A stretch of 64,000 bases of DNA, taken from the IMG/VR virus record IMGVR_UViG_3300036766_000837, positions 50,932 to 114,931 of that record, one strand, 5' to 3'. Below, one piece after another: positions 1-64,000 of the stretch. The position numbers were made by a program, and so were the translations under genes. The number at the start of each line of letters is the position of its first letter. The stretch's first letter is position 1. Source of the stretch: a virus. A model generated the notes under the pieces. The model ran no database searches, was not told the DNA's origin, and saw only the letters and a list, made by a program, of their open reading frames with translations.

Positions 1-366
1 GCCACCATCTTGAATGTATTGCCCCTTAGGATTCCGTTTTCTTGTGGCAGATAACGTTTGATGCTTTTTTGACATCATAGCACGACTTTTGCGCCCCTGA
101 GTTTTTCCGAGACGATGAATTTGTTGATGTTCACTCGAATTGCAACGGAAAAGATTCCAAATTTCATTACATTGTTTATCTTCGTTAACATGATGGACAA
201 CTTCGATTTCGGGGTCAAGATATCTTTGTAGATAATTTTCCATAACAAGACGATGTAAAAGCATGTAACCGTCATTGTTATATGGGTGTTCGGGGAAATA
301 TACCTCTAAATATCCCGCACTATTCTCTTTAATTAATCTTCCTGTCCATTCATGAGTTTGCCACAT
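1..366 (-). CDS. HNH homing endonuclease (runs off the window edge; absent from ORF track)
   Basis: Manual translation from ATG at 366 after GAGGAAG: MWQTHEW...YFPEHP...LHRLVMENYLQRYL...VVHHVNEDKQCNEIWNL...EHQQIH, an HNH_3-type pattern with a basic tail. Confidence 0.85.
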   Translation of the reverse strand, partial: MWQTHEWTGRLIKENSAGYLEVYFPEHPYNNDGYMLLHRLVMENYLQRYLDPEIEVVHHVNEDKQCNEIWNLFRCNSSEHQQIHRLGKTQGRKSRAMMSKKHQTLSATRKRNPKGQYIQDGG

Positions 367-375
367 GTCTTCCTC

Positions 376-891
376 TTAAGGTGTCGGATTGGTATCAGAA
401 TCTAATTCATTGTCTTCTACAGGTTTTACTCCTACGGCTAGTATATCAAAATGAAACTCTTTGCCTCGTTCGATAGTCATATCTTTATAGATTGTAGCTC
501 TATACACAACTTTTTCAGGAGTTACATTCGTTAATATTACAGATAATGGGAGGGTTCTGTTATCTCTATGCGTCATAATCACTGCTGGCTGATAATCTCC
601 ATCCCAATAATTATTGCCTGGAAAATCATATGTTTTTTCAAAAGATGGATACTTGCCGTCAATATAAATAAGGTCACTTCCCGGAGTTTCAGTTATCTCT
701 CGCGCAAATAACGCGGCATGATTAACTATCCATTTTGTATCTCTAACTTCTTTAGTTGCCGGATTAACATTACTAATCTTAAATTCTATGAGGTCATCAT
801 TCAAGAAGATATGGTTTTGAATCATCTGGTTCAATAAATCGGCGGTAATGTCCTGATTAGGCTCCCATACGACCGTATTATATTTCGGCAT
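376..891 (-). CDS. Minor tail / tail-fibre-type protein, paralogue of 892-1374
   Basis: N-terminal W..x.IT...LNQM..N..FL motif shared with neighbour; end of tail module. Confidence 0.55.
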   Translation of the reverse strand: MPKYNTVVWEPNQDITADLLNQMIQNHIFLNDDLIEFKISNVNPATKEVRDTKWIVNHAALFAREITETPGSDLIYIDGKYPSFEKTYDFPGNNYWDGDYQPAVIMTHRDNRTLPLSVILTNVTPEKVVYRATIYKDMTIERGKEFHFDILAVGVKPVEDNELDSDTNPTP

Positions 892-1374
892 TTAGAGCTT
901 AACCCCCATGGCTATATAACAGACAAAGAAATCCATATCCGGATCAAAATCAACATTAGAAACTCCCCTGATACTAACGGTAAATGAGGCATTAGTTATC
1001 TCTCTTAAGACCCAAGTTATCTCCTTCACTTTTTTAATCCCAACACTACATATAACTACAGGTCTAAAATCGGGGTGAAAGAAATCGCGGGGAAAAGGAA
1101 TCTCCCTTTCAAATACGGTAGATGTTTTATCAGAACCTTCTTGCGCCGCATTAGGAGTTTGCTTTACAGGACTGATTTCTTTATACCCGGAAACCAGGGC
1201 AAGATTATCTTTGATATATCTAAGGCCGGTTCTTTCATTGCCATTCGGCGCGATGTTGCGAAGAGCGCCAGATACCTTCCTATCTTTCAGGAAATCATCA
1301 TTTTTCGCCATCTGATTCAATTTTTCACTCGTGATTATCTCTTCAGGAGCCCAAGTTACAGGGTCAAATACCAT
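892..1374 (-). CDS. Minor tail / tail-fibre-type protein
   Basis: TWAPEEIITSEKLNQMAKN N-terminus; C-terminal FP..F...PVV...YIAMG beta-domain typical of fibre ends. Confidence 0.55.
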   Translation of the reverse strand: MVFDPVTWAPEEIITSEKLNQMAKNDDFLKDRKVSGALRNIAPNGNERTGLRYIKDNLALVSGYKEISPVKQTPNAAQEGSDKTSTVFEREIPFPRDFFHPDFRPVVICSVGIKKVKEITWVLREITNASFTVSIRGVSNVDFDPDMDFFVCYIAMGVKL

Positions 1375-1408
1375 AAAAACCTCCCATTAATTTATTATAC
1401 ATCATTTC

Positions 1409-2416
1409 TTATCCCCACCCATCCCCTATATTTAATGAAATTCCCCAACCAGCCCCACCAACTCCCCCAGGTTGCCTCCAAACAACGGCATGATAACGGG
1501 GAGAGAGATTATTATCATCAGATTGACCAACAATTGTTGTTCCACAAATACCCCAGCTCCCATCTCGTGGATATGTCAATGTAGTACTAAGTTTGGGTAA
1601 CACTATAGGGAGCCCCAATGGGTCTGTTGCGTAATCCCAATATACTCCTCGATATCTAGATGTACCTCCATAAGTAGAAGAACCTACAATAATACTGGAG
1701 TCAGTAATAGCCCGAGCTTCATTATATGTTCCTACAAATGGTAATATAGTTGGCACCCCGGCATTCCAAATTACAGCATTATGATTTCCATAAGTTGAAC
1801 TTTCAGTCCATCCAACAATCTGACCCAAGTTGTTTATTCCAAAAGCTTGACCGTGTATTTGGCCAGGAGGTAATGTTAAAAGAGATGGAGTAATTCCATT
1901 CCAAACAACTGGATAAGGGGCACTTGAATTATTATAAGAATAACCACAAATAACTGCCGAATCATTAATGCCCCTAGCAACACACATATTATAATAAGGA
2001 TTCAAAGAAGTATCTATTGTTCCGTCCCATCTAATGGCGGTCGTCGCATAAGAACCTATTGACTGTCCATTTTGATTAATTCCATAACCATATGCGTGAT
2101 TTCCACTTCCAGGATTATCGAGGGCGGTTGGGGTTGTTCCGCTCCAAACACAAGCTCGTCTATACCCCCCGGTAGCTGTAGAACTACCAACTATTTGTCC
2201 AGAATTATTGATACCATAAGCATTTGCATTTGTCCCTCCAGGAAGGAAACTAAGCTGGGTTGGAATCTCATTGTCCCATCTCACAGCATAAATAGGAAAG
2301 GGAGATACAGGGTTTTCAATCCATCCTACAATTATTCCTGAATTATTAATTCCCAAAGCTGCTGACGTTTCAGGAGAAAATAATGAACCAAGTTGAGTTA
2401 TAGTATATAATTCCAT
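1409..2416 (-). CDS. HAF-repeat beta-propeller protein, candidate receptor-binding protein
   Basis: Repeated A(Y/F)GINN.GQIVG...AV.W units. Confidence 0.8.
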   Translation of the reverse strand: MELYTITQLGSLFSPETSAALGINNSGIIVGWIENPVSPFPIYAVRWDNEIPTQLSFLPGGTNANAYGINNSGQIVGSSTATGGYRRACVWSGTTPTALDNPGSGNHAYGYGINQNGQSIGSYATTAIRWDGTIDTSLNPYYNMCVARGINDSAVICGYSYNNSSAPYPVVWNGITPSLLTLPPGQIHGQAFGINNLGQIVGWTESSTYGNHNAVIWNAGVPTILPFVGTYNEARAITDSSIIVGSSTYGGTSRYRGVYWDYATDPLGLPIVLPKLSTTLTYPRDGSWGICGTTIVGQSDDNNLSPRYHAVVWRQPGGVGGAGWGISLNIGDGWG

Positions 2417-4170
2417 TATGTTGTCCTTTCAATCTTTAATATGAATTGATAGTCTTTCCCCGCAGTTGCAGCTATTGTTTCACATTCAATCTCAAGCAAA
2501 TCTCCATCCTTAATTGAGATGGTTTGAAAAGCGCTTGTGGAACCCGAAGTATCTCCACTATTAAAAATAAGTTTATCTGCATCATTTGCAAACACACTTG
2601 TAAACGCCCCCGACCCAGATTTAACCAATAAATCAAATCTGTCCTGATTTCCGCTTGGAGCGGTTCCAGCATGCCCCACCCATTTCAAAAGGTCGAAATC
2701 ATACATCGCCTCAAATTGTTTGGGGTATACTTTTATCTCCGCCGAATTATCAATATGGAATAAAATAGTATCGGCATCAATATCTGATTTGCTACCTTCA
2801 GGGGCAACATCGGGATTAGAATTTCCAGTAAGTGTTGCAGGAACCCATTTACTCTTATTTCCGGAATTATCTACATTTCGAACTCTACCGTAGTATTTTG
2901 TCTTTCTGTGTGGAGCTTTAAAACCTCTATGAGTTTTTGGAACGTATTTATCTTTCTTTACGATATGGTCTCGATGAAAACTATCATCATCAGCCATCTG
3001 AATTTGGCTATAAGATATATCTTCGTTCTCACCTTCTATTTCATAGAAAGCATCTGAAAACGTGGTTGCAAAAGTATCATATATATAAAGTATTGTATCA
3101 GGATTGTCAGTATCTAAATAAAACACATCATATTGATAGTTATCAACCCATATGGTATCCCCCTCTCCAAGTTCTGATAAGAATAGTGTTCCCACTCCTG
3201 TAAGGGTGTCTGTTCCAATCGTGGCAGATACCGTTCCTGTCCCTAAATCTTTCTCTATCGGCTGGTCCCAGGTAAATTCGATTCTTTTAACTCCTGGGTC
3301 AATAGTCACATTTATAGGTGTTGGGGGTTTTTCTGTATCTGCCGCTCTTGTTGGTTCAGACCATGCCCAAACTCCTCTTTTCCCGTGCCTAACGGCCCTA
3401 ATTGCAACTTTCCACCATTGCCATTTGTGAATACCTATAAAACGAGCCTTACAAAGAATATCTTCATCTTTATCTTTTGCCTCAACAGTTATTTTTCTGG
3501 CATAATCATCATCTTCAAAGACACCATTTTTCATATCCCATCGCCAAAGTTGAACAACATAAAAATCTACATCTGACTCACAGGAGGGGAGTATTACTTC
3601 GTCCCAAAGAACGGTCATTCGAATTTTTCTTGATTTATTTTTTTCAACAGTATCATAATTAAAGTGAATTCCCGTAACAGCGGGAATATCTGTTGATTTC
3701 ATCGTTTTATAAATAAGAGGAATGTTCAACCAGGGACCATTTTCGGTTCCCAAAACAACTCTGACACTTATCATATAAGTAGTATCATAATCAAGATTCC
3801 TAAAAATTTTTGTTACAATTTCGCCAGAAATTCCCTCAAATCCAGAAGAATCCTGTTCTGGCATGTCGTCAGAAATTTCTTCTATCGAAAACTCATATTC
3901 TATATCGTCAATTGGAGCCTTAAGATATTGGATTTCTATATTTGGCCATGAATGTTTCCCTTCACATTTGACAAATTCATTTAAAACGATTAGGTGTGGA
4001 GGAGTAAAAATTCCTAATACACGGGGGTCCTCATCATTGTCTTCATCATCGCCCGGAGAACCTTCTCCATCAGCACATGACAAAATATCATCAGTTATAT
4101 CCTCTCTAGGAAGATAATATTTCCTTAAGTTTTCTAATATTTCATCGCCGCTATTGAATTCATCAGGCAT
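2416..4170 (-). CDS. Fibronectin type III-containing tail tip protein
   Basis: FN3-like motifs (NLDYDTTYMISVR; W.Q P...YYGRVRNVDNSGNKS.W); tail module position. Confidence 0.7.
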   Translation of the reverse strand: MPDEFNSGDEILENLRKYYLPREDITDDILSCADGEGSPGDDEDNDEDPRVLGIFTPPHLIVLNEFVKCEGKHSWPNIEIQYLKAPIDDIEYEFSIEEISDDMPEQDSSGFEGISGEIVTKIFRNLDYDTTYMISVRVVLGTENGPWLNIPLIYKTMKSTDIPAVTGIHFNYDTVEKNKSRKIRMTVLWDEVILPSCESDVDFYVVQLWRWDMKNGVFEDDDYARKITVEAKDKDEDILCKARFIGIHKWQWWKVAIRAVRHGKRGVWAWSEPTRAADTEKPPTPINVTIDPGVKRIEFTWDQPIEKDLGTGTVSATIGTDTLTGVGTLFLSELGEGDTIWVDNYQYDVFYLDTDNPDTILYIYDTFATTFSDAFYEIEGENEDISYSQIQMADDDSFHRDHIVKKDKYVPKTHRGFKAPHRKTKYYGRVRNVDNSGNKSKWVPATLTGNSNPDVAPEGSKSDIDADTILFHIDNSAEIKVYPKQFEAMYDFDLLKWVGHAGTAPSGNQDRFDLLVKSGSGAFTSVFANDADKLIFNSGDTSGSTSAFQTISIKDGDLLEIECETIAATAGKDYQFILKIERTT

Positions 4171-4194
4171 TACAAATAAAATTCCTCCATTAAA

Positions 4195-4839
4195 TTATAC
4201 ACTAATCAGACTATCCATATCTTGATCAACAAAGAATATTTCATATACCAACCCATCTATATTTTGATTTATTAGATATTGTTCACTTATTAAACTATCC
4301 ATACTATGATTAATCAAAAATGTCTGACACACCAATCCCTCTATATTTTGACCTATCGAGAACCTTCTAAGTAACAGACTGATGACATTTTGAGGTTTTG
4401 AAGACTGTAGAAGTTTCAAACTGGTTATACTTTGAGTAGCCCTAAATCGGCAGAGTATCAACCCCTCTATATTTTGATTTATCCAAACATGTCCAATAAT
4501 ATCTACTATCATATCTGAATATTTATATACTTGATAGAAAATATTTGCCAATACAACAGAATATTGATGTAATGGTAATCCCCGGATTGAACTATCAAAC
4601 CTATGAGTTCTTCTAATATTATAAGGAATTAATACATCTATTGCCGAAAAAATGGTAGGTTTCTTCAAAAGAGAATCAATATTAGAATATATAGATACCT
4701 GTCCAGAAATATATGAGGAAAGATATGTTTCAATATTTTTATACCCCACTAACACCCTAAGACGATGATACAAAGTATATGTAGTTAACCCTAATTTTAT
4801 ATTAGAATTAACACTAGCATAAACTATTGAACGTCTCAT
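4195..4839 (-). CDS. Virion protein with 14-aa repeats related to 17632-22845
   Basis: NQNIEGLI / GQNIEGLV / NHSMDSLI / NQNIDGLV / DQDMDSLI at multiples of 14 aa. Confidence 0.6.
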   Translation of the reverse strand: MRRSIVYASVNSNIKLGLTTYTLYHRLRVLVGYKNIETYLSSYISGQVSIYSNIDSLLKKPTIFSAIDVLIPYNIRRTHRFDSSIRGLPLHQYSVVLANIFYQVYKYSDMIVDIIGHVWINQNIEGLILCRFRATQSITSLKLLQSSKPQNVISLLLRRFSIGQNIEGLVCQTFLINHSMDSLISEQYLINQNIDGLVYEIFFVDQDMDSLISV

Positions 4840-7088
4840 GTTGCCGCCCTACCCAATATTTCATATATCTCTTGTTCTCCCGCTTTAGACCTAAGAGTTA
4901 AACTCTGTGTAAAATTAGAACTATCCATTCCCAAATTTATTGCGGTAATATGGAAATTCCTATTACGCAATCCTAATCTTCCATAATCTATAATAACCAT
5001 ATCTCCGAGTTGTAGATGAGGAACAGCAAAAGTGTTGGCATTCACAAATATAATTGGAGACGAATACACCGCAATAAGATAGTCAAGGAGTTGCTGGGCA
5101 TGTTTTTTCGATTGAACCCATTGTAAATTAAGTTCCAACTTTTGCCGACCATATTTCCTTATGGAATCATCGTTCTGCTTCTTCTTGGTATCAGATGTTG
5201 AATCCTGTTTGAATGCTTTGCCAATTATGATAAAGAATTCGGGAAGATTTTCAATGGCTTTCTTTATCTGCGCGCCCTCAATGATTATCGTCCCGTTATA
5301 ATTATTTAATACATATATTTTTGCACTAGCAGGACTAAAATCGAATGAGATAACCTCGGCATATGCTTCGTTCGTTAATATATAGGTGATATTTTTAGCG
5401 GGGCCGACAGTATAATCTATATCGAATTCTCTAATTTCATATACTATGGTGGTTGGGTCGTGGGAAGCAGGGTTGGTATTTAATTTTCCACGTTCACAGT
5501 TATGTAATCTATTGTTATCCCTGTCATTATCACTATATTTTATTATTTCACTATTAATTTTGAAATAACCTTCATCTGGCCAATCTTCTGAATCAACAAC
5601 AAGGATACTGGTTTCAGTTGTATCCACTACTTCCGTAGTGTTGGTGGCTCTAAGCACCGTAGGATCATCTGCTTCCCACAACGCAACCGTCTCAGACAAC
5701 TCAGGAATGATATATTCCAATGAAAAATCATTTTTAAGGAGTTCTGTTGACCACTGTGCTGTCTGAATCTCGTTATCCTCCATTAAGGTCTTAACTGGCA
5801 CCATATCTGGATATGCCGGGTCGGTTAAGGATTCCTTTATCTTAAAGTTGAAGTATCCATTTTCATCAAAATAATATACACCTAAATCTATAACCGCTAT
5901 CTGCTGTAGGAAGTCCCAAAATGTTTGACCTTCAGTTGTCCAAATAAGATTATGTCCGGGAACACAAACCAGTTCATCTATATTTACGATTGTTGCTCTA
6001 TCGTGTTCTGCCAGATCATTATAGTTCAGCGTTGATGTGTCAATTATGAATTTTAGGATTCCCGCCTTTTCCGCGATATCTCTAACAATATCTGATATGA
6101 GCCATTTATCATAAAGCATTTGGGGGATTTCTGTTTCTTGCAAAATCTTTGACATATCCCTCAAGGAAACTTCCATCGTGGCTGTATTGTCAGACATACT
6201 CCAAGTATCTACATAAAATTCTCCTTGCTTCATATATTCATAAGTGGTATCCGCAAGTTTAAACCCTGAATATATATCAAATTTAGTATTTTGAAGGAGC
6301 AAGGAGAAGTATGGACCAGTCTCATACTCATTATTATATTTATCTTCACTGTTATCAAGACTTATGCTTGCAGAGTTGGCAGAGGAGATTCCGATAGGAT
6401 TCACCGTTGTACTTGAAAGATCACGTTCCTTCCTTACACTCCATGAAATTACATCATCTGATACATCAACCTCAATGGCAGCATCAATCTCATATATCTG
6501 CGCTCTCCCCGGAATCGAGATTGAATTAACTTTGACTCGGATTGCATTTATCTCGGTTGTGTATGTTCTATTTACAATATCAGACCATGTAAGCCCATTA
6601 GCAGTTTGTAGATATATATCTGTCTTATAGTCTCCTGGATCATAGTTAGTAACTGCGTTATAATAACTTCCACCAATTTTTATATCTATAGTTACTGAGG
6701 TTATCATGGAGACAAAAATATCTGAAGTAAGGAGAATTTTATTACAGGTAACCGGCTCTGGGTATGTAACCTCAATCTCTAATGGCGGCGAAAAATCTCC
6801 ACCAGAATCAGATTCCGTATCACTGGACCAAGGAACCCTATTATCCAATTCATCAGTTGGCCAAGTCCTTGCCCAATCATCTGTGCGATAATAATTCGAA
6901 TCCGTTACGGCAAATTTCATCGAAGGATCATATACTCCATCCACAATCCTATTTTTCCTTACATCATTATCACATGTAACTACAGGTTCATATACTCTAT
7001 TATTGGAAAGATACATTATTATTTTTGATTTTGGATAGACACCTGACGCTGCTAATGCGGTTTCGAGGTCATCAGTGATTATCTGCAT
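4836..7088 (-). CDS. Baseplate hub / tail tip (Tal-like) protein
   Basis: Second gene after TMP; YYFDENG.F.F, SI.KYG, PHLQLGD motifs of siphophage hub proteins. Confidence 0.7.
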   Translation of the reverse strand: MQIITDDLETALAASGVYPKSKIIMYLSNNRVYEPVVTCDNDVRKNRIVDGVYDPSMKFAVTDSNYYRTDDWARTWPTDELDNRVPWSSDTESDSGGDFSPPLEIEVTYPEPVTCNKILLTSDIFVSMITSVTIDIKIGGSYYNAVTNYDPGDYKTDIYLQTANGLTWSDIVNRTYTTEINAIRVKVNSISIPGRAQIYEIDAAIEVDVSDDVISWSVRKERDLSSTTVNPIGISSANSASISLDNSEDKYNNEYETGPYFSLLLQNTKFDIYSGFKLADTTYEYMKQGEFYVDTWSMSDNTATMEVSLRDMSKILQETEIPQMLYDKWLISDIVRDIAEKAGILKFIIDTSTLNYNDLAEHDRATIVNIDELVCVPGHNLIWTTEGQTFWDFLQQIAVIDLGVYYFDENGYFNFKIKESLTDPAYPDMVPVKTLMEDNEIQTAQWSTELLKNDFSLEYIIPELSETVALWEADDPTVLRATNTTEVVDTTETSILVVDSEDWPDEGYFKINSEIIKYSDNDRDNNRLHNCERGKLNTNPASHDPTTIVYEIREFDIDYTVGPAKNITYILTNEAYAEVISFDFSPASAKIYVLNNYNGTIIIEGAQIKKAIENLPEFFIIIGKAFKQDSTSDTKKKQNDDSIRKYGRQKLELNLQWVQSKKHAQQLLDYLIAVYSSPIIFVNANTFAVPHLQLGDMVIIDYGRLGLRNRNFHITAINLGMDSSNFTQSLTLRSKAGEQEIYEILGRAAT

Positions 7089-7091
7089 TGT

Positions 7092-7508
7092 CTATTGCTC
7101 AATCAGGGAGAGCGTTATATCCCAATATTGAGCGCCCCACCTCTTAGTTAAAGTTTCTTGATATTCTTCTATGAAGACCATCACAACAACATCAGTCTGA
7201 ATGTTAGACGAATTAACTTCTTTATATGTAAGAGTTACTGTTGTCCCGATATTAGCATCATAAAAAGCCTTTAAGGAGTTTCTCCCTGCTTTTCCATCTA
7301 CGGTTTGGGTATCTATGGCCGGTAGAAACGTCCAGCTAGTGCTAAATGTTCTTTTTTCCGCAACAAAGTATCTTCGTGTTTTTCCTGTTGCAGTTACATT
7401 ATCCGTCTTAATGGGAATAAAGGCTATTACAAATTGGGCGCGATTATGTTCACTAAGTTCTGTAGAATTTAGTTTTACAAGAGAACCTTTTGGAAGTGTG
7501 AGGACCAT
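7092..7508 (-). CDS. Distal tail (Dit-like) protein
   Basis: Directly after TMP; G..RRY...KRTFS.SW and terminal L.LIEQ. Confidence 0.65.
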   Translation of the reverse strand: MVLTLPKGSLVKLNSTELSEHNRAQFVIAFIPIKTDNVTATGKTRRYFVAEKRTFSTSWTFLPAIDTQTVDGKAGRNSLKAFYDANIGTTVTLTYKEVNSSNIQTDVVVMVFIEEYQETLTKRWGAQYWDITLSLIEQ

Positions 7509-10500
7509 TAAGAATTGCCTACCTTAACAACCATATTGTTTGCTCCCCTTTCCTTAGATATCTTATTCCCGACCTTTTCTAGTGTACTATATAGTTGTCT
7601 ATAGGACTCATCGTTTCCAAAGAAATGCCCTATATCAACATTTATATTTACGGTACTGTTATTGCCTGCCGCCTTAGAAAGAGCTTTTGAAATATTCGCG
7701 GGGACCACAGTTTCGCCAGCATGAAGGAGTGCGGGAGTATTAAATTTCACAACCCCACCACCATGCATCCCTATTGGGTATCCTGGAGGGGTTCCACCAT
7801 ATTGGGGCATAAAGTCGGCATGGACATGTGTTGTGTGGGGAACCCCGGTATAGGCATGAATAGTTGGATTCTCGTCACTCCATATGCTTGTTTTATATAT
7901 CAAATGCCCCATATGAAGCGGTGCAACATTTTTAAGAGCCCAATTCCATATAGCTGAACGAATCTTTTCACTATTGGACATTCCCAGGTCAACGGCGTTT
8001 CCATAACTATGTTGTGAAAAGATGTTGGTTCCGGCAATATATTTAACATAATTAAATCCGCCCATTGAAGTGTTTGGGAATAGATTCTTAATTTGTTGTA
8101 CGAAAGCCCAAAGAGATTTGGTTATAAGGCCATATGGCGTCTCTATCTTGCCGGGAGCCCCAGGACCGCCAGCAGGATATCCTCTCCCCATTCCTGCGGC
8201 ATAGGCCGTTCCAGCCTGTTCTATAAGGGAGTTTAGAGCCCATTGCCCCATCATTTTTGCCGCAGTCCCAACCATACCTCTTGTCATATCCCCAATTATA
8301 GGGGCAAGAAGTTGATATGCCGTTCCTAATGTTGCCATTGGAACCATAGCGAGGTTATAGAGTTGTTCACCACTCACTACACTATTTGGAATACCACCTA
8401 CATATCCGGTTCCACCAACCATCCCCCCAATATGAAATTTACTAAGGCGTTCTAATGCCCTTGCGCCAAATTTCTTGACTGTCTTCTTTGAGAAAACATA
8501 CTCTCCGGGTTGTGCCATTATCGGAACTTCTTCATGAGAACCTTCTATAAGCCCTCCTGTGTGAGCTTTTGGCCCATATCCAGCGGTGCCCGCATATTTA
8601 ATGGCTGTTTTTGATACCCCAGCTAATGCGGCAGAGATTTGTTGGATGAAACTAAGCATCAAGGCTTTCGGCATAGGTTCATGTAGGCCAGCATACTTTG
8701 CTTGAGCCGAAGCATATTCAGAAAGAAGGGTAAAGAATTTGCGATCTGCTGGTGTTGAAGCATTGGCCAATTCCCCACGCATAGCTTCCGCTGTACTTGC
8801 CCCTATAGCCGTGGCATCTCTTATCGCTGCTTGTTCCGCCCATACTCTTGCCTGACGGAATCCTTCCTGAATGGTTCTGCCATAATCAGCCATAAATATT
8901 GCGGCAACATCGTTTATTTGAATCCCATAGGTATCACCTAAAGCTAGGATATCTTTATATTGTTTCTCCCATTCCTTCTTATTCCTTGGAGTAAATTTAA
9001 GAACTTCATCTAATCTATTTTGAAGTAGTGTTCTTTCCTGGTCTATACTTTCCTGCATCGCCTCTTTTTGCGCATCAAGCGACTCTTGAAGGGCATCTCT
9101 TTGCGCATCAAGCATCTCCTGAAGGGCATCTTTTTCTTTATTAAGTTCGTCTATGCGTTTCTGTCTGCGCCTATCTGCAAGAGTTTGCGTATGTTGTTGG
9201 TCAAGGTCTCTTATACTCTGTTGATTGTCTTTATAGTCCGCCTTGGCTTGCATTTCCAAGATTGCGGCATCATCATATCTTCCTTCGGCAATGGCCTTAA
9301 TACGTTCACGATATGCAATCGCCGAATTTAATTCACCTTGCTGTATTAATTGTTCCCTTTGTTGTCTATATTCTCTTTGTTGTTGTAACCAATCTTCTCT
9401 TTCGTTTACATCCTCAATTTTTGCAATCTGTGCATCATAAACACCAAGTCGTTTTTCTTCCGTTGCAGTAAACGCTTCTAATCTTGCTTCAGAACTTTTA
9501 TCAAATGCGGCGAGTGTTGCTTCGGCATTCTTGTCAAAAGCTTCCAAAACAACATTAGACACATTAGAAGCGAGACTTCCAAGTTCACTTTCAAGAGCAT
9601 CCCAATATGCCTGCCCTTCTTCTGTCCCTTTCTTCTTGAATGCATCTGTATCAACTTCTCCGGCCAAAGTTGCAAAGTCTGCGGCTTGAGCATTAAATGA
9701 ATCAGCCTCGGCATCAAATAATATTCCACTCCGTTCAATAAGAGATAAAAGTCTTTGATAGAAAAGAACCAGTTCTTTAGTGTATTGAACGGATTTGTAC
9801 TCTTCTTGAACCATCTTCTCATTTCCAACGGCCATAGCCTGAAACATCTTTACCAGATGAGGCCCTATTGAGGCTTGCGTTAAAGCAAGGTTGTCTTTTA
9901 TATCACTAATACCCATATTCAATTGGTCTATATCGGCGGTTGATAAGACCTTTAATAAATCTTTGGCCTCTGAATCTATAGCCAGCATTAGACTATCGCC
10001 ATTCTCAACACTATTCATAAAGTCATTAAACACCTGATTCATATTGGTTCCATAATCTGTAATATTTTGGACTTCCTCCGTAATCCCCACAAAATTGGCA
10101 AGGGCCATCCTAGCCTTATCATTTATATTCCCCACGAAATCACCAATAGGAATATCTGTTAATTGCCCCATCAATCGTGACCACTTTTCGACATCTTCTA
10201 TATTCTTTGCAAATTCAACACCCGGAAGGTCGAGGGGACCAGCAGGCCCCTTTACCTCTGCCACACCAGCTATTTCTTTTAATTGTTCTCCCACCGCAGA
10301 TAAAGCACTTGTCCAAGATTGTTCAAATTCTTCTATATCAGCCTTTTCCGTAATTGTTTTGGCCAACTCTTGAAATGCATCACTAATCGCCTGAACATGA
10401 TTAGAGACCGCCTCCGCAATCTCATCTACGTGCCGTCCAAATGTAGAAAAAGCCATTATTACAGTTCCAATCACTGTTGCTAACATCAACCAAGGACTAA

Positions 10501-13500
10501 CTGCTGTAACCAATTTCGATGAGGAGGCAAGAGCTACATTCGCGGTAGTATTCGCTATGGCTGCTCCTGTTGCCGCTCTTTCCATAACTACAACACTCCC
10601 TGTAGCAAGTGCTTGTCGTGTAGCAGCCTCCGCAGTCAAATTTTTAGACACCGCACTAGCTCTCTCTGCAAGAACACTTGCAAGAGTGGCTGTAGTATCA
10701 CCACCCTTTACCGCCTTAGCTAAAGCAGCAACAACGGTAAATGCTTTAATTGCACTTCCTGTAGCAACATATGCCGTTCCTAATGCCTTCATCATCATGG
10801 TTATTTCTTGAATAATCTTAAGCCCCTTAGCAATAACAATAAGGGCCACTAATGAGGCAGTAATTGTTCCGGCAGCATCAGCATCCTTCAAAAATGCTTT
10901 CCCATTTAAAGTTAATAAATCTATGAGGAGTCTAATCCCTTTTGATGCCGCACTAACAACATTTCTTAAAACGGGACCAATCATGCGAAGAAGTCCTGAC
11001 ACGGCCTTAGACATTCCCAATACTGCTCTTCCCACCAATGAACCTAACTTTCTAAAGGCATCTCCGGTACTAACTATACTTTTATCTCCCTGACTAAATA
11101 CACTTACAATATTTCTAACCAAATCGGCTACCGCGCTTTGTATTATCTCTATCGCTTGTGTAACGTAGGGAGCCATACCTTGCCAGATAGCATTCCAATT
11201 CTTTCCTATCGCTAATAACGCTAATCCAACGGCCGCTATTACAGGAAGGAGACTCTTGAATTGCAATATATATTTAGAAAATCCTTCCGCCTGTGTTGAT
11301 TTGCTTATCGCCGTAATCGTTCCTGGACCTTGAAGGAATTGAAATGCTTTCGTTGCCGCAGTTTTAACTTTATCCCAAGCAGTGTTCATTCCCGCTGCAA
11401 TATTTGTTCCAATAGTAGTAAATAAACCCTTATTTTGTGCTACCTCTTTTGCCCCGATTGCCATTCCACCTTCAAGCGCTACAACCTCGGCAGCAGCAAC
11501 GGAGGTTGCTGATGGTATTGTGGCGGCGGCAATGATGGCAGCCTTTGCCGCTGCTTGAGTGGCAAAGGTTCCTTCTATTCCGGCAGCGGTCCATCCCGCC
11601 GCATATCTTCCAGCGGCAGTACGTGTTTGAACTGCCACCGCTTGTGCCGCTTGACTCTTGAATGCTTCCGTCGCCCCTAAAGTCATAACTGCCTGATATC
11701 GTAATTGTGCTGCCTGGAAAGCCTCTAAAGTTCCTGTTGCTCCGCCTTGGGCAGTAGCAAGAGTCCCAAACGCTCCGGCTTGAGCGGCAATGGCTTCCGT
11801 CATAGCATTTGTAGCGAGCATCGCTTCGCCCGCAGTTGCCGCAACACTTTGGTTCATTGCTGGCAATCCGGCAAGAACCATCAATTTGGGATTCTTGGTG
11901 GCACGAGCCAACGCAACTAATCCGAATGGGTCTTCCCGACTTACAATATCTCCAACAACAAGATGTGCCAAACCAGGAACAATTTTTAGTAAACTACCTT
12001 CGATTAGATGTAACTGACCATATAGATATGTTAAGGGGCCAATTGCTGCCGCTATTCCGGCAATAGCCAAGATAGCTTTCTTTGCAGAATCGCTCATGTT
12101 ATTAAAACCATCAACAATCTTAATAATCCAATTAAAGGCTTGTTGGATATATGGAACCATTATTTTTCCAAGAGATGCGGCAGCATTTTCAAGACTAACT
12201 TTCAATCTATCCCAATTTTTTGCCGCACTATTGAGTACGATACTTAACTGTTCTTCGAATACGGCATGAGCCCTTGCCGCATCATTAGAAACGGCCATGG
12301 CCTTGTTGTAGTCAGATGTACTATCATTCATTGCGTCAAATAACTTGGTCATACGGTCAACCTGACGAACACCAAACACATCTGTTAAGAGTCGGGCTGC
12401 GGCTCCCGCCTTCATGCCTGGAGTTTTTTCAATTACTTGAAGTAGTGAGGCAAACTCTTCAAGGGCCGGAATTCCTTTGGCGGCACCCGAAGCCGTATAC
12501 ATCAAATCCCGAAGAGATGTGGTAGAAAATTCCATCTGTTGAGCCATAGCGGCAAATGTCTCCGCAGCCTTATCTGTAGGAGCGGCAAGACGAAGAAGGC
12601 CGAACTTCAATGCATTAGCCGCCTGATTAGCTTGAACACCCTTCTGACGCATACCAGTTAACATCGCGGCGACCTCAGCAACATTAATTCCAAGAAGTTT
12701 TGCGGAAGAAGATACAACGGGAATAGTTATACCCAACTCTTCATATGTTATCGCGGTTTCTGACTGGATTAATTGTAATTTCTCAAGTTCGCTAGTAGTT
12801 TGTTCTATGGTTAGGTTATAGGTTGACATTACCGAACGGATAAGTTCATAAGAACTTGCCAGGTCAAGGTCTCCCTGAGTAACCGCCGCAAGTTGCGTTG
12901 TAAGGGTTGTTAACTGTAGGTTAAGTTTTTCTTCTACAAATCCTGCGGCAGCCCACAGTGAAGCAACCTGTACGATATCTGCCTGATGGATTGCCATTTG
13001 TTCGGATAGTGCCTCAAATGCCGGACCTAATGTACTATCCATCATTTGGGCGAATTCAGAAACACTTACTCCGGCTTGAGCCATATATTTCTGCAATTCT
13101 GTTGTTTGCCTGTTTAGTTCAAGAGTAAGATTGGTTATTACTGCTGCAATGCCAAGAAGAGGAAGGGTAATACCAACCATCATCTGACGACCAACCCACT
13201 GCGCTTGCTTACCAGTGTTTATCAGTTGATTGGACATACCATGGAGTTTTGAAATCCAAAGGTCACCCATAATCCTAAATTTCGCGCCAGGAACCGTAGC
13301 AAGACTTACCAAACTACCTTTAGTGGCATCAGAGACAACTTGAACATCTCGTAGTTCACTACTCATGGAGGCGGCTAATTGTGCAGAAGCCGCCCCACTC
13401 TTAGACATAGATGCCAATACGGCCTTCGAGTTACCAGAGAATACCTGGCCAAATGTATTTTGTCCTTGAGCTAATCTAACAAAAGAAGCGGCGGCTGTAT

Positions 13501-13696
13501 CTCCCATCCCCGCCATAGTCTTCAATGCCGCAATTTGTGCTGGTCCACCAAGATACTTACCAGTTGTTATTGCGCTAGATGCATTGATTGCTGCAAGTTC
13601 TCCATAGGCGCGGGAAACAGATTCAATAGATTTCTTGGTTTCCGCCGCCCCTTCGGACATGAATTTTATAAGTATTGATGCTATATTCTCACTCAA
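7508..13696 (-). CDS. Tape measure protein with C-terminal cell-wall peptidase domain
   Basis: 2062 aa, Ala-rich helical, follows chaperone genes; C-terminal SQHSYGNAVD...HTTHVH zinc-peptidase motif. Confidence 0.95.
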   Translation of the reverse strand: MSENIASILIKFMSEGAAETKKSIESVSRAYGELAAINASSAITTGKYLGGPAQIAALKTMAGMGDTAAASFVRLAQGQNTFGQVFSGNSKAVLASMSKSGAASAQLAASMSSELRDVQVVSDATKGSLVSLATVPGAKFRIMGDLWISKLHGMSNQLINTGKQAQWVGRQMMVGITLPLLGIAAVITNLTLELNRQTTELQKYMAQAGVSVSEFAQMMDSTLGPAFEALSEQMAIHQADIVQVASLWAAAGFVEEKLNLQLTTLTTQLAAVTQGDLDLASSYELIRSVMSTYNLTIEQTTSELEKLQLIQSETAITYEELGITIPVVSSSAKLLGINVAEVAAMLTGMRQKGVQANQAANALKFGLLRLAAPTDKAAETFAAMAQQMEFSTTSLRDLMYTASGAAKGIPALEEFASLLQVIEKTPGMKAGAAARLLTDVFGVRQVDRMTKLFDAMNDSTSDYNKAMAVSNDAARAHAVFEEQLSIVLNSAAKNWDRLKVSLENAAASLGKIMVPYIQQAFNWIIKIVDGFNNMSDSAKKAILAIAGIAAAIGPLTYLYGQLHLIEGSLLKIVPGLAHLVVGDIVSREDPFGLVALARATKNPKLMVLAGLPAMNQSVAATAGEAMLATNAMTEAIAAQAGAFGTLATAQGGATGTLEAFQAAQLRYQAVMTLGATEAFKSQAAQAVAVQTRTAAGRYAAGWTAAGIEGTFATQAAAKAAIIAAATIPSATSVAAAEVVALEGGMAIGAKEVAQNKGLFTTIGTNIAAGMNTAWDKVKTAATKAFQFLQGPGTITAISKSTQAEGFSKYILQFKSLLPVIAAVGLALLAIGKNWNAIWQGMAPYVTQAIEIIQSAVADLVRNIVSVFSQGDKSIVSTGDAFRKLGSLVGRAVLGMSKAVSGLLRMIGPVLRNVVSAASKGIRLLIDLLTLNGKAFLKDADAAGTITASLVALIVIAKGLKIIQEITMMMKALGTAYVATGSAIKAFTVVAALAKAVKGGDTTATLASVLAERASAVSKNLTAEAATRQALATGSVVVMERAATGAAIANTTANVALASSSKLVTAVSPWLMLATVIGTVIMAFSTFGRHVDEIAEAVSNHVQAISDAFQELAKTITEKADIEEFEQSWTSALSAVGEQLKEIAGVAEVKGPAGPLDLPGVEFAKNIEDVEKWSRLMGQLTDIPIGDFVGNINDKARMALANFVGITEEVQNITDYGTNMNQVFNDFMNSVENGDSLMLAIDSEAKDLLKVLSTADIDQLNMGISDIKDNLALTQASIGPHLVKMFQAMAVGNEKMVQEEYKSVQYTKELVLFYQRLLSLIERSGILFDAEADSFNAQAADFATLAGEVDTDAFKKKGTEEGQAYWDALESELGSLASNVSNVVLEAFDKNAEATLAAFDKSSEARLEAFTATEEKRLGVYDAQIAKIEDVNEREDWLQQQREYRQQREQLIQQGELNSAIAYRERIKAIAEGRYDDAAILEMQAKADYKDNQQSIRDLDQQHTQTLADRRRQKRIDELNKEKDALQEMLDAQRDALQESLDAQKEAMQESIDQERTLLQNRLDEVLKFTPRNKKEWEKQYKDILALGDTYGIQINDVAAIFMADYGRTIQEGFRQARVWAEQAAIRDATAIGASTAEAMRGELANASTPADRKFFTLLSEYASAQAKYAGLHEPMPKALMLSFIQQISAALAGVSKTAIKYAGTAGYGPKAHTGGLIEGSHEEVPIMAQPGEYVFSKKTVKKFGARALERLSKFHIGGMVGGTGYVGGIPNSVVSGEQLYNLAMVPMATLGTAYQLLAPIIGDMTRGMVGTAAKMMGQWALNSLIEQAGTAYAAGMGRGYPAGGPGAPGKIETPYGLITKSLWAFVQQIKNLFPNTSMGGFNYVKYIAGTNIFSQHSYGNAVDLGMSNSEKIRSAIWNWALKNVAPLHMGHLIYKTSIWSDENPTIHAYTGVPHTTHVHADFMPQYGGTPPGYPIGMHGGGVVKFNTPALLHAGETVVPANISKALSKAAGNNSTVNINVDIGHFFGNDESYRQLYSTLEKVGNKISKERGANNMVVKVGNS

Positions 13697-13699
13697 GCC

Positions 13700-14319
13700 T
13701 TATAGTTCTCCCGATTGCTGGTAGTCAAATAACACCTGCCCTTCAGCCATGATTGGACCGGTAGCTACCACAGTCTCATCTTTCTGGTCGGGAACACTTG
13801 CGCCAAGTGCAGAAGCAACGGTCTTAAGCATTCTAGATTGTCGTTCGGTCGCCATTTCATATAATATAAACAACTCATCTAGAGTAAGATTTTCCTCTAA
13901 ATTATCAAAACTATTCCATGCTCCCGATTCACACATCACCTCAGCCTCTACATCATCTAAGGGGAGATCGTCAAATGTTAGGGCGTCCCCCTCGCCCTTT
14001 AAGCGTTTGGGTTTTCTTCAAGACGATTGCCCATAGCTACACTGAACAGTTTCCAGAAGATTTCAACATCAATAGCGTCTTCCAGAGCATCTCGATTTTC
14101 CGCAAGCTTAGTGTCGATACCTTTCATAACAATAGCAGCAGCATCCATCATAAGATCGATATCTTTATCCGTTAATTTCTCGCGCTCTCCAACTAGAAGT
14201 TTGTCCGAAATCTTAACGAATTGTCTAAGTTGCTTGATTGTGAGAGGTTTCACCGTTCGAGTTACACCATCAGCAAATTCCATCTCGACAGCAATCCTAG
14301 CCGATTTCTTGTCTACCAT
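13700..14319 (-). CDS. Tail assembly chaperone G (13999-14319) and G-T fusion via -1 frameshift
   Basis: ATG at 14319 after GAAAGGAG; slippery C CCA AAC before TAA; -1 frame open without a stop into ORF 13700-13939. Confidence 0.88.
13959..14011 (-). promoter_or_regulatory. -1 ribosomal frameshift signal: slippery heptamer plus H-type pseudoknot
   Basis: CCCAAAC (14011-14005), 6-nt spacer, stem AGGGCG/CGCCCT, loop AGGGGGA able to pair with downstream TCCCCTT. Confidence 0.85.
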
Positions 14320-14463
14320 GTCATCTCCTTTCAAAGATATTATGAAGATTTTTTCTATAAAAAGCAATTGTTGAAGCTAACTTATTTTACCATATCTGTA
14401 AAATATATTAAAATGCAGTCCATGTCTCATCCTCATACATTTCCATGTTTTTAATTATAATAT

Positions 14464-14493
14464 AAAAACAGACCCCCCAACTTGGGGGGCCTG
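14464..14493 (-). terminator. Intrinsic terminator after tail tube gene
   Basis: CAGGCCCCCCAA-G-TTGGGGGGTCTG followed by TTTTT. Confidence 0.8.
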
Positions 14494-14520
14494 CTAATTT
14501 TTTTCTAGTTTGTCTTCATA

Positions 14521-15102
14521 TTACAACTCGTCCTCTATAAAACCGTATTGAGCAACCGAGTAGTTCGGGTCGGCTAGGATTCGAAATGCTACGGGGAACA
14601 TGGTTGCTTCAGCACGTTTTAGTGCATGAGAAGAAGTATCAACCGCTACAATTCTACGGCAGAAATACTTCCTTCTCTTCAAAGCACTTGCAGTAGAATT
14701 AGGACTCCTTCCAAATACGACCAATTGCCTTTCAACTGGTTCATCTTCGGGAACCGTAATATTCAGTGTCGCTGTTCCGGCATTTGTAGAGTAGGCGCTA
14801 TCAGGCAAACCCCAAACCATCTTCAGATTTGTTAATGTAGCTTCTGCCAAGTTCGTTCTCACGGTAACCCTGAAACCGTTCTGATAAATAATCGCGGCAT
14901 CCTTAAGTTGGTCAACCACGATATCTGTATAGTCAGGCTCATACGCTACCTCAACGCCGTCCATAGTGGCCCCAAGATGGGAACCATTGGTATCAAGTGT
15001 GGTCTGCGGAAGCGTATTAAATGTAGCCCAATAAGTGTCACCAGGACTGGCGACATATAGGTTACCAGCACCCACAATTATATTTTCAATGTTGATGGTC
15101 AA
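14521..15102 (-). CDS. Major tail (tube) protein
   Basis: NIIVGAG.LY, LGAT.DGV, VDQL, T.LAEATL.NL motifs; strong SD; upstream of chaperone and TMP. Confidence 0.9.
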   Translation of the reverse strand: MTINIENIIVGAGNLYVASPGDTYWATFNTLPQTTLDTNGSHLGATMDGVEVAYEPDYTDIVVDQLKDAAIIYQNGFRVTVRTNLAEATLTNLKMVWGLPDSAYSTNAGTATLNITVPEDEPVERQLVVFGRSPNSTASALKRRKYFCRRIVAVDTSSHALKRAEATMFPVAFRILADPNYSVAQYGFIEDEL

Positions 15103-15180
15103 ATCTAGTTTTCACCTCCTAAATTCAAGAGGGGCTACCTCTCGTTATCATAGTTTCAAAGAATCGTTTATATTGCAAAT

Positions 15181-15681
15181 CTATATCAAAACCGTGTCTA
15201 TCAATGTAATCTCCCTATTTCGCGTATAGGCCCCCCATAGATTGTCTCTATCTGAAAATGTGTAAATGACCCCACAAGAGACCATCTGCTCCCATACCCC
15301 CAAATCTTGGGATGGCAAAACAGGATAACCAGATGAATAAAAAATAAGGTCCATAACCTTAACCGTTCCAGTAGAATCTGTGACCGGCAGGTTGGGGTTA
15401 GAATCATCTGCATCGACAAGATAGATGATCCTTTCAACTATTTTGGTGAGATTATCTATATTGGTATCTCCCGCCCAATATTGGATAACATCCCTTCTAA
15501 TCCTCATATTATTGGGTTGTATAACTGGGACCGATAAGTATCTGATATATGGGTATGACTTTCCACCAATCGGTTCCCCGGCAACCCCCGGAAATATATT
15601 CGGAGAGGTTCCCCCAAATAATCTTTTGATTACTATATCATTTTTTATCAAATCATTTACTAATATGGTAGCTGTCTTCAT
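15181..15681 (-). CDS. Tail terminator protein
   Basis: Directly upstream of tube; IFP.......YPYI.Y motif. Confidence 0.65.
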   Translation of the reverse strand: MKTATILVNDLIKNDIVIKRLFGGTSPNIFPGVAGEPIGGKSYPYIRYLSVPVIQPNNMRIRRDVIQYWAGDTNIDNLTKIVERIIYLVDADDSNPNLPVTDSTGTVKVMDLIFYSSGYPVLPSQDLGVWEQMVSCGVIYTFSDRDNLWGAYTRNREITLIDTVLI

Positions 15682-16307
15682 CTATTGAAGATTCCTCCCC
15701 CGGCTATAAACTGTCCCCCTCCAAAGAATCTCAGGCTCGATGGGTCATATACTCCACCTGCGGGAGCGCGATACCTTCCGCCAGAAATCCTCTCTTCAAC
15801 CGTAACCCCATGAGCCTCCCAATAATTATGAACAGATTCTATAACCGTATTTACCATTTCTGATTGTGTTACCTCTGCTATCCCAGGAGCTATAGTATTA
15901 ATAAGATTTTCAGCATAGTTCATTATCGATGGGCGTCCTGCTGTTGTTACTCCTTTAACGTAGATTCCTTGCTCCCCTTGCTTACCCAACTGCATTGGTC
16001 TTGTAGTCGGCCCTAACTTTTCACTTGGGAGGAATGTCGCCACTCCCATTTTCGGCAAAGCAAAAGTAGCGGCTTCTGCTGTTCCATGCATCACCGTAAC
16101 AAGATATGCACTTTCTGATACAGGAGAAGTACCGACACGTATCTTTCCCTTTATCTCTTCGGGGATGCTCATCATAAAAGCGGAAGTGGCGAAGGCAGCG
16201 GCTTTAGCTAATGCCAAAGTAGCCAATCCCTCGGTTGCATCTATATTGGCTACTAAATCTTTTATCACATCGTCTTTTATAAGAACGTTTGCCGATTTAA
16301 ATACCAT
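15678..16307 (-). CDS. Putative tail-completion/neck protein
   Basis: Position between stopper and terminator only. Confidence 0.45.
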   Translation of the reverse strand: MVFKSANVLIKDDVIKDLVANIDATEGLATLALAKAAAFATSAFMMSIPEEIKGKIRVGTSPVSESAYLVTVMHGTAEAATFALPKMGVATFLPSEKLGPTTRPMQLGKQGEQGIYVKGVTTAGRPSIMNYAENLINTIAPGIAEVTQSEMVNTVIESVHNYWEAHGVTVEERISGGRYRAPAGGVYDPSSLRFFGGGQFIAGGGIFNR

Positions 16308-16316
16308 TCCTTCTCC

Positions 16317-16661
16317 CTAGTCCAGAATTTTTTGGCAATTTAAGGTTACATGCGTTACTGTTGCCCAACCCCTTTGCGACCTTATACCAATTATGTTAAA
16401 TTCTCCATCATCTACAAATTTTCCATATCTATCTTTTATATTTCTTATCTGGTCACTATTATTTATATCAGTATCGTTCGTAAAAATCAGATAGGAAGTG
16501 GGATTTTGAATCCTTCCAACCAATCTTTCCTCGGCTCTGGAAGGCATATAATCGCATTTTATTGTACGGTCATATTTCCACTCCGAACTTTCCTGTCCAG
16601 AATCATTATAATATATTTCTTTTTCCCAAATTTCGGCCTTAAATGGTAAGTGTGCCCACAT
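16317..16661 (-). CDS. Head-tail stopper (closure) protein
   Basis: 114 aa, beta-rich, ND.GQ...W pattern; gene order. Confidence 0.65.
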   Translation of the reverse strand: MWAHLPFKAEIWEKEIYYNDSGQESSEWKYDRTIKCDYMPSRAEERLVGRIQNPTSYLIFTNDTDINNSDQIRNIKDRYGKFVDDGEFNIIGIRSQRGWATVTHVTLNCQKILD

Positions 16662-17558
16662 TTAAATCAGCCTGACCTTATAATTTATAGAGTTAGACAA
16701 AAGAACATCAACATCGTAGTTTCCGGTAGTACCCAATAGGTCTTGACTAAACGTTAAGGTTCTGTCCCCCATACTTGCAACAATAACTCCATGCTGATGA
16801 AGCATATAGTCATCATTGAAGTAATCCGATATAAGTAATCGAGCACTTTCAGAAACCTCTTCTGGAACATATTGCCATCCCCAATTTCCCAATATATGAT
16901 ATTCAACACTCGACGGGAAATAGGCACTCGCTTCTATAATCCCCCTCTTGATATCCGAGAAATATCTTGAAAAGGCATTTTGTGGGCGAATCCAATAATC
17001 ATCGAATATCTCCACCTCAGTTGTGATATCATCTGTTCCATCAATCTTAACTGAGGTAAGTAGATATATCCTCTCATCCAAGAACAAGGTATCCTTATTT
17101 TGTCCTCTGATGATTTTAGTTACATTCTCTTGGAATGAGAATGTATCGTTACAGACCGAATTTATTATCTTCCTTGCCATTCGCTCCTTACGATAGATTT
17201 CCTCATTTGATTTATCCTCCAACTCAAGAAACGTGTCTTTTACCTCTTGAGCAGTGGTATATGGAACAACGACATCATAGTATTCTATCTTAGTATTAAC
17301 GACACCATCTACCGTATATAGCCAAACAGACTTATATTTGCCAACCTTAGAATTAAGTAGGGTGGTGAGAATATATTCATATATCCCCGCCCCCACATGG
17401 TCCGCCAATTGGCCTGTTACTACTGCCGAATTGTCTACAAGATAGGTAATCGTAACGAACACCTGATGAACATTATTCACCACGTCAGCATTCTGTAGCC
17501 TTCCATTTACATATATAGATAATGTTACGGAATCGCTTGTTTGATATAGGTGTTCCAT
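16662..17558 (-). CDS. Head-tail adaptor with an N-terminal beta-domain
   Basis: YTT..EV, G.WGW..VPEEV...A..L, G...VD.LL motifs. Confidence 0.75.
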   Translation of the reverse strand: MEHLYQTSDSVTLSIYVNGRLQNADVVNNVHQVFVTITYLVDNSAVVTGQLADHVGAGIYEYILTTLLNSKVGKYKSVWLYTVDGVVNTKIEYYDVVVPYTTAQEVKDTFLELEDKSNEEIYRKERMARKIINSVCNDTFSFQENVTKIIRGQNKDTLFLDERIYLLTSVKIDGTDDITTEVEIFDDYWIRPQNAFSRYFSDIKRGIIEASAYFPSSVEYHILGNWGWQYVPEEVSESARLLISDYFNDDYMLHQHGVIVASMGDRTLTFSQDLLGTTGNYDVDVLLSNSINYKVRLI

Positions 17559-17631
17559 TTTAGATCACCTCCTTGTAATATTTGTTGTAATCTCACCTTA
17601 GATTCTACCTCCTATCTGATTTTTTCTCCAA

Positions 17632-20600
17632 TTAGAATGAGATATTCTTATCTCCACCCCCAGATTCACCGTCGATACTTCGACGCCTTTCAAGAGTTTC
17701 GGAAGTTAGAGATGTTTCTGTACCCCCCTCAGGGTCTATATTTGCCCGTCTTTCAAGAGCCTCAGACGACATTTCCATATGACCGCTAGGCTCAGGGCCA
17801 ATCTTATGTACCTTTCTCTTCAGAGATGTGTACACACCATGAGAAACTCTTCCTCTCCTTACTATGTACGCATCTACACCTGAATGCATTAAGTTCCCGG
17901 TTATAATTATTCCAGCCTCAACCGCTGAAGAAATCCTTATGATTGCAATAGTTGAGACAACCAGGCGAGTATTTACCGTCTCTTGGGCGACAATTCCACA
18001 AACTATATCTGTATCCGCAAAAGACGTTCTAGATATAGAAGACCTAATCGAAGATTCTATAGAAATAGACTTAACTATTAGAGCCTCTATCTGAGTAGTA
18101 GTGACCCCCTGTTCCTCCACCCGAGAATCTACAGAAGTCTCCAAAGAATATCTATTTAATATTAGAGACCTTACGATATTATTAATCGTGATAGTCTTTG
18201 TTATTAAACTAGATATGCTTGTAGATATCTTCTGAATCTTTTCAATTCCAGCAGTTATTTTCGTCTCTATTCTCGACTGAAGAGACAGTAGTGACTCTAT
18301 ATATGTTACATAGGTTTTCGGCGTATAGATTACAAAATCAACTGCCTGACTAACCCTTGATAGCCTTAAGATAGAAGAATCTATATTTGTGGCAATTCTA
18401 ATTGTCTTCTGTATACAAGAATCTATCTGTTGTGATACTCCATATTGATGAGAAATCAAAGACTCTATTTGAGAGGACCGGCCAATTTCTTTTCTTTGGA
18501 TAGCATCGATAGATGAAATTATAGTGCGCGATTTTTGCACTAATACTGTTATTTCAGACGATAACCTTCTGGCGGGAAGAACCAAGGAATCTATACTAGA
18601 TTCCACACAAATCGTCTTTGATATATCAGAATCGACATAATTTTCTACTAGTCGCCTAGTTACGATATAGGAATCAATAGCGGCAAAGATTTCAGATGTT
18701 TCTATAATTGAGGTGTCTACCAGATGAACCCTTATATTTTCTATAAAGGCTACAGTATCGATAAAATGACTGATTGCCGAAGTTGTTTGTCTCAAAAAAT
18801 CAATAGAGGTGTTAACATCAAAAATCTTTACTACCAGAGATTCTTCCGCACTTTCAACAGAATATATATGCTGGATTAGAGCATCAAGATTAGAAATTAT
18901 AGTATTGGATTTCTCAAGTAATACCGCCGTGCCATGAGATTGAGTTTCGGTTGCAATCAATAGGCTATCTATAGAAACGGCAAGAGTTTCTACCTTAAGT
19001 TTTAATGTCTCTATGGTAGTCCAAGAAGAACTAGAAAATTCTATTAGAGACCCTAGACTCGTCTGTTGTTGCAGTATTTGGAGTATATCAGCATCAATCG
19101 AAGAAATTATAGTGCGCGATTTTTGTATTAATGCCTCCACCACAAATGCAACTGTTTGCGTTGAAAGTATCAGAGAATCGGCATAAGATTCTTGACCATT
19201 AGTTTTCTCCACCAAAGAATCGATATCAGATTGCCAGATTCCTCTGATAACTATATCGGTATCGATAGATGTTTCTTCTTGGGAAGTAGAAATTATAGAT
19301 GCATCAATTTGAGAAGTTACAACCGTTCCAATAAATACCACAACATCAACGGAATGTGATATGGCGGAACTAGTAAGAGTTAGAGCATCAATCTCTGAGG
19401 AGGAGATTTCCCCTCTCTGAATGAGAGAACCAATTAAGCTGGCTACTGTTGCAAAACGCAATATCAGGGCCTCTATATCATGGTTAGTAGAGAACCCTTG
19501 CTCGATAAGAGCATCCGCATTACTTTCTACAACAATCGACGCCTTAGATATCACAGTGTCTATCAAATTAACCACGAAGGCAGTTCTTAGTATCGAAGTA
19601 TCAACACTACCACTGGTTATATATGTATGTTTGATAAGGGCGTCTATAGATTCATAAGTCTGGAATGTCGAACCTATCAGGCTCTCTATCTCTGTAGATT
19701 TTATTGTGAAAGAAAGTATGAGAGATTCTATTGTCGAATTTGGCCTCTCCGTCTTAGATATCAGAACCTCAAGGTCATGAGAAACTGTCGGAGTAATTAG
19801 AATCCCGACATCAATACCCGAAGACACTTCACCCCGAACGACTATCTTTGTATCAGCGTTCGAACTTTCCCGAGATGTCTTTTCTATTAACGCCTTAAGA
19901 GATACCGCAACATACCCGGCCTTATCGAGAGAAGAACTAACAGCATGACTTATAGCATTTGTAGTTCTAAGGAGAGACCCAATCTCAAAGTTTATGGTAG
20001 AGAGTTTAAGTATCGAGGCCGATACATCAATTGTCTTCGTATATAGTTTTTGAATCAGAGAGTCTATAATGTTTTCTATCTGATACAAGTGTTGGACTAG
20101 AGTTTCTATCTCTGTATAGATACCTGTAGTCTTTTTGTTCAAAGACTCTGTACCGCTGTATACCCATGCCGACTTTTCAACCAAAGACTCCAGAATATTT
20201 TGAGTCTTGTTCGTTAACAGTATGAGAGAGTCAATAGACGATACCGCAACAAAGGTTGACCGTATCAGAGATTGTATGGTCGAGGATACAGACAGCCTCA
20301 TAGAAATACGAGAATCTATTAAACTGTATCTTGATATCGAAAAAAGAATCAGAGAATCGATTGCTGTCGTTTTCTCTCCCTGTTTTTGTTGGAGAGCGTC
20401 TACAACGCTTTCTATCCGAGATACCTTCCTTATCAGAACGTCAATCGCAGTAGAGGCAATACTTGTTCTCCACACCAAAGAATCTATAGTGGTTAACAGA
20501 AGAATCCAATTTACCAGATATCCCTCAATGGAATGGAAAATTCTACCCGTTATTTGTATTACTGCCTCTACGTTGTATGCAGAGTATCCATAGACCTCTA

Positions 20601-22845
20601 TTGCCGCATCAACATCATGAGACAATACCTCGGTTCTACTGGTTAGAGATTCAATAGAATGACTTGATGTTTCCGTCTTCTTGACAAGAGTATTGATATT
20701 AGAGAAAACTATTGTGGCTTTTCCAATCAAGGCGTCGGCAGAAGAAATTATAGTCTTCGATTTTTGAAGGGTTGCATCTACAGAGTTTGTTGCCATTCTG
20801 GTTTGCAATATCAAAGAGGCAACACTTGAAGCCGCGACCGTCTGTTTCTGAAGACCAGAATCTATTTCCGTGGATACTATTGGAGTCTTCTGTACCAATG
20901 CAGTTATATCGTCTTGTATTCTTCCCCTTATTTGTATTAGAGATTCAACCGAAGAATTAGTGGCCCCAGATTTCTTTATAGAGGAATCTATCGAACCAAT
21001 AATTGTGGTCGTCTTTTTGATTAAAACATCAAGGGTCGAGATTGCCGGGAAGGACTTCTTTATTAAGGCATCAAGGAAGTTGGCATTTATCTGAGTTTTC
21101 TCTATAGAAGAGTCAACATTATTAGATGCCGCATTTCTTGTAACGATATAGGAATCAAGAATTGAGTATGGATTTAGAACCTTCTTGATTAAGGCGACGA
21201 TAGTGGTTGTCCATATACGCTCTATGTCTAATATGGCATCAGCATTTGCAAAGAGAGTTATAGTTTTTCGAATATCAGAATCTATACTAGTAGTAATCGA
21301 TTGAGTCTTTAAAATTCCAGAGTCAACATTAGAGTTGACATAGAATGCTTTCCTCACCAAAGCATCAATAGAAAAAATTATAGTAGTTGATTTTTTCAGT
21401 AATCCGTCAACCGAAGAATCAACCGTTTGAGTCTTTTTGATTAAAACATCAAGACTATTACTTACAGTTTGGGATTTCTTTATCAAAGTATCGACATTAT
21501 TAACTGTTTGAATCGTTTTATTTCTTAAGGCGTCGATACTATCTATGACGGTCTGAGTTTTTTTGCGTAACGAATCTATACTATTAACTATCTGGCTTCT
21601 TTTTGTTGGTAGAGAATCGATTGTGGATGATATTATTGCCGATTTTTTAATCAGGGTATCAATGCTATTAGAAATAGATAAAGTTTTCTTGATGTCAGTG
21701 TCGAGAGAATGAGTTTTTGTATATGTGCCGCCGCTGGTCTTACGAGCTTGGAAGGAGAACCCATATCCACCCTGCTCCGTCCACGTGGACCCGCTGTAGT
21801 ACCAGTAGGTCCAGGGTGAGGATGCAATACCCACCTTGTAGTAGTTAGTATCGCTAAGGGTTGAAGTGCGTGCGATGTTCACCCAATAGGTGGTCTCTGC
21901 GGTAACGGCGTATGGCGAGGTGAAGGTGACTTCATACCAGGCCACCGTCTGGACATCAACCGTCGCCGAGACGGCATTTGCTCCATCCTTGGATGTGCGG
22001 ATAGAGACCTGCACGTCATCGGTAGGGGTTCCCTGCTTCTGCATGAGGATTGCAATCTTCTCTACAGAACAGGATTCCCGTGGAACGAATGAACAAGAAT
22101 CCTCCTGGTTACCGCTTGCCATTCCAAATGAGGAGAGAAGCGCGGGGGCGGCTAGTGCTCCGCTTTCCGCCACCACCGGAGAGAGGTCCCCTAGAACAGC
22201 AACGGTCCAGGCTACCGTTTCCTCAGAACCCGATAGGGCGAAAGTGCCGGGGTCTTCCGCTATCGCGGTGGCCGAGATGGTCCGCTGTGAGACAGCCCCG
22301 CCGCAGTCGCCGGAGCCAGTACCCGAGTTGCCCGATTGAACTACCGCGTAGTTCGTCGGGCTTGTGGAGTATGTGTCGGTGTGGTCATTGGATTCTGCCG
22401 CGAGATAGAGGACATCGCGGGCTTCCTTCAGCGCGGGGACGGCTGGCGGGTCCGGGTTCGCGGTGGTCGCTACAACGGCCGCCGGGATGATGAGCGGGTA
22501 CTCGCGGGTGACGCCCGAGATCCGCATGGCGATGGCCTCGCAGGTCTCGCTCTTCGTCCCGAGGATGTGAACGTCTACATCGAGTTCAACCCCGGTGCAC
22601 CAACGGTAGAACCAGGTACTCGATGGCGTATCGCCGCCGCTGTAACCGATGACGGTCAATGCCTGGTCTCCACCGACCACGTTGAAGTGCGCCGTCAGCG
22701 CGTTACCCGCACCGTCCGTCGAACAGAAGATGAGGCACAGGTCCCCGGCGGCGAAGTTCGGAAGTGTCGTCCCGGTGATGGTGTACGAGGTCGCGTTCGA
22801 GGCGAAGGCGTGCTTAGTGGATTCCTCAATCACCGGCGCAGCCAC
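17632..22845 (-). CDS. Giant Ser/Thr-rich fibre-like virion protein: ~370-aa globular N-terminus plus ~90-95 14-aa repeats
   Basis: Repeat consensus (K/R)xxxxxSx(I/V)(D/E)(S/A)LI over about residues 375-1680; lies between capsid and adaptor genes. Confidence 0.7.
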   Translation of the reverse strand: MAAPVIEESTKHAFASNATSYTITGTTLPNFAAGDLCLIFCSTDGAGNALTAHFNVVGGDQALTVIGYSGGDTPSSTWFYRWCTGVELDVDVHILGTKSETCEAIAMRISGVTREYPLIIPAAVVATTANPDPPAVPALKEARDVLYLAAESNDHTDTYSTSPTNYAVVQSGNSGTGSGDCGGAVSQRTISATAIAEDPGTFALSGSEETVAWTVAVLGDLSPVVAESGALAAPALLSSFGMASGNQEDSCSFVPRESCSVEKIAILMQKQGTPTDDVQVSIRTSKDGANAVSATVDVQTVAWYEVTFTSPYAVTAETTYWVNIARTSTLSDTNYYKVGIASSPWTYWYYSGSTWTEQGGYGFSFQARKTSGGTYTKTHSLDTDIKKTLSISNSIDTLIKKSAIISSTIDSLPTKRSQIVNSIDSLRKKTQTVIDSIDALRNKTIQTVNNVDTLIKKSQTVSNSLDVLIKKTQTVDSSVDGLLKKSTTIIFSIDALVRKAFYVNSNVDSGILKTQSITTSIDSDIRKTITLFANADAILDIERIWTTTIVALIKKVLNPYSILDSYIVTRNAASNNVDSSIEKTQINANFLDALIKKSFPAISTLDVLIKKTTTIIGSIDSSIKKSGATNSSVESLIQIRGRIQDDITALVQKTPIVSTEIDSGLQKQTVAASSVASLILQTRMATNSVDATLQKSKTIISSADALIGKATIVFSNINTLVKKTETSSHSIESLTSRTEVLSHDVDAAIEVYGYSAYNVEAVIQITGRIFHSIEGYLVNWILLLTTIDSLVWRTSIASTAIDVLIRKVSRIESVVDALQQKQGEKTTAIDSLILFSISRYSLIDSRISMRLSVSSTIQSLIRSTFVAVSSIDSLILLTNKTQNILESLVEKSAWVYSGTESLNKKTTGIYTEIETLVQHLYQIENIIDSLIQKLYTKTIDVSASILKLSTINFEIGSLLRTTNAISHAVSSSLDKAGYVAVSLKALIEKTSRESSNADTKIVVRGEVSSGIDVGILITPTVSHDLEVLISKTERPNSTIESLILSFTIKSTEIESLIGSTFQTYESIDALIKHTYITSGSVDTSILRTAFVVNLIDTVISKASIVVESNADALIEQGFSTNHDIEALILRFATVASLIGSLIQRGEISSSEIDALTLTSSAISHSVDVVVFIGTVVTSQIDASIISTSQEETSIDTDIVIRGIWQSDIDSLVEKTNGQESYADSLILSTQTVAFVVEALIQKSRTIISSIDADILQILQQQTSLGSLIEFSSSSWTTIETLKLKVETLAVSIDSLLIATETQSHGTAVLLEKSNTIISNLDALIQHIYSVESAEESLVVKIFDVNTSIDFLRQTTSAISHFIDTVAFIENIRVHLVDTSIIETSEIFAAIDSYIVTRRLVENYVDSDISKTICVESSIDSLVLPARRLSSEITVLVQKSRTIISSIDAIQRKEIGRSSQIESLISHQYGVSQQIDSCIQKTIRIATNIDSSILRLSRVSQAVDFVIYTPKTYVTYIESLLSLQSRIETKITAGIEKIQKISTSISSLITKTITINNIVRSLILNRYSLETSVDSRVEEQGVTTTQIEALIVKSISIESSIRSSISRTSFADTDIVCGIVAQETVNTRLVVSTIAIIRISSAVEAGIIITGNLMHSGVDAYIVRRGRVSHGVYTSLKRKVHKIGPEPSGHMEMSSEALERRANIDPEGGTETSLTSETLERRRSIDGESGGGDKNISF

Positions 22846-22846
22846 G

Positions 22847-23236
22847 TCACGCCCCCATCGTCAACGGGACGATGTAGACGACGCTGGTTCCTGCCGTTCC
22901 CTGTAGCCCACCGAGGAACGGGACCACACCCGTCGGGGACTGCTTGTTGAACCAGTTGTACGCCTCGCAGGTATGCACGAACGCGCCCACCACGTAGGCC
23001 GTGCCGGTGCGGGTGATGGTGGCGTACACCTTCTGGCCGATATCTAGGCTGGTCGGGTCCTGGGTATCGGCGAGTGGGATACCATAGGCGCGGAGTTTTC
23101 CTGACGTGCCCAGGCTCACGACCGCCTCATGGTAGGTGTCGTCGGTCAGGGCAGACGCGAGTGCGGGGGGTGCGTGAGCACCCGTGATCGCACTCGGGGT
23201 CGTGGATGACTTTACGAGCGTGAAGGTGACGAACAT
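22847..23236 (-). CDS. Hypothetical virion-associated protein (GC-rich insert)
   Basis: 129-aa Thr/Ala-rich ORF coupled to the fibre start. Confidence 0.55.
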   Translation of the reverse strand: MFVTFTLVKSSTTPSAITGAHAPPALASALTDDTYHEAVVSLGTSGKLRAYGIPLADTQDPTSLDIGQKVYATITRTGTAYVVGAFVHTCEAYNWFNKQSPTGVVPFLGGLQGTAGTSVVYIVPLTMGA

Positions 23237-23313
23237 CCCACGCCCCCGATGCCGCCGCCTGAAGTCGAGACGATCTGATGCTCGAACCCATCGATGTGGG
23301 TGAGGGTAGGCAA
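23212..23313 (-). pseudogene. Probable truncated 5' remnant of a structural gene
   Basis: SD AGAAGGA + TTG, MPTLTHIDGFEHQIVSTSGGGIGGVG, then runs out of frame into the next gene and stops at 33 aa. Confidence 0.4.
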
Positions 23314-23416
23314 ACTATCCTTCTATATTAAAGATGCCTTTCATCATTGTATTGAGTCTCCGTTTCCCATTGTATTGGGTATGTTTATTATGGCAGTTAT
23401 TTATCTTTGCCGCAAA

Positions 23417-23845
23417 TTACTCTATGCTGATATCCTCATTGGGGAATAACTGAATACCATAGAATATTGGATGCTCCTCCTTAAATTTCCCCGTTGCGAT
23501 TATGGAGCCATCTGGGAATATCCAGTTAAGTGATTGGATATTCTTCCCGCCCACCGTCTGTTGCCAACCAACCAGATAGATTGTCCAATTCATATCTCCA
23601 GTTGAGGCATTGAGGGAATTCCTACGCCGAAATATCAAACGTTGTTCAGGTTCAAGAGCAAGAGCAAAAACGGTCTTCCCAGTTCCTCTATCTAAAATAT
23701 GGAATTCAATAAGTTTTTTTCTGTCGATATCCATATATTTATTTTCAGTATCATCTTCATTAAATTGACGAAAAAATTCATCTTGTCCATATACCGCAAC
23801 CCATTCTATTTCCACGATTATCCTTTCAAATTCATATTTTGCCAT
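23417..23845 (-). CDS. Conserved phage hypothetical protein
   Basis: W.A.Y......Q, QRLIFRRR, YLVGWQ motifs; overlaps upstream gene. Confidence 0.65.
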   Translation of the reverse strand: MAKYEFERIIVEIEWVAVYGQDEFFRQFNEDDTENKYMDIDRKKLIEFHILDRGTGKTVFALALEPEQRLIFRRRNSLNASTGDMNWTIYLVGWQQTVGGKNIQSLNWIFPDGSIIATGKFKEEHPIFYGIQLFPNEDISIE

Positions 23846-24288
23846 TCCTCAAAAGCTGGTTTCCACCGCTCCATCCAAGCGGCGGAAGATTCAAATTGCG
23901 CAAAATCACAATCCTTAAAATATATTACAACATGATCCCCCAATTGGCAAGCCATGGGAAAATCCTTCAATTCAAATACGGCAGCGGGAAGAATCCCTGT
24001 TTGGTCTAGTGTCATATCCAGCAATAATTCATTTTCCACAATGGCAACTAGATGACCGTTCCAATTTCCCTGCGGCACAATATTTGATGGATTTCGGCCA
24101 ATAATGATAAACGGTGAAGGAATCACCACATGAACCGGAAGGGGATATGCTTCGTATCCCTGTAGTTTTAGACACTCGACGGCAAATCTGGTGGAGGAAA
24201 CACATGAGGAGGCAGGGAGATGCTTCAACAATATTTCTCTTCCCTCATTCAATAATAACTCAAAATACCTATTCATATATCTCTTCAA
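23818..24288 (-). CDS. Putative transglutaminase/papain-like protein
   Basis: Cys-His-Asp in order: SCVSST ... NGHLV ... LLDMT. Confidence 0.45.
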   Translation of the reverse strand: MKRYMNRYFELLLNEGREILLKHLPASSCVSSTRFAVECLKLQGYEAYPLPVHVVIPSPFIIIGRNPSNIVPQGNWNGHLVAIVENELLLDMTLDQTGILPAAVFELKDFPMACQLGDHVVIYFKDCDFAQFESSAAWMERWKPAFEEWQNMNLKG

Positions 24289-24763
24289 TCCTTGAAATAA
24301 CCTCTGATAGCTCCATAGTAGACTTTCTTACAGGATTTAGAGTATATGCAGCAGTAGCAACTTCTTCAAGCAATTCTTTGCTCCAGACCTTCTCTCCCAA
24401 TGCTGATGCCACTCCTTTTCTAGATGGAAATTTTTCTAAAGTTAGAACAAATTTCCTGCCTATATCATCTTTTATAGAAAGATAAGGAATCAAAATATTT
24501 GACACATTTAGCAAATTCTTCTTTTTTCCTAAACTCCATCTTGTAAGTCCTGTTTTATCTGGATATAATTTTCCGCCGAATTTATTGACACAGCGTTTAA
24601 GGGCGTTATTATTTTTTTCTGTATCGAGTAATGTTATAGTAATTCGGGGATTCACCATGACAGAATCCACGCCAGTCTTTTTATTCCTTCTAAATAATAC
24701 CTGAATAGAAAAACTTCCTTCGCCATCAAATAATCCGGCTATATACGAAACTTCAGGGTCCAT
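24269..24763 (-). mobile_element. Free-standing LAGLIDADG homing endonuclease
   Basis: SYIAGLFDGEGSFSI; PYLSIK motif; own promoter. Confidence 0.9.
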
Positions 24764-24767
24764 ATGA

Positions 24768-24812
24768 ACACCTCCTAGATTGTATTCTAGGAGATATTCG
24801 CCAATAAGTCAA
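24768..24812 (-). promoter_or_regulatory. Promoter TTGACT-N17-TAGAAT overlapping an SD-sequestering hairpin
   Basis: CTCCTAGA-ATACAA-TCTAGGAG covers most of AGGAGGTG. Confidence 0.75.
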
Positions 24813-24832
24813 GTTTCATTGGTACAAGCAAA

Positions 24833-25387
24833 TTAGGTCTGATCATATTGCCAAGTTAATGTCTCAGCCGTTGTTACACCGGGACCAGCACTTGAAGAAA
24901 CCTCAACCTGATACACAACAAAGTCACCGAAATCGCCCGTGGCTGATCCAATAGAACCAGTCACCGTAAGCATGGTGCCAGAAGAAGCAAAGTTAAAGGC
25001 ACCTGAAGCAGCACTCTGAGAGAAACTCCATCCCGCGCCATAACCCGCAGATGTGAGCGCAGTTCCGGTTGTGCCAGGAGTTCCTGTCGCCATTGCATAT
25101 GCCGATGCCGTCGCAACCTTCAAACTAACACCTGTACCCATCGAGTTGGTTCCGTCTGAATACCACTTGATGTTGTTGATTGCCGTAGCGGGAGCAGCAG
25201 TAGCGGAAAGCCTCGTGCAAACCCAATACGAGTAGTTAAGGTCCGCTGTTGGAACCGGAATCGGATTAGCATTGCCAGGAGCCGGGTCATCTGCCGTGGC
25301 AGCACGGTTGGTTGCAGATGTAATATCCGTCTTAACCGGGGCGCCCGATGTGCTGGTCCATCTAAAAATCTTTACAGTAGCAGCCAA
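24833..25387 (-). CDS. Virion structural protein (head decoration / fibre-base candidate)
   Basis: Ala/Thr/Gly/Ser-rich, NPIP.P....YSYW, terminal W.YD; strong SD; head module. Confidence 0.6.
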   Translation of the reverse strand: MAATVKIFRWTSTSGAPVKTDITSATNRAATADDPAPGNANPIPVPTADLNYSYWVCTRLSATAAPATAINNIKWYSDGTNSMGTGVSLKVATASAYAMATGTPGTTGTALTSAGYGAGWSFSQSAASGAFNFASSGTMLTVTGSIGSATGDFGDFVVYQVEVSSSAGPGVTTAETLTWQYDQT

Positions 25388-25409
25388 AAATTAACACCTC
25401 CATTTTTTA

Positions 25410-25727
25410 TTATTTTTTATAATATTCGGCCATTTCCTCAGGAGAAGCCTTTTTGAATTGCATGGTATAAAGTAACATTTCCGCTTCCCCTTCAGATACA
25501 AACTGGAATGGGTGTTCTCTCAAGAAAGTAACCCCTTCCGCCGTTTCATAACTATAATTATCTGATACCATTCTGAGTAATATTTTCCCAACAGTCAAGT
25601 TTGCAACTATCTCTTTTTTTGTCATTTTTTGTTTTTTGGGTGGTTCTTCAGGTTTTTCACCCATATCCCCCAAAACCTCTGTTGCCGGTCTTCCTCTCCT
25701 AGGAACATCTTTTGATGTAACGACCAT
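25410..25727 (-). CDS. Small head-module protein
   Basis: Follows capsid gene; G.TF..EHPF..V...A pattern. Confidence 0.55.
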   Translation of the reverse strand: MVVTSKDVPRRGRPATEVLGDMGEKPEEPPKKQKMTKKEIVANLTVGKILLRMVSDNYSYETAEGVTFLREHPFQFVSEGEAEMLLYTMQFKKASPEEMAEYYKK

Positions 25728-25817
25728 ATATATCTCCTTTCAAGATAAATTATAGTACAAGAACTTTTAATAAACCACTTTTTCACGCAATCTTAGATAT
25801 GCTATGGCTCTCTCCAA

Positions 25818-25844
25818 AGAAAGGCCCCTACACGGGGCCTTTCT
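25818..25844. terminator. Terminator-like hairpin after major capsid gene
   Basis: AGAAAGGCCCC-TACAC-GGGGCCTTTCT. Confidence 0.75.
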
Positions 25845-25873
25845 CATATATTTTTATTCACCTATAGTTTACA

Positions 25874-26869
25874 TTATTGAATACGTATATCTTTTACGAA
25901 AACCCACGCGTCCAAATTCTCCACCGCATTGCAAACCCTCACAAATACAGTATATTCAATAGCATCCTTCTTCGGTTTAAACTCACGATAAACCTTAACC
26001 TCTCTCTGAACACCAACAATCCTGTTCTGAGGGAACGTTAAGTCCATGAACGTATGGTTACCCGTTTGCCCTGAATACGTACCGGCAAGAGTTTCATCAT
26101 ACAGAGGAACTTCAATAACCGGAATCCCGAATGGACGGAGATTTGTAACTCCACCACCCTGAGAGTTCGTCGGGCTACCAAAGATAACTGAGTCTCCAAG
26201 CGGGGTTGAACGGTCAGTAAGAGCGTTCAGCCAGTCCTGAAGAGGACTAGTCCCCGTATAGAAACGAAGTTGCGACCTCTGTTGCATATATTTCTTCGGC
26301 ATAGCCTTGATAGCAGTATTGAATGTAGCTTTGTCAAGACGATGCGATACATCGGTAAGGGCCGGGGCAGAAACGACATGCGCCCCGTTAAGAGCCCTCT
26401 TATACCATCCATCAAGAGCCTTGAGCAGTGGATCGCCAGTGTTGGTAACGTCGCCGCTGATATATAGGTCTTCAAGGTCGTTGGCAAACTGACCCGACAT
26501 CAAACGAGCGATATGATCTTCAAGGGCTGCACCCTCAAGGTTGTCCTCAAGAGACTCTGTGGTGAGGCTCCAGTCCAAACGAAGCTTCACTGTCTGAAGA
26601 GTAATCTTGGAGAACGACGGATCGGCATCAACATGGTCGTCAACATTCTCCGTCGCCTTACGAACTTTCCTCGTACCAATGGCAATCTTGTCAATCTCAC
26701 GTGTAGGAGCGTTCATTCTAATAAAACGAACTTCCTTAACGAGGACGGACTGATCTACCATATAGTCAATAAAGCGGTCGGCCTGCTCAGGATTAAGAGT
26801 TCCACCACCACCCGAACCGATTAGAGTTGTATCTACAACTTTCTGTAGAAGTTCATTATTGTCGCCCAA
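25874..26869 (-). CDS. Major capsid protein (HK97 fold); likely TTG start at 26869
   Basis: GG.LNPEQA.RFIDY, EDN.EG..LE.HI, DLEDL...GD, KK D..EY motifs; GGAGGTG upstream. Confidence 0.95.
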   Translation of the reverse strand: MGDNNELLQKVVDTTLIGSGGGGTLNPEQADRFIDYMVDQSVLVKEVRFIRMNAPTREIDKIAIGTRKVRKATENVDDHVDADPSFSKITLQTVKLRLDWSLTTESLEDNLEGAALEDHIARLMSGQFANDLEDLYISGDVTNTGDPLLKALDGWYKRALNGAHVVSAPALTDVSHRLDKATFNTAIKAMPKKYMQQRSQLRFYTGTSPLQDWLNALTDRSTPLGDSVIFGSPTNSQGGGVTNLRPFGIPVIEVPLYDETLAGTYSGQTGNHTFMDLTFPQNRIVGVQREVKVYREFKPKKDAIEYTVFVRVCNAVENLDAWVFVKDIRIQ

Positions 26870-26892
26870 TTTAGTTTTAATTTCACCTCCTA

Positions 26893-27459
26893 TTATTTGT
26901 CCCACTCATCAGAGTAGAACGCTCCACCCCAGATTGAATCTGAAGTTTCTGCTTTTACTAAATCTTCTGTGTTAACTTCGGAAGATTTCTTCCCACCGCC
27001 AGAATTCTCAATGGCATCTATTCTCTTAGCCAATTCAGAAAATTTATCATCGAAATAATCTGCGATAACTTTCTTTAAATCTTCAGGTTGTTCGGCTGCG
27101 CCTAGATCGGCATGAGGGAGAACGTTCGCAGGAGTAAAATCATTAGTCCCTACATCCGCCCCAACACCGTCTGTTGAAATCGCGTCGGGAGTAACTTTCT
27201 CCGGACCAACATCAGCAGCGGGAAGGGCCGTTTCCTTTGCAACGGTTACCTCTACCGCATTAAGCGTGGCTCCACCATCATTTGCATTAGAAGTGCCGAC
27301 ACCGGCTTCGCCAGGATCAGAACCAACGGTCTTTCCAGCACCATCTTCGCTGTTCAAATCTTGAACACCGGCAAACGCCTTAAGAACCTCTTCGGCTTCT
27401 CTCTTGGCAACTTCAAAGATATCGGCAATCTTTTCTAGTACCTGTTCGTAGTTTTCCAA
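26893..27459 (-). CDS. Nested in-frame scaffold protein (188 aa)
   Basis: Internal AAGGGAGGTG-11 nt-TTG in frame; upstream TTGCAA-N17-TATTGT. Confidence 0.6.
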   Translation of the reverse strand: MENYEQVLEKIADIFEVAKREAEEVLKAFAGVQDLNSEDGAGKTVGSDPGEAGVGTSNANDGGATLNAVEVTVAKETALPAADVGPEKVTPDAISTDGVGADVGTNDFTPANVLPHADLGAAEQPEDLKKVIADYFDDKFSELAKRIDAIENSGGGKKSSEVNTEDLVKAETSDSIWGGAFYSDEWDK

Positions 27460-29244
27460 ACCGGATATTTCACCTCCCTTATCATTGGAAGCATCTTTGG
27501 TATGCAAAAGTGGAAATATTGTCCTTAACATTTCAACAATATTACCAGAACTATCCTTTTGCAACTTAAGCACCAAATCAGCCTTCTTTGCATCATTAGA
27601 AGTGTTAGGTCCTACAACCCTCCCTCCAGAGAACTTATGTCCCGAACCAAATGCCTTATTTGCGGCAGAAGCAATTTTTCTTCCTATCGCGGCCCATTGA
27701 GACATGGAATAACCACCTGCTTGTCTTTGATTGGGATGATTGAAATACACCATAGCCGCCCTTACCCTCGCCGAAGAATCTATCGGATATTTATAATTGG
27801 CAGGGTCGGCATATTGACTTCTATTTGTAGGTTTGCCCTTAGGAGGAGTCTTACTAGCATTGGTAATTGCTTTATACAAATCCTCTTCAGTCAAAGCCTC
27901 AAAAAATGCAACCTCTTCATCGTCATATATTTTTTTATATTGAACCTCATCATTAGATTTGGTGCGGCCCTTTAGGACTTCAAGTATTTTTTCGGCAGCC
28001 TCTTTGAGACCATCATAGGAATCCTTGTTACCTTCCGCTTTCATCGCACCCTGTTGCGGGCCTCCCTCTGGGAGACTAGTTTGTGTAATAAGTTCTGGGT
28101 TCGCATTTTCTATCTTAGGAGTTGGCGATACTTCTGTCATTTCAAATTGGTTTGTCTCCTTATTATATATTTCTGTCTGATTTGTGCCACCTGTCATATC
28201 AAAATCTTCGGTAACAACATATTTATCTGGATTCTGTATCATCTCGCTGCCACTAATGTCTTCTGTATATACATCGCCAGCCTTATTAAGTTTGAATTCG
28301 TCAACCATCTTTTTCAAATCACTCACTCCCAAAACTTCTGAAACCTCGCCAATCTTAATCATCATGGCGTCACAACTAACACATTCAATGGTAGTTGCTT
28401 CTATATTATCAGTCTTTGCAACATCACAAGGTTCACAATAAAATAAAGCACGGTTTTCAATAATCGCATCCCCAACAGTTAATTCATCATCTTCTAACTT
28501 TAGCAAGGTAGCCCCTTTAGATATATCTTGGAATACTGTTAGGGGATTCATTGGATTATCTACAACCGAAAGTTCTGCTAAATGGTATTTAGTAATCCTC
28601 ATAATATTTCTTACCGAATATTTATCGTCATTTACTGGTTTAACAATATCTGGCCTTCTTTCGAGAACCTTTCCTCCGACCGAATAACCGGAAAGGGTTC
28701 CATCTAAAACTTTCTGCCAGGTATCTTCTGCCCCTTTAGAAATTCTAGACTTTACCCATACACCGTTATAAGAATTTCCGGATTCATCGGTATATTTCTT
28801 CTCTGAAATATCAATAGCTTTTCCAACCGCTATTGGCGCGTGCATCTCACGAATATTTCCAATCCAGGTTTTAAAAGCTTCTTGTGAGGCAGTAAAATCT
28901 ACAACCTCCCCAACCTTATCAATATTGTCTAGAGTTGCAAAGCCCTCAACGGTTCTATCTTTAACGTTAATTTTCGAGAAAGGAATCCCAAAAGCAATAT
29001 TGTCACCATCAATTGCTATGGTTGCTTTCAGAACATCTTCAGTCATTTTCACCCACCTTTCTCCTTTTTTATGATATCCAGCATTTTTAACAGCAAACCA
29101 AGCAATTCTGGCCGCTGAAGAATCATCCGCCCCTCCACCCTTTGCGGAATTAAATGCCGAGGTCCATACGCGTTTAGCGTGACCTGGAAGTTTTTTAATG
29201 CCGGGATTTCTGGCTTCCGCTTCTGCAACACTTTTATAGGGCAT
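26893..29244 (-). CDS. Prohead protease fused to ChaB-like, Zn-ribbon, DUF6582-like and scaffold regions
   Basis: REMH...AVGK, GYSVGG, ELSVVDNP protease motifs; N-terminal LP.HA..VW..AFN...A.IAW.AVK; YADP.NYKYPID; acidic C-terminus. Confidence 0.9.
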   Translation of the reverse strand: MPYKSVAEAEARNPGIKKLPGHAKRVWTSAFNSAKGGGADDSSAARIAWFAVKNAGYHKKGERWVKMTEDVLKATIAIDGDNIAFGIPFSKINVKDRTVEGFATLDNIDKVGEVVDFTASQEAFKTWIGNIREMHAPIAVGKAIDISEKKYTDESGNSYNGVWVKSRISKGAEDTWQKVLDGTLSGYSVGGKVLERRPDIVKPVNDDKYSVRNIMRITKYHLAELSVVDNPMNPLTVFQDISKGATLLKLEDDELTVGDAIIENRALFYCEPCDVAKTDNIEATTIECVSCDAMMIKIGEVSEVLGVSDLKKMVDEFKLNKAGDVYTEDISGSEMIQNPDKYVVTEDFDMTGGTNQTEIYNKETNQFEMTEVSPTPKIENANPELITQTSLPEGGPQQGAMKAEGNKDSYDGLKEAAEKILEVLKGRTKSNDEVQYKKIYDDEEVAFFEALTEEDLYKAITNASKTPPKGKPTNRSQYADPANYKYPIDSSARVRAAMVYFNHPNQRQAGGYSMSQWAAIGRKIASAANKAFGSGHKFSGGRVVGPNTSNDAKKADLVLKLQKDSSGNIVEMLRTIFPLLHTKDASNDKGGEISGLENYEQVLEKIADIFEVAKREAEEVLKAFAGVQDLNSEDGAGKTVGSDPGEAGVGTSNANDGGATLNAVEVTVAKETALPAADVGPEKVTPDAISTDGVGADVGTNDFTPANVLPHADLGAAEQPEDLKKVIADYFDDKFSELAKRIDAIENSGGGKKSSEVNTEDLVKAETSDSIWGGAFYSDEWDK

Positions 29245-29284
29245 TCTAGTTCATTTTATAGTTTTATTGTATAAAAATGCAAGT

Positions 29285-30880
29285 TTACTTTGCTGGTTCC
29301 TCTCCTAAATCTTGCGCTTCTCCCCGCTGTTTCCTTTGACCAATCTGATCGGCCGGACTGGGAGTTCGTGGTTTTGCTCCTTCTGATGTCTTCTGTCCTG
29401 GACCACCCGCATTCGGTCCTTTCTGGAACGGAAGCATGTCATCTCCCCCCAGAGTTGTTGGATATCCGATTTCTGACCTAATCTCATTAGGTTTAAGGGC
29501 TTGAATTCTGGCATACCTATCATGGATTCTGGATTTGATATCTGCATCAATAATATTCGACTGAATGAATTCCAACTTGAAGTGTTTAGTAAATTCCTTA
29601 ACAATCTTATTTACCCTCTTCTCAATCCGTTTCTGTTCAGGCTCACATACCTGTTCTTTAAATGTTTTATCCGCATCTCTAGAAACCGCAAGGTTCATAT
29701 CCGAAAAAATGGAAACTTTGCCAGGTGGAACCCTATGGGCCATAAGAATTTCTGTTCTATTCTCCTTAAGGTAATTTATGAATGAAGATTCTTGAACCCC
29801 AACCTCAAGAGCCTTAAACTCCGCATCCACTTGCTGACCAATACTTGCAGGCAACGGAATGTATAGAGTTCCGTGGTTATTTCCCTTAAGTTCATTCCTG
29901 AAATAATTTATAAGATTTTCTTCCGCTTTTGCCGAAAGTTTCGCGCCCTTTAAAATGAAGGCGTATCTCGGTATCGATTTATTTTCGAAATAGTCGATAT
30001 TATATTGTTTCGCAAGTTTGTCTCCCAAAACTGCCGAAAGCGCGGGAATTATATCGGGAATACCATAGTATGTAGAATTCGGAGAATACTTCTTGAAATG
30101 AATTATTTCATTTGGTTGGTTATCATTCTTAAGCGGATTTGAAGTTTCGATATCTCCAAAATTCCTAAAGAAAGTATATTTATTCGAAACAAGTTGTATG
30201 AAGCCATCCCTTAACGCCCGAATCCTCATAGTTTGCCCCGGAACATGCCCCAAATAACCAATAGTTTCGTTTAGGTTTCTGCCAACTTCAAGATAGCCAT
30301 TTCCCATAGATTCAACATCTGTCCAAACATTGGTCATTATTTCATTGAATTCTTCTTCTCCAGTAATTTCATCAACAGTTTCATCTAAACGAATCTTTTC
30401 TTGTTTCAATTTTTTCATCAAATCTTGGAGGTCTTGTTCTCCATTTATCTGGGCTTGTTCGATATCCATTTGGGTTCGTGGATTCTCCACCCATTTATAT
30501 CCCAACCCAACGATATTGATTGCCTTCATCGTAACCGCAGCATTGTGGGCAGCATTTTGCTCATATACCTTTGCCAAATTATCTAAGTTATATGGGGGAG
30601 AAACTATCTGTAAAATATCATACCCCGTAATAACCTCTAATGATTTTGCCTTTGATTTAACTCCATCACTCTTTGCCAGTCTGGCGGCTCGCCTTTTTAT
30701 ATGTTGAGGAAGCCCCGTCATATCTAATTTCAAAAAGGGATCGGAAATCTTTTCCTTTCTTTTAGGAGCCTTTATATTATAAACTTCAATTTCAGCCTGT
30801 TCTCCCTCTAAATCTAAAGAAATCTCCTCAATTTTCTCTCCATGCTTAATAACATCATTGATTTCTTTTTTAGTTACCAT
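29285..30880 (-). CDS. Portal protein
   Basis: GNGYLE, NEIIHFK......YYGIPD, YF.N...P, I..AH.VPP, NEIR motifs; precedes protease. Confidence 0.95.
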   Translation of the reverse strand: MVTKKEINDVIKHGEKIEEISLDLEGEQAEIEVYNIKAPKRKEKISDPFLKLDMTGLPQHIKRRAARLAKSDGVKSKAKSLEVITGYDILQIVSPPYNLDNLAKVYEQNAAHNAAVTMKAINIVGLGYKWVENPRTQMDIEQAQINGEQDLQDLMKKLKQEKIRLDETVDEITGEEEFNEIMTNVWTDVESMGNGYLEVGRNLNETIGYLGHVPGQTMRIRALRDGFIQLVSNKYTFFRNFGDIETSNPLKNDNQPNEIIHFKKYSPNSTYYGIPDIIPALSAVLGDKLAKQYNIDYFENKSIPRYAFILKGAKLSAKAEENLINYFRNELKGNNHGTLYIPLPASIGQQVDAEFKALEVGVQESSFINYLKENRTEILMAHRVPPGKVSIFSDMNLAVSRDADKTFKEQVCEPEQKRIEKRVNKIVKEFTKHFKLEFIQSNIIDADIKSRIHDRYARIQALKPNEIRSEIGYPTTLGGDDMLPFQKGPNAGGPGQKTSEGAKPRTPSPADQIGQRKQRGEAQDLGEEPAK

Positions 30881-31229
30881 TTTTTCTCTCCATACGTTTA
30901 TCTTCTATCTCTATAAGAGCGGCGTCCTGTTCATCAGGAATTTCGCCCTCAAGAAGTCTTGCCATCTGCTCATCTGCTTCCATATGAGAAATCTTGCGCC
31001 CAATTCGCCAGGCGGGACGCCCCCCTTTGATTCCCATAGACCTAATCATTTGTCTCATCTTATATTCAACAAGTTTATCCCCCATGGTTAAACTTTCTGA
31101 ACATAAGAACTCTCCCCCTTCATTACCTACAAAAGTTCCATCCGGCATTACCCATACACATACATATTTCTGTTTATAGCCAGGAGGTAGCCACAATGCC
31201 TCACCTTTAAGTCCTTTTGATCTATTCAT
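30870..31229 (-). CDS. Hypothetical protein upstream of portal
   Basis: W.MPDG, EQ..RL..G.IPD..D; preceded by TTGCAT-N18-TATAAT. Confidence 0.7.
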   Translation of the reverse strand: MNRSKGLKGEALWLPPGYKQKYVCVWVMPDGTFVGNEGGEFLCSESLTMGDKLVEYKMRQMIRSMGIKGGRPAWRIGRKISHMEADEQMARLLEGEIPDEQDAALIEIEDKRMERKNGN

Positions 31230-31321
31230 TAGTCATCATCGTCTAAATTATACAAAATCTGGCCCTACAAATGCAAATTTTGTCGATATGAATTATTCAA
31301 CAATCTGACTAAATTTGTTCA

Positions 31322-31353
31322 ATAAACGCGGAGGCCCGCCGAAGCGGGCCTCC
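31322..31353 (-). terminator. Terminator after tRNA pair
   Basis: GGAGGCCCGC-TTCG-GCGGGCCTCC followed by GCGTTTATT. Confidence 0.75.
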
Positions 31354-31382
31354 ACCCAGCCGTCGAAGCGGCCAGGTCTGCG

Positions 31383-31450
31383 CATCGGGCCAAGGAATCG
31401 AACCCTGTCTCACGGCTTTGGAGGCCGTTACGCTCCCCAGCGTGCCCGAT
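31383..31450 (-). tRNA. tRNA-Trp(CCA), short D-arm, no encoded CCA end
   Basis: ATCGGGC/GCCCGAT acceptor; ACGGC-CTCCAAA-GCCGT; CAGGG-TTCGATT-CCTTG. Confidence 0.85.
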
Positions 31451-31488
31451 AACCTACCTTGATTCGCAAAGCACCAAGCCTTCAACCG

Positions 31489-31560
31489 TCGCGGCGGCGA
31501 GATTCGAACTCGCGGCTTCGGAGAATGAGTCCGATATGCTACCTATTGCACCACACCGCA
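31489..31560 (-). tRNA. tRNA with CAT anticodon (Met, partly initiator-like)
   Basis: TGCGGTG/CGCCGCG acceptor; TCGGA-CTCATTC-TCCGA; GCGAG-TTCGAAT-CTCGC. Confidence 0.88.
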
Positions 31561-31709
31561 ATATTATTCAACAGGTAAATATTTATGAAATTCATTACAC
31601 TGTTCGCAATATAACATTATACTAGGTAAAAGTTCCCAAAGTTCAATTTCGTCTCCACATTCTGCAACATATATTAAACTATAGTCATCTTCATGGTTAT
31701 TCTTCATAT

Positions 31710-31934
31710 TTATTCCCCGTGAAATTCCATATAGTCTTCTTTGGTTGGCCATACTCCAGATTCCAAGCCAAGATTTTTTTCTATAGAAGAATTTTCTATA
31801 AAAATAAATAGTCCGTGATAATTTACAGGACATTTATTATGTGCGCCCCATGCTTCGGAATATGGACCGGCCGTAGACGGTATTTCTATCCCCCATCTTC
31901 TACAAAATGAAACTGACTTTAATTCTTGAGTCAT
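31710..31934 (-). CDS. Hypothetical protein
   Basis: ATGA overlap with upstream glycosyltransferase. Confidence 0.5.
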   Translation of the reverse strand: MTQELKSVSFCRRWGIEIPSTAGPYSEAWGAHNKCPVNYHGLFIFIENSSIEKNLGLESGVWPTKEDYMEFHGE

Positions 31935-32632
31935 ACCAACCCCCCATATCTTTTAAGGGCATCAAGATAATCATTTGGAGGTTCCCCATTCCAAGGAATC
32001 AAAAATATCTCTTGTTTGGGAGGGCCTCCCCACTTAACTGCATATCTTTCTCTATTTAAAGCAAAATATCTTTGATGTTTTAATTTGACATCTCCCGGAA
32101 GCCTCTTAAGGGTTTCACTTCCCAGATGTTGAAGATTGGCGGGGATATAACCAACTTTATCTTTGTTTTTTATATCCATTCTATATGCGAAATCATTATC
32201 TTCAAAATAGGCTGGATAAAACCCTTCATCAAAAAAACCTACATCTGAAAAAACAATGGGATTAACCACAAATGTATCCCATCCAGAACAATTTACCCCT
32301 TGTGCGCCACAAAACCATAAATCTTCTTCCACAACTTTATTTATTATTGTTTGCAAACAATCTTCCCCAATAATCGTATCATCAGCAGAATAGACTATAT
32401 AATTACAGTTCTCATTGATAGCTCTCTTAAATCCCTTATTGAGAGTAGTAGCAAGCGACACCTCAAAATTGAAATTGGGAACAATATAGAATTCCTTGGG
32501 ATATGGATAAGTTCTTACGATACTATCAAGATGATTAGGCATCAAATCCCAGTTTCCCACCGTTAAGGTTACAATCCCGACCTTTATCGAACTAAAATCC
32601 ATATAATCCTCCATCAAAATTATACTTGGCAA
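31931..32632 (-). CDS. Glycosyltransferase family 2
   Basis: N.G...A, ADD metal motif, VGFFDEGFYPAYFEDND. Confidence 0.88.
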   Translation of the reverse strand: MPSIILMEDYMDFSSIKVGIVTLTVGNWDLMPNHLDSIVRTYPYPKEFYIVPNFNFEVSLATTLNKGFKRAINENCNYIVYSADDTIIGEDCLQTIINKVVEEDLWFCGAQGVNCSGWDTFVVNPIVFSDVGFFDEGFYPAYFEDNDFAYRMDIKNKDKVGYIPANLQHLGSETLKRLPGDVKLKHQRYFALNRERYAVKWGGPPKQEIFLIPWNGEPPNDYLDALKRYGGLV

Positions 32633-33716
32633 TCCATTGCTTCACAAGTTGTATTATCAATTCAATATCTTCATCTCTGAGCCACCAACCAACGGGTATA
32701 CACACCATAGTTTCGAACCACTTGTCCAAATATGGCAATTTGGCTCTATATTCACTGAAACAAGAAAATCTGTCATTCCTATTATGGGTTTGAGATACTC
32801 CCACCCCATTTTGCTTCATAAATTTCTCAAATTTTATCGGGTGAGGAACATGTATGGTATATAACCAGAAGGATGATTCTCTATCCTTGGGCCATTCAGG
32901 GAGAAGTTTCATCTGAACAAGTTCATCATATTTCGCGGCATTTTCTCTATGAGATTTAACAATATTCGTTGAGGCGTAGTGGATATTTGCAAGTCCTATC
33001 GTTGCATTGATATCATTCATATGAAACTTGAAACCTACCTCTGGAATATCTTGCCGACACCGCATAGCATCACCGCTAGTTCTATCCAATCCATACCATC
33101 TCAAGAGTTTTGCTCTTTCATATTGCTCGGCAGGAGTAATAAGCAACCCTCCATCTCCAGTAGTTAGATTCTTAATTGCTTGGAATGAATAACAAATATA
33201 ATTTCCTCCGCCCACCGATAGGGGTTGACCTTTGTATGTAGCCATAAATGCATGGGCAGCATCTTCGATTATTGGAATCCCATTGGCAACTTCTCTCAGG
33301 GTAGAATAGTCACAAGGTAATCCTCCCCAATCTACCACCATAATCGCCTTTATCTGATTTCTACCCCAACGGTTAATAGCCCATTTTAACGATTCAGGAG
33401 ACATATTCCCATACTTATCTACATCTGTCCAAACTATATCTGCCCCTCTTGCGGCAATAACTTCGTTCGTTGCTGAACAGGTCATCGGTGTCGAAATAAT
33501 ATAATCTCCTGGACCAACACCGATGAGATGGAGGGCAAGATATAAAGCCGAAGTTCCTGAATTTACGGTAACCCCATATTCAAATTGCAAACATTCCTTC
33601 AATTTTGATTCGAACTCATCTACCTTCGGCCCTTGACCGATATATCCAGATTCTAAAACTTCGCCAACCATATATCTTGCCAATGGATTCATATAAACCT
33701 GGAATTGTGAGATCAT
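32592..33716 (-). CDS. DegT/DnrJ/EryC1/StrS sugar aminotransferase
   Basis: VNSGTSAL.LAL, IIEDAAHA, YSFQAIK (PLP lysine), GDGG. Confidence 0.95.
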   Translation of the reverse strand: MISQFQVYMNPLARYMVGEVLESGYIGQGPKVDEFESKLKECLQFEYGVTVNSGTSALYLALHLIGVGPGDYIISTPMTCSATNEVIAARGADIVWTDVDKYGNMSPESLKWAINRWGRNQIKAIMVVDWGGLPCDYSTLREVANGIPIIEDAAHAFMATYKGQPLSVGGGNYICYSFQAIKNLTTGDGGLLITPAEQYERAKLLRWYGLDRTSGDAMRCRQDIPEVGFKFHMNDINATIGLANIHYASTNIVKSHRENAAKYDELVQMKLLPEWPKDRESSFWLYTIHVPHPIKFEKFMKQNGVGVSQTHNRNDRFSCFSEYRAKLPYLDKWFETMVCIPVGWWLRDEDIELIIQLVKQWIAKYNFDGGLYGF

Positions 33717-33718
33717 TT

Positions 33719-34501
33719 TTACTCCATCCAGCCAGTCACATCTGATATTTTTAAATCTTCTGGAGGACAACCATATATCGCATCTTCGCTCATCGCATCT
33801 CCTGAAAGTCTACCCATCTTCACGCTCAAAGCCTTCCTATGTTCTCGTCTATATACCGCAGGAGTCTTGAGATACCCATAACTCATATGGAGACCCGCCA
33901 AGTTATAAATATATTCTATATCCCAGGAATGGGCCTGGTCAACTGGTCTTGGAATCCATCGTAAACCTTCATCATGAATACAATTAGTCCTATGAACGAA
34001 ACATCCTAGATTCCACCAATAAATATCATCTGCCTTAAGTTTTGTCACATCATAATTTCCCTTGAATCCCACCTTCCCCTCTGTGAAAGGATTTTGACCA
34101 TCATAGAAATACATCGGCTCCCCGACAACAACATGATAGCTTGAAGAATTCTCAATAAATCTATTTGCGGCCCCTAAGAATTCCGGGGCAAGAATATCAT
34201 CATCACAAAGATATACTATCAACTCATTATTTGGAATCTCTAAAATAACAACATTAGTGTTTTCTACAAATCTTTGGTCGTTTGGGTCTATCCTTTGTTC
34301 TAGAGATATCTGAGGCGCCTTGCATAGTATCAATTTATCATTATCATATTCTTTGGATAATTCTAACACATCAAAATCCGAACCATCATCTAATACCCAA
34401 ACTACAACATCTTGATGAGTTTGATTTACGATAGCACTATCTATAGCCTCACGAAGCATTCTTGGCCGATTATAGGAAAAAAGACAAACATTCACGCGCA
34501 T
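33719..34501 (-). CDS. Glycosyltransferase family 2 (SpsA-like)
   Basis: SYNRPRML, DDGSD, YLCDDD. Confidence 0.88.
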   Translation of the reverse strand: MRVNVCLFSYNRPRMLREAIDSAIVNQTHQDVVVWVLDDGSDFDVLELSKEYDNDKLILCKAPQISLEQRIDPNDQRFVENTNVVILEIPNNELIVYLCDDDILAPEFLGAANRFIENSSSYHVVVGEPMYFYDGQNPFTEGKVGFKGNYDVTKLKADDIYWWNLGCFVHRTNCIHDEGLRWIPRPVDQAHSWDIEYIYNLAGLHMSYGYLKTPAVYRREHRKALSVKMGRLSGDAMSEDAIYGCPPEDLKISDVTGWME

Positions 34502-35343
34502 GATTCCATCACTCCAAGAATCTCCTCAGATATAGGGGGCGGAATATAACCGGGCTTATATCTACCATATTTATCTTTTCTTCCCAAAAGAGAACTTAAT
34601 GATTTCTCATGTTCCCTTCTATACACCACCGGAGATTCTAAAACCAAAAATTGGGGATGCATATTCATCATATCATTTATAAATCTGATATCTTGGCTAT
34701 GCCCAAAATTATTACTTTGCCACCTTATATCTTCATCTTTGAAACACAATACTTTATGCGCAAATGTTCCCGTTCCCCAATATAAAGCTTTATCGGAAAA
34801 GTCTCCTGGCATCCCAAATATAGATTCGGTATATGGGTCTTGATTATCATTAAATGTAAATGCTTGGCCCACAGCCACATGCATCTTTGGAGTAGAATCT
34901 AGGGCTTTTGCCGCCCGACTTACCCAATTAACACCTAATATATCATCATCACAAAGATAATTAACTATATCTTCTTTCGAAAGAGTTTCTATAACAGCAT
35001 TTATATTATCTGATAACCTATTATTTTTAACTCGTTCAGTATTATCCATCTTAGGATGTTGATAATATACAACATCAAAATCATGTTCTTTTAATATCTC
35101 ATTATAGAAATAGTCTGAAGAAAAATCCGATCCATCATCTATGATATGCAAAATCAGAGTTTGGTCATTCTGTTTCTTTACACTATCTACCGCATCTTTA
35201 AGCATTCTTGGACGGTTATAACTAAGGAGAAGAACATGCGATTTGGAAATAGCAAGGCTACTACTGTCATTAAGGGTTTGTTTATACCTTCCGATGGCAA
35301 TTTCTCTTTGCTGTTCAAATTGAGGATCGGTTAATTCTGCCAT
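34492..35343 (-). CDS. Glycosyltransferase family 2, tandem paralogue
   Basis: SYNRPRML, DDGSD, YLCDDD, YRREH shared with neighbour. Confidence 0.88.
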   Translation of the reverse strand: MAELTDPQFEQQREIAIGRYKQTLNDSSSLAISKSHVLLLSYNRPRMLKDAVDSVKKQNDQTLILHIIDDGSDFSSDYFYNEILKEHDFDVVYYQHPKMDNTERVKNNRLSDNINAVIETLSKEDIVNYLCDDDILGVNWVSRAAKALDSTPKMHVAVGQAFTFNDNQDPYTESIFGMPGDFSDKALYWGTGTFAHKVLCFKDEDIRWQSNNFGHSQDIRFINDMMNMHPQFLVLESPVVYRREHEKSLSSLLGRKDKYGRYKPGYIPPPISEEILGVMESCA

Positions 35344-35892
35344 TTAAGTCCCTTTATCAACCAATCCCATTAATAGATAATCTAGATATTTCCCATCACG
35401 ATATAGATGCTCAACCATCTTTCCTTCATATTTCATTCCGGCTTTTTCATATACCTTCCTTGCCTTTTCATTAAGTTCTGCCACCAATAACCATATTCTG
35501 TGTAAACCCAAAACATTAAATGAATAATCAACTAATAAGGAAAAGGCTTCTACGGCATGTCCTTTCCCGCGAAAAGGTTCAAATGTGTCTACCCCTACAC
35601 AAGCATTCCTATTTATCCAATCTATTTCATTTATTCTTGCAATACCAACATCTAACCATCCAACATCTTCTGGTTTTCGCGGAACATTATCCTTAGTCCT
35701 ATATTGTGTAATAAAATACATATTATTATTACCAACTGTTTTAAACCATTCATCTTGATTAGATGGCCAAACAGGAAAGACTGAAGTTAGATAATGCCAT
35801 GTCGTCGGATTGTTACGGTGCGCGGCCAATAAACGCAAATCTGTTTCTTCTACTACCCTGAAGGCATAGTTTTTCTTTTTGTATACTTGCAC
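35344..35892 (-). CDS. GNAT N-acetyltransferase (RimJ/PseH-like)
   Basis: FRGKGHA, LGLHRIWL.V...N.KA..VYEKAG...EG. Confidence 0.9.
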   Translation of the reverse strand: MQVYKKKNYAFRVVEETDLRLLAAHRNNPTTWHYLTSVFPVWPSNQDEWFKTVGNNNMYFITQYRTKDNVPRKPEDVGWLDVGIARINEIDWINRNACVGVDTFEPFRGKGHAVEAFSLLVDYSFNVLGLHRIWLLVAELNEKARKVYEKAGMKYEGKMVEHLYRDGKYLDYLLMGLVDKGT

Positions 35893-35906
35893 CTGTTCCC
35901 CTTTCT

Positions 35907-37667
35907 TTAAGTATACCCCAAGGTGGCATCCTTTTCCATCGAATCACAACCGCCACCTATTGAGCAAGAAAGATTCTCATATTCTTTAATATCCAGGATT
36001 GTATTATCTAATAATCTTCCAGATTCATCTCTTTTTTCATTATCTCTTTTCTCATAATAAACGGCATCTCTAGAAGAATCAACATAAGTAGTTAATCCTT
36101 TACATCCAAGTCTCCATGCCTCTAAATATGCCTCTTTAAGTTCGGACTCTGCTACTCCTGCCGGAGCATTATTAGTCTTTGAAATAGATTGTCCCACCAT
36201 GTTCTCATCCATAGCATTTTGCCATACTGATTGCATCTTAATATGTGCCGAAAATGGAACCTCATAAGTGGTGATGAAAGAAGTATTATCCGCCAACCGA
36301 TGCTTCCATGTTGAGGCCCCTATCCCATTAGAAGTTCGTACTATCTCTCGCCCAAAATTAGGTTCTATAGATGCACTCGTATTAGATATCAAAGAACGTG
36401 TTCCTTCCGGCGCAATAGCAAGAAGACTTATATTTCTCAATTTCAAATCCATCTGTTTATGTTGAGATTTATCCCATAGGGGATATGTACCCTTTCTTTC
36501 AGCAATCCTACATGATTCATCTACTACAATTTTATTCATGAAAGACCCTATATTTCTGGCAATCTCATATGAAGATTCTTGGCCATAGATGGAACCCATC
36601 ATTACTAATATGTCGGCAAACCCTGTAATACCCAACCCAATCCTTCGAGTATCTTTACTAGCCTTCTCAAATTCTGGGGCAACATGAACATTGGCATCTA
36701 TAACATTGTCTAAAAATCTTATCCCTATTCTTATAGTCCTTTCAAGTTTTTTCCAATCGATATCCCTATTAGATATATGATTGACAAGATTTATTGACCC
36801 TAAACAACAATTTTCATAATTTAGCAAAGTTGTTTCGCCGCATGGATTAACTCCCTTAATCTCATATTCGGGATACAAAGGATTATTTCTATTAATCGCA
36901 TCTCTCCAAACCATACCCGGTTCTGCCATAAGATAATTGTTTCTAATTATCAAATCAAACATCTCTCTAGCATCTACCGTATCAACGGTACGTCTACCTA
37001 CACGAGAGACTAAATTCCAAGAAGAACCATCCTCAACGGCTCGCATAAATCTATCGGAAGTGAAGACAGATATATTAAAATTGGGCAGAGAATTTTCTTG
37101 ACTCTTCAGTGTAATAAATTTTCTAAGTTCGGGATGGTCATCATCAAGAAGGCCCATCATCGCCGCTCTTCGGCGCCCCCCCTGTTTAACAACCTCTCCT
37201 ATAGAATTGAAGATATTTGTCATGAATGAAACAGCTCCCGAAGAAAGTCTCATCGATGATTTAACATTCTCCACTTCAGACCTTAGATTAGAAAAATTAT
37301 AACCTACCCCAGCTCCTGCTTGAAATAACTTTGCTGAATGCCATGCGTGTTGCATGATTGAATCCAAAGAATCTTCTGGTATCTGAACAAAACAAGCCGA
37401 TAAAAGCCTCAGCCCTCCCCTTGACCCGGCATTCATTAAGGTCGGGCTATTAGGCAAAAAGTCTAATTCATATATTGCATTAAAAAATTCTTCTTCATAA
37501 GCATCTGGAGAGAATCCATATTTAGTCTCTTGAGACGCTATTGTTTTTGCAACCCTCCTCGAAAGCCCTTCCCAATCTTCTAAAAAATTGCCATTTTCAT
37601 CTCGATCATAATATCTACTTTTAAGCACCTCTTCTGCAAGAGGGGTAAGCTTGGGCAAAAGAATCAC
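35907..37667 (-). CDS. nrdJ: Class II (B12-dependent) ribonucleotide reductase
   Basis: FLPNSPTLMNAG, SACFV, KQGG.RR.A.M, NPCGE, C.LGSINL, ISKT.N, C-terminal Cys pair; no beta subunit nearby. Confidence 0.92.
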   Translation of the reverse strand: MILLPKLTPLAEEVLKSRYYDRDENGNFLEDWEGLSRRVAKTIASQETKYGFSPDAYEEEFFNAIYELDFLPNSPTLMNAGSRGGLRLLSACFVQIPEDSLDSIMQHAWHSAKLFQAGAGVGYNFSNLRSEVENVKSSMRLSSGAVSFMTNIFNSIGEVVKQGGRRRAAMMGLLDDDHPELRKFITLKSQENSLPNFNISVFTSDRFMRAVEDGSSWNLVSRVGRRTVDTVDAREMFDLIIRNNYLMAEPGMVWRDAINRNNPLYPEYEIKGVNPCGETTLLNYENCCLGSINLVNHISNRDIDWKKLERTIRIGIRFLDNVIDANVHVAPEFEKASKDTRRIGLGITGFADILVMMGSIYGQESSYEIARNIGSFMNKIVVDESCRIAERKGTYPLWDKSQHKQMDLKLRNISLLAIAPEGTRSLISNTSASIEPNFGREIVRTSNGIGASTWKHRLADNTSFITTYEVPFSAHIKMQSVWQNAMDENMVGQSISKTNNAPAGVAESELKEAYLEAWRLGCKGLTTYVDSSRDAVYYEKRDNEKRDESGRLLDNTILDIKEYENLSCSIGGGCDSMEKDATLGYT

Positions 37668-37713
37668 CTCCAGATGATATTTCTATTCTAGTAATTTTAG
37701 TTTATTTCGCTAT

Positions 37714-39783
37714 TTACTTGACTTTAAAAAACCTCTTGGGGATACGGCCTTCTAGATCGTCAATCTCTTTGGATATAATTTTTTTCCAATCAAACTTTTT
37801 CCGAATAAGTTTGGCGTTACTATATGCTTGTTTAGATACTTCATCATAATTTTCATATACATAAACCATCTTGTCACAAAGGTCATTGAAATCTGGCCGA
37901 GCCCAGTTTCCTAAATGAAAATCATGACTACTTGGCCCTTCAGTATATTTAAGTTTGATACCATATTCCGCAAATTCGGACATACCAGAATAATCGGGCA
38001 ATATGGTTGGCATTCCTGTAGCCATGGCTTGTAAAGGAATCATGCCGAACCCTTCACCAGAATTTCCAGTAATAAAAACTTTGCCATTTCGTTCTGCAAT
38101 AATTGTATGATTTTTGTTTGTAACACACCAAACCATACCAGAATATTCTGTATATGTTATATCATAAGCTTTAATACTTCCTGCGATTTTTGTTTTTTTA
38201 ACCGAAATTTGATAGTTCAATTGGGTATTGTCCTTAGAAACAAACCTTCCTTCTATAAGCCTATTAATTGGTTCCCTTTTAAATACTGAATTTGTGTATC
38301 CCAATTTAACACATAATTCAATAAAATCATCACAGAGTTGTTCAGAAGAGGTATAATAAGACACATTATGACCACTAAAGGTTCCATCACCCGCCATTAA
38401 TCCATTAAACAAATGTTCAAGCAATCTAGGAGAAAATTCAAAACACCATCTTGGTATTTTTTTATTTAAAGCTCCCTTCCCGCAAGATTTAAAAATTTCA
38501 AGTAAAGACTTAGAAACCACTCGGACATCAAATTTTTGAATGAAGGGATTAAGTTCAAAATATTTAAGTAGTTTAAAGATATGTTCCAAATTTTCCCTAT
38601 TTCTGTTTGAAATGCTTATATATGAATTTCCCTCCTCATCATCAAAATAACATCCTTCGGATATATACCACCCTAGAAGTTCAAAGAATAATGGAAGATA
38701 AATCTTTTCTGGCAATTTCTTTGCCCTATGCCATAAATTCGTTTGGTCATATATTTCATTAGTGGTTATGTAATCATCATCCCTTCCTTCCCACTTGCAA
38801 GTTAATGGAATATACCTCTTAGTTTTATTTTTCTGAACAAAATCTCCAGCATATTTTACCTGTAAATTCTCATAATTACGTGGGTTGATCGTTCCCCCCT
38901 GAGATGGCCAATAATATACTCTATGGTTTGGAGTTAATAACATATCCATTGATGCATTATCAAAATGAATCATCTGTCCGTTATACATAGTTTGATTTAT
39001 ATCAATAATAGGACAAAATTCCATCTTTCCGCTTGAATTAATCGTCGCCACGTTTTGACCAATAAATACCTCTGATCTATTTTTCCATCCATTTTCTGTA
39101 AGAATCCTTGTATCATCAGAAAAACAAGAAGGATAAACTAAACAATGCAAACTATGAAACATGGCGTTCATTTCAGGAATACTCAAGATACTTCTATAAG
39201 CTTCCACCTGAGGATGGTCTGTAACCGGACCGATTATAGAGGTTCCCTGTTTCATTCTACATTCCAACCATCCATTGGCTTTATAAAACAAACGAACATT
39301 GTTATTACCGGAAAATACCTTATTAAATGCATCGAAAACCATCTGGCCATTTTTCCTATCAGCGGGTTCCCCCATGTGAAAAAAAATAAGATAATCAGAA
39401 ATTATTCTTTTTGATAAGGTATAGTCTTTTGGGTCTATTCCATGAATAACTGTTCGGATAGGAATCTTAACCCCGGCAGCTTTAAACACTTTAGTACACC
39501 AATGAGAAGTAGTCCAAAATAAATTACGAGAATTGATACGGTCAATCCATTCATCAGGAACATAGGTGGATTCCCAAGGAGTATATCCAATCTTGAATTG
39601 ATGGTCTTCACCCCCATAGTCTGGGGGTTGTTTGAATGATAGAGAAATAGGGGCTGTCTCGTCTTCCCAATATGTTTTAATGCCCATAGAATTAAGAGTT
39701 TTACATATCTTAAATCCGGCATAACCGTAACCATCGTTCAATCCACTTGCAGCATTACCCCAAATTCCGATTTTTTCTATCAA
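37714..39783 (-). CDS. GT4 (GT-B) glycosyltransferase containing an intein
   Basis: TPWES, RKN, VYPS|SGEGFG...AMATG.P after intein removal (334-aa extein). Confidence 0.9.
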   Translation of the reverse strand: MIEKIGIWGNAASGLNDGYGYAGFKICKTLNSMGIKTYWEDETAPISLSFKQPPDYGGEDHQFKIGYTPWESTYVPDEWIDRINSRNLFWTTSHWCTKVFKAAGVKIPIRTVIHGIDPKDYTLSKRIISDYLIFFHMGEPADRKNGQMVFDAFNKVFSGNNNVRLFYKANGWLECRMKQGTSIIGPVTDHPQVEAYRSILSIPEMNAMFHSLHCLVYPSCFSDDTRILTENGWKNRSEVFIGQNVATINSSGKMEFCPIIDINQTMYNGQMIHFDNASMDMLLTPNHRVYYWPSQGGTINPRNYENLQVKYAGDFVQKNKTKRYIPLTCKWEGRDDDYITTNEIYDQTNLWHRAKKLPEKIYLPLFFELLGWYISEGCYFDDEEGNSYISISNRNRENLEHIFKLLKYFELNPFIQKFDVRVVSKSLLEIFKSCGKGALNKKIPRWCFEFSPRLLEHLFNGLMAGDGTFSGHNVSYYTSSEQLCDDFIELCVKLGYTNSVFKREPINRLIEGRFVSKDNTQLNYQISVKKTKIAGSIKAYDITYTEYSGMVWCVTNKNHTIIAERNGKVFITGNSGEGFGMIPLQAMATGMPTILPDYSGMSEFAEYGIKLKYTEGPSSHDFHLGNWARPDFNDLCDKMVYVYENYDEVSKQAYSNAKLIRKKFDWKKIISKEIDDLEGRIPKRFFKVK
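38062..39126 (-). mobile_element. Intein (355 aa) with LAGLIDADG endonuclease
   Basis: CFSDDT.ILT..GWK start, TPNH block B, LLGWYISEG and GLMAGDG motifs, ends FITGN followed by Ser. Confidence 0.95.
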
Positions 39784-40559
39784 GAAGATTCCTTTTTGAT
39801 ATTTTCCAAGAAATCTTCTATATTTTTCTCAAAATTTGCCATAAAAGTATCTATATCTTGTTCTTCTATTTTCTCTCCGCGCGCAAAGGAGAATGGAAAT
39901 GCTTTACATCCTACCCTATCGAATAGATATGCATTTACCCAAGTGATATTAACTGTATATTTTGTTCCACAATTTTCACACTCAACGATAGCAAAAGGAT
40001 TCGTTAATCCTTTGGGATAATGGACCTCAAATTTATTAATATCCGTAATAGGAACAAGTTTATTGCAGTTAGGACAAGGAGAATTTCCTATAGTTCTTTT
40101 TTCATTCATATTTTTTGTTATTTCCTTCACTTCCTCGTTAGAATCTAATAGTTGTTTTTCTAAAAAATCCTCACTAAACTTCATTTTTAACTCATCTACT
40201 GCCTTTCTAAGATGAGAATGTTCACCAGACTTTCCAAGTTGATATGATTCTGTTTTTTCATTACAAAAATTATTTATATGACCTAAATCGTTGTTTATTA
40301 TTCTTAATACTCCTGTCCCACAGTAAAAATTGGTTAACTCTTGCAAAGTATTATAATTCCCTGGATCGCTCATGTCAAACCCGGCATAGGCAAGTAACAT
40401 TAACAAATTATATTCTGATATATCCCCTCCGATAGCGATTCCATAGGCTAAGACGGATAAGATTTTATCTTCTTGATCGGAAGAATCTTTTATTTTGTCT
40501 AAATTATCTTTTAAATACCTAAAAGCATAGAATTCTATGGACATTTCTTTTCTAATCAT
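39780..40559 (-). CDS. Hypothetical protein with Zn ribbon
   Basis: CPNC...CENC. Confidence 0.6.
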   Translation of the reverse strand: MIRKEMSIEFYAFRYLKDNLDKIKDSSDQEDKILSVLAYGIAIGGDISEYNLLMLLAYAGFDMSDPGNYNTLQELTNFYCGTGVLRIINNDLGHINNFCNEKTESYQLGKSGEHSHLRKAVDELKMKFSEDFLEKQLLDSNEEVKEITKNMNEKRTIGNSPCPNCNKLVPITDINKFEVHYPKGLTNPFAIVECENCGTKYTVNITWVNAYLFDRVGCKAFPFSFARGEKIEEQDIDTFMANFEKNIEDFLENIKKESS

Positions 40560-40797
40560 ATCATATAAGACACATAGATTTATAAATTTTGGACTGATAA
40601 TCCTATATATTAAAACAAAACCATTAACTTTGGCCCTATAGTCCTATCTTTTAGTTTCTTAGTCTTATATAGAGAGTCACATCTTTTTTCTTGCCGCCCT
40701 ACGCGATTATACATCTTTTTTGAGGGTTTTGTCAAATCGGCAGAAAATGTTTAAAACTTTTTCTTTACATGATATACTATCATGGAAAGGAGAACGG

Positions 40798-41415
40798 GTG
40801 TCCGGTTCGTATACAAATGAAATCGAGTTAGTTAATATTACTTCAGACGCCGAATTTTTGATTGAGGATATAATTTGGTTTCAAAATGTTTTTTCTGACC
40901 AATGCGATCATTCAATCGAATGTGCTAGAGAGAAAATCCGATTAGAAATCGCAAACTCACGCCTTGATTGTCTCAAACATGCTTCCGCGACGTTTAGGAT
41001 ATCATGTTCTTTGTCCTGTCGAGAGTTATTATCACCTAATATTATAAATCTTTCATCAGAAAATGAAGAAAAACTTAAATATGAAAAGGAAACCTTCATT
41101 TATCCCGAAATTTTAGGCAGAGAAGATATACAAGGTAAATATCTATTTGAAGAACACATGAAAATCTGTTTTGAAGTGTATCAAAAGATGATGGAATATG
41201 GTTGGAATGAGGCAAATGCAGGGTTCGTTCTTCCAAGAGCGTGGAAGGTTCAAGTTTTTGCGACGATGAACTTCCTTGAATGGAGAAAATTTATCGAAAA
41301 ATGGTCGAAAAAGCCGATGGAGGCTGAAATTCGACAGATTTCAGATGAAATTTTTAAGACTTTATTCGAAAAAGCACCATCTTGCTTCGAAATTTTAATG
41401 AAGAGGCCAACTTAA
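40798..41415 (+). CDS. ThyX-like protein lacking the catalytic motif
   Basis: HASATF.I, A.FVLP, TMN..EW..FI, EIR..A/S scaffold present; RHRx7S absent; GTG after AAGGAG. Confidence 0.75.
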   Translation: MSGSYTNEIELVNITSDAEFLIEDIIWFQNVFSDQCDHSIECAREKIRLEIANSRLDCLKHASATFRISCSLSCRELLSPNIINLSSENEEKLKYEKETFIYPEILGREDIQGKYLFEEHMKICFEVYQKMMEYGWNEANAGFVLPRAWKVQVFATMNFLEWRKFIEKWSKKPMEAEIRQISDEIFKTLFEKAPSCFEILMKRPT

Positions 41416-41424
41416 GGAGGGAAA

Positions 41425-41712
41425 ATGGCGGAGATTAGTGATTTCGGCAATCTAGCCGGACTAAAATTGAAAAAGGTATCAAAACAAAAAGAGCAAACGG
41501 CCAAAAATGTAATATTATTAGGAATAATAGCACTTTTATTTAAATTTGTTGTTTTTTTAGGGACTTGGGTTGTTTATAACCATGTAATGCCAATTTTTAA
41601 CTTTCCCCATCTTAATTTTTGGGAATTTTTAGGTACAATTTATATTATTTTCTATACTGGAGGAGTTTTTCTACACAAAGGGTATCGTTTCAATAATAAT
41701 ATTGCAAAATAA
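41425..41712 (+). CDS. Two-TM membrane protein (possible holin component)
   Basis: Two hydrophobic segments; upstream of lysis genes. Confidence 0.5.
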   Translation: MAEISDFGNLAGLKLKKVSKQKEQTAKNVILLGIIALLFKFVVFLGTWVVYNHVMPIFNFPHLNFWEFLGTIYIIFYTGGVFLHKGYRFNNNIAK

Positions 41713-41768
41713 TTTCTATATTCTTATTATGAAAATAGAAGTAAATATTAAATATAGTGAGGGGTTGC

Positions 41769-42152
41769 ATGATTGAAATAGGGTCAATATTAACAGGAAA
41801 TATCAAAGATATTATAGTAGCATGTATAACCGGAACAGCATTACTTGGTGCCAGTTATATTGCGGCAAAAAAGGGAGCTACTAAGGGGTCTTCAAAAGGA
41901 AGTAAGGAATTGGGTGATCGGTTAGAGACTGGAAATGGAGACACCCTTGGAACAACTATTCATCATATAGAGCAAACACAAGAATTGATGGTTACACAAC
42001 TTCATTCTAATTCTCGTGATCTAACAAAACTTCATGATAAGATTGATAGTACATGTAGTAAACTTGATAACCACTTAATTGAAACCAAACCCCTATTAAA
42101 ATTTGTAACCAAACAAATGGAATCTAAAGTATCAAAAAGAAAGGATAGATAA
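41769..42152 (+). CDS. Holin-like protein (N-terminal TM plus coiled coil)
   Basis: IIVACITGTALLGASYIAA then heptads; TAATG coupling to endolysin. Confidence 0.55.
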   Translation: MIEIGSILTGNIKDIIVACITGTALLGASYIAAKKGATKGSSKGSKELGDRLETGNGDTLGTTIHHIEQTQELMVTQLHSNSRDLTKLHDKIDSTCSKLDNHLIETKPLLKFVTKQMESKVSKRKDR

Positions 42153-42814
42153 TGAGGAAGTATAGAATAAAATTAAGCAATAGAGATTCATGGTCTAAGA
42201 CATTAGATTTGAAACCCTTGATGGAGAGATGGACTTCTCTTGCCACAAATATGGGGGGTCCATATCGCCTTCGTCAACGAGACGTTAAAGATGCCGAATG
42301 GTCTCCTGCTAGAGCATTAAGTCCGACAAAGAAAAGATTGAATGCCCATATGATTCATGGAACCATCGGGGAGATATGGCTTACTGATACGGTAAAAACT
42401 CCTAATATCTCTACTATGATTGTAGATGTAAAACCTGATATTCCAGATTCTCCAGGAACTAAAGCTATAGATATTGTGAGATGGCAATTGTTCCATAATT
42501 TTAATTTGGAATCTTGGGGTATATGTGTTTGTAAAGATATTGCGGGGTCTTCTTCATATAGCCAACATGCCTATTGTAATGCTGAAGACTATCATGCAAT
42601 ATTTACAATAATGAGCAATGCCGCACATTGGTTGGCCACTAATGCAGCGAAAGATATCGTGAATTTTCCTGCCGCAGAAATTATATTCAATCGGCAGATT
42701 TGGACTCCATCGCAAGGATGGCATTATTATGGCGGAATAAATCCACATACCGATCATATCCATGTTTCAGGTTATCCTTTGCAATCTGGGTCCAATCTGG
42801 AGGCTTGCCACTAA
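42152..42814 (+). CDS. Endolysin, M15-like zinc peptidase (ARB-07466-like)
   Basis: SQHAYCNAED, IIFNRQIW, Y.G.NPHTDHIHVS. Confidence 0.8.
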   Translation: MRKYRIKLSNRDSWSKTLDLKPLMERWTSLATNMGGPYRLRQRDVKDAEWSPARALSPTKKRLNAHMIHGTIGEIWLTDTVKTPNISTMIVDVKPDIPDSPGTKAIDIVRWQLFHNFNLESWGICVCKDIAGSSSYSQHAYCNAEDYHAIFTIMSNAAHWLATNAAKDIVNFPAAEIIFNRQIWTPSQGWHYYGGINPHTDHIHVSGYPLQSGSNLEACH

Positions 42815-42907
42815 TTTGACAAACATATTCTGGCCGAAGATAATGGGAGAGAAAGTTTAACAGATTAGGGACAAAAATTCATTTTGGCCAAAATGGAGGT
42901 GAATTAA

Positions 42908-43159
42908 TTGGCAAATGTAATAGCTGATAATGCAAAGTTTGGAGAGATGTTGGTATGGGCAAATATAGCGGCCGATACTCCTATAGTCTATGCATATATA
43001 TGCCCAGTAGGAACCCATCCCGTGGTTTCTGCGGTAAGACTTCAATATTATGATGCAGATTATGATGGGGCTGTTGATGATGCTACTGAGGGTGTCGCGA
43101 TTTGCCCATCCCACTCCGCAACATTAACATCAGAAACGGCAGTTGATGTAAGTCCCTAG
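42908..43159 (+). CDS. Small acidic protein in its own transcription unit
   Basis: TTGACA-N17-GATAAT promoter, GGAGGTG SD, terminator at 43181-43214; CxxxxH...CxxH. Confidence 0.75.
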   Translation: MANVIADNAKFGEMLVWANIAADTPIVYAYICPVGTHPVVSAVRLQYYDADYDGAVDDATEGVAICPSHSATLTSETAVDVSP

Positions 43160-43180
43160 TTAATATAAAATATCTGTCGA

Positions 43181-43214
43181 AGAGGGGGGAAGTCACCAAA
43201 ATTTCCCCCTTTTT
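43181..43214 (+). terminator. Intrinsic terminator
   Basis: AGGGGGGAAG...TTTCCCCCT followed by TTTT. Confidence 0.65.
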
Positions 43215-43225
43215 GATATAATCAT

Positions 43226-43299
43226 GGAGATGCAAGCTCTGAGGCTGAGCGTCCGGTTGTGGTCCGGAAGGTCGGTGGGTTCAAATCCCCCGCATCTCC
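43226..43299 (+). tRNA. tRNA-His(GTG)
   Basis: G-1:C73 8-bp acceptor GGAGATGC/GCATCTCC; TCCGG-TTGTGGT-CCGGA; TTCAAAT loop; TGaTATAAT just upstream. Confidence 0.9.
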
Positions 43300-43325
43300 C
43301 GACCTATATAGAATAGGAGGAAGTT

Positions 43326-43550
43326 ATGTTTTGTTGCGTATGTGCTGGAAGTTGTTGCCATACAGGACCACATTCATATTGTTGGAAACATAGTCAGAAT
43401 TTATTGGAAAGAATTTGGCCGCCCATTCCTCAAGTTTATTGTAATCATTGTTATTGTATTGATGTCCCCCCTACATTTAATAGACCCCGATTGCATACTA
43501 GGTGTTGCAAATGTTGGAACATACAGTTAAAACATGGAATATTGAAGTGA
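43326..43550 (+). CDS. Cys/His-rich small protein
   Basis: SD AGGAGG; GTGA overlap with epimerase start. Confidence 0.55.
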   Translation: MFCCVCAGSCCHTGPHSYCWKHSQNLLERIWPPIPQVYCNHCYCIDVPPTFNRPRLHTRCCKCWNIQLKHGILK

Positions 43551-44437
43551 AAATTCTTCTTATTGGTGGTTGCGGATACATAGGTTCTAAATTATATGAA
43601 GAATTAATTAATAATTCGTATGACGTAGATACCGTAGATATTGAGTGGTTTGGAAATTATGTCAATAAGAATAATCAAAAAATCTTATATAGTGAATTAC
43701 GGGAAAGCACTCTTCGGAATTATCAGATTATAATCTTGACTGCTGCTTATTCTAGTGTTGCTATGTGTGAGATTAATCCCCTGGCTTCTGTTGTAAGTAA
43801 TGTTAACAATTTCATACAATTGTTGGACAAAATAAGTAATGGCCGAAAATTTATATATATGAGTAGTTCAAGTGTATATAATGGAAGATTTTTTGCATCG
43901 GAGGAGACTCCTATAAATGAGGCCACAAACTATTACGACCTTACTAAATTTTTTGCGGACTTATGGGCAAAGATTTCCGACAAAGAGTTTTATGGACTTC
44001 GACTTGGGACGGTAAACGGATTTTCTCCGAATCTTCGCTCCGATATCATGATAAACAAGATGGTTTTATCCGCAAAAGATTCTGGTAAAATTGAGGTATA
44101 TAATCCATATAATGCGCGACCAATTCTTGGCATTAACGATCTTTGCCGCGCAATTATTGCTATAATAGAAGGGGATGACCGTCGAGGCATTTATAATCTT
44201 TCCAGTTTTGACGATATGATAGGAAATATTGCAGAAGATGTTGCTAAAATACTTAACATACCGATTTATGATATGGGGGAAAATAAGGCATATGATTTCA
44301 GTATCAGAACGGTAAAGTTTCAAAAAACATACGATTTCATTTTTAATGACACTATCGAATCAATCGTTGAGTCTTTAAATGGGGGATTGGAGAATGGGAC
44401 CATCAAAAACATACAAGGCAGGCCAATATCTGTATGA
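43547..44437 (+). CDS. NAD-dependent sugar epimerase/dehydratase
   Basis: GGCGYIG, SSSSVY, YDLTK, LRLGTV.G. Confidence 0.93.
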   Translation: MKILLIGGCGYIGSKLYEELINNSYDVDTVDIEWFGNYVNKNNQKILYSELRESTLRNYQIIILTAAYSSVAMCEINPLASVVSNVNNFIQLLDKISNGRKFIYMSSSSVYNGRFFASEETPINEATNYYDLTKFFADLWAKISDKEFYGLRLGTVNGFSPNLRSDIMINKMVLSAKDSGKIEVYNPYNARPILGINDLCRAIIAIIEGDDRRGIYNLSSFDDMIGNIAEDVAKILNIPIYDMGENKAYDFSIRTVKFQKTYDFIFNDTIESIVESLNGGLENGTIKNIQGRPISV

Positions 44438-45653
44438 ACAAATAGATAGATGCCGATGTTGTGGTAAGGCGTGGTTGACCCAATATCTTGATTTGGGATA
44501 TCAACCATTGGCGAATGAATATTCCAAAACAGACTCTATCATCGAAAAAAGATTTCCACTTAAAGTAAATTTATGCGAGAATTGTTTCCATTCTCAATTA
44601 TCTATTGTAGTTAATCCAGATTTAATATTTAAAGAATATCTATATGTAAGTGGGACAACATGGACTTTACATAATCATTTTAAACTTTTGGCTGAAGATG
44701 CGATGAGGCGTGTAGGACAAAACCATCCGATGGTTCTTGATATAGCCTGTAATGATGGAACCCTTCTGCAAAAATTTAAGGCTTTTGGGGCTGAGGTTTA
44801 TGGTGTTGATCCGGCAAAGAATCTTCGCAAAATAACTACAGAGAAAAATCTTAACGTGATAGTGGATTATTGGAACTCTGAAACAGCTAAGAGGCTAAGT
44901 AAAAGATTTGATATCATAACAGCTACTAATGTTTTTGCCCATGTTGATAATATACAAGAATTTCTAATAACATGTATGGGATATCTCAATCCGGATGGTA
45001 TTATCATTTTGGAGTTTCCATACTGCAATGAATTAATTGTCAACAATGAGTTCGACACGATATATCATGAACACTTATCCTATTTTCTAGTAAACTCATT
45101 TTCTTTTTTGGCCGACTCAGTTGGCTTGATAATAGACGATATCATAACTACTTCAATTCACGGAGGAAGCATCAGATTTTTCTTAAAGTTGTCAAAAGAA
45201 TACAAAAGGTATCAAACCGATACGCAATTGGCATATATCGAGAAGGAGAGAAAGGCCGGACTTCTTGAAAAGAAAACCTATGAGAAGTTCTCCCGCAATA
45301 TAGTTGGGATTAAATATGAGATACTAAATGTCCTGTCTAAATTCGACGGGATGGGTATTCCAGTTGTGGGATATGGAGCATCAGCTAAGGGAAATACGAT
45401 GCTTAATTATATTGATTCCCCATTAAAATATATAGTTGACGATAATCCGTTGAAATATGGGCACTTCACTCCTGGCCAGCATATACCAATTGTTGAGACA
45501 AAAATTCTTTCAACCGATAAATCGCCTTTGGCAATAGTCATATTGTCTTGGAATTTCTATGATGAGATTAAACAAAAGATTCTTGAACGGCGTAGGGGGT
45601 TGACGACATATCTAATTAGATATATACCAAAAGTGGAGGCCGAAGAATTATAA
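44394..45653 (+). CDS. NDP-hexose C-methyltransferase
   Basis: CRCC...C..C Zn site, LG.QPLAN, DIACNDG, NVFAH, FDTIYHEH, YGASAKG, SWNF..EI. Confidence 0.93.
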   Translation: MGPSKTYKAGQYLYEQIDRCRCCGKAWLTQYLDLGYQPLANEYSKTDSIIEKRFPLKVNLCENCFHSQLSIVVNPDLIFKEYLYVSGTTWTLHNHFKLLAEDAMRRVGQNHPMVLDIACNDGTLLQKFKAFGAEVYGVDPAKNLRKITTEKNLNVIVDYWNSETAKRLSKRFDIITATNVFAHVDNIQEFLITCMGYLNPDGIIILEFPYCNELIVNNEFDTIYHEHLSYFLVNSFSFLADSVGLIIDDIITTSIHGGSIRFFLKLSKEYKRYQTDTQLAYIEKERKAGLLEKKTYEKFSRNIVGIKYEILNVLSKFDGMGIPVVGYGASAKGNTMLNYIDSPLKYIVDDNPLKYGHFTPGQHIPIVETKILSTDKSPLAIVILSWNFYDEIKQKILERRRGLTTYLIRYIPKVEAEEL

Positions 45654-46391
45654 ATGATAGATATTATTATGCCAGTATATTATAATTATGATATAGCAGA
45701 ACTTAATATTAAACATTTTTCAAAAAATATCTTTGGTGATTATCGATTATTGGTTTGTGATAATACCGATCCATCAAGAAGAGATATTGCAAGGTTTGAG
45801 GGATTTAAGGTATTGGATTCAAATGTAGAATTATTTGATTTTCCCCCGTCTGGCAGTGATGGGGTCAACCATGGAACTACCATAGATTTTATGAAAGAAT
45901 TTACTAAAACAGATATTGTAGGAACTATCGATAGTGATTTCTTTTGGTTGATGCCGGAAATTTTGGATTATGTTCAGGAACTTTTTGCCGAAGGATATCT
46001 TGCCATTGGTTGTGCCGGATGGTATCCTGATTGGCAAGCTAGAATAGATTTGGTACATCCCCAAAGGGCCGGTCATCTTGCCCCTGTTATTTGGGGACAA
46101 TTTTTAACTAAAGAACTTATGGCGGTAGATACTTTTGTATGCACAAGCGAGGAGGGGGGAACGGTACATGAAACGGGTTGGAGGATAAGGGAATATATAA
46201 TTAAAAATAAAATTAAAAATAAGATATTCCCCGGATTTTTCAAAGAAAATCAATCTGATAGAAATTGGTGTTTCTTTGGAGAGGAAGAATGTCCCATTGG
46301 ATTTCATGTTATGAAAACTACCCATCGGTCGGTTGATTATGATATGATATTCAAGGAATTGGAAATCGGGGTTGGCGAATGGTTGATTTAG
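45654..46391 (+). CDS. GT-A glycosyltransferase
   Basis: IIMPVY, DN, HG, IDSDFF. Confidence 0.7.
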   Translation: MIDIIMPVYYNYDIAELNIKHFSKNIFGDYRLLVCDNTDPSRRDIARFEGFKVLDSNVELFDFPPSGSDGVNHGTTIDFMKEFTKTDIVGTIDSDFFWLMPEILDYVQELFAEGYLAIGCAGWYPDWQARIDLVHPQRAGHLAPVIWGQFLTKELMAVDTFVCTSEEGGTVHETGWRIREYIIKNKIKNKIFPGFFKENQSDRNWCFFGEEECPIGFHVMKTTHRSVDYDMIFKELEIGVGEWLI

Positions 46392-47179
46392 TAGTTATAT
46401 CTCATTTCTATAATGAGGAATTTTTACTACCATTTTGGTTAGATCATCATAGGCGTATATTCGACCACGGAATTTTAATAGATTATCAATCTACTGACAA
46501 ATCTATCGATATCATCAACGATTTAGTTCCTGATTGGGAGATACGGTCTTCTAGAAATAAGATGTTTTCTGCCATAGATTGTGATTCAGAGGTTATGGAT
46601 ATAGAATCGGAATTTTCTGGATGGAAGATTGCCCTTAACATCACTGAATTTATTCTTCATCCAGCACTTAAGAAATATTGTGAAGATTATGAAGATTTCT
46701 ATAAAGAAAAAAGTGTGGGATTTAAGATGATGGGTATCGATATGATTGATAAATATGAAGATAAAGATAGAGAAATTTCTATGGAAGTTCCTTTAATAAC
46801 CCAATGTCATACAGGGCAGGCAAATCTAGCCGGACCTAGGAATCGTTTTATCCACCATGCTTCTCATGGATCATATTTATGGGGTAGACATTTCACACAA
46901 CATCAAGGATATATTCCTATAAGTTCTCAGGTTGCCTGTTTATGGTATGGGTGGTCTCCTTTCAGATATATAAAAGAAAGAAAACTACAGATTCAAACAA
47001 AGATTCCTCAATGGGATAAAGAGAGGGGATTAGGAAGTGAACATATACTAACCCCAGAAAGTCTTGAAGAAAAATTTATTCAGGAATCTTCTAGGGCTGA
47101 AGATATCTTCAATAATTTTTATCTAAAGATGCTATTCAGAGCAACATCACTGAGTCTGTATGGGTTGGATATTGTATGA
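46379..47179 (+). CDS. Glycosyltransferase family 2-like
   Basis: FYNEE.LLP.W..HH...FD....D..STD.S. Confidence 0.8.
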   Translation: MVDLVVISHFYNEEFLLPFWLDHHRRIFDHGILIDYQSTDKSIDIINDLVPDWEIRSSRNKMFSAIDCDSEVMDIESEFSGWKIALNITEFILHPALKKYCEDYEDFYKEKSVGFKMMGIDMIDKYEDKDREISMEVPLITQCHTGQANLAGPRNRFIHHASHGSYLWGRHFTQHQGYIPISSQVACLWYGWSPFRYIKERKLQIQTKIPQWDKERGLGSEHILTPESLEEKFIQESSRAEDIFNNFYLKMLFRATSLSLYGLDIV

Positions 47180-48051
47180 AGATATTATTTTGCGGTGCAT
47201 ACGGATATGGGAATGTTGGTGATGATATCTATAAAAATATCGTGGTTGATAATCTACCAGGTCATGAATGTGTTTTCGATTCGCCATATCCAGATGTCGA
47301 AGCGGTTTCTCATGTAGATGCCGTCGTTATGGGCGGCGGAGGAATCATCTATAAGACAGCAACTTCTCATTTTCGTTACATGAAGATGTATATGGATGAA
47401 TGTTTGGAACAAGAAAAACCTCTCTGCTTCTTAAGTTGTGGATTGCAATTTCAGGCAGAGATAGATTACGATGATTCTGAAAGTGTTAGAGAGGTTATGA
47501 AGGAATGGATTCCCTATTTTGAAGCGGCAAAACTCATAACTCTTCGTTCCCCAAAATGTGTAGAGATAGTAAAGGAATTATGTCCAGAATCTAATGCGCA
47601 TTATTTTCCAGATTTGGGGTATGCGGTGGAGCCGTCAAAATATCGACTGTGTTCAGATGATAACTATCCACTATTTATTCCGCGAACAAATCCTCTCCAC
47701 GATAAAGCTTGGGATGAGATGATTATCATTTCCACAACCTATAGTCGGCCGATATTTGTGGCCATAGCCGCTGAAGATGTCGATATAATAGATATGATGG
47801 TTAAGGAACGTAAGTTTGAGGATGGTGCCAGAAGCAGAAAATATATTACTCCAGAAGAGATGGCATCGTTGATAATTCATTCCGAGATAGTGTATACTCA
47901 AAGATACCACGCGATGGTTATGGCACATGCATTCGGGATACCAGTTATCACGTTCAGTAATGCATACAAGGTTGTAAATGAGATTATTCCGCCGAATAGA
48001 ATGATGGCATTAGAGGCTATAAATAAATTAAAGGAGGCATTGAAGGTTTGA
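47176..48051 (+). CDS. Polysaccharide pyruvyltransferase family protein
   Basis: G.YG.GNVGDD, MGGGG, ITLR, PDL, RYHA. Confidence 0.9.
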   Translation: MKILFCGAYGYGNVGDDIYKNIVVDNLPGHECVFDSPYPDVEAVSHVDAVVMGGGGIIYKTATSHFRYMKMYMDECLEQEKPLCFLSCGLQFQAEIDYDDSESVREVMKEWIPYFEAAKLITLRSPKCVEIVKELCPESNAHYFPDLGYAVEPSKYRLCSDDNYPLFIPRTNPLHDKAWDEMIIISTTYSRPIFVAIAAEDVDIIDMMVKERKFEDGARSRKYITPEEMASLIIHSEIVYTQRYHAMVMAHAFGIPVITFSNAYKVVNEIIPPNRMMALEAINKLKEALKV

Positions 48052-48275
48052 TTCTAACAGAAGTAGCGAAAGAATATATCTCAAAGTGCCCTTATTGTGC
48101 TGGTTGTGGACATAAACAAACTTTATTCGCCGCTCTCGAAACTTCTATAAATGAGACAATCATCTTAAGGTCTTTGGTTCAAGAAGTTATTGATGGTTAT
48201 AATGCTCCTGAAATTGAGGATTTTGATTGGGAAGGTTGGTATAAGCGGGCAATTGATGACATAGCAGGGGGGTAA
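48048..48275 (+). CDS. Hypothetical protein
   Basis: Overlaps upstream stop; SD AGGAGG. Confidence 0.55.
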   Translation: MILTEVAKEYISKCPYCAGCGHKQTLFAALETSINETIILRSLVQEVIDGYNAPEIEDFDWEGWYKRAIDDIAGG

Positions 48276-48277
48276 GT

Positions 48278-49399
48278 ATGGGGAATAAAATAGTTTCTCC
48301 AGAGGTCGAATTTACATCAGATGTGGGAGTCTGGAACCTTTTACAAATTCCATTTTATGCAACCCATCTTAAAAAGGATAGCCCTGTTTTAATGTTATTT
48401 AATTGGCTTACTTCAAACAGGGTTTTTAATGGAGAAATAAAAGGAACCATCCTTACTTCATCGAATATGAAACTCTTAATAGAAATTGATAATTGTTTAG
48501 TATATGTTACCCTCTATACCTCAACAGGAGAAATTTCCGTAGAAATATCTGCCCCTACAATTGATATTGGAAATAAAGTGTTGGCTAGCCTTAAAGAAAA
48601 ATTTCCTGAACTTGAACCGCATAAGACACATGAAGTTCCTGTGTCTTTTTGGTCACTAAGTCCTAATGGCCCTACATCTGTTGTTAGGAACCTCTTAGTT
48701 CCAGAATGGAATAATATGTGTATAAATTATGCGGCCCAAACCAGACAAAGCATTCAAGACTTTATTAATAAACCTTTACTTACTGCTGGTCATTTAATTT
48801 TGTGGTCAGGAGAACCAGGAACGGGAAAGACATATGCTATTCGCGCCTTGGGTTGGGAATGGAAGGATTGGTGTAAGATTCACTACATTACTGATCCTGA
48901 AATATTTTTTGGCGAAAGTGCTACATATATGATTCAAGTCCTTCTCAACAATGAAGATGAAAAAAAATGGCGGCTACTTCTTTTAGAAGATACAGGAGAA
49001 CTTCTTGCTGCGGATGCTAAAATGAATACGGGGCAAGGACTTTCTAGACTGTTAAATACAGTGGATGGCCTTATTGGACAAGGGTTAAAGATTTTAACCA
49101 TGATTACAACAAATGAAAATGTAGGTAAGTTCCACCCCGCCATTTCTCGCCCAGGAAGATGTGTTAATCACATTAAATTTAACAAACTTGATATTCAAGA
49201 AGCTAATAATTGGCTGATTAATAAAAATATAGATAAAGAAGTTTCTCAACCAATTACAATAGCAGAACTTTATAATTTTATTGGGGAACAAAGACTTTTT
49301 ATAGAAGAGGAAAGGAAAGTAGGTTTTCTTCCTTTTTCATATAGAGAATCTTCGATTGAGGTATCTCCACTGATGATTCCAGATATGGTAGAATCTTAA
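48278..49399 (+). CDS. AAA+ ATPase (DUF5925-like)
   Basis: GEPGTGKT, LLLLED, LSRLLN..DG..GQG, TTNE, RPGRC. Confidence 0.9.
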   Translation: MGNKIVSPEVEFTSDVGVWNLLQIPFYATHLKKDSPVLMLFNWLTSNRVFNGEIKGTILTSSNMKLLIEIDNCLVYVTLYTSTGEISVEISAPTIDIGNKVLASLKEKFPELEPHKTHEVPVSFWSLSPNGPTSVVRNLLVPEWNNMCINYAAQTRQSIQDFINKPLLTAGHLILWSGEPGTGKTYAIRALGWEWKDWCKIHYITDPEIFFGESATYMIQVLLNNEDEKKWRLLLLEDTGELLAADAKMNTGQGLSRLLNTVDGLIGQGLKILTMITTNENVGKFHPAISRPGRCVNHIKFNKLDIQEANNWLINKNIDKEVSQPITIAELYNFIGEQRLFIEEERKVGFLPFSYRESSIEVSPLMIPDMVES

Positions 49400-49411
49400 A
49401 GGAGGAAGATT

Positions 49412-49528
49412 ATGGGGAACATCGGAAAGGTTAAGAGGATTATCCAGGTGGAACCTGTTCCGGAAGAAGTTCCGGTAACCGTTCCTGAGGAAGTTCCAGA
49501 AGAAGAGAGAGTTCCCGCCAATGGATGA
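49412..49528 (+). CDS. 38-aa Pro/Glu-rich peptide (absent from ORF track)
   Basis: AAGGAGG SD; MGNIGKVKRIIQVEPVPEEVPVTVPEEVPEEERVPANG. Confidence 0.75.
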   Translation: MGNIGKVKRIIQVEPVPEEVPVTVPEEVPEEERVPANG

Positions 49529-50492
49529 AATGATAGTTCCAGATATAATTGGAAAGATTGAGGGCTGGCGATTATTCACCCTAGACTCTAGTGGGTTGAA
49601 ATCATATTCTGCCAATTATTATTGGAAACCCGGAGTAAATGAAGCGACTTGTATTTCTGCCGGACAGAAGATTCAAACAGTTTGGAAAAATGGTCCCAAC
49701 GGCAAACTTATAGAAGAGACAGTTATGACCCATACTTCTATTCCCGACCCAGATTGTGGGTGTGGATTCTGGATATATAAGAAATATGAGACATGTAAAA
49801 ATAAGACACATTATAATCTTGGTAATAATTTTTTTGGAGGTCTTGGAAGTTTCACCAAGAGTTTTTATATCGATGGAATGGTAAATGGTTGGGGTAAGGT
49901 GATTGAGGGAGAAGATGGATATAGAACTGAATTTGCCGAAATTGTTAAATTATATACCCATGATAAAATGGGTGGAGCAGAGAAGAATATGGTTGTTGCT
50001 ACCGCTCAAAAATATAATGTTCCCATAGAAGAGGCCCCACGCCCCATTGTCGCCGAAAAAGCAACGATGATGGTAAAGGTTAAGGCAATTGGCCCTTTAA
50101 TATTAGGGGCCTCTGGGAGATATCGCCCGAGGGAAATATTTATCCTCCCAAAAGATACTAAATCTTGGAAGAAGAAGGATAGTGTGGTTTATTATTGTTG
50201 GGAAAATATGGAAAATATGGATATCCTAACCGAGGCACAAGATTCCAAAGAAGTTGTTAAGATTGAATATGAGATAAATACATATCTTGATAAAGAACAG
50301 AAAATGATTATTTCGGCAAAAAAAGTGGGGGAAGATCGCCAATATGATTATGGCCTTCCTAGTCAACAGTTTGCTGGAGGATTCACATATTCCCCTAACC
50401 ATAATTTGGGCTCCGCATTTGATATATTTGATATATATAGTAAACCTCTGAATAGAATAACTCTTGAGGGGGATATAGTAGATGGAGAATAA
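49521..50492 (+). CDS. Hypothetical protein with GWR...H..P...CGCG...WGKVIEG..GYR domain
   Basis: Motifs visible in translation; overlaps peptide gene. Confidence 0.7.
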   Translation: MDEMIVPDIIGKIEGWRLFTLDSSGLKSYSANYYWKPGVNEATCISAGQKIQTVWKNGPNGKLIEETVMTHTSIPDPDCGCGFWIYKKYETCKNKTHYNLGNNFFGGLGSFTKSFYIDGMVNGWGKVIEGEDGYRTEFAEIVKLYTHDKMGGAEKNMVVATAQKYNVPIEEAPRPIVAEKATMMVKVKAIGPLILGASGRYRPREIFILPKDTKSWKKKDSVVYYCWENMENMDILTEAQDSKEVVKIEYEINTYLDKEQKMIISAKKVGEDRQYDYGLPSQQFAGGFTYSPNHNLGSAFDIFDIYSKPLNRITLEGDIVDGE

Positions 50493-53129
50493 AGGTTCCA
50501 TCGTTATAGATGAAAAGATATATCCCGTAAAAGATATAAGATTAGCTGTGGGAGGAATTATCGTTACCGCCTTTCCCCCAAAACCAATGGAAGGATTAAA
50601 GAGGGGAACTTATGCAATCACATTATTTGGGGGTGATGGCCAATTTGTATATTCTGATATTGCAATCTTAGAAATCCCGGCAGTTTATGACAATGTAGAC
50701 ATTGAACTTTATTTAACAATAGATACAGTAAATGGAAGGGTAAATGATCGGAAGATGTTAAATAAGTATATGGAGAAAAAATGATAAAAACAAATTGTGA
50801 TGCGTGCGAAAAATCCATCAGACGAGATATCTATCGATGGATTTTAAACTGGAACCGTCCGGATACATTGGGCGCTCCTCGCGCATTTGAGGTAGTGTTT
50901 CATAACAACCCTGAATGTATACGTATTATGACAGCAAGATTGGACGATTACGCCTATGACCAACAGATGGCAATCTTTCTTATGAAAACGGCGAAGGAGA
51001 ATAGAGATGACGAAAGTGAAAGTTTCATGGAACACCGACCCGTTCGGTAATGTTCAGTTTGAACCCGAGGAGGAATTTGAGGCGGAAGTTATTCCCAAAG
51101 AAGGTCCTTACGGGCCATTCTATGAAGTGACGGTGAGGGCCAAGGTAAAATCTTTGCCCGAACCAACAACGTTGGGCGAAGTATTTAAGGAATCGGTGCC
51201 GAATCCATATGGCGACGACTTTGCCGAGGGCGATACTTTTGATGCCGGGGTTGATGCAACGAAGGCATTATTCGAGAAAGTTGTCTATGGCACCGATGAA
51301 CCATGTCCGAAGTGTGGAGGCAATGGCATACTTGGGCGTCAAGCATATATCGGTTTGGGCAACTGTCTTGATTGTGGTGGCACCGAACACCACTATGGCA
51401 CCGGCCGCATCAAGACGCCGGGGATGGTGGAGCGGGTGGAAGCCGCACTTCCCGCCGTGGGAGCCGCCATCAACGCAGCGGCTGCCGACTACGAGTGGCG
51501 CGAATCTCTCCGCCGCGAGATAGGGAAGGTAACTACATGAGCCGAACGAAGAGGTTGCGATGCCGGACATGGTACTGTGTTTTACCCCGCAAACACAAGG
51601 AGTTGTGCCGTGACCGCAACGGCGGGCTCTTGGTGATTCAATCCGGCTCAAAACTCTTACGCATGGTTGCAACTCCCCGCCCAAGACAAGTCCTGGATCG
51701 TATCGAAACCCATGAGAAGAAATTGCAAGCGGAGGCATGGAATGTTGTGGCTTGGTTTGATACGGCTAATGTGTCTGAAAAACAATATCTTGAACGATTA
51801 GCTTTTGCAATCGAAGGTCTCCGTGCTGTTCTTGAGGAGTAGGGAAAATGAGTGTTTTCTATGATGCCCTATTTGAGGACACAGACCAACGGTATATATG
51901 TGAGTCTAAAGCCGTATTTCTCGATGAACCATCCGCGCAACGCGCATTGACCCGTATTCGCCATCGCGCCGAGTCTGGCAAAGTCGTGTCGGGTTGGCCA
52001 ACATCATATTATAGGTGCCGGTTCGGTGCCCACTGGCATCTCACGTCACATAACAAAAGAGGTAAAAATAGAAAGAAGGTTATGGCATGAAAAAATGTCC
52101 ATGCGCCCACTCAACCTGTGGAACTTTAGGTAAATGGCACTTTCGTTTTTGGCGACTATCCATTGGATGGGTACATAAGGGGCGATATTGTATGGAATGT
52201 TGGGCGTTATTTGGAGACCCGGTACATTCTATGAAAGTGTGTCCTAGATTTATATCCAAGGAAGGAGATTCAACATGATTGTTATGGATATAGATGATGT
52301 TCAAACATTTGTCGTCGTAAATGAGGTTGAAGCAGCCTTTGTACGAGAATATCATCCATATGAATCATATCATGAACGTAAACGTCGTAAAAAAATTGGA
52401 AAAGAGCCTCCATGCGCTTTCCATCTTCAGATTAATTTAAAATCTGGAAAAGTATTCGAGGGGTTTGCTATTGCAACACGAGAACGGGCCAACGAACTTA
52501 TTACTAATCTTAGAAATGCAATTATTATAGAGAAAATGCGATGAAGGTCCATGTCCCAGTTATACATGATTTCGGTTTAGGAGCTGATCATGACCATGCC
52601 TGTAGTGTATGTTATGTCAATCCTTCAGTCCTCAATCTGGATACCGGTATCTTTGAACCATGCTGGGATTGCCAACGATTTGGATGGCGTGTTATTAGAA
52701 GGCGATATAGATGGGGGAAAAGATAAATATGGTTGAATTCCACGTACTTCCAACTAATGATCTGATTGAACATGAACGCCCAGGAGATGATTGTTTATGC
52801 GGCCCTGATGTTGAGTTCGTTGAGAATGGCGTTGTGATGGTGCATCACTCACTTGATGGGCGAGAACTGCACGATATTCCACAACAATACAAGATTGGTT
52901 TTGGGGTGGATAAAGATGTGGAGGGAGAATAATGAAGTGTGAGACATATCTACAACAGACTTGCATCACTGGCGGAAATGACTATCGTACTTGGTGTTCT
53001 ATGTGTGTCAGGCGTGCGATAAAACGCGAGAGAGCTATTTGGACTCTGACTGGTTTCCGTATGCATTGGGCATGGATTGTTGCGTGGTGCCATCACAAAA
53101 TGGTCGTGCAGCCCTTCGAAGGACAATAG
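50482..53129 (+). other. Run of translationally coupled small hypothetical ORFs, many with CxxC
   Basis: ORFs at 50482, 50781, 51007, 51537, 51848, 52087, 52275, 52541, 52729, 52932 with mostly overlapping stop/start codons. Confidence 0.65.
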
Positions 53130-53134
53130 AAGGA

Positions 53135-53920
53135 ATGAAAACAAACATTAATCTTGTGGTTCCTCTCTATTGCGGACCTCGTGCTTCTCATCATAGGAAA
53201 TATGCTTTAGATAATACGGTAAATATTAAAACCATAATACAGGAATTGAATATTGTTCCTTACGATCTTTCTCAAATTACATTTGTTATAAATGAATATC
53301 CAGAATCCCCTTCAAATTTTTTAGATGCCATTGATTCTATTCCCCCAAAATTGAGAGACACTGAGGTTGTAGTCTTGCAAAGAGAAAATATCGGTATGTC
53401 TTATGGTGCACTTTCATATGTATATGGTATATATCGACAACAGTTCGACTACTACATATTTTGCGAAGATGATTACATTTTTCCCCAATCTAATTTTGAT
53501 ACAAAATTAGTAGAGATGTTGTCATTTTATAAAAATATAGACAGTTCGTATGGATATCTATGTATGTTGGCAATTCCATGGGGCAATATTCCCTATCATG
53601 TTTCCATTTCTAATGGATTGATTGATTCTGAAAGTTGTGAAAAAGTATGGAAGAAATATGGAGAGTTGCCTAATGCTGCTAAACCAGAACAAATAACATT
53701 TTCCCTAGGGTTTACCTCTGTTGGGGTAAAAATTTGTGATGTTACACAATGGTATAAAGTTGGCTTTATTGATAATCAATTCGGAACATGGTTTGGTAAT
53801 TTGGCAGGAGAATCCTTTTGTACCCCAATAGATTTTTGTAATCCTTCATCATATACACTAGATGAAATTATTGACCCTCCCCAAAATTATCAGGGAAAGG
53901 GGCTTAGGCGATACGATTAG
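53135..53920 (+). CDS. Orphan GT-A glycosyltransferase
   Basis: RENIGMSYG, YYIFCEDDY; ATG after GAAGGA. Confidence 0.7.
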   Translation: MKTNINLVVPLYCGPRASHHRKYALDNTVNIKTIIQELNIVPYDLSQITFVINEYPESPSNFLDAIDSIPPKLRDTEVVVLQRENIGMSYGALSYVYGIYRQQFDYYIFCEDDYIFPQSNFDTKLVEMLSFYKNIDSSYGYLCMLAIPWGNIPYHVSISNGLIDSESCEKVWKKYGELPNAAKPEQITFSLGFTSVGVKICDVTQWYKVGFIDNQFGTWFGNLAGESFCTPIDFCNPSSYTLDEIIDPPQNYQGKGLRRYD

Positions 53921-53950
53921 GACTGTTATAATAAGAGAAAGGGAGAAATC

Positions 53951-56900
53951 ATGTTTAACAAACGCGAACGTGAGGAGAAGCGCAAAAAACGTGATGAATA
54001 TCGGATTTGGCGCCAAGAAGAAAATGAATTCTGGAAATGGCTTTATAAACAGGAACAAAAAGATTATGATGCGGCTGTATCTCGTATGCGCGCCAGATAT
54101 AAGGCGGAACTTAAGAAGGTTCCTTCAAAATTTAGTGATGGTTCTCTTCCATGATTTGCAGACCCGGAGGAATGATGTTTGATATTCTTGAAATTGTTTA
54201 CTTCTGCGAATTTCATGACGAGTATGTTATCGATGATATGGCCCACCATTGGTGTTTTGAGAATGGATTTGTAAGTAGGTGGGAACGTGTTTGACCTCAA
54301 TAAATATCGGCAAGAACAATTCTCTAATTATATTCTTAAGGCACGAGAACAGGGCGTTCAGGCGGGTCAAGAGCGCATCGAGCAATTGCGCTACGAGGTT
54401 CTGCTGATGAGAAGAGGCTGGAGATGAGCGAGGTGGGCTTCGGCTGCTTCGGCAACGAGACTATCACGGTTTGCTCGCCGCGCGGTATTCGCTATCGCGC
54501 CATCCGCTACTGCCGCAAGTGCAAGCGCCGCCGCCGATCTCTGGTGACGCTATTCGACTGGTACGACCCAGGAGTTGAGTGCTGCACCTGCCGCAAGTCG
54601 GGGGCCAAGTGGCGCGAGGAACGCACGACCCGCAAACAAGCGGTCCGTGCCATCTGTGACTGGGCCTTGCTCCAGAAGAAGGAGGAGCCATGACTGACCC
54701 TCGGCTGGTCACGGACGCGGATGCCGAGGCTATCGGTGCGTCTTTCTCCATCGACACACCTATCTCCTACAAGTATGCGCGCCGCTGCGCTTTCCGACTC
54801 CTCTCCACTCGCGCCGCGCTGATGGAAAAGGCAAGCGCCGTGGTTGGACTTACGCGAGTCGACCCAAGGGAACCTGGTTGGGAGAAGGTAGAGGCGGCCT
54901 CGCTCGCCGAACTTTCTGCCCTCCTCGCCGAACTCCACAGAAAGGAGAAGAAATGAGAACCATCTTGCGAGACGTAGTTCGACACCCATCATGGTTGGTG
55001 GGATGGTGGTTGGAATGGCCGTGTCGGCACCTTAATTTTTGGCGCCTCCTGTTGTTCGAACCGGGGCAAGGATGGTTACGATGGGGCAAAGATGAACGTT
55101 CGAGTCGGTTGTCTTACATGGAACCGCCTGAGACATATGTTGTCGCGCCGCCCCTTCATCGGCTTGTTTGGAATTTTAGGGGAATTGTGGATTGGTTGCT
55201 AAATCGTGATGGCTTGCGAGATGATGCGCCATTCGATTGGGCCGTCTGCCGTGGGTTCTATCGAGACGAGGACCGCAAACAAAATCTTTGGAGCAGACCA
55301 TGAAACGTGCTATCCTATTTGTTATTGTTTTATTGGCTAGTTCCCCGATGTATCGTCCACCGGACCCATCTTCAAGAAAACCATCAAAGTCAAAATCTAA
55401 ACCTCACGGTGCAAAATTTTTTGTAGCGATGACCGATGTATATGATGGTTATCCTCTTGCTATTTTTGAAAATGAGTATGAAGCACAACTTTATGTTGAT
55501 GCACGACAAGATGGTGGTTCTGTAGTAGAGGTTCCTTATGTTCCTGCCAGAACATACCCATTACCGAAACGAGTATTTTGTATTGCATTCTCGAAAAATA
55601 ATAAGCCTACCCCTATCATATGGGATTTTGAGGTTGACGCCTGGAATGAACGAGCCAACCCACTTAATGAAGTTATACCTGGCGAAACCATTAGTGGTAC
55701 TGATCCCAATCTAGTCCGTGAGGCAGCTATTGAAGCTGGATACTTTCAGGATAAACGATGAAAAGATTCATTGCCGCACTTCGTAATCCAAAAAATTATT
55801 TTGGCTCGGCAGCGATGGCGGTTATATTCACTCTTATCTTCCACGGAGGGATGGATATGTGGGCGGAATATACCCTTATAGGATACCCGGTATGGGCATT
55901 CTGTGACGTATGGTTCAATCTTGACGGAAAGGATAAGAAATGATTATTGATGATATGCACTTTGGCCGTCATTGGAACGGTCCTGGAGAATTTGAGAAGG
56001 ATTGTCCATGCCATAAGGCGGAATGCGGGCTTGTTGATATTCCGGTTCAAGAATGTGATCAGCATTGGCCTGGGGTGGCAAAAACAATGCGTTCGATTCA
56101 TGATGCGGCTGATTGTCCCACAAGGAGGAAAGATGAGTGAGGTGGAAAGGTTGAGGGAATTTGCAGTTCGAGCAAATCAAATGGTCAAAGATTATGAGGA
56201 TGGCAAGAGATATAATATAGCCTTCTCTTGTGGTTGTATGGTTAAATTGGAGGAAGATAGAATTGTTGGGGTATCTGCGGGAAGGGGATGCAACATTGAG
56301 GATGGCGATAATTTGCGTAATCATATGTTAAAGAATAGTGGTTCAGAACTTGGCGAGCGGGCGGCAAAGGTTCTTGCCCCCCATATCAATTCAACCGTTA
56401 TTGATTTCTGTCCAAATGAAGATGAGAGGCGCGCTCTTGAGCAATTCGTTAAATTCTTTAAGGGGGATTGATGGAAGATTTCGAGAAAGAGATAATAAGA
56501 CGTTCTCTTGAAAATATGAGTAAAGCTACTTCCCGTCTTAAGGGGCTTCTAACTCCCGGTGCGATTACCCAACCCAAGAAGCATGAGGTTCGTACTGAGG
56601 TGAATGAGGCGGGAAGAGTTATTCACTACTATGACGATGGTTCATTCTATTATGAGGATTGAATATGAATGCATTTGAATTGGATTTCATCTTGCAAATG
56701 GCAGAAGTTAAGCCCAATTGTCGGGGTAATGATGGTGGTTGTGGGCATGGTCTTGAAGACCACGACTTAGATGACCCAGAGGGACCTTGTAAATTGTGTG
56801 GGTGCCCAGCTTACTTACCAATGTTATGTTCTGGAGAAATAGGATTTGGTCCATGTTCTAAAGTTCTAGACCATATTAGGAGGAGTGTTATATAAATAGA

Positions 56901-57103
56901 TTACTTGAGGCATCATACTCGGGAGATGCAAGATGGGCAAAAGGCTGATGAGTGACTTACGTTACTGTGTCATTTGCGACGAGTATTACGAGCCGATGAC
57001 CCGTATCGGAATCTACGCCCAGGTGTGGGATAATGGTAAGGCATGGGCATTTTATCGCTGTGATAATTGTGGAGATAGGTATGCAGAACCATACGAACCC
57101 TGA
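53951..57103 (+). other. Second run of small hypothetical ORFs with GC-rich patches
   Basis: ORFs at 53951, 54424, 54690, 54953, 55300, 55758, 55940, 56133, 56468, 56659, 56948; frequent ATGA overlaps. Confidence 0.6.
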
Positions 57104-57263
57104 GTCCAACTGTTACTATATATGTAATACCCATTTTGCGCCAAAATTATACCTGCGATTTTGTACTTGGCCCGTGCGCCCAATATATTTTGATATATAC
57201 GATACCGGCGAAGTTGTCTGGAAACGAAACATATAGGAAAGTTTCCTAACTATCTCAGGTTAC

Positions 57264-57295
57264 AAAAAAAGACCGGGGGATAATCTCCCCCGGTC
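57264..57295 (-). terminator. Terminator at convergence of plus and minus operons
   Basis: GACCGGGGGA-GATTA-TCCCCCGGTC followed by a T run on minus. Confidence 0.85.
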
Positions 57296-57323
57296 CCTGA
57301 CCAGAAAGCGTCAAGCTGGGCGG

Positions 57324-57473
57324 CTAGGATTTTCGGGCCGACCCGTTCAGCCAAGCGACACGCGCAGCAGCATCATCCTCTGAGGCATGGTCGGATTCTG
57401 GGTGCCACTTGCCGGTGGGATCGTAGAATCCCACCGTCCACAAACGCGCTTCAGACTTGATGTAGACGTACAT
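57324..57473 (-). CDS. 49-aa small protein (absent from ORF track)
   Basis: MYVYIKSEARLWTVGFYDPTGKWHPESDHASEDDAAARVAWLNGSARKS; SD GAGGGGG. Confidence 0.75.
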   Translation of the reverse strand: MYVYIKSEARLWTVGFYDPTGKWHPESDHASEDDAAARVAWLNGSARKS

Positions 57474-57612
57474 TCTCGGCCCCCTCTCTACCCAGGCTGA
57501 TGCGCCACTCCTGCACTTGCGAAACGGTCAGGCCCGTGTGCATCAGGGCGCGACAGTCGATGCGGAAGCGCATCGGGCATCTTCTACCGTGTTCACACTT
57601 CGGCGTTTTCAT
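57451..57612 (-). CDS. 53-aa hypothetical protein
   Basis: SD GGAGGAGG; MKTPKCEHGRRCP... Confidence 0.55.
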   Translation of the reverse strand: MKTPKCEHGRRCPMRFRIDCRALMHTGLTVSQVQEWRISLGREGAENVRLHQV

Positions 57613-57675
57613 CTCCCCCTCCTCCCCTCACGCCCCCCGGTCCCGGCCGGGGAGCGTCAAGCTGGGCGGTGGCGG

Positions 57676-57912
57676 TCAGGCCGTCGTCACCGGATCGTTC
57701 AGCGCTTCCGTGTATCCCCGCCCGAGCACCATGACCTCAACAAACTCCTCGACCATTCCCGGCTTGATGTCATACTCCGCTTCTCCGACCTGCTTGCCGG
57801 GCGCATCGGGGTAGGGCGAAACGGACCACTCCCGGACATGTTGCCCGTCGATGTCGATGCCGGTTCTGATGAGACCCGTTCCCCGGATGAAGTGTCGCTC
57901 CACCTCTCCCAC
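57676..57912 (-). CDS. Hypothetical protein
   Basis: SD GGAGGAGG; bounded by intergenic repeats. Confidence 0.6.
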   Translation of the reverse strand: MGEVERHFIRGTGLIRTGIDIDGQHVREWSVSPYPDAPGKQVGEAEYDIKPGMVEEFVEVMVLGRGYTEALNDPVTTA

Positions 57913-57921
57913 CTCCTCCCC

Positions 57922-58026
57922 TCACGCCCCCCGTTCTTTGCACGACCGCCAGAACACGATGAGGCCCAAGAATATCCATATCCCGATGATGGCCCATGAT
58001 GCTGCGACCAGCACGTAGGGAATCAT
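57922..58026 (-). CDS. 34-aa single-TM peptide
   Basis: MIPYVLVAASWAIIGIWIFLGLIVFWRSCKERGA; ATGA overlap. Confidence 0.6.
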   Translation of the reverse strand: MIPYVLVAASWAIIGIWIFLGLIVFWRSCKERGA

Positions 58027-58220
58027 CGCGCGCCTCGTTCTATCTCATCAAGTGATGGACAACGAGCCGCACGACCGTCTACCACGTCGAGCCCGCGTCG
58101 ATTCTTTGTAATGCTTGCGGCCTCAAGTCTGACCCTGCTCTTTCTTTCCGAAAAAGTTGGGCCATCGTACCAGGATGCGAACATAGCCGTTTTACCGATA
58201 ACTATTCGATACCCTGTCAT
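58023..58220 (-). CDS. Hypothetical protein
   Basis: SD GGGGGAG + ATG at 58220. Confidence 0.55.
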   Translation of the reverse strand: MTGYRIVIGKTAMFASWYDGPTFSERKSRVRLEAASITKNRRGLDVVDGRAARCPSLDEIERGAR

Positions 58221-58238
58221 AACTCCCCCGTTCAGTCT

Positions 58239-58828
58239 GCAATCCCGATAGGGGACTCGCATCTTGTTGGATGGATAGCTGATTATTGACTTGCTTTGCT
58301 TGATGCTACTTCTTTGCGCCCACCTTCCTGGTCGTGGTGGACTTCTTACGAGTTACTTTCGCGGTCACTTCCGACTTCGCGGGTCGGGCCGGAACCTTGA
58401 CTTTCGGAGCCGACTTCGACATCACGATGACCGGAACCTCGTTTCCTTCGGCGTCTTTGAACCGAAGGATTGTGAAACTTGCCTCGTGGTCCCCACGGCC
58501 TAGCCTTGCGACTTCGTTGGCCGCTCCGGGCGTCAAGGGCCGCCCGTTCGATCCACCGTGCCGAGTTAGCTCGATGGGACATACCTTTGCCTCATTGGGG
58601 AGCATCGGCAAAGACCCGTCTTCTAGCTGCAACAGGTCCTCTACCTTCCCCACCTTGCCCACGACGATCTTCGTGGGAACGTCGGCCGTCGAAAGCTTGA
58701 GGCTTCCTACGGTCTGTTCCACCCACAAGCGAACGGCCGACTTGGGCCGTCCACGCTTGAGCTGGCCTAGTATGCGTGCCATCTTGACACCTTTCCACGT
58801 CAAGATGCGAGTCCCCTATCGGGATTGC
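58239..58828. repeat. Perfect 28-bp inverted repeat pair (58239-58266 and 58801-58828)
   Basis: GCAATCCCGATAGGGGACTCGCATCTTG and its exact reverse complement. Confidence 0.97.
58306..58782 (-). CDS. Basic protein with AT-hook-like KRGRPK and Lys/Ala/Thr-rich tail; putative DNA-binding protein
   Basis: SD GAAAGGTG + ATG at 58782; composition. Confidence 0.7.
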   Translation of the reverse strand: MARILGQLKRGRPKSAVRLWVEQTVGSLKLSTADVPTKIVVGKVGKVEDLLQLEDGSLPMLPNEAKVCPIELTRHGGSNGRPLTPGAANEVARLGRGDHEASFTILRFKDAEGNEVPVIVMSKSAPKVKVPARPAKSEVTAKVTRKKSTTTRKVGAKK

Positions 58829-58950
58829 TTGTGCAGCGCTTGCCTAGCTGCATTGCATACCGGATTAGTAGTCCCGTTCGGGCCGTTCCGGTGATGGCCC
58901 TCTGACGGCCGAATCACCGGCGGCTAGCCGGGGTGCTTTCGCACACCCCA

Positions 58951-58979
58951 AGCGTAGTCACTCGCGCGGCCGATTGCAA
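58951..58979 (-). promoter_or_regulatory. Sigma70-type promoter for the GC-rich cassette
   Basis: TTGCAA-N17-TACGCT. Confidence 0.7.
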
Positions 58980-59089
58980 GTCTTTTTCCGTAACCGTTCA
59001 CGTGGCCTAGACAGGAAACTTTCCTAATCATTGCGATTGTAGCAATACAATCAGCCCGTAAGAATGCTCAAGATTTATTGAATCAAACA

Positions 59090-59750
59090 TTGGCCCAAAT
59101 AAATGGGCAAAAAAGATTATAATGATTGATTATAATTTTGGCCCATAGATTGCCGCGCGGGTTTATGGGTTGAGATTATTGGACCAATTATTGCCACAAT
59201 GATTGTGCGCGATTGATTATATGAACTCCATTATTTGTTCCAAATATTGGCGCAAAGAGATTATAAGAGAGTCATACAAAGTATAGGGTAGAATCAATAT
59301 TTCGCGCGAAAAGTATAGACTATACCTTATACAGCTTACTATCCAACTTATCTACCTCGGCATCCGCTCAACCATCGGGGAAATACGATGGCCGCCTTCA
59401 TTTTTGGGCCAAATAATGGGCAAATCTATTGTTTATGATTATTTAAGTTGTTATACGAAGTATAATAGGTGAATTATTGGGGTAATAATTGGACCAATCA
59501 ATATAGGAGATTATATGGGCAATAATTGCGTGAGACCCCCGTATACCCTGGAATGATTTATTTATTCCATATAGGGATATTTCTTGGCCTCCAGAATGCC
59601 ATCCATGTCATTTCCGCCAATCGCCATCAATCGCCCGGACCATAGTTTGAGCCAATGATTTAAGGATTGGGATTATAAAGCCCTTCTATAAGTATCTGGA
59701 ATATTAGGTATTATCTTTCCCGCCAAATTTTGGACCAATTAATAGGCACA
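59090..59750. repeat. Non-coding array of TTGGNCCAA palindromes at 12-bp period
   Basis: Copies at 59090, 59138, 59179, 59235, 59247, 59404, 59477, 59489, 59647, 59730, most with a degenerate partner 12 bp away. Confidence 0.75.
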
Positions 59751-59796
59751 AAAAGGGGGACGCTCCTGCCTCGTGTATCAAAGGCAGGAACGCCCC
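59750..59796 (-). terminator. Intrinsic terminator
   Basis: GGGGCGTTCCTGCCT-loop-AGGCAGGAGCGTCCCC followed by CTTTTT. Confidence 0.8.
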
Positions 59797-59931
59797 AACC
59801 TTTCCGCAGGGTAAAAGTCCTGTCGTCCGGCATTTCCCTTACCCAACTTTTGAGAGTTTAGCAACCCCCAACCTTTCCGGGTGTCCCTCCTATGCCTTAT
59901 CATATCATAAATAGGAACGTTCCCAACCTAT

Positions 59932-61519
59932 TTACGATTTTCTCCCGACTGAACTGACAATCCCATGCGCGCTCAACATTTCGGCCAAACTCTCGATGTT
60001 ATCAACAAATTCAGCAAATTCCGCTTCTTCACCATCCTCATAATTGATGGTAATAATACCAATGTAATCCTGGTCCATCTCGTTTTTCACCCCCCCTATT
60101 TCCACGCGAAATAACCATTGAAAGCAACAAAGAAGTATGTTTTATCTTCCTCCGCATTTTTGGCCTGTTCTAGCGCGTGTTCGGAACCTTCGGCCATAAA
60201 TTTGCCGATATATTCCCAACCCTCTGTAAAGCATTCATTCAATTCAGTATTTATACCAAAAACCACATACTCTCTTAGCGGCAAAATTGTATCCATCCTA
60301 GAAAAATCTCCAAATTTTCTCACCAAAACTCAAGATTTTCTCGCCAAGATTTATCCCAATCGCCATGTAGACTAGGACGCCCAAGATTACTATTGTAACT
60401 ACCACCTTGAAATAATACTCAAACTTTGACATCTGATTCTCCCATGTCCCCCGATTTTATATGCGCCGAAACGATGGCCAACCAATTTCTCAACAACCCA
60501 TTCTCTTATTTCAGCCATTTATTAATCCTCCCATTAGAAGGAAATAATGCGAATATACACAGGGACAATTTTCAATTTTACAACCGTCACTTGGCCGTAT
60601 CCCATTCATTGGATGACAACAAGCAATACAAAAACGCACTTCATCATCATCCATATTATTGCCCACGGCATCATCTACCGTCATAAGGATTTCTTGGACA
60701 ATTTCCGGTACAATTCCTGTCGCCGTCATGGCAAGTTCAAATGATTCGCGGATATCTTGGTATTCAAACTCCCTCATTCCTATCTCCTCATTCCTTCCAC
60801 ACAATCTCTTCTTCTTTGAGCAAGCTTTCATCGCCATATTGCTGACTCAATGAAACCATCAAAAGGTCAAACTCATCTTGCTCAGACATGGCACAAGCAA
60901 TATTGTCAGCTTCCCCCAAATTTACATCGTCAGGAACTTTGAATATCACCTTCAAGAATCTCATAGTTCAGAATCCTCCAAATACATATCGGGAGTATAA
61001 TCATCATAATCATCAGGAATCTTTCCAGTTCCTCGGTCCAAATCATTTTCGGGACAGTACAAGTCATCTCTGCCTGATATGGAGTCAAGTTCTCTGCGAT
61101 AATCTTCTGCCAACCTATCGGCAAAATTTAGAGCCTTCTCTAGTTCCTTATTCTCTTCGGCATAATCTAGAGTCTTTATTGCATATTCTGTAAACAAACC
61201 AACGAGGGGTATTACCAGAGATTCAAGTTCTCTAATTCGTCTTCTTTGACAGAACATTGATTGTCTCCTTCCTTCTTCCAAATGTCTCATGAGACATACG
61301 ATCATCTGCACGATTCACAGCCTTTTGGATTGCTTCTTCCCTTGTAATTCCCCAAGAAGGAAGAAGGAAAGAATAGTCCAATTCTTGTTTTTCTCTAGTT
61401 TCATAAAAACAAATCAATTTTTTGATTCTTGCCCGCCACCGATTATTGGAAAACATACGATGGGTAAAATCTTCTACTTCAACAACCCATTCCTCATGGT
61501 GCTTCATTATTTTCCCCAT
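59932..61519 (-). other. Small hypothetical ORFs, mostly acidic
   Basis: ORFs 59932-60078, 60096-60296, 60511-60777, 60961-61257, 61232-61519. Confidence 0.6.
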
Positions 61520-61836
61520 TCTTCTTGTAGTGGATTGTCCATTAGTTCGCCGACAAAGATATTCACTTTGCCGAGATTTACTACGGCATCATCTACCGCA
61601 ATATCTATTGGCAACCTCTTGTATTCGGTCTTTGAGGCAGTATCCCAAACACAATCTTCAAGGTCCAATTTCTGAACCCAATGTTCGGCATATTCTCTGC
61701 CACCACCAGACCAAACGATTACAAGGCAACCTAACATATGAAATTGGCGAAGTAATTGTATCACATCTAACTTTGGCATATCTTCGCTGTCAATTAGGGT
61801 GCCGTCTACATCGAATGCTACCCAAGTGCGCTCCAT
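61507..61836 (-). CDS. Minimal HAD-family hydrolase
   Basis: AFDVDGTL, WSGGG, K, AVDD. Confidence 0.85.
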   Translation of the reverse strand: MERTWVAFDVDGTLIDSEDMPKLDVIQLLRQFHMLGCLVIVWSGGGREYAEHWVQKLDLEDCVWDTASKTEYKRLPIDIAVDDAVVNLGKVNIFVGELMDNPLQEEWGK

Positions 61837-61893
61837 TATTTGTCCTTTTCTTTGCCTCGCCCTTTCTCTTTGGACCAAACCTCTTAGTGATCT

Positions 61894-62307
61894 TTAGTCA
61901 GGAATTGGTACAACCATCTCTTCATTTTCCGCCATCTGTAAGCCTGTGTAGATAATCAATTGTCCGTCATTATCTACACTAAAATCTGCCAAGGGGAAAC
62001 AATCAAGCATCTTGGTCACGAATTCATTAAAGGTCATTTTATTTACTTTCTTCTTTGGGCCAAAACTCCATTCTTCATGCAATCTTTTGGGAAAAGATTT
62101 GAGAAGTGGATTTGTCTCTTTTTCTATGACTTGTTCTGCATCATCACTAAAAAGAATTACAAGGTCGGAACTATCCTTGAAATGAATGTTTATTTCTCCA
62201 CGGTATGTATGAGAATCCTCATTGTATCCGAAATCCACCCAAGCATTTCCCACATCAGGATTCCCCTTTATAACCTCGCAAAGAATATGAGCATAAAAAG
62301 TATCCAT
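61894..62307 (-). CDS. Hypothetical protein
   Basis: SD AGGAG; 137-aa ORF. Confidence 0.6.
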   Translation of the reverse strand: MDTFYAHILCEVIKGNPDVGNAWVDFGYNEDSHTYRGEINIHFKDSSDLVILFSDDAEQVIEKETNPLLKSFPKRLHEEWSFGPKKKVNKMTFNEFVTKMLDCFPLADFSVDNDGQLIIYTGLQMAENEEMVVPIPD

Positions 62308-62534
62308 TATTTCTCCTGTCCTATCTCGCTATAATACAAATCTCTGGCAACAAGTCTTGGGCAACATTTCGAACAACATCCGCAATTCCAGCATTCAGCT
62401 TTTCTAAACCAGCATTTGCGACACCAATACCACATTATTTTCCCCCTACCAATCATTCGTCTTTTTAGCTATCCAGAAGATAAATATGCCCCACAAAAGC
62501 AACACCTTAGTCCAATTTCTCACATTCAGTCATT

Positions 62535-63134
62535 TCAATTCCTCTCCTTTATTTGAAGAGTAAAAAACTCCATTGCCAGAATTGCCGCTTTTGCATCATA
62601 TCCCGCATCATGCCATTGGGGATTTATGCCGATTTCTTCAAGTTCCGATTCGGCATACTCTTTGCTTGCTTTTTTCCAAGCCTTGTATCCCCACTCATTC
62701 TTTGAATGATTCCATCCAAACGCCATAGCTACTTGGCTCAAATCTACAACCCTGTATGAATAAATTGGGGCTTTTTGCGGCTTGACGAAGTATTCCATTA
62801 TCCAGGGAAATGTTTGGGCCATGAACGGCATATCGAATGACCCTACGGCAAATCCGCAAGGAATCACCTTGCCCTTTTGCGCCCCCATTTCCTCAAAGAA
62901 AGAGGCAATCCTGTCCCCAACTATGATAAAAGATGGACCGGATTCTATGCGCGAAAAATCCCACCTAATTACTTGAAGAGCTTCTTCCTGGTATTCATAG
63001 TTCCCTTTTGCCCACCCTACATCTGAGACGAAATTCTTAGTTTCATCTCTTGGGTCAAAACTTATACCAACCTGGATAAGTCTGTGTTCCCAAACATCAG
63101 TTCCGGTCATCTCCAAGTCAAGACCACAGTACAT
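62535..63134 (-). CDS. DEDDh 3'-5' exonuclease
   Basis: GLDLEMTG, FD..F, DL, HDAGYDA. Confidence 0.88.
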   Translation of the reverse strand: MYCGLDLEMTGTDVWEHRLIQVGISFDPRDETKNFVSDVGWAKGNYEYQEEALQVIRWDFSRIESGPSFIIVGDRIASFFEEMGAQKGKVIPCGFAVGSFDMPFMAQTFPWIMEYFVKPQKAPIYSYRVVDLSQVAMAFGWNHSKNEWGYKAWKKASKEYAESELEEIGINPQWHDAGYDAKAAILAMEFFTLQIKERN

Positions 63135-63135
63135 T

Positions 63136-63339
63136 CTACCCACTGAAATCCTCCCATTTCTTAGTGATTTTGCTCCAAACTTTAATATATAGATTTGGGG
63201 TGGGATTGCATACGCAACAATCACACGGTTCCGCAATGTCACAATTCGGACAAAGAATAAATATTCCTACATTCTCTGCCGATTTCTCAATCATTGGTCC
63301 AAGGCAGATTCCGCAAAAGATGGCAAACCCGGTTTCCAT
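63136..63339 (-). CDS. Cys-rich small protein
   Basis: CGIC, CPNC, CDCCVC; SD AAGGAG. Confidence 0.55.
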   Translation of the reverse strand: METGFAIFCGICLGPMIEKSAENVGIFILCPNCDIAEPCDCCVCNPTPNLYIKVWSKITKKWEDFSG

Positions 63340-63770
63340 TTTTTACTCCTTCTAGAAATGATGCTTTTTCCTGCAATGAAAAGCCTGTCTAAACTGCCCA
63401 AGAATCATCCCCCCTACAAAGACATAGGAATAACCAAGGATTGTCCAATAAAGACGCATTTATTCCTCCTCATCATTCATACTGATAAGGATTCTATGAA
63501 TTTGGCGCTGAATTTCAAAGACTAAATCCGTCTTGACAAAAATCTTATTTAGATTCAAATTCTCCACATTTTCGGCCACTTCATGAACGACACCCTCATT
63601 ATCTACCAAACAAAGTCGCATTATTTGTCCCTTTCAGTCACTATTCCTGGCAAGCAAATTGACCAATAAATCAACAATCTTGAGCAATTCCTTGCGGTCC
63701 TCATCTAGGGGATTTATGCGGAAACACATCTGGAGCATTTCATCGAGCATTTCTTGGAGACGTTCTCGGT

Positions 63771-63974
63771 TCACAGGAACAAGAAGTATCGTTGCCATTT
63801 ATTGCCCCTTCTTTTTTGGTAGGAAAACCAAAGTAGTCCATCGCCACAATTAGGGCATTTGTCTACCTTTTCTTGCAGGATTCCGCACTTGACGCAATAA
63901 GTATGGGAATATACAAAATCTCCCAAACTACAACCGTAAAGCCAGACACCTTTTCGATCCCAAATGAACGGCAT
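63771..63974 (-). CDS. Zn-ribbon small protein
   Basis: CVKC...CPNC; SD GAAAGGA. Confidence 0.55.
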   Translation of the reverse strand: MPFIWDRKGVWLYGCSLGDFVYSHTYCVKCGILQEKVDKCPNCGDGLLWFSYQKRRGNKWQRYFLFL

Positions 63975-64000
63975 GTTATTATTCCTTTCTCTGGGCCGCT

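Follow-up and report, generated by a model that had tools for sequence, protein, structure and literature searches.

The gene for a 158-amino-acid (aa) basic protein in this phage (58306-58782, minus strand) is bracketed by a perfect 28-nt inverted repeat. The explanation we favor, with a rough probability of 45%, is that the two arms pair in the RNA as a helix between the 5′ and 3′ ends of the gene's message, with consequences for processing and/or translation and probably with cutting by RNase III. The window, which is the whole 64,000-nt stretch analyzed, covers bases 50932-114931 of a 114,931-bp IMG/VR virus record that is classed as linear and ~85% complete. The arms flank a single cistron in its untranslated regions, share strand and orientation, and have no terminator-like site between them. 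If the explanation is true, the locus would be a compact element in which pairing of the ends displaces a hairpin from the start codon; it could couple the timing of translation to the finishing of the transcript, and could also cut the message of a single gene out of an operon.

The upstream (5′) arm, at 58801-58828 on the minus strand, is separated from the start codon by 18 nt, and a local hairpin uses its last 7 nt (58807-58801) in the 5′ strand of the stem. The downstream (3′) arm, at 58239-58266 on the same strand, is separated by 39 nt from the stop codon and by 18 nt from the ATG at 58220, our assumed start of the next ORF. The earlier note had described these two flanks as exact complements, and they are: 28 of 28 positions pair, with 534 nt between the arms and neither a mismatch nor a G.U pair. 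No such match arose in 100 dinucleotide shuffles of the window, and the repeat is the longest inverted repeat of the 114,931-bp record (the second longest has 16 bp). The arm is 57% GC and self-complementary at 8 of its 28 positions, which is about chance and leaves it without internal dyad symmetry, and complementarity breaks off sharply at both outer ends. No further copy of the arm occurs elsewhere in the genome at up to 8 mismatches, nor does any 11-mer of it, and an exact search with the 23-nt core of the arm showed it to be absent from viral, genome, and metagenome collections. No direct repeat or target-site duplication is visible in the flanks adjoining the arms. A second candidate for 5′/3′ pairing (16482-16504 and 17602-17624) was dropped, as its downstream arm apparently lies inside coding sequence. 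Another inverted repeat (6213-6238 and 6717-6742; 24 of 26 positions complementary, 478 nt apart) lies wholly inside a 750-aa ORF (4836-7088, minus strand) and is, by a rough estimate, far beyond chance.

The GC-rich island and its genes

The record is that of a tailed phage and has a GC content of 40.6%; its genes include those for a portal, a head maturation protease, and a polymerase exonuclease-like protein. A WhiB-family gene (G000:C1:29249-29419, in the other half of the record and outside the window; 34.3 bits, above the cut-off) hints at an actinobacterial host for this AT-rich phage. Searches for DNA similarity to cultured phages, in near and distant modes, returned nothing, and blastn and tblastn searches of 50,697 phage records with the 158-aa protein, two neighboring ORFs, and one protein relative (P0003) gave no match. 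Nor were related loci found in viral, metagenome, and genome collections, for which the queries were the protein, a second relative (P0002), the family alignment, and two flanking genes. By these searches, the phage is a singleton. The locus is present in one public run, a sediment metagenome (DNA), in the form of Logan contigs, and no RNA dataset with the locus was found among the sequencing runs listed.

The gene lies in a GC-rich patch of 1.77 kb (~57248-59012; 57-61% GC), one of several such patches in the phage. All credible ORFs of the patch are on the minus strand: six small orphan ORFs, of which the gene between the arms is the most upstream and the five others (58023-58220, 57922-58026, 57676-57912, 57451-57612, and 57324-57473) follow within 57324-58220. 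The ORF at 57922-58026 encodes a 34-aa hydrophobic peptide with two weak PHROG matches (E 0.03-0.17), and beyond these, Pfam, PHROGs, NCBIfam, and PADLOC gave no match for any of the six. GC3 is 0.71 in the gene between the arms and 0.66-0.76 in four of the five other ORFs, and the segment between the arms has the same composition (GC and GC3) as its flanks. The ORF at 58023-58220, with a GC3 of 0.44 against 0.66-0.76 in its neighbors, is of doubtful coding status. It has two candidate starts, namely an ATG at 58262, which lies in the arm, lacks a Shine-Dalgarno (SD) sequence, and opens a 79-aa frame, and the ATG at 58220 behind GGGGGAG.

We place both arms on one polycistronic minus-strand RNA, because no terminator-like site lies between them and the next terminator, a hairpin with a T run at 57298-57268 (minus strand), is the first downstream of both. 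The 3′ spacer between the stop codon and the downstream arm (58267-58305, minus strand; 39 nt, 38% GC) holds no terminator and includes a pyrimidine stretch at 58271-58278. Upstream, a leader of 184 nt (58829-59012, minus strand; 61% GC) has several predicted hairpins, no convincing ORF, and no Rfam match; a wider Rfam scan over 57000-59700, at gathering thresholds and at E up to 5, gave nothing credible. A promoter-like site with 10 of 12 consensus matches (59243-59216, minus strand) is housed in an AT-rich, gene-free spacer (59090-59500) with repeated TTGGNCCAA-type units, and a second -10-like sequence, TACAAT, was read by eye at 59041-59036 (minus strand).

The patch has borders of its own. 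A near-palindromic 13/14-mer sits at its upstream edge (59013-59026) and a partner at its downstream edge (57234-57247), just past the terminator. The 13-mer at these borders reads AGGAAA[G/C]TTTCCT, and its upstream copy comes right after the -10-like TACAAT, at an operator-like position. With a leader, six orphan ORFs, an intrinsic terminator, and the 13-mer borders, the patch (57234-59026) looks self-contained. In addition, two direct repeats lie at gene junctions: a 22-nt repeat (57618-57639 and 57912-57933) that comprises a stop codon and a GGAGG-type SD sequence, and a 17-nt repeat (57307-57323 and 57653-57669) whose copies each follow a stop codon. They frame two units, the ORF at 57676-57912 on one side and the ORFs at 57451-57612 and 57324-57473 on the other, which suggests cassette duplication or exchange via short homology at the direct repeats. 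To judge by its sequence, short duplications have evidently shaped and reshaped the island.

The protein encoded between the arms has a pI of 10.4, an RGRP segment at residues 10-13, and a tail rich in Lys, Arg, and Thr. Pfam, PHROGs, NCBIfam, and PADLOC gave no match for it. One relative came from an exhaustive HMMER search against 1.84 billion representatives, and a second from a profile search. These relatives (P0002 and P0003) are 136 and 144 aa long and ~35-39% identical to the query, and each is on a single short Logan contig (1.1 kb and 1.4 kb), which makes a family of three members. The alignment of the three keeps a Met-Ala start, an invariant RGRP, IVVGK, and ARLGR. The ATG at 58782 is taken as the start because both relatives begin with the same Met-Ala, and this comparison supports both the gene and its start codon as real. 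The composition of the relatives, rich in Lys, Asn, Ile, and Phe, suggests that their coding sequences are AT-rich. The 158-aa product is probably DNA-binding, and its RGRP segment may resemble the RGR motif of Lsr2, for which Pfam gave no match. An AlphaFold2 model built from the three sequences had a mean pLDDT of 40, too poor for a fold search; an Atlas search with the protein gave no usable match, and no longer fused forms of it were found.

Predicted competition between the start-codon hairpin and the end helix

Just downstream of the upstream arm, the RNA can form a local hairpin (58780-58807, minus strand) of 10 pairs, nine Watson-Crick and one G.U, at -12.7 kcal/mol. Its stem pairs 58807-58798 with 58789-58780 and contains the ATG (58782-58780), and its 8-nt loop (58797-58790) carries the SD-like GGAAAGG, much as the earlier note had it when it described a hairpin that buries the start codon and loops out the SD sequence. 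The hairpin and the upstream arm overlap by 7 nt (58807-58801), so that the two pairings exclude each other, as had also been proposed. By our estimate, the chance that the last 7 nt of the arm, together with three more pairs, would form a hairpin exactly on the start codon is of the order of a few in a thousand.

Folding of the growing transcript, which the earlier note had called for, was done on prefixes starting at 59208, 59030, or 58850 with varied 3′ ends. In prefixes that end before the downstream arm, the pairs of the hairpin have probabilities of 0.95-1.0, and the AUG is unpaired with a probability of 0.08 and the SD sequence with 0.94. When the leader is folded alone, almost no pairing involves the first 21 nt of the upstream arm. 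Once the downstream arm is included, the probability of the helix is ~1 and that of the hairpin 0.02, while the AUG is unpaired at 0.42 and the SD sequence at 0.37. SD accessibility drops because the helix gains a 7-pair extension, in which the SD region (58798-58791) is paired with the pyrimidine stretch at 58271-58278 beside the downstream arm. For the 621-nt RNA (z = -6.0), the MFE and centroid structures both contain the 28-bp helix, which dominates thermodynamically: the duplex is worth -57.2 kcal/mol, or -65.6 with the extension, against -12.7 for the hairpin alone. Direct refolding of the hairpin state (-211.1) into the helix state (-270.3) meets a low computed barrier of ~3.6 kcal/mol. 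Provided that transcription of the operon is as predicted, the 28-bp helix should form.

The order of events thus came out as had been suggested, with the hairpin first and the helix replacing it over a small barrier, and the proposed switch appears physically plausible from these calculations. The claim that translation is blocked on the nascent RNA and then released fares less evenly. The block is seen in the folds, with the hairpin near a probability of 1 before the downstream arm and the helix near 1 after it; however, the release is modest and ambiguous, since the unpaired probability goes from 0.08 to 0.42 for the AUG but down from 0.94 to 0.37 for the SD sequence. The 30-nt ribosome site costs 15.5 kcal/mol to open before the helix forms and still 11.4 after, and the latter value is kept after a simulated cut in the middle of the helix. 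The predicted output is therefore not a clean release: the AUG opens, the SD sequence partly closes, and the site stays structured, which leaves the direction of control ambiguous. In addition, occlusion of this start site is ordinary for the phage genome. In local context, opening it costs 13.4 kcal/mol, against a genome mean of 9.8 (standard deviation 4.1), and it ranks 26th of 147 crude gene starts, in the mid-range among GC-rich contexts.

Perfect double-stranded RNA of 28 bp is a textbook RNase III substrate, and the 28 uninterrupted pairs exceed the roughly two helical turns needed for an RNase III site; cleavage is plausible on this length. The phage record has no Ribonucleas_3_3 match, and a host RNase III is assumed here, as are the transcript ends. 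Under the reading that we favor, a single minus-strand transcript would run from the promoter in the AT-rich spacer to the terminator at 57298-57268 and carry both arms. While the gene is being transcribed, the 10-bp hairpin would hold the AUG. The emerging downstream arm would then dock on the 21 free bases of the upstream arm and displace the hairpin, and the arms would pair as a perfect 28-bp helix that closes the cistron of the RGRP protein into a 534-nt loop. The ribosome site would be remodeled, with the AUG freed and the SD sequence partly masked by the pyrimidine stretch beside the downstream arm. Were RNase III to cleave the helix in the cell, the cistron would be separated from its leader and from the five downstream ORFs, and expression of the protein could move up or down. 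A fuller version seems unlikely to us, namely that the start codon stays locked until the RNA just past the gene's own stop codon has been made, that this RNA invades from the 21-nt toehold, and that RNase III then releases a single-gene mRNA with paired ends, uncoupled from leader and downstream genes.

Origin of the repeat and competing explanations

Several observations weigh against an RNA-level role. An unbroken run of 28 Watson-Crick pairs, without a single G.U or mismatch, fits a young DNA duplication better than a long-selected RNA helix, and the other short repeats of the island look like recombination scars. The predicted effect on translation is small and mixed, and, as noted, the occlusion of the start site is unexceptional. 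Comparative support for the helix is nil, with no relatives of the phage DNA found in the collections. Because the repeat is free of mismatches and G.U pairs, it probably arose recently by an inverted duplication at the DNA level.

It is possible, and nearly as likely as the RNA end helix, that the repeat is simply a neutral scar of DNA rearrangement. Here, insertion or inversion of the gene segment, perhaps through template switching or the repair of staggered breaks, would have left 28 bp duplicated in inverted orientation, and the pairing of the RNA would be an unselected by-product. The perfect identity of the arms speaks for this, as do the 22-nt and 17-nt direct repeats at gene junctions and the 14-nt border repeat of the same island, the GC content and GC3 that the segment between the arms shares with its flanks, and the tiny protein family in a singleton phage. 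However, a scar does not account for the exact position of the hairpin on the start codon, built from the last 7 nt of the arm and three further pairs. No reading frame is restored when the segment is removed in silico, and thus nothing points to insertion into a gene. Moreover, a 28-bp helix within one transcript would have physical consequences whatever its origin. If the scar explanation is true, the locus would illustrate how strong RNA structures can arise by accident from short duplications in mosaic phage islands.

We regard it as improbable that the 590 bp form a mobile cassette of ultra-small size, in which terminal inverted repeats enclose one gene, as in the MPMEs of mycobacteriophages or the mobile insertion cassettes of Bacillus, and which is moved by its own product or by a transposase acting in trans. 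The layout of repeat, SD sequence, single ORF, and repeat is compact enough for such an element, the product is basic and probably DNA-binding, and the unit is in the size class of MPME1, an element of actinobacteriophages that spans 439 bp and has inverted repeats (PMC3029335); such phages would agree with the host suggested by WhiB. On the other hand, the unit has no flanking target duplication and is present in a single copy in the genome, and the core of its arm was not met with in any of the collections searched. With three members, of which each was met with on one contig, the protein family does not look like that of a spreading element. The phage has no DNA or protein similarity to any cultured phage, in a collection that should include MPME carriers. 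There is also no match to a transposase-like family and no longer fused form of the product, and excision of the unit in silico restores no ORF.

The earlier note had raised recombination between the arms as a DNA-level alternative, in which the segment 58267-58800 would be an invertible switch whose flip takes the gene out of the reading of the operon promoter. Perfect inverted repeats of this length are typical of invertible segments. The minimal processing segment for homologous recombination is roughly 23-27 bp, which puts 28 bp at about the minimum. In the flipped state, a long antisense frame (186 aa) would be joined in frame with the next ORF; however, this frame is the wobble-aligned one, and opposite GC3-rich genes that frame tends to remain open. 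The statement that no recombinase is in the window stands and can be extended: the whole 114.9-kb record, 85% complete, has no match to Resolvase (PF00239) or Phage_integrase (PF00589), that is, to a serine or tyrosine recombinase, and RecT gave no match either. The arm, at 8 of 28 self-complementary positions, lacks the dyad symmetry of hix-, gix-, and fim-type sites, and the contigs show a single orientation without joints, in data of a kind that drops rare variants. Inversion was thus tested weakly, on contigs only, and found no support, and we hold it to be very improbable.

Likewise, the arms could be a pair of identical protein-binding sites, at which a regulator, perhaps the encoded protein itself, loops the DNA around its own gene. 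The enclosed gene does encode a basic protein with an RGRP motif, and short palindromes form an array next to the operon, which has a palindromic 13-mer at each border. The arm, though, is GC-rich at 57% and not dyad-symmetric, and AT-hook-type motifs bind AT-rich minor grooves. Perfect 28-mers are not required for operators, and there is no third copy. Taken together, this makes an operator pair highly improbable.

Lastly, that the repeat is an assembly artefact is hardly credible, even for a record that is a metagenome assembly and a repeat whose 28 nt are close to common k-mer sizes. An 18,331-bp Logan contig (depth 12.4) from a different assembler spans 57000-59539 in the identical arrangement, running across both arms in the same order without a break or joint; the word length of that assembler is k = 31, longer than the repeat, and the sediment run may be the window's own source sample. 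Over 2.5 kb, the window and the contig differ at three bases (58958, 58960, and 59077), none of them in the arms or the gene. The first two, which are adjacent, are in the leader, and the third is in the AT-rich spacer; they are not compensatory in the predicted leader fold.

Comparison with known systems

To our knowledge, pairing between the ends of an mRNA has been documented in few cases in bacteria and phages, and is usually short and repressive. The kind of mechanism proposed here is thus known, while the combination would be new: a perfect helix of this length, placed within an operon, that displaces an AUG hairpin from a toehold. Published work shows that long-range mRNA pairing acts in vivo with complements far shorter than 28 bp. 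In Bacillus subtilis, a 14-bp pairing of the hbs 5′ UTR with the 3′ UTR acts in vivo (Braun, Durand and Condon 2017, PMC5737220), in Staphylococcus aureus the pairing of the icaR 5′ and 3′ UTRs acts together with RNase III (Ruiz de los Mozos et al. 2013, PMC3868564), and activity in vivo is likewise described for anti-SD-like 8-nt sequences that lie downstream of a ribosome-binding site at a distance of several hundred nt (PMC12697547).

The hbs message resembles the phage locus in that complementary 5′ and 3′ flanks enclose the gene of a small basic DNA-binding protein. Its pairing adjoins the ribosome site and governs the access of nucleases, and the phage helix is likewise next to the ribosome site. 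Unlike the phage locus, hbs relies on 14 bp, involves RNase Y and RNase J1, and is monocistronic. The phage pairing is a predicted one, a perfect 28 bp inside a putative polycistronic unit, and would compete with a start-codon hairpin. In icaR, a pyrimidine motif of the 3′ UTR pairs with the SD region and creates an RNase III substrate, and the stretch at 58271-58278 does the same in the predicted fold of the phage RNA. The icaR pairing covers the SD sequence itself and represses, whereas the main phage helix lies upstream of the SD sequence and is predicted to free the AUG.

At the DNA level, the closest counterparts are the MPME elements. Related phages carry MPME1 at different sites, with 6 bp added at one end (PMC3029335). 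Like MPME1/2, the phage unit is less than a kilobase long, has inverted repeats, and carries one small ORF of unknown function, and MPME1/2 come from actinobacterial phages. The phage unit, by comparison, is single-copy and has no sequence similarity to them.

With respect to processing, the RNase III sites of T7 early mRNA are local hairpins between genes, and long-range stalks are known for rRNA. The phage helix is long-range, unlike the T7 sites, and closer to the rRNA stalks, in which long double-stranded RNA pairs the sequences on either side of the product; as there, cleavage would release a defined RNA. We know of no long-range RNase III stalk that encloses a protein-coding cistron in a phage.

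Finally, the hok/sok system of plasmid R1 combines the same two elements, a local hairpin in the nascent RNA and pairing of the ends in the full-length RNA. There, a metastable hairpin forms in the nascent RNA, and 5′-3′ end pairing keeps the full-length mRNA inert until its 3′ end is trimmed. The product, Hok, is a toxin of roughly 50 aa with an overlapping mok frame and an antisense Sok RNA, whereas the phage gene encodes a 158-aa basic protein of soluble type rather than a small hydrophobic toxin. Should the fuller version of the end helix prove true, with the start codon held until the RNA beyond the stop codon has been made, the locus would be an activating switch triggered from the 3′ end, the reverse of hok, coupled to an rRNA-style excision of a protein-coding message.
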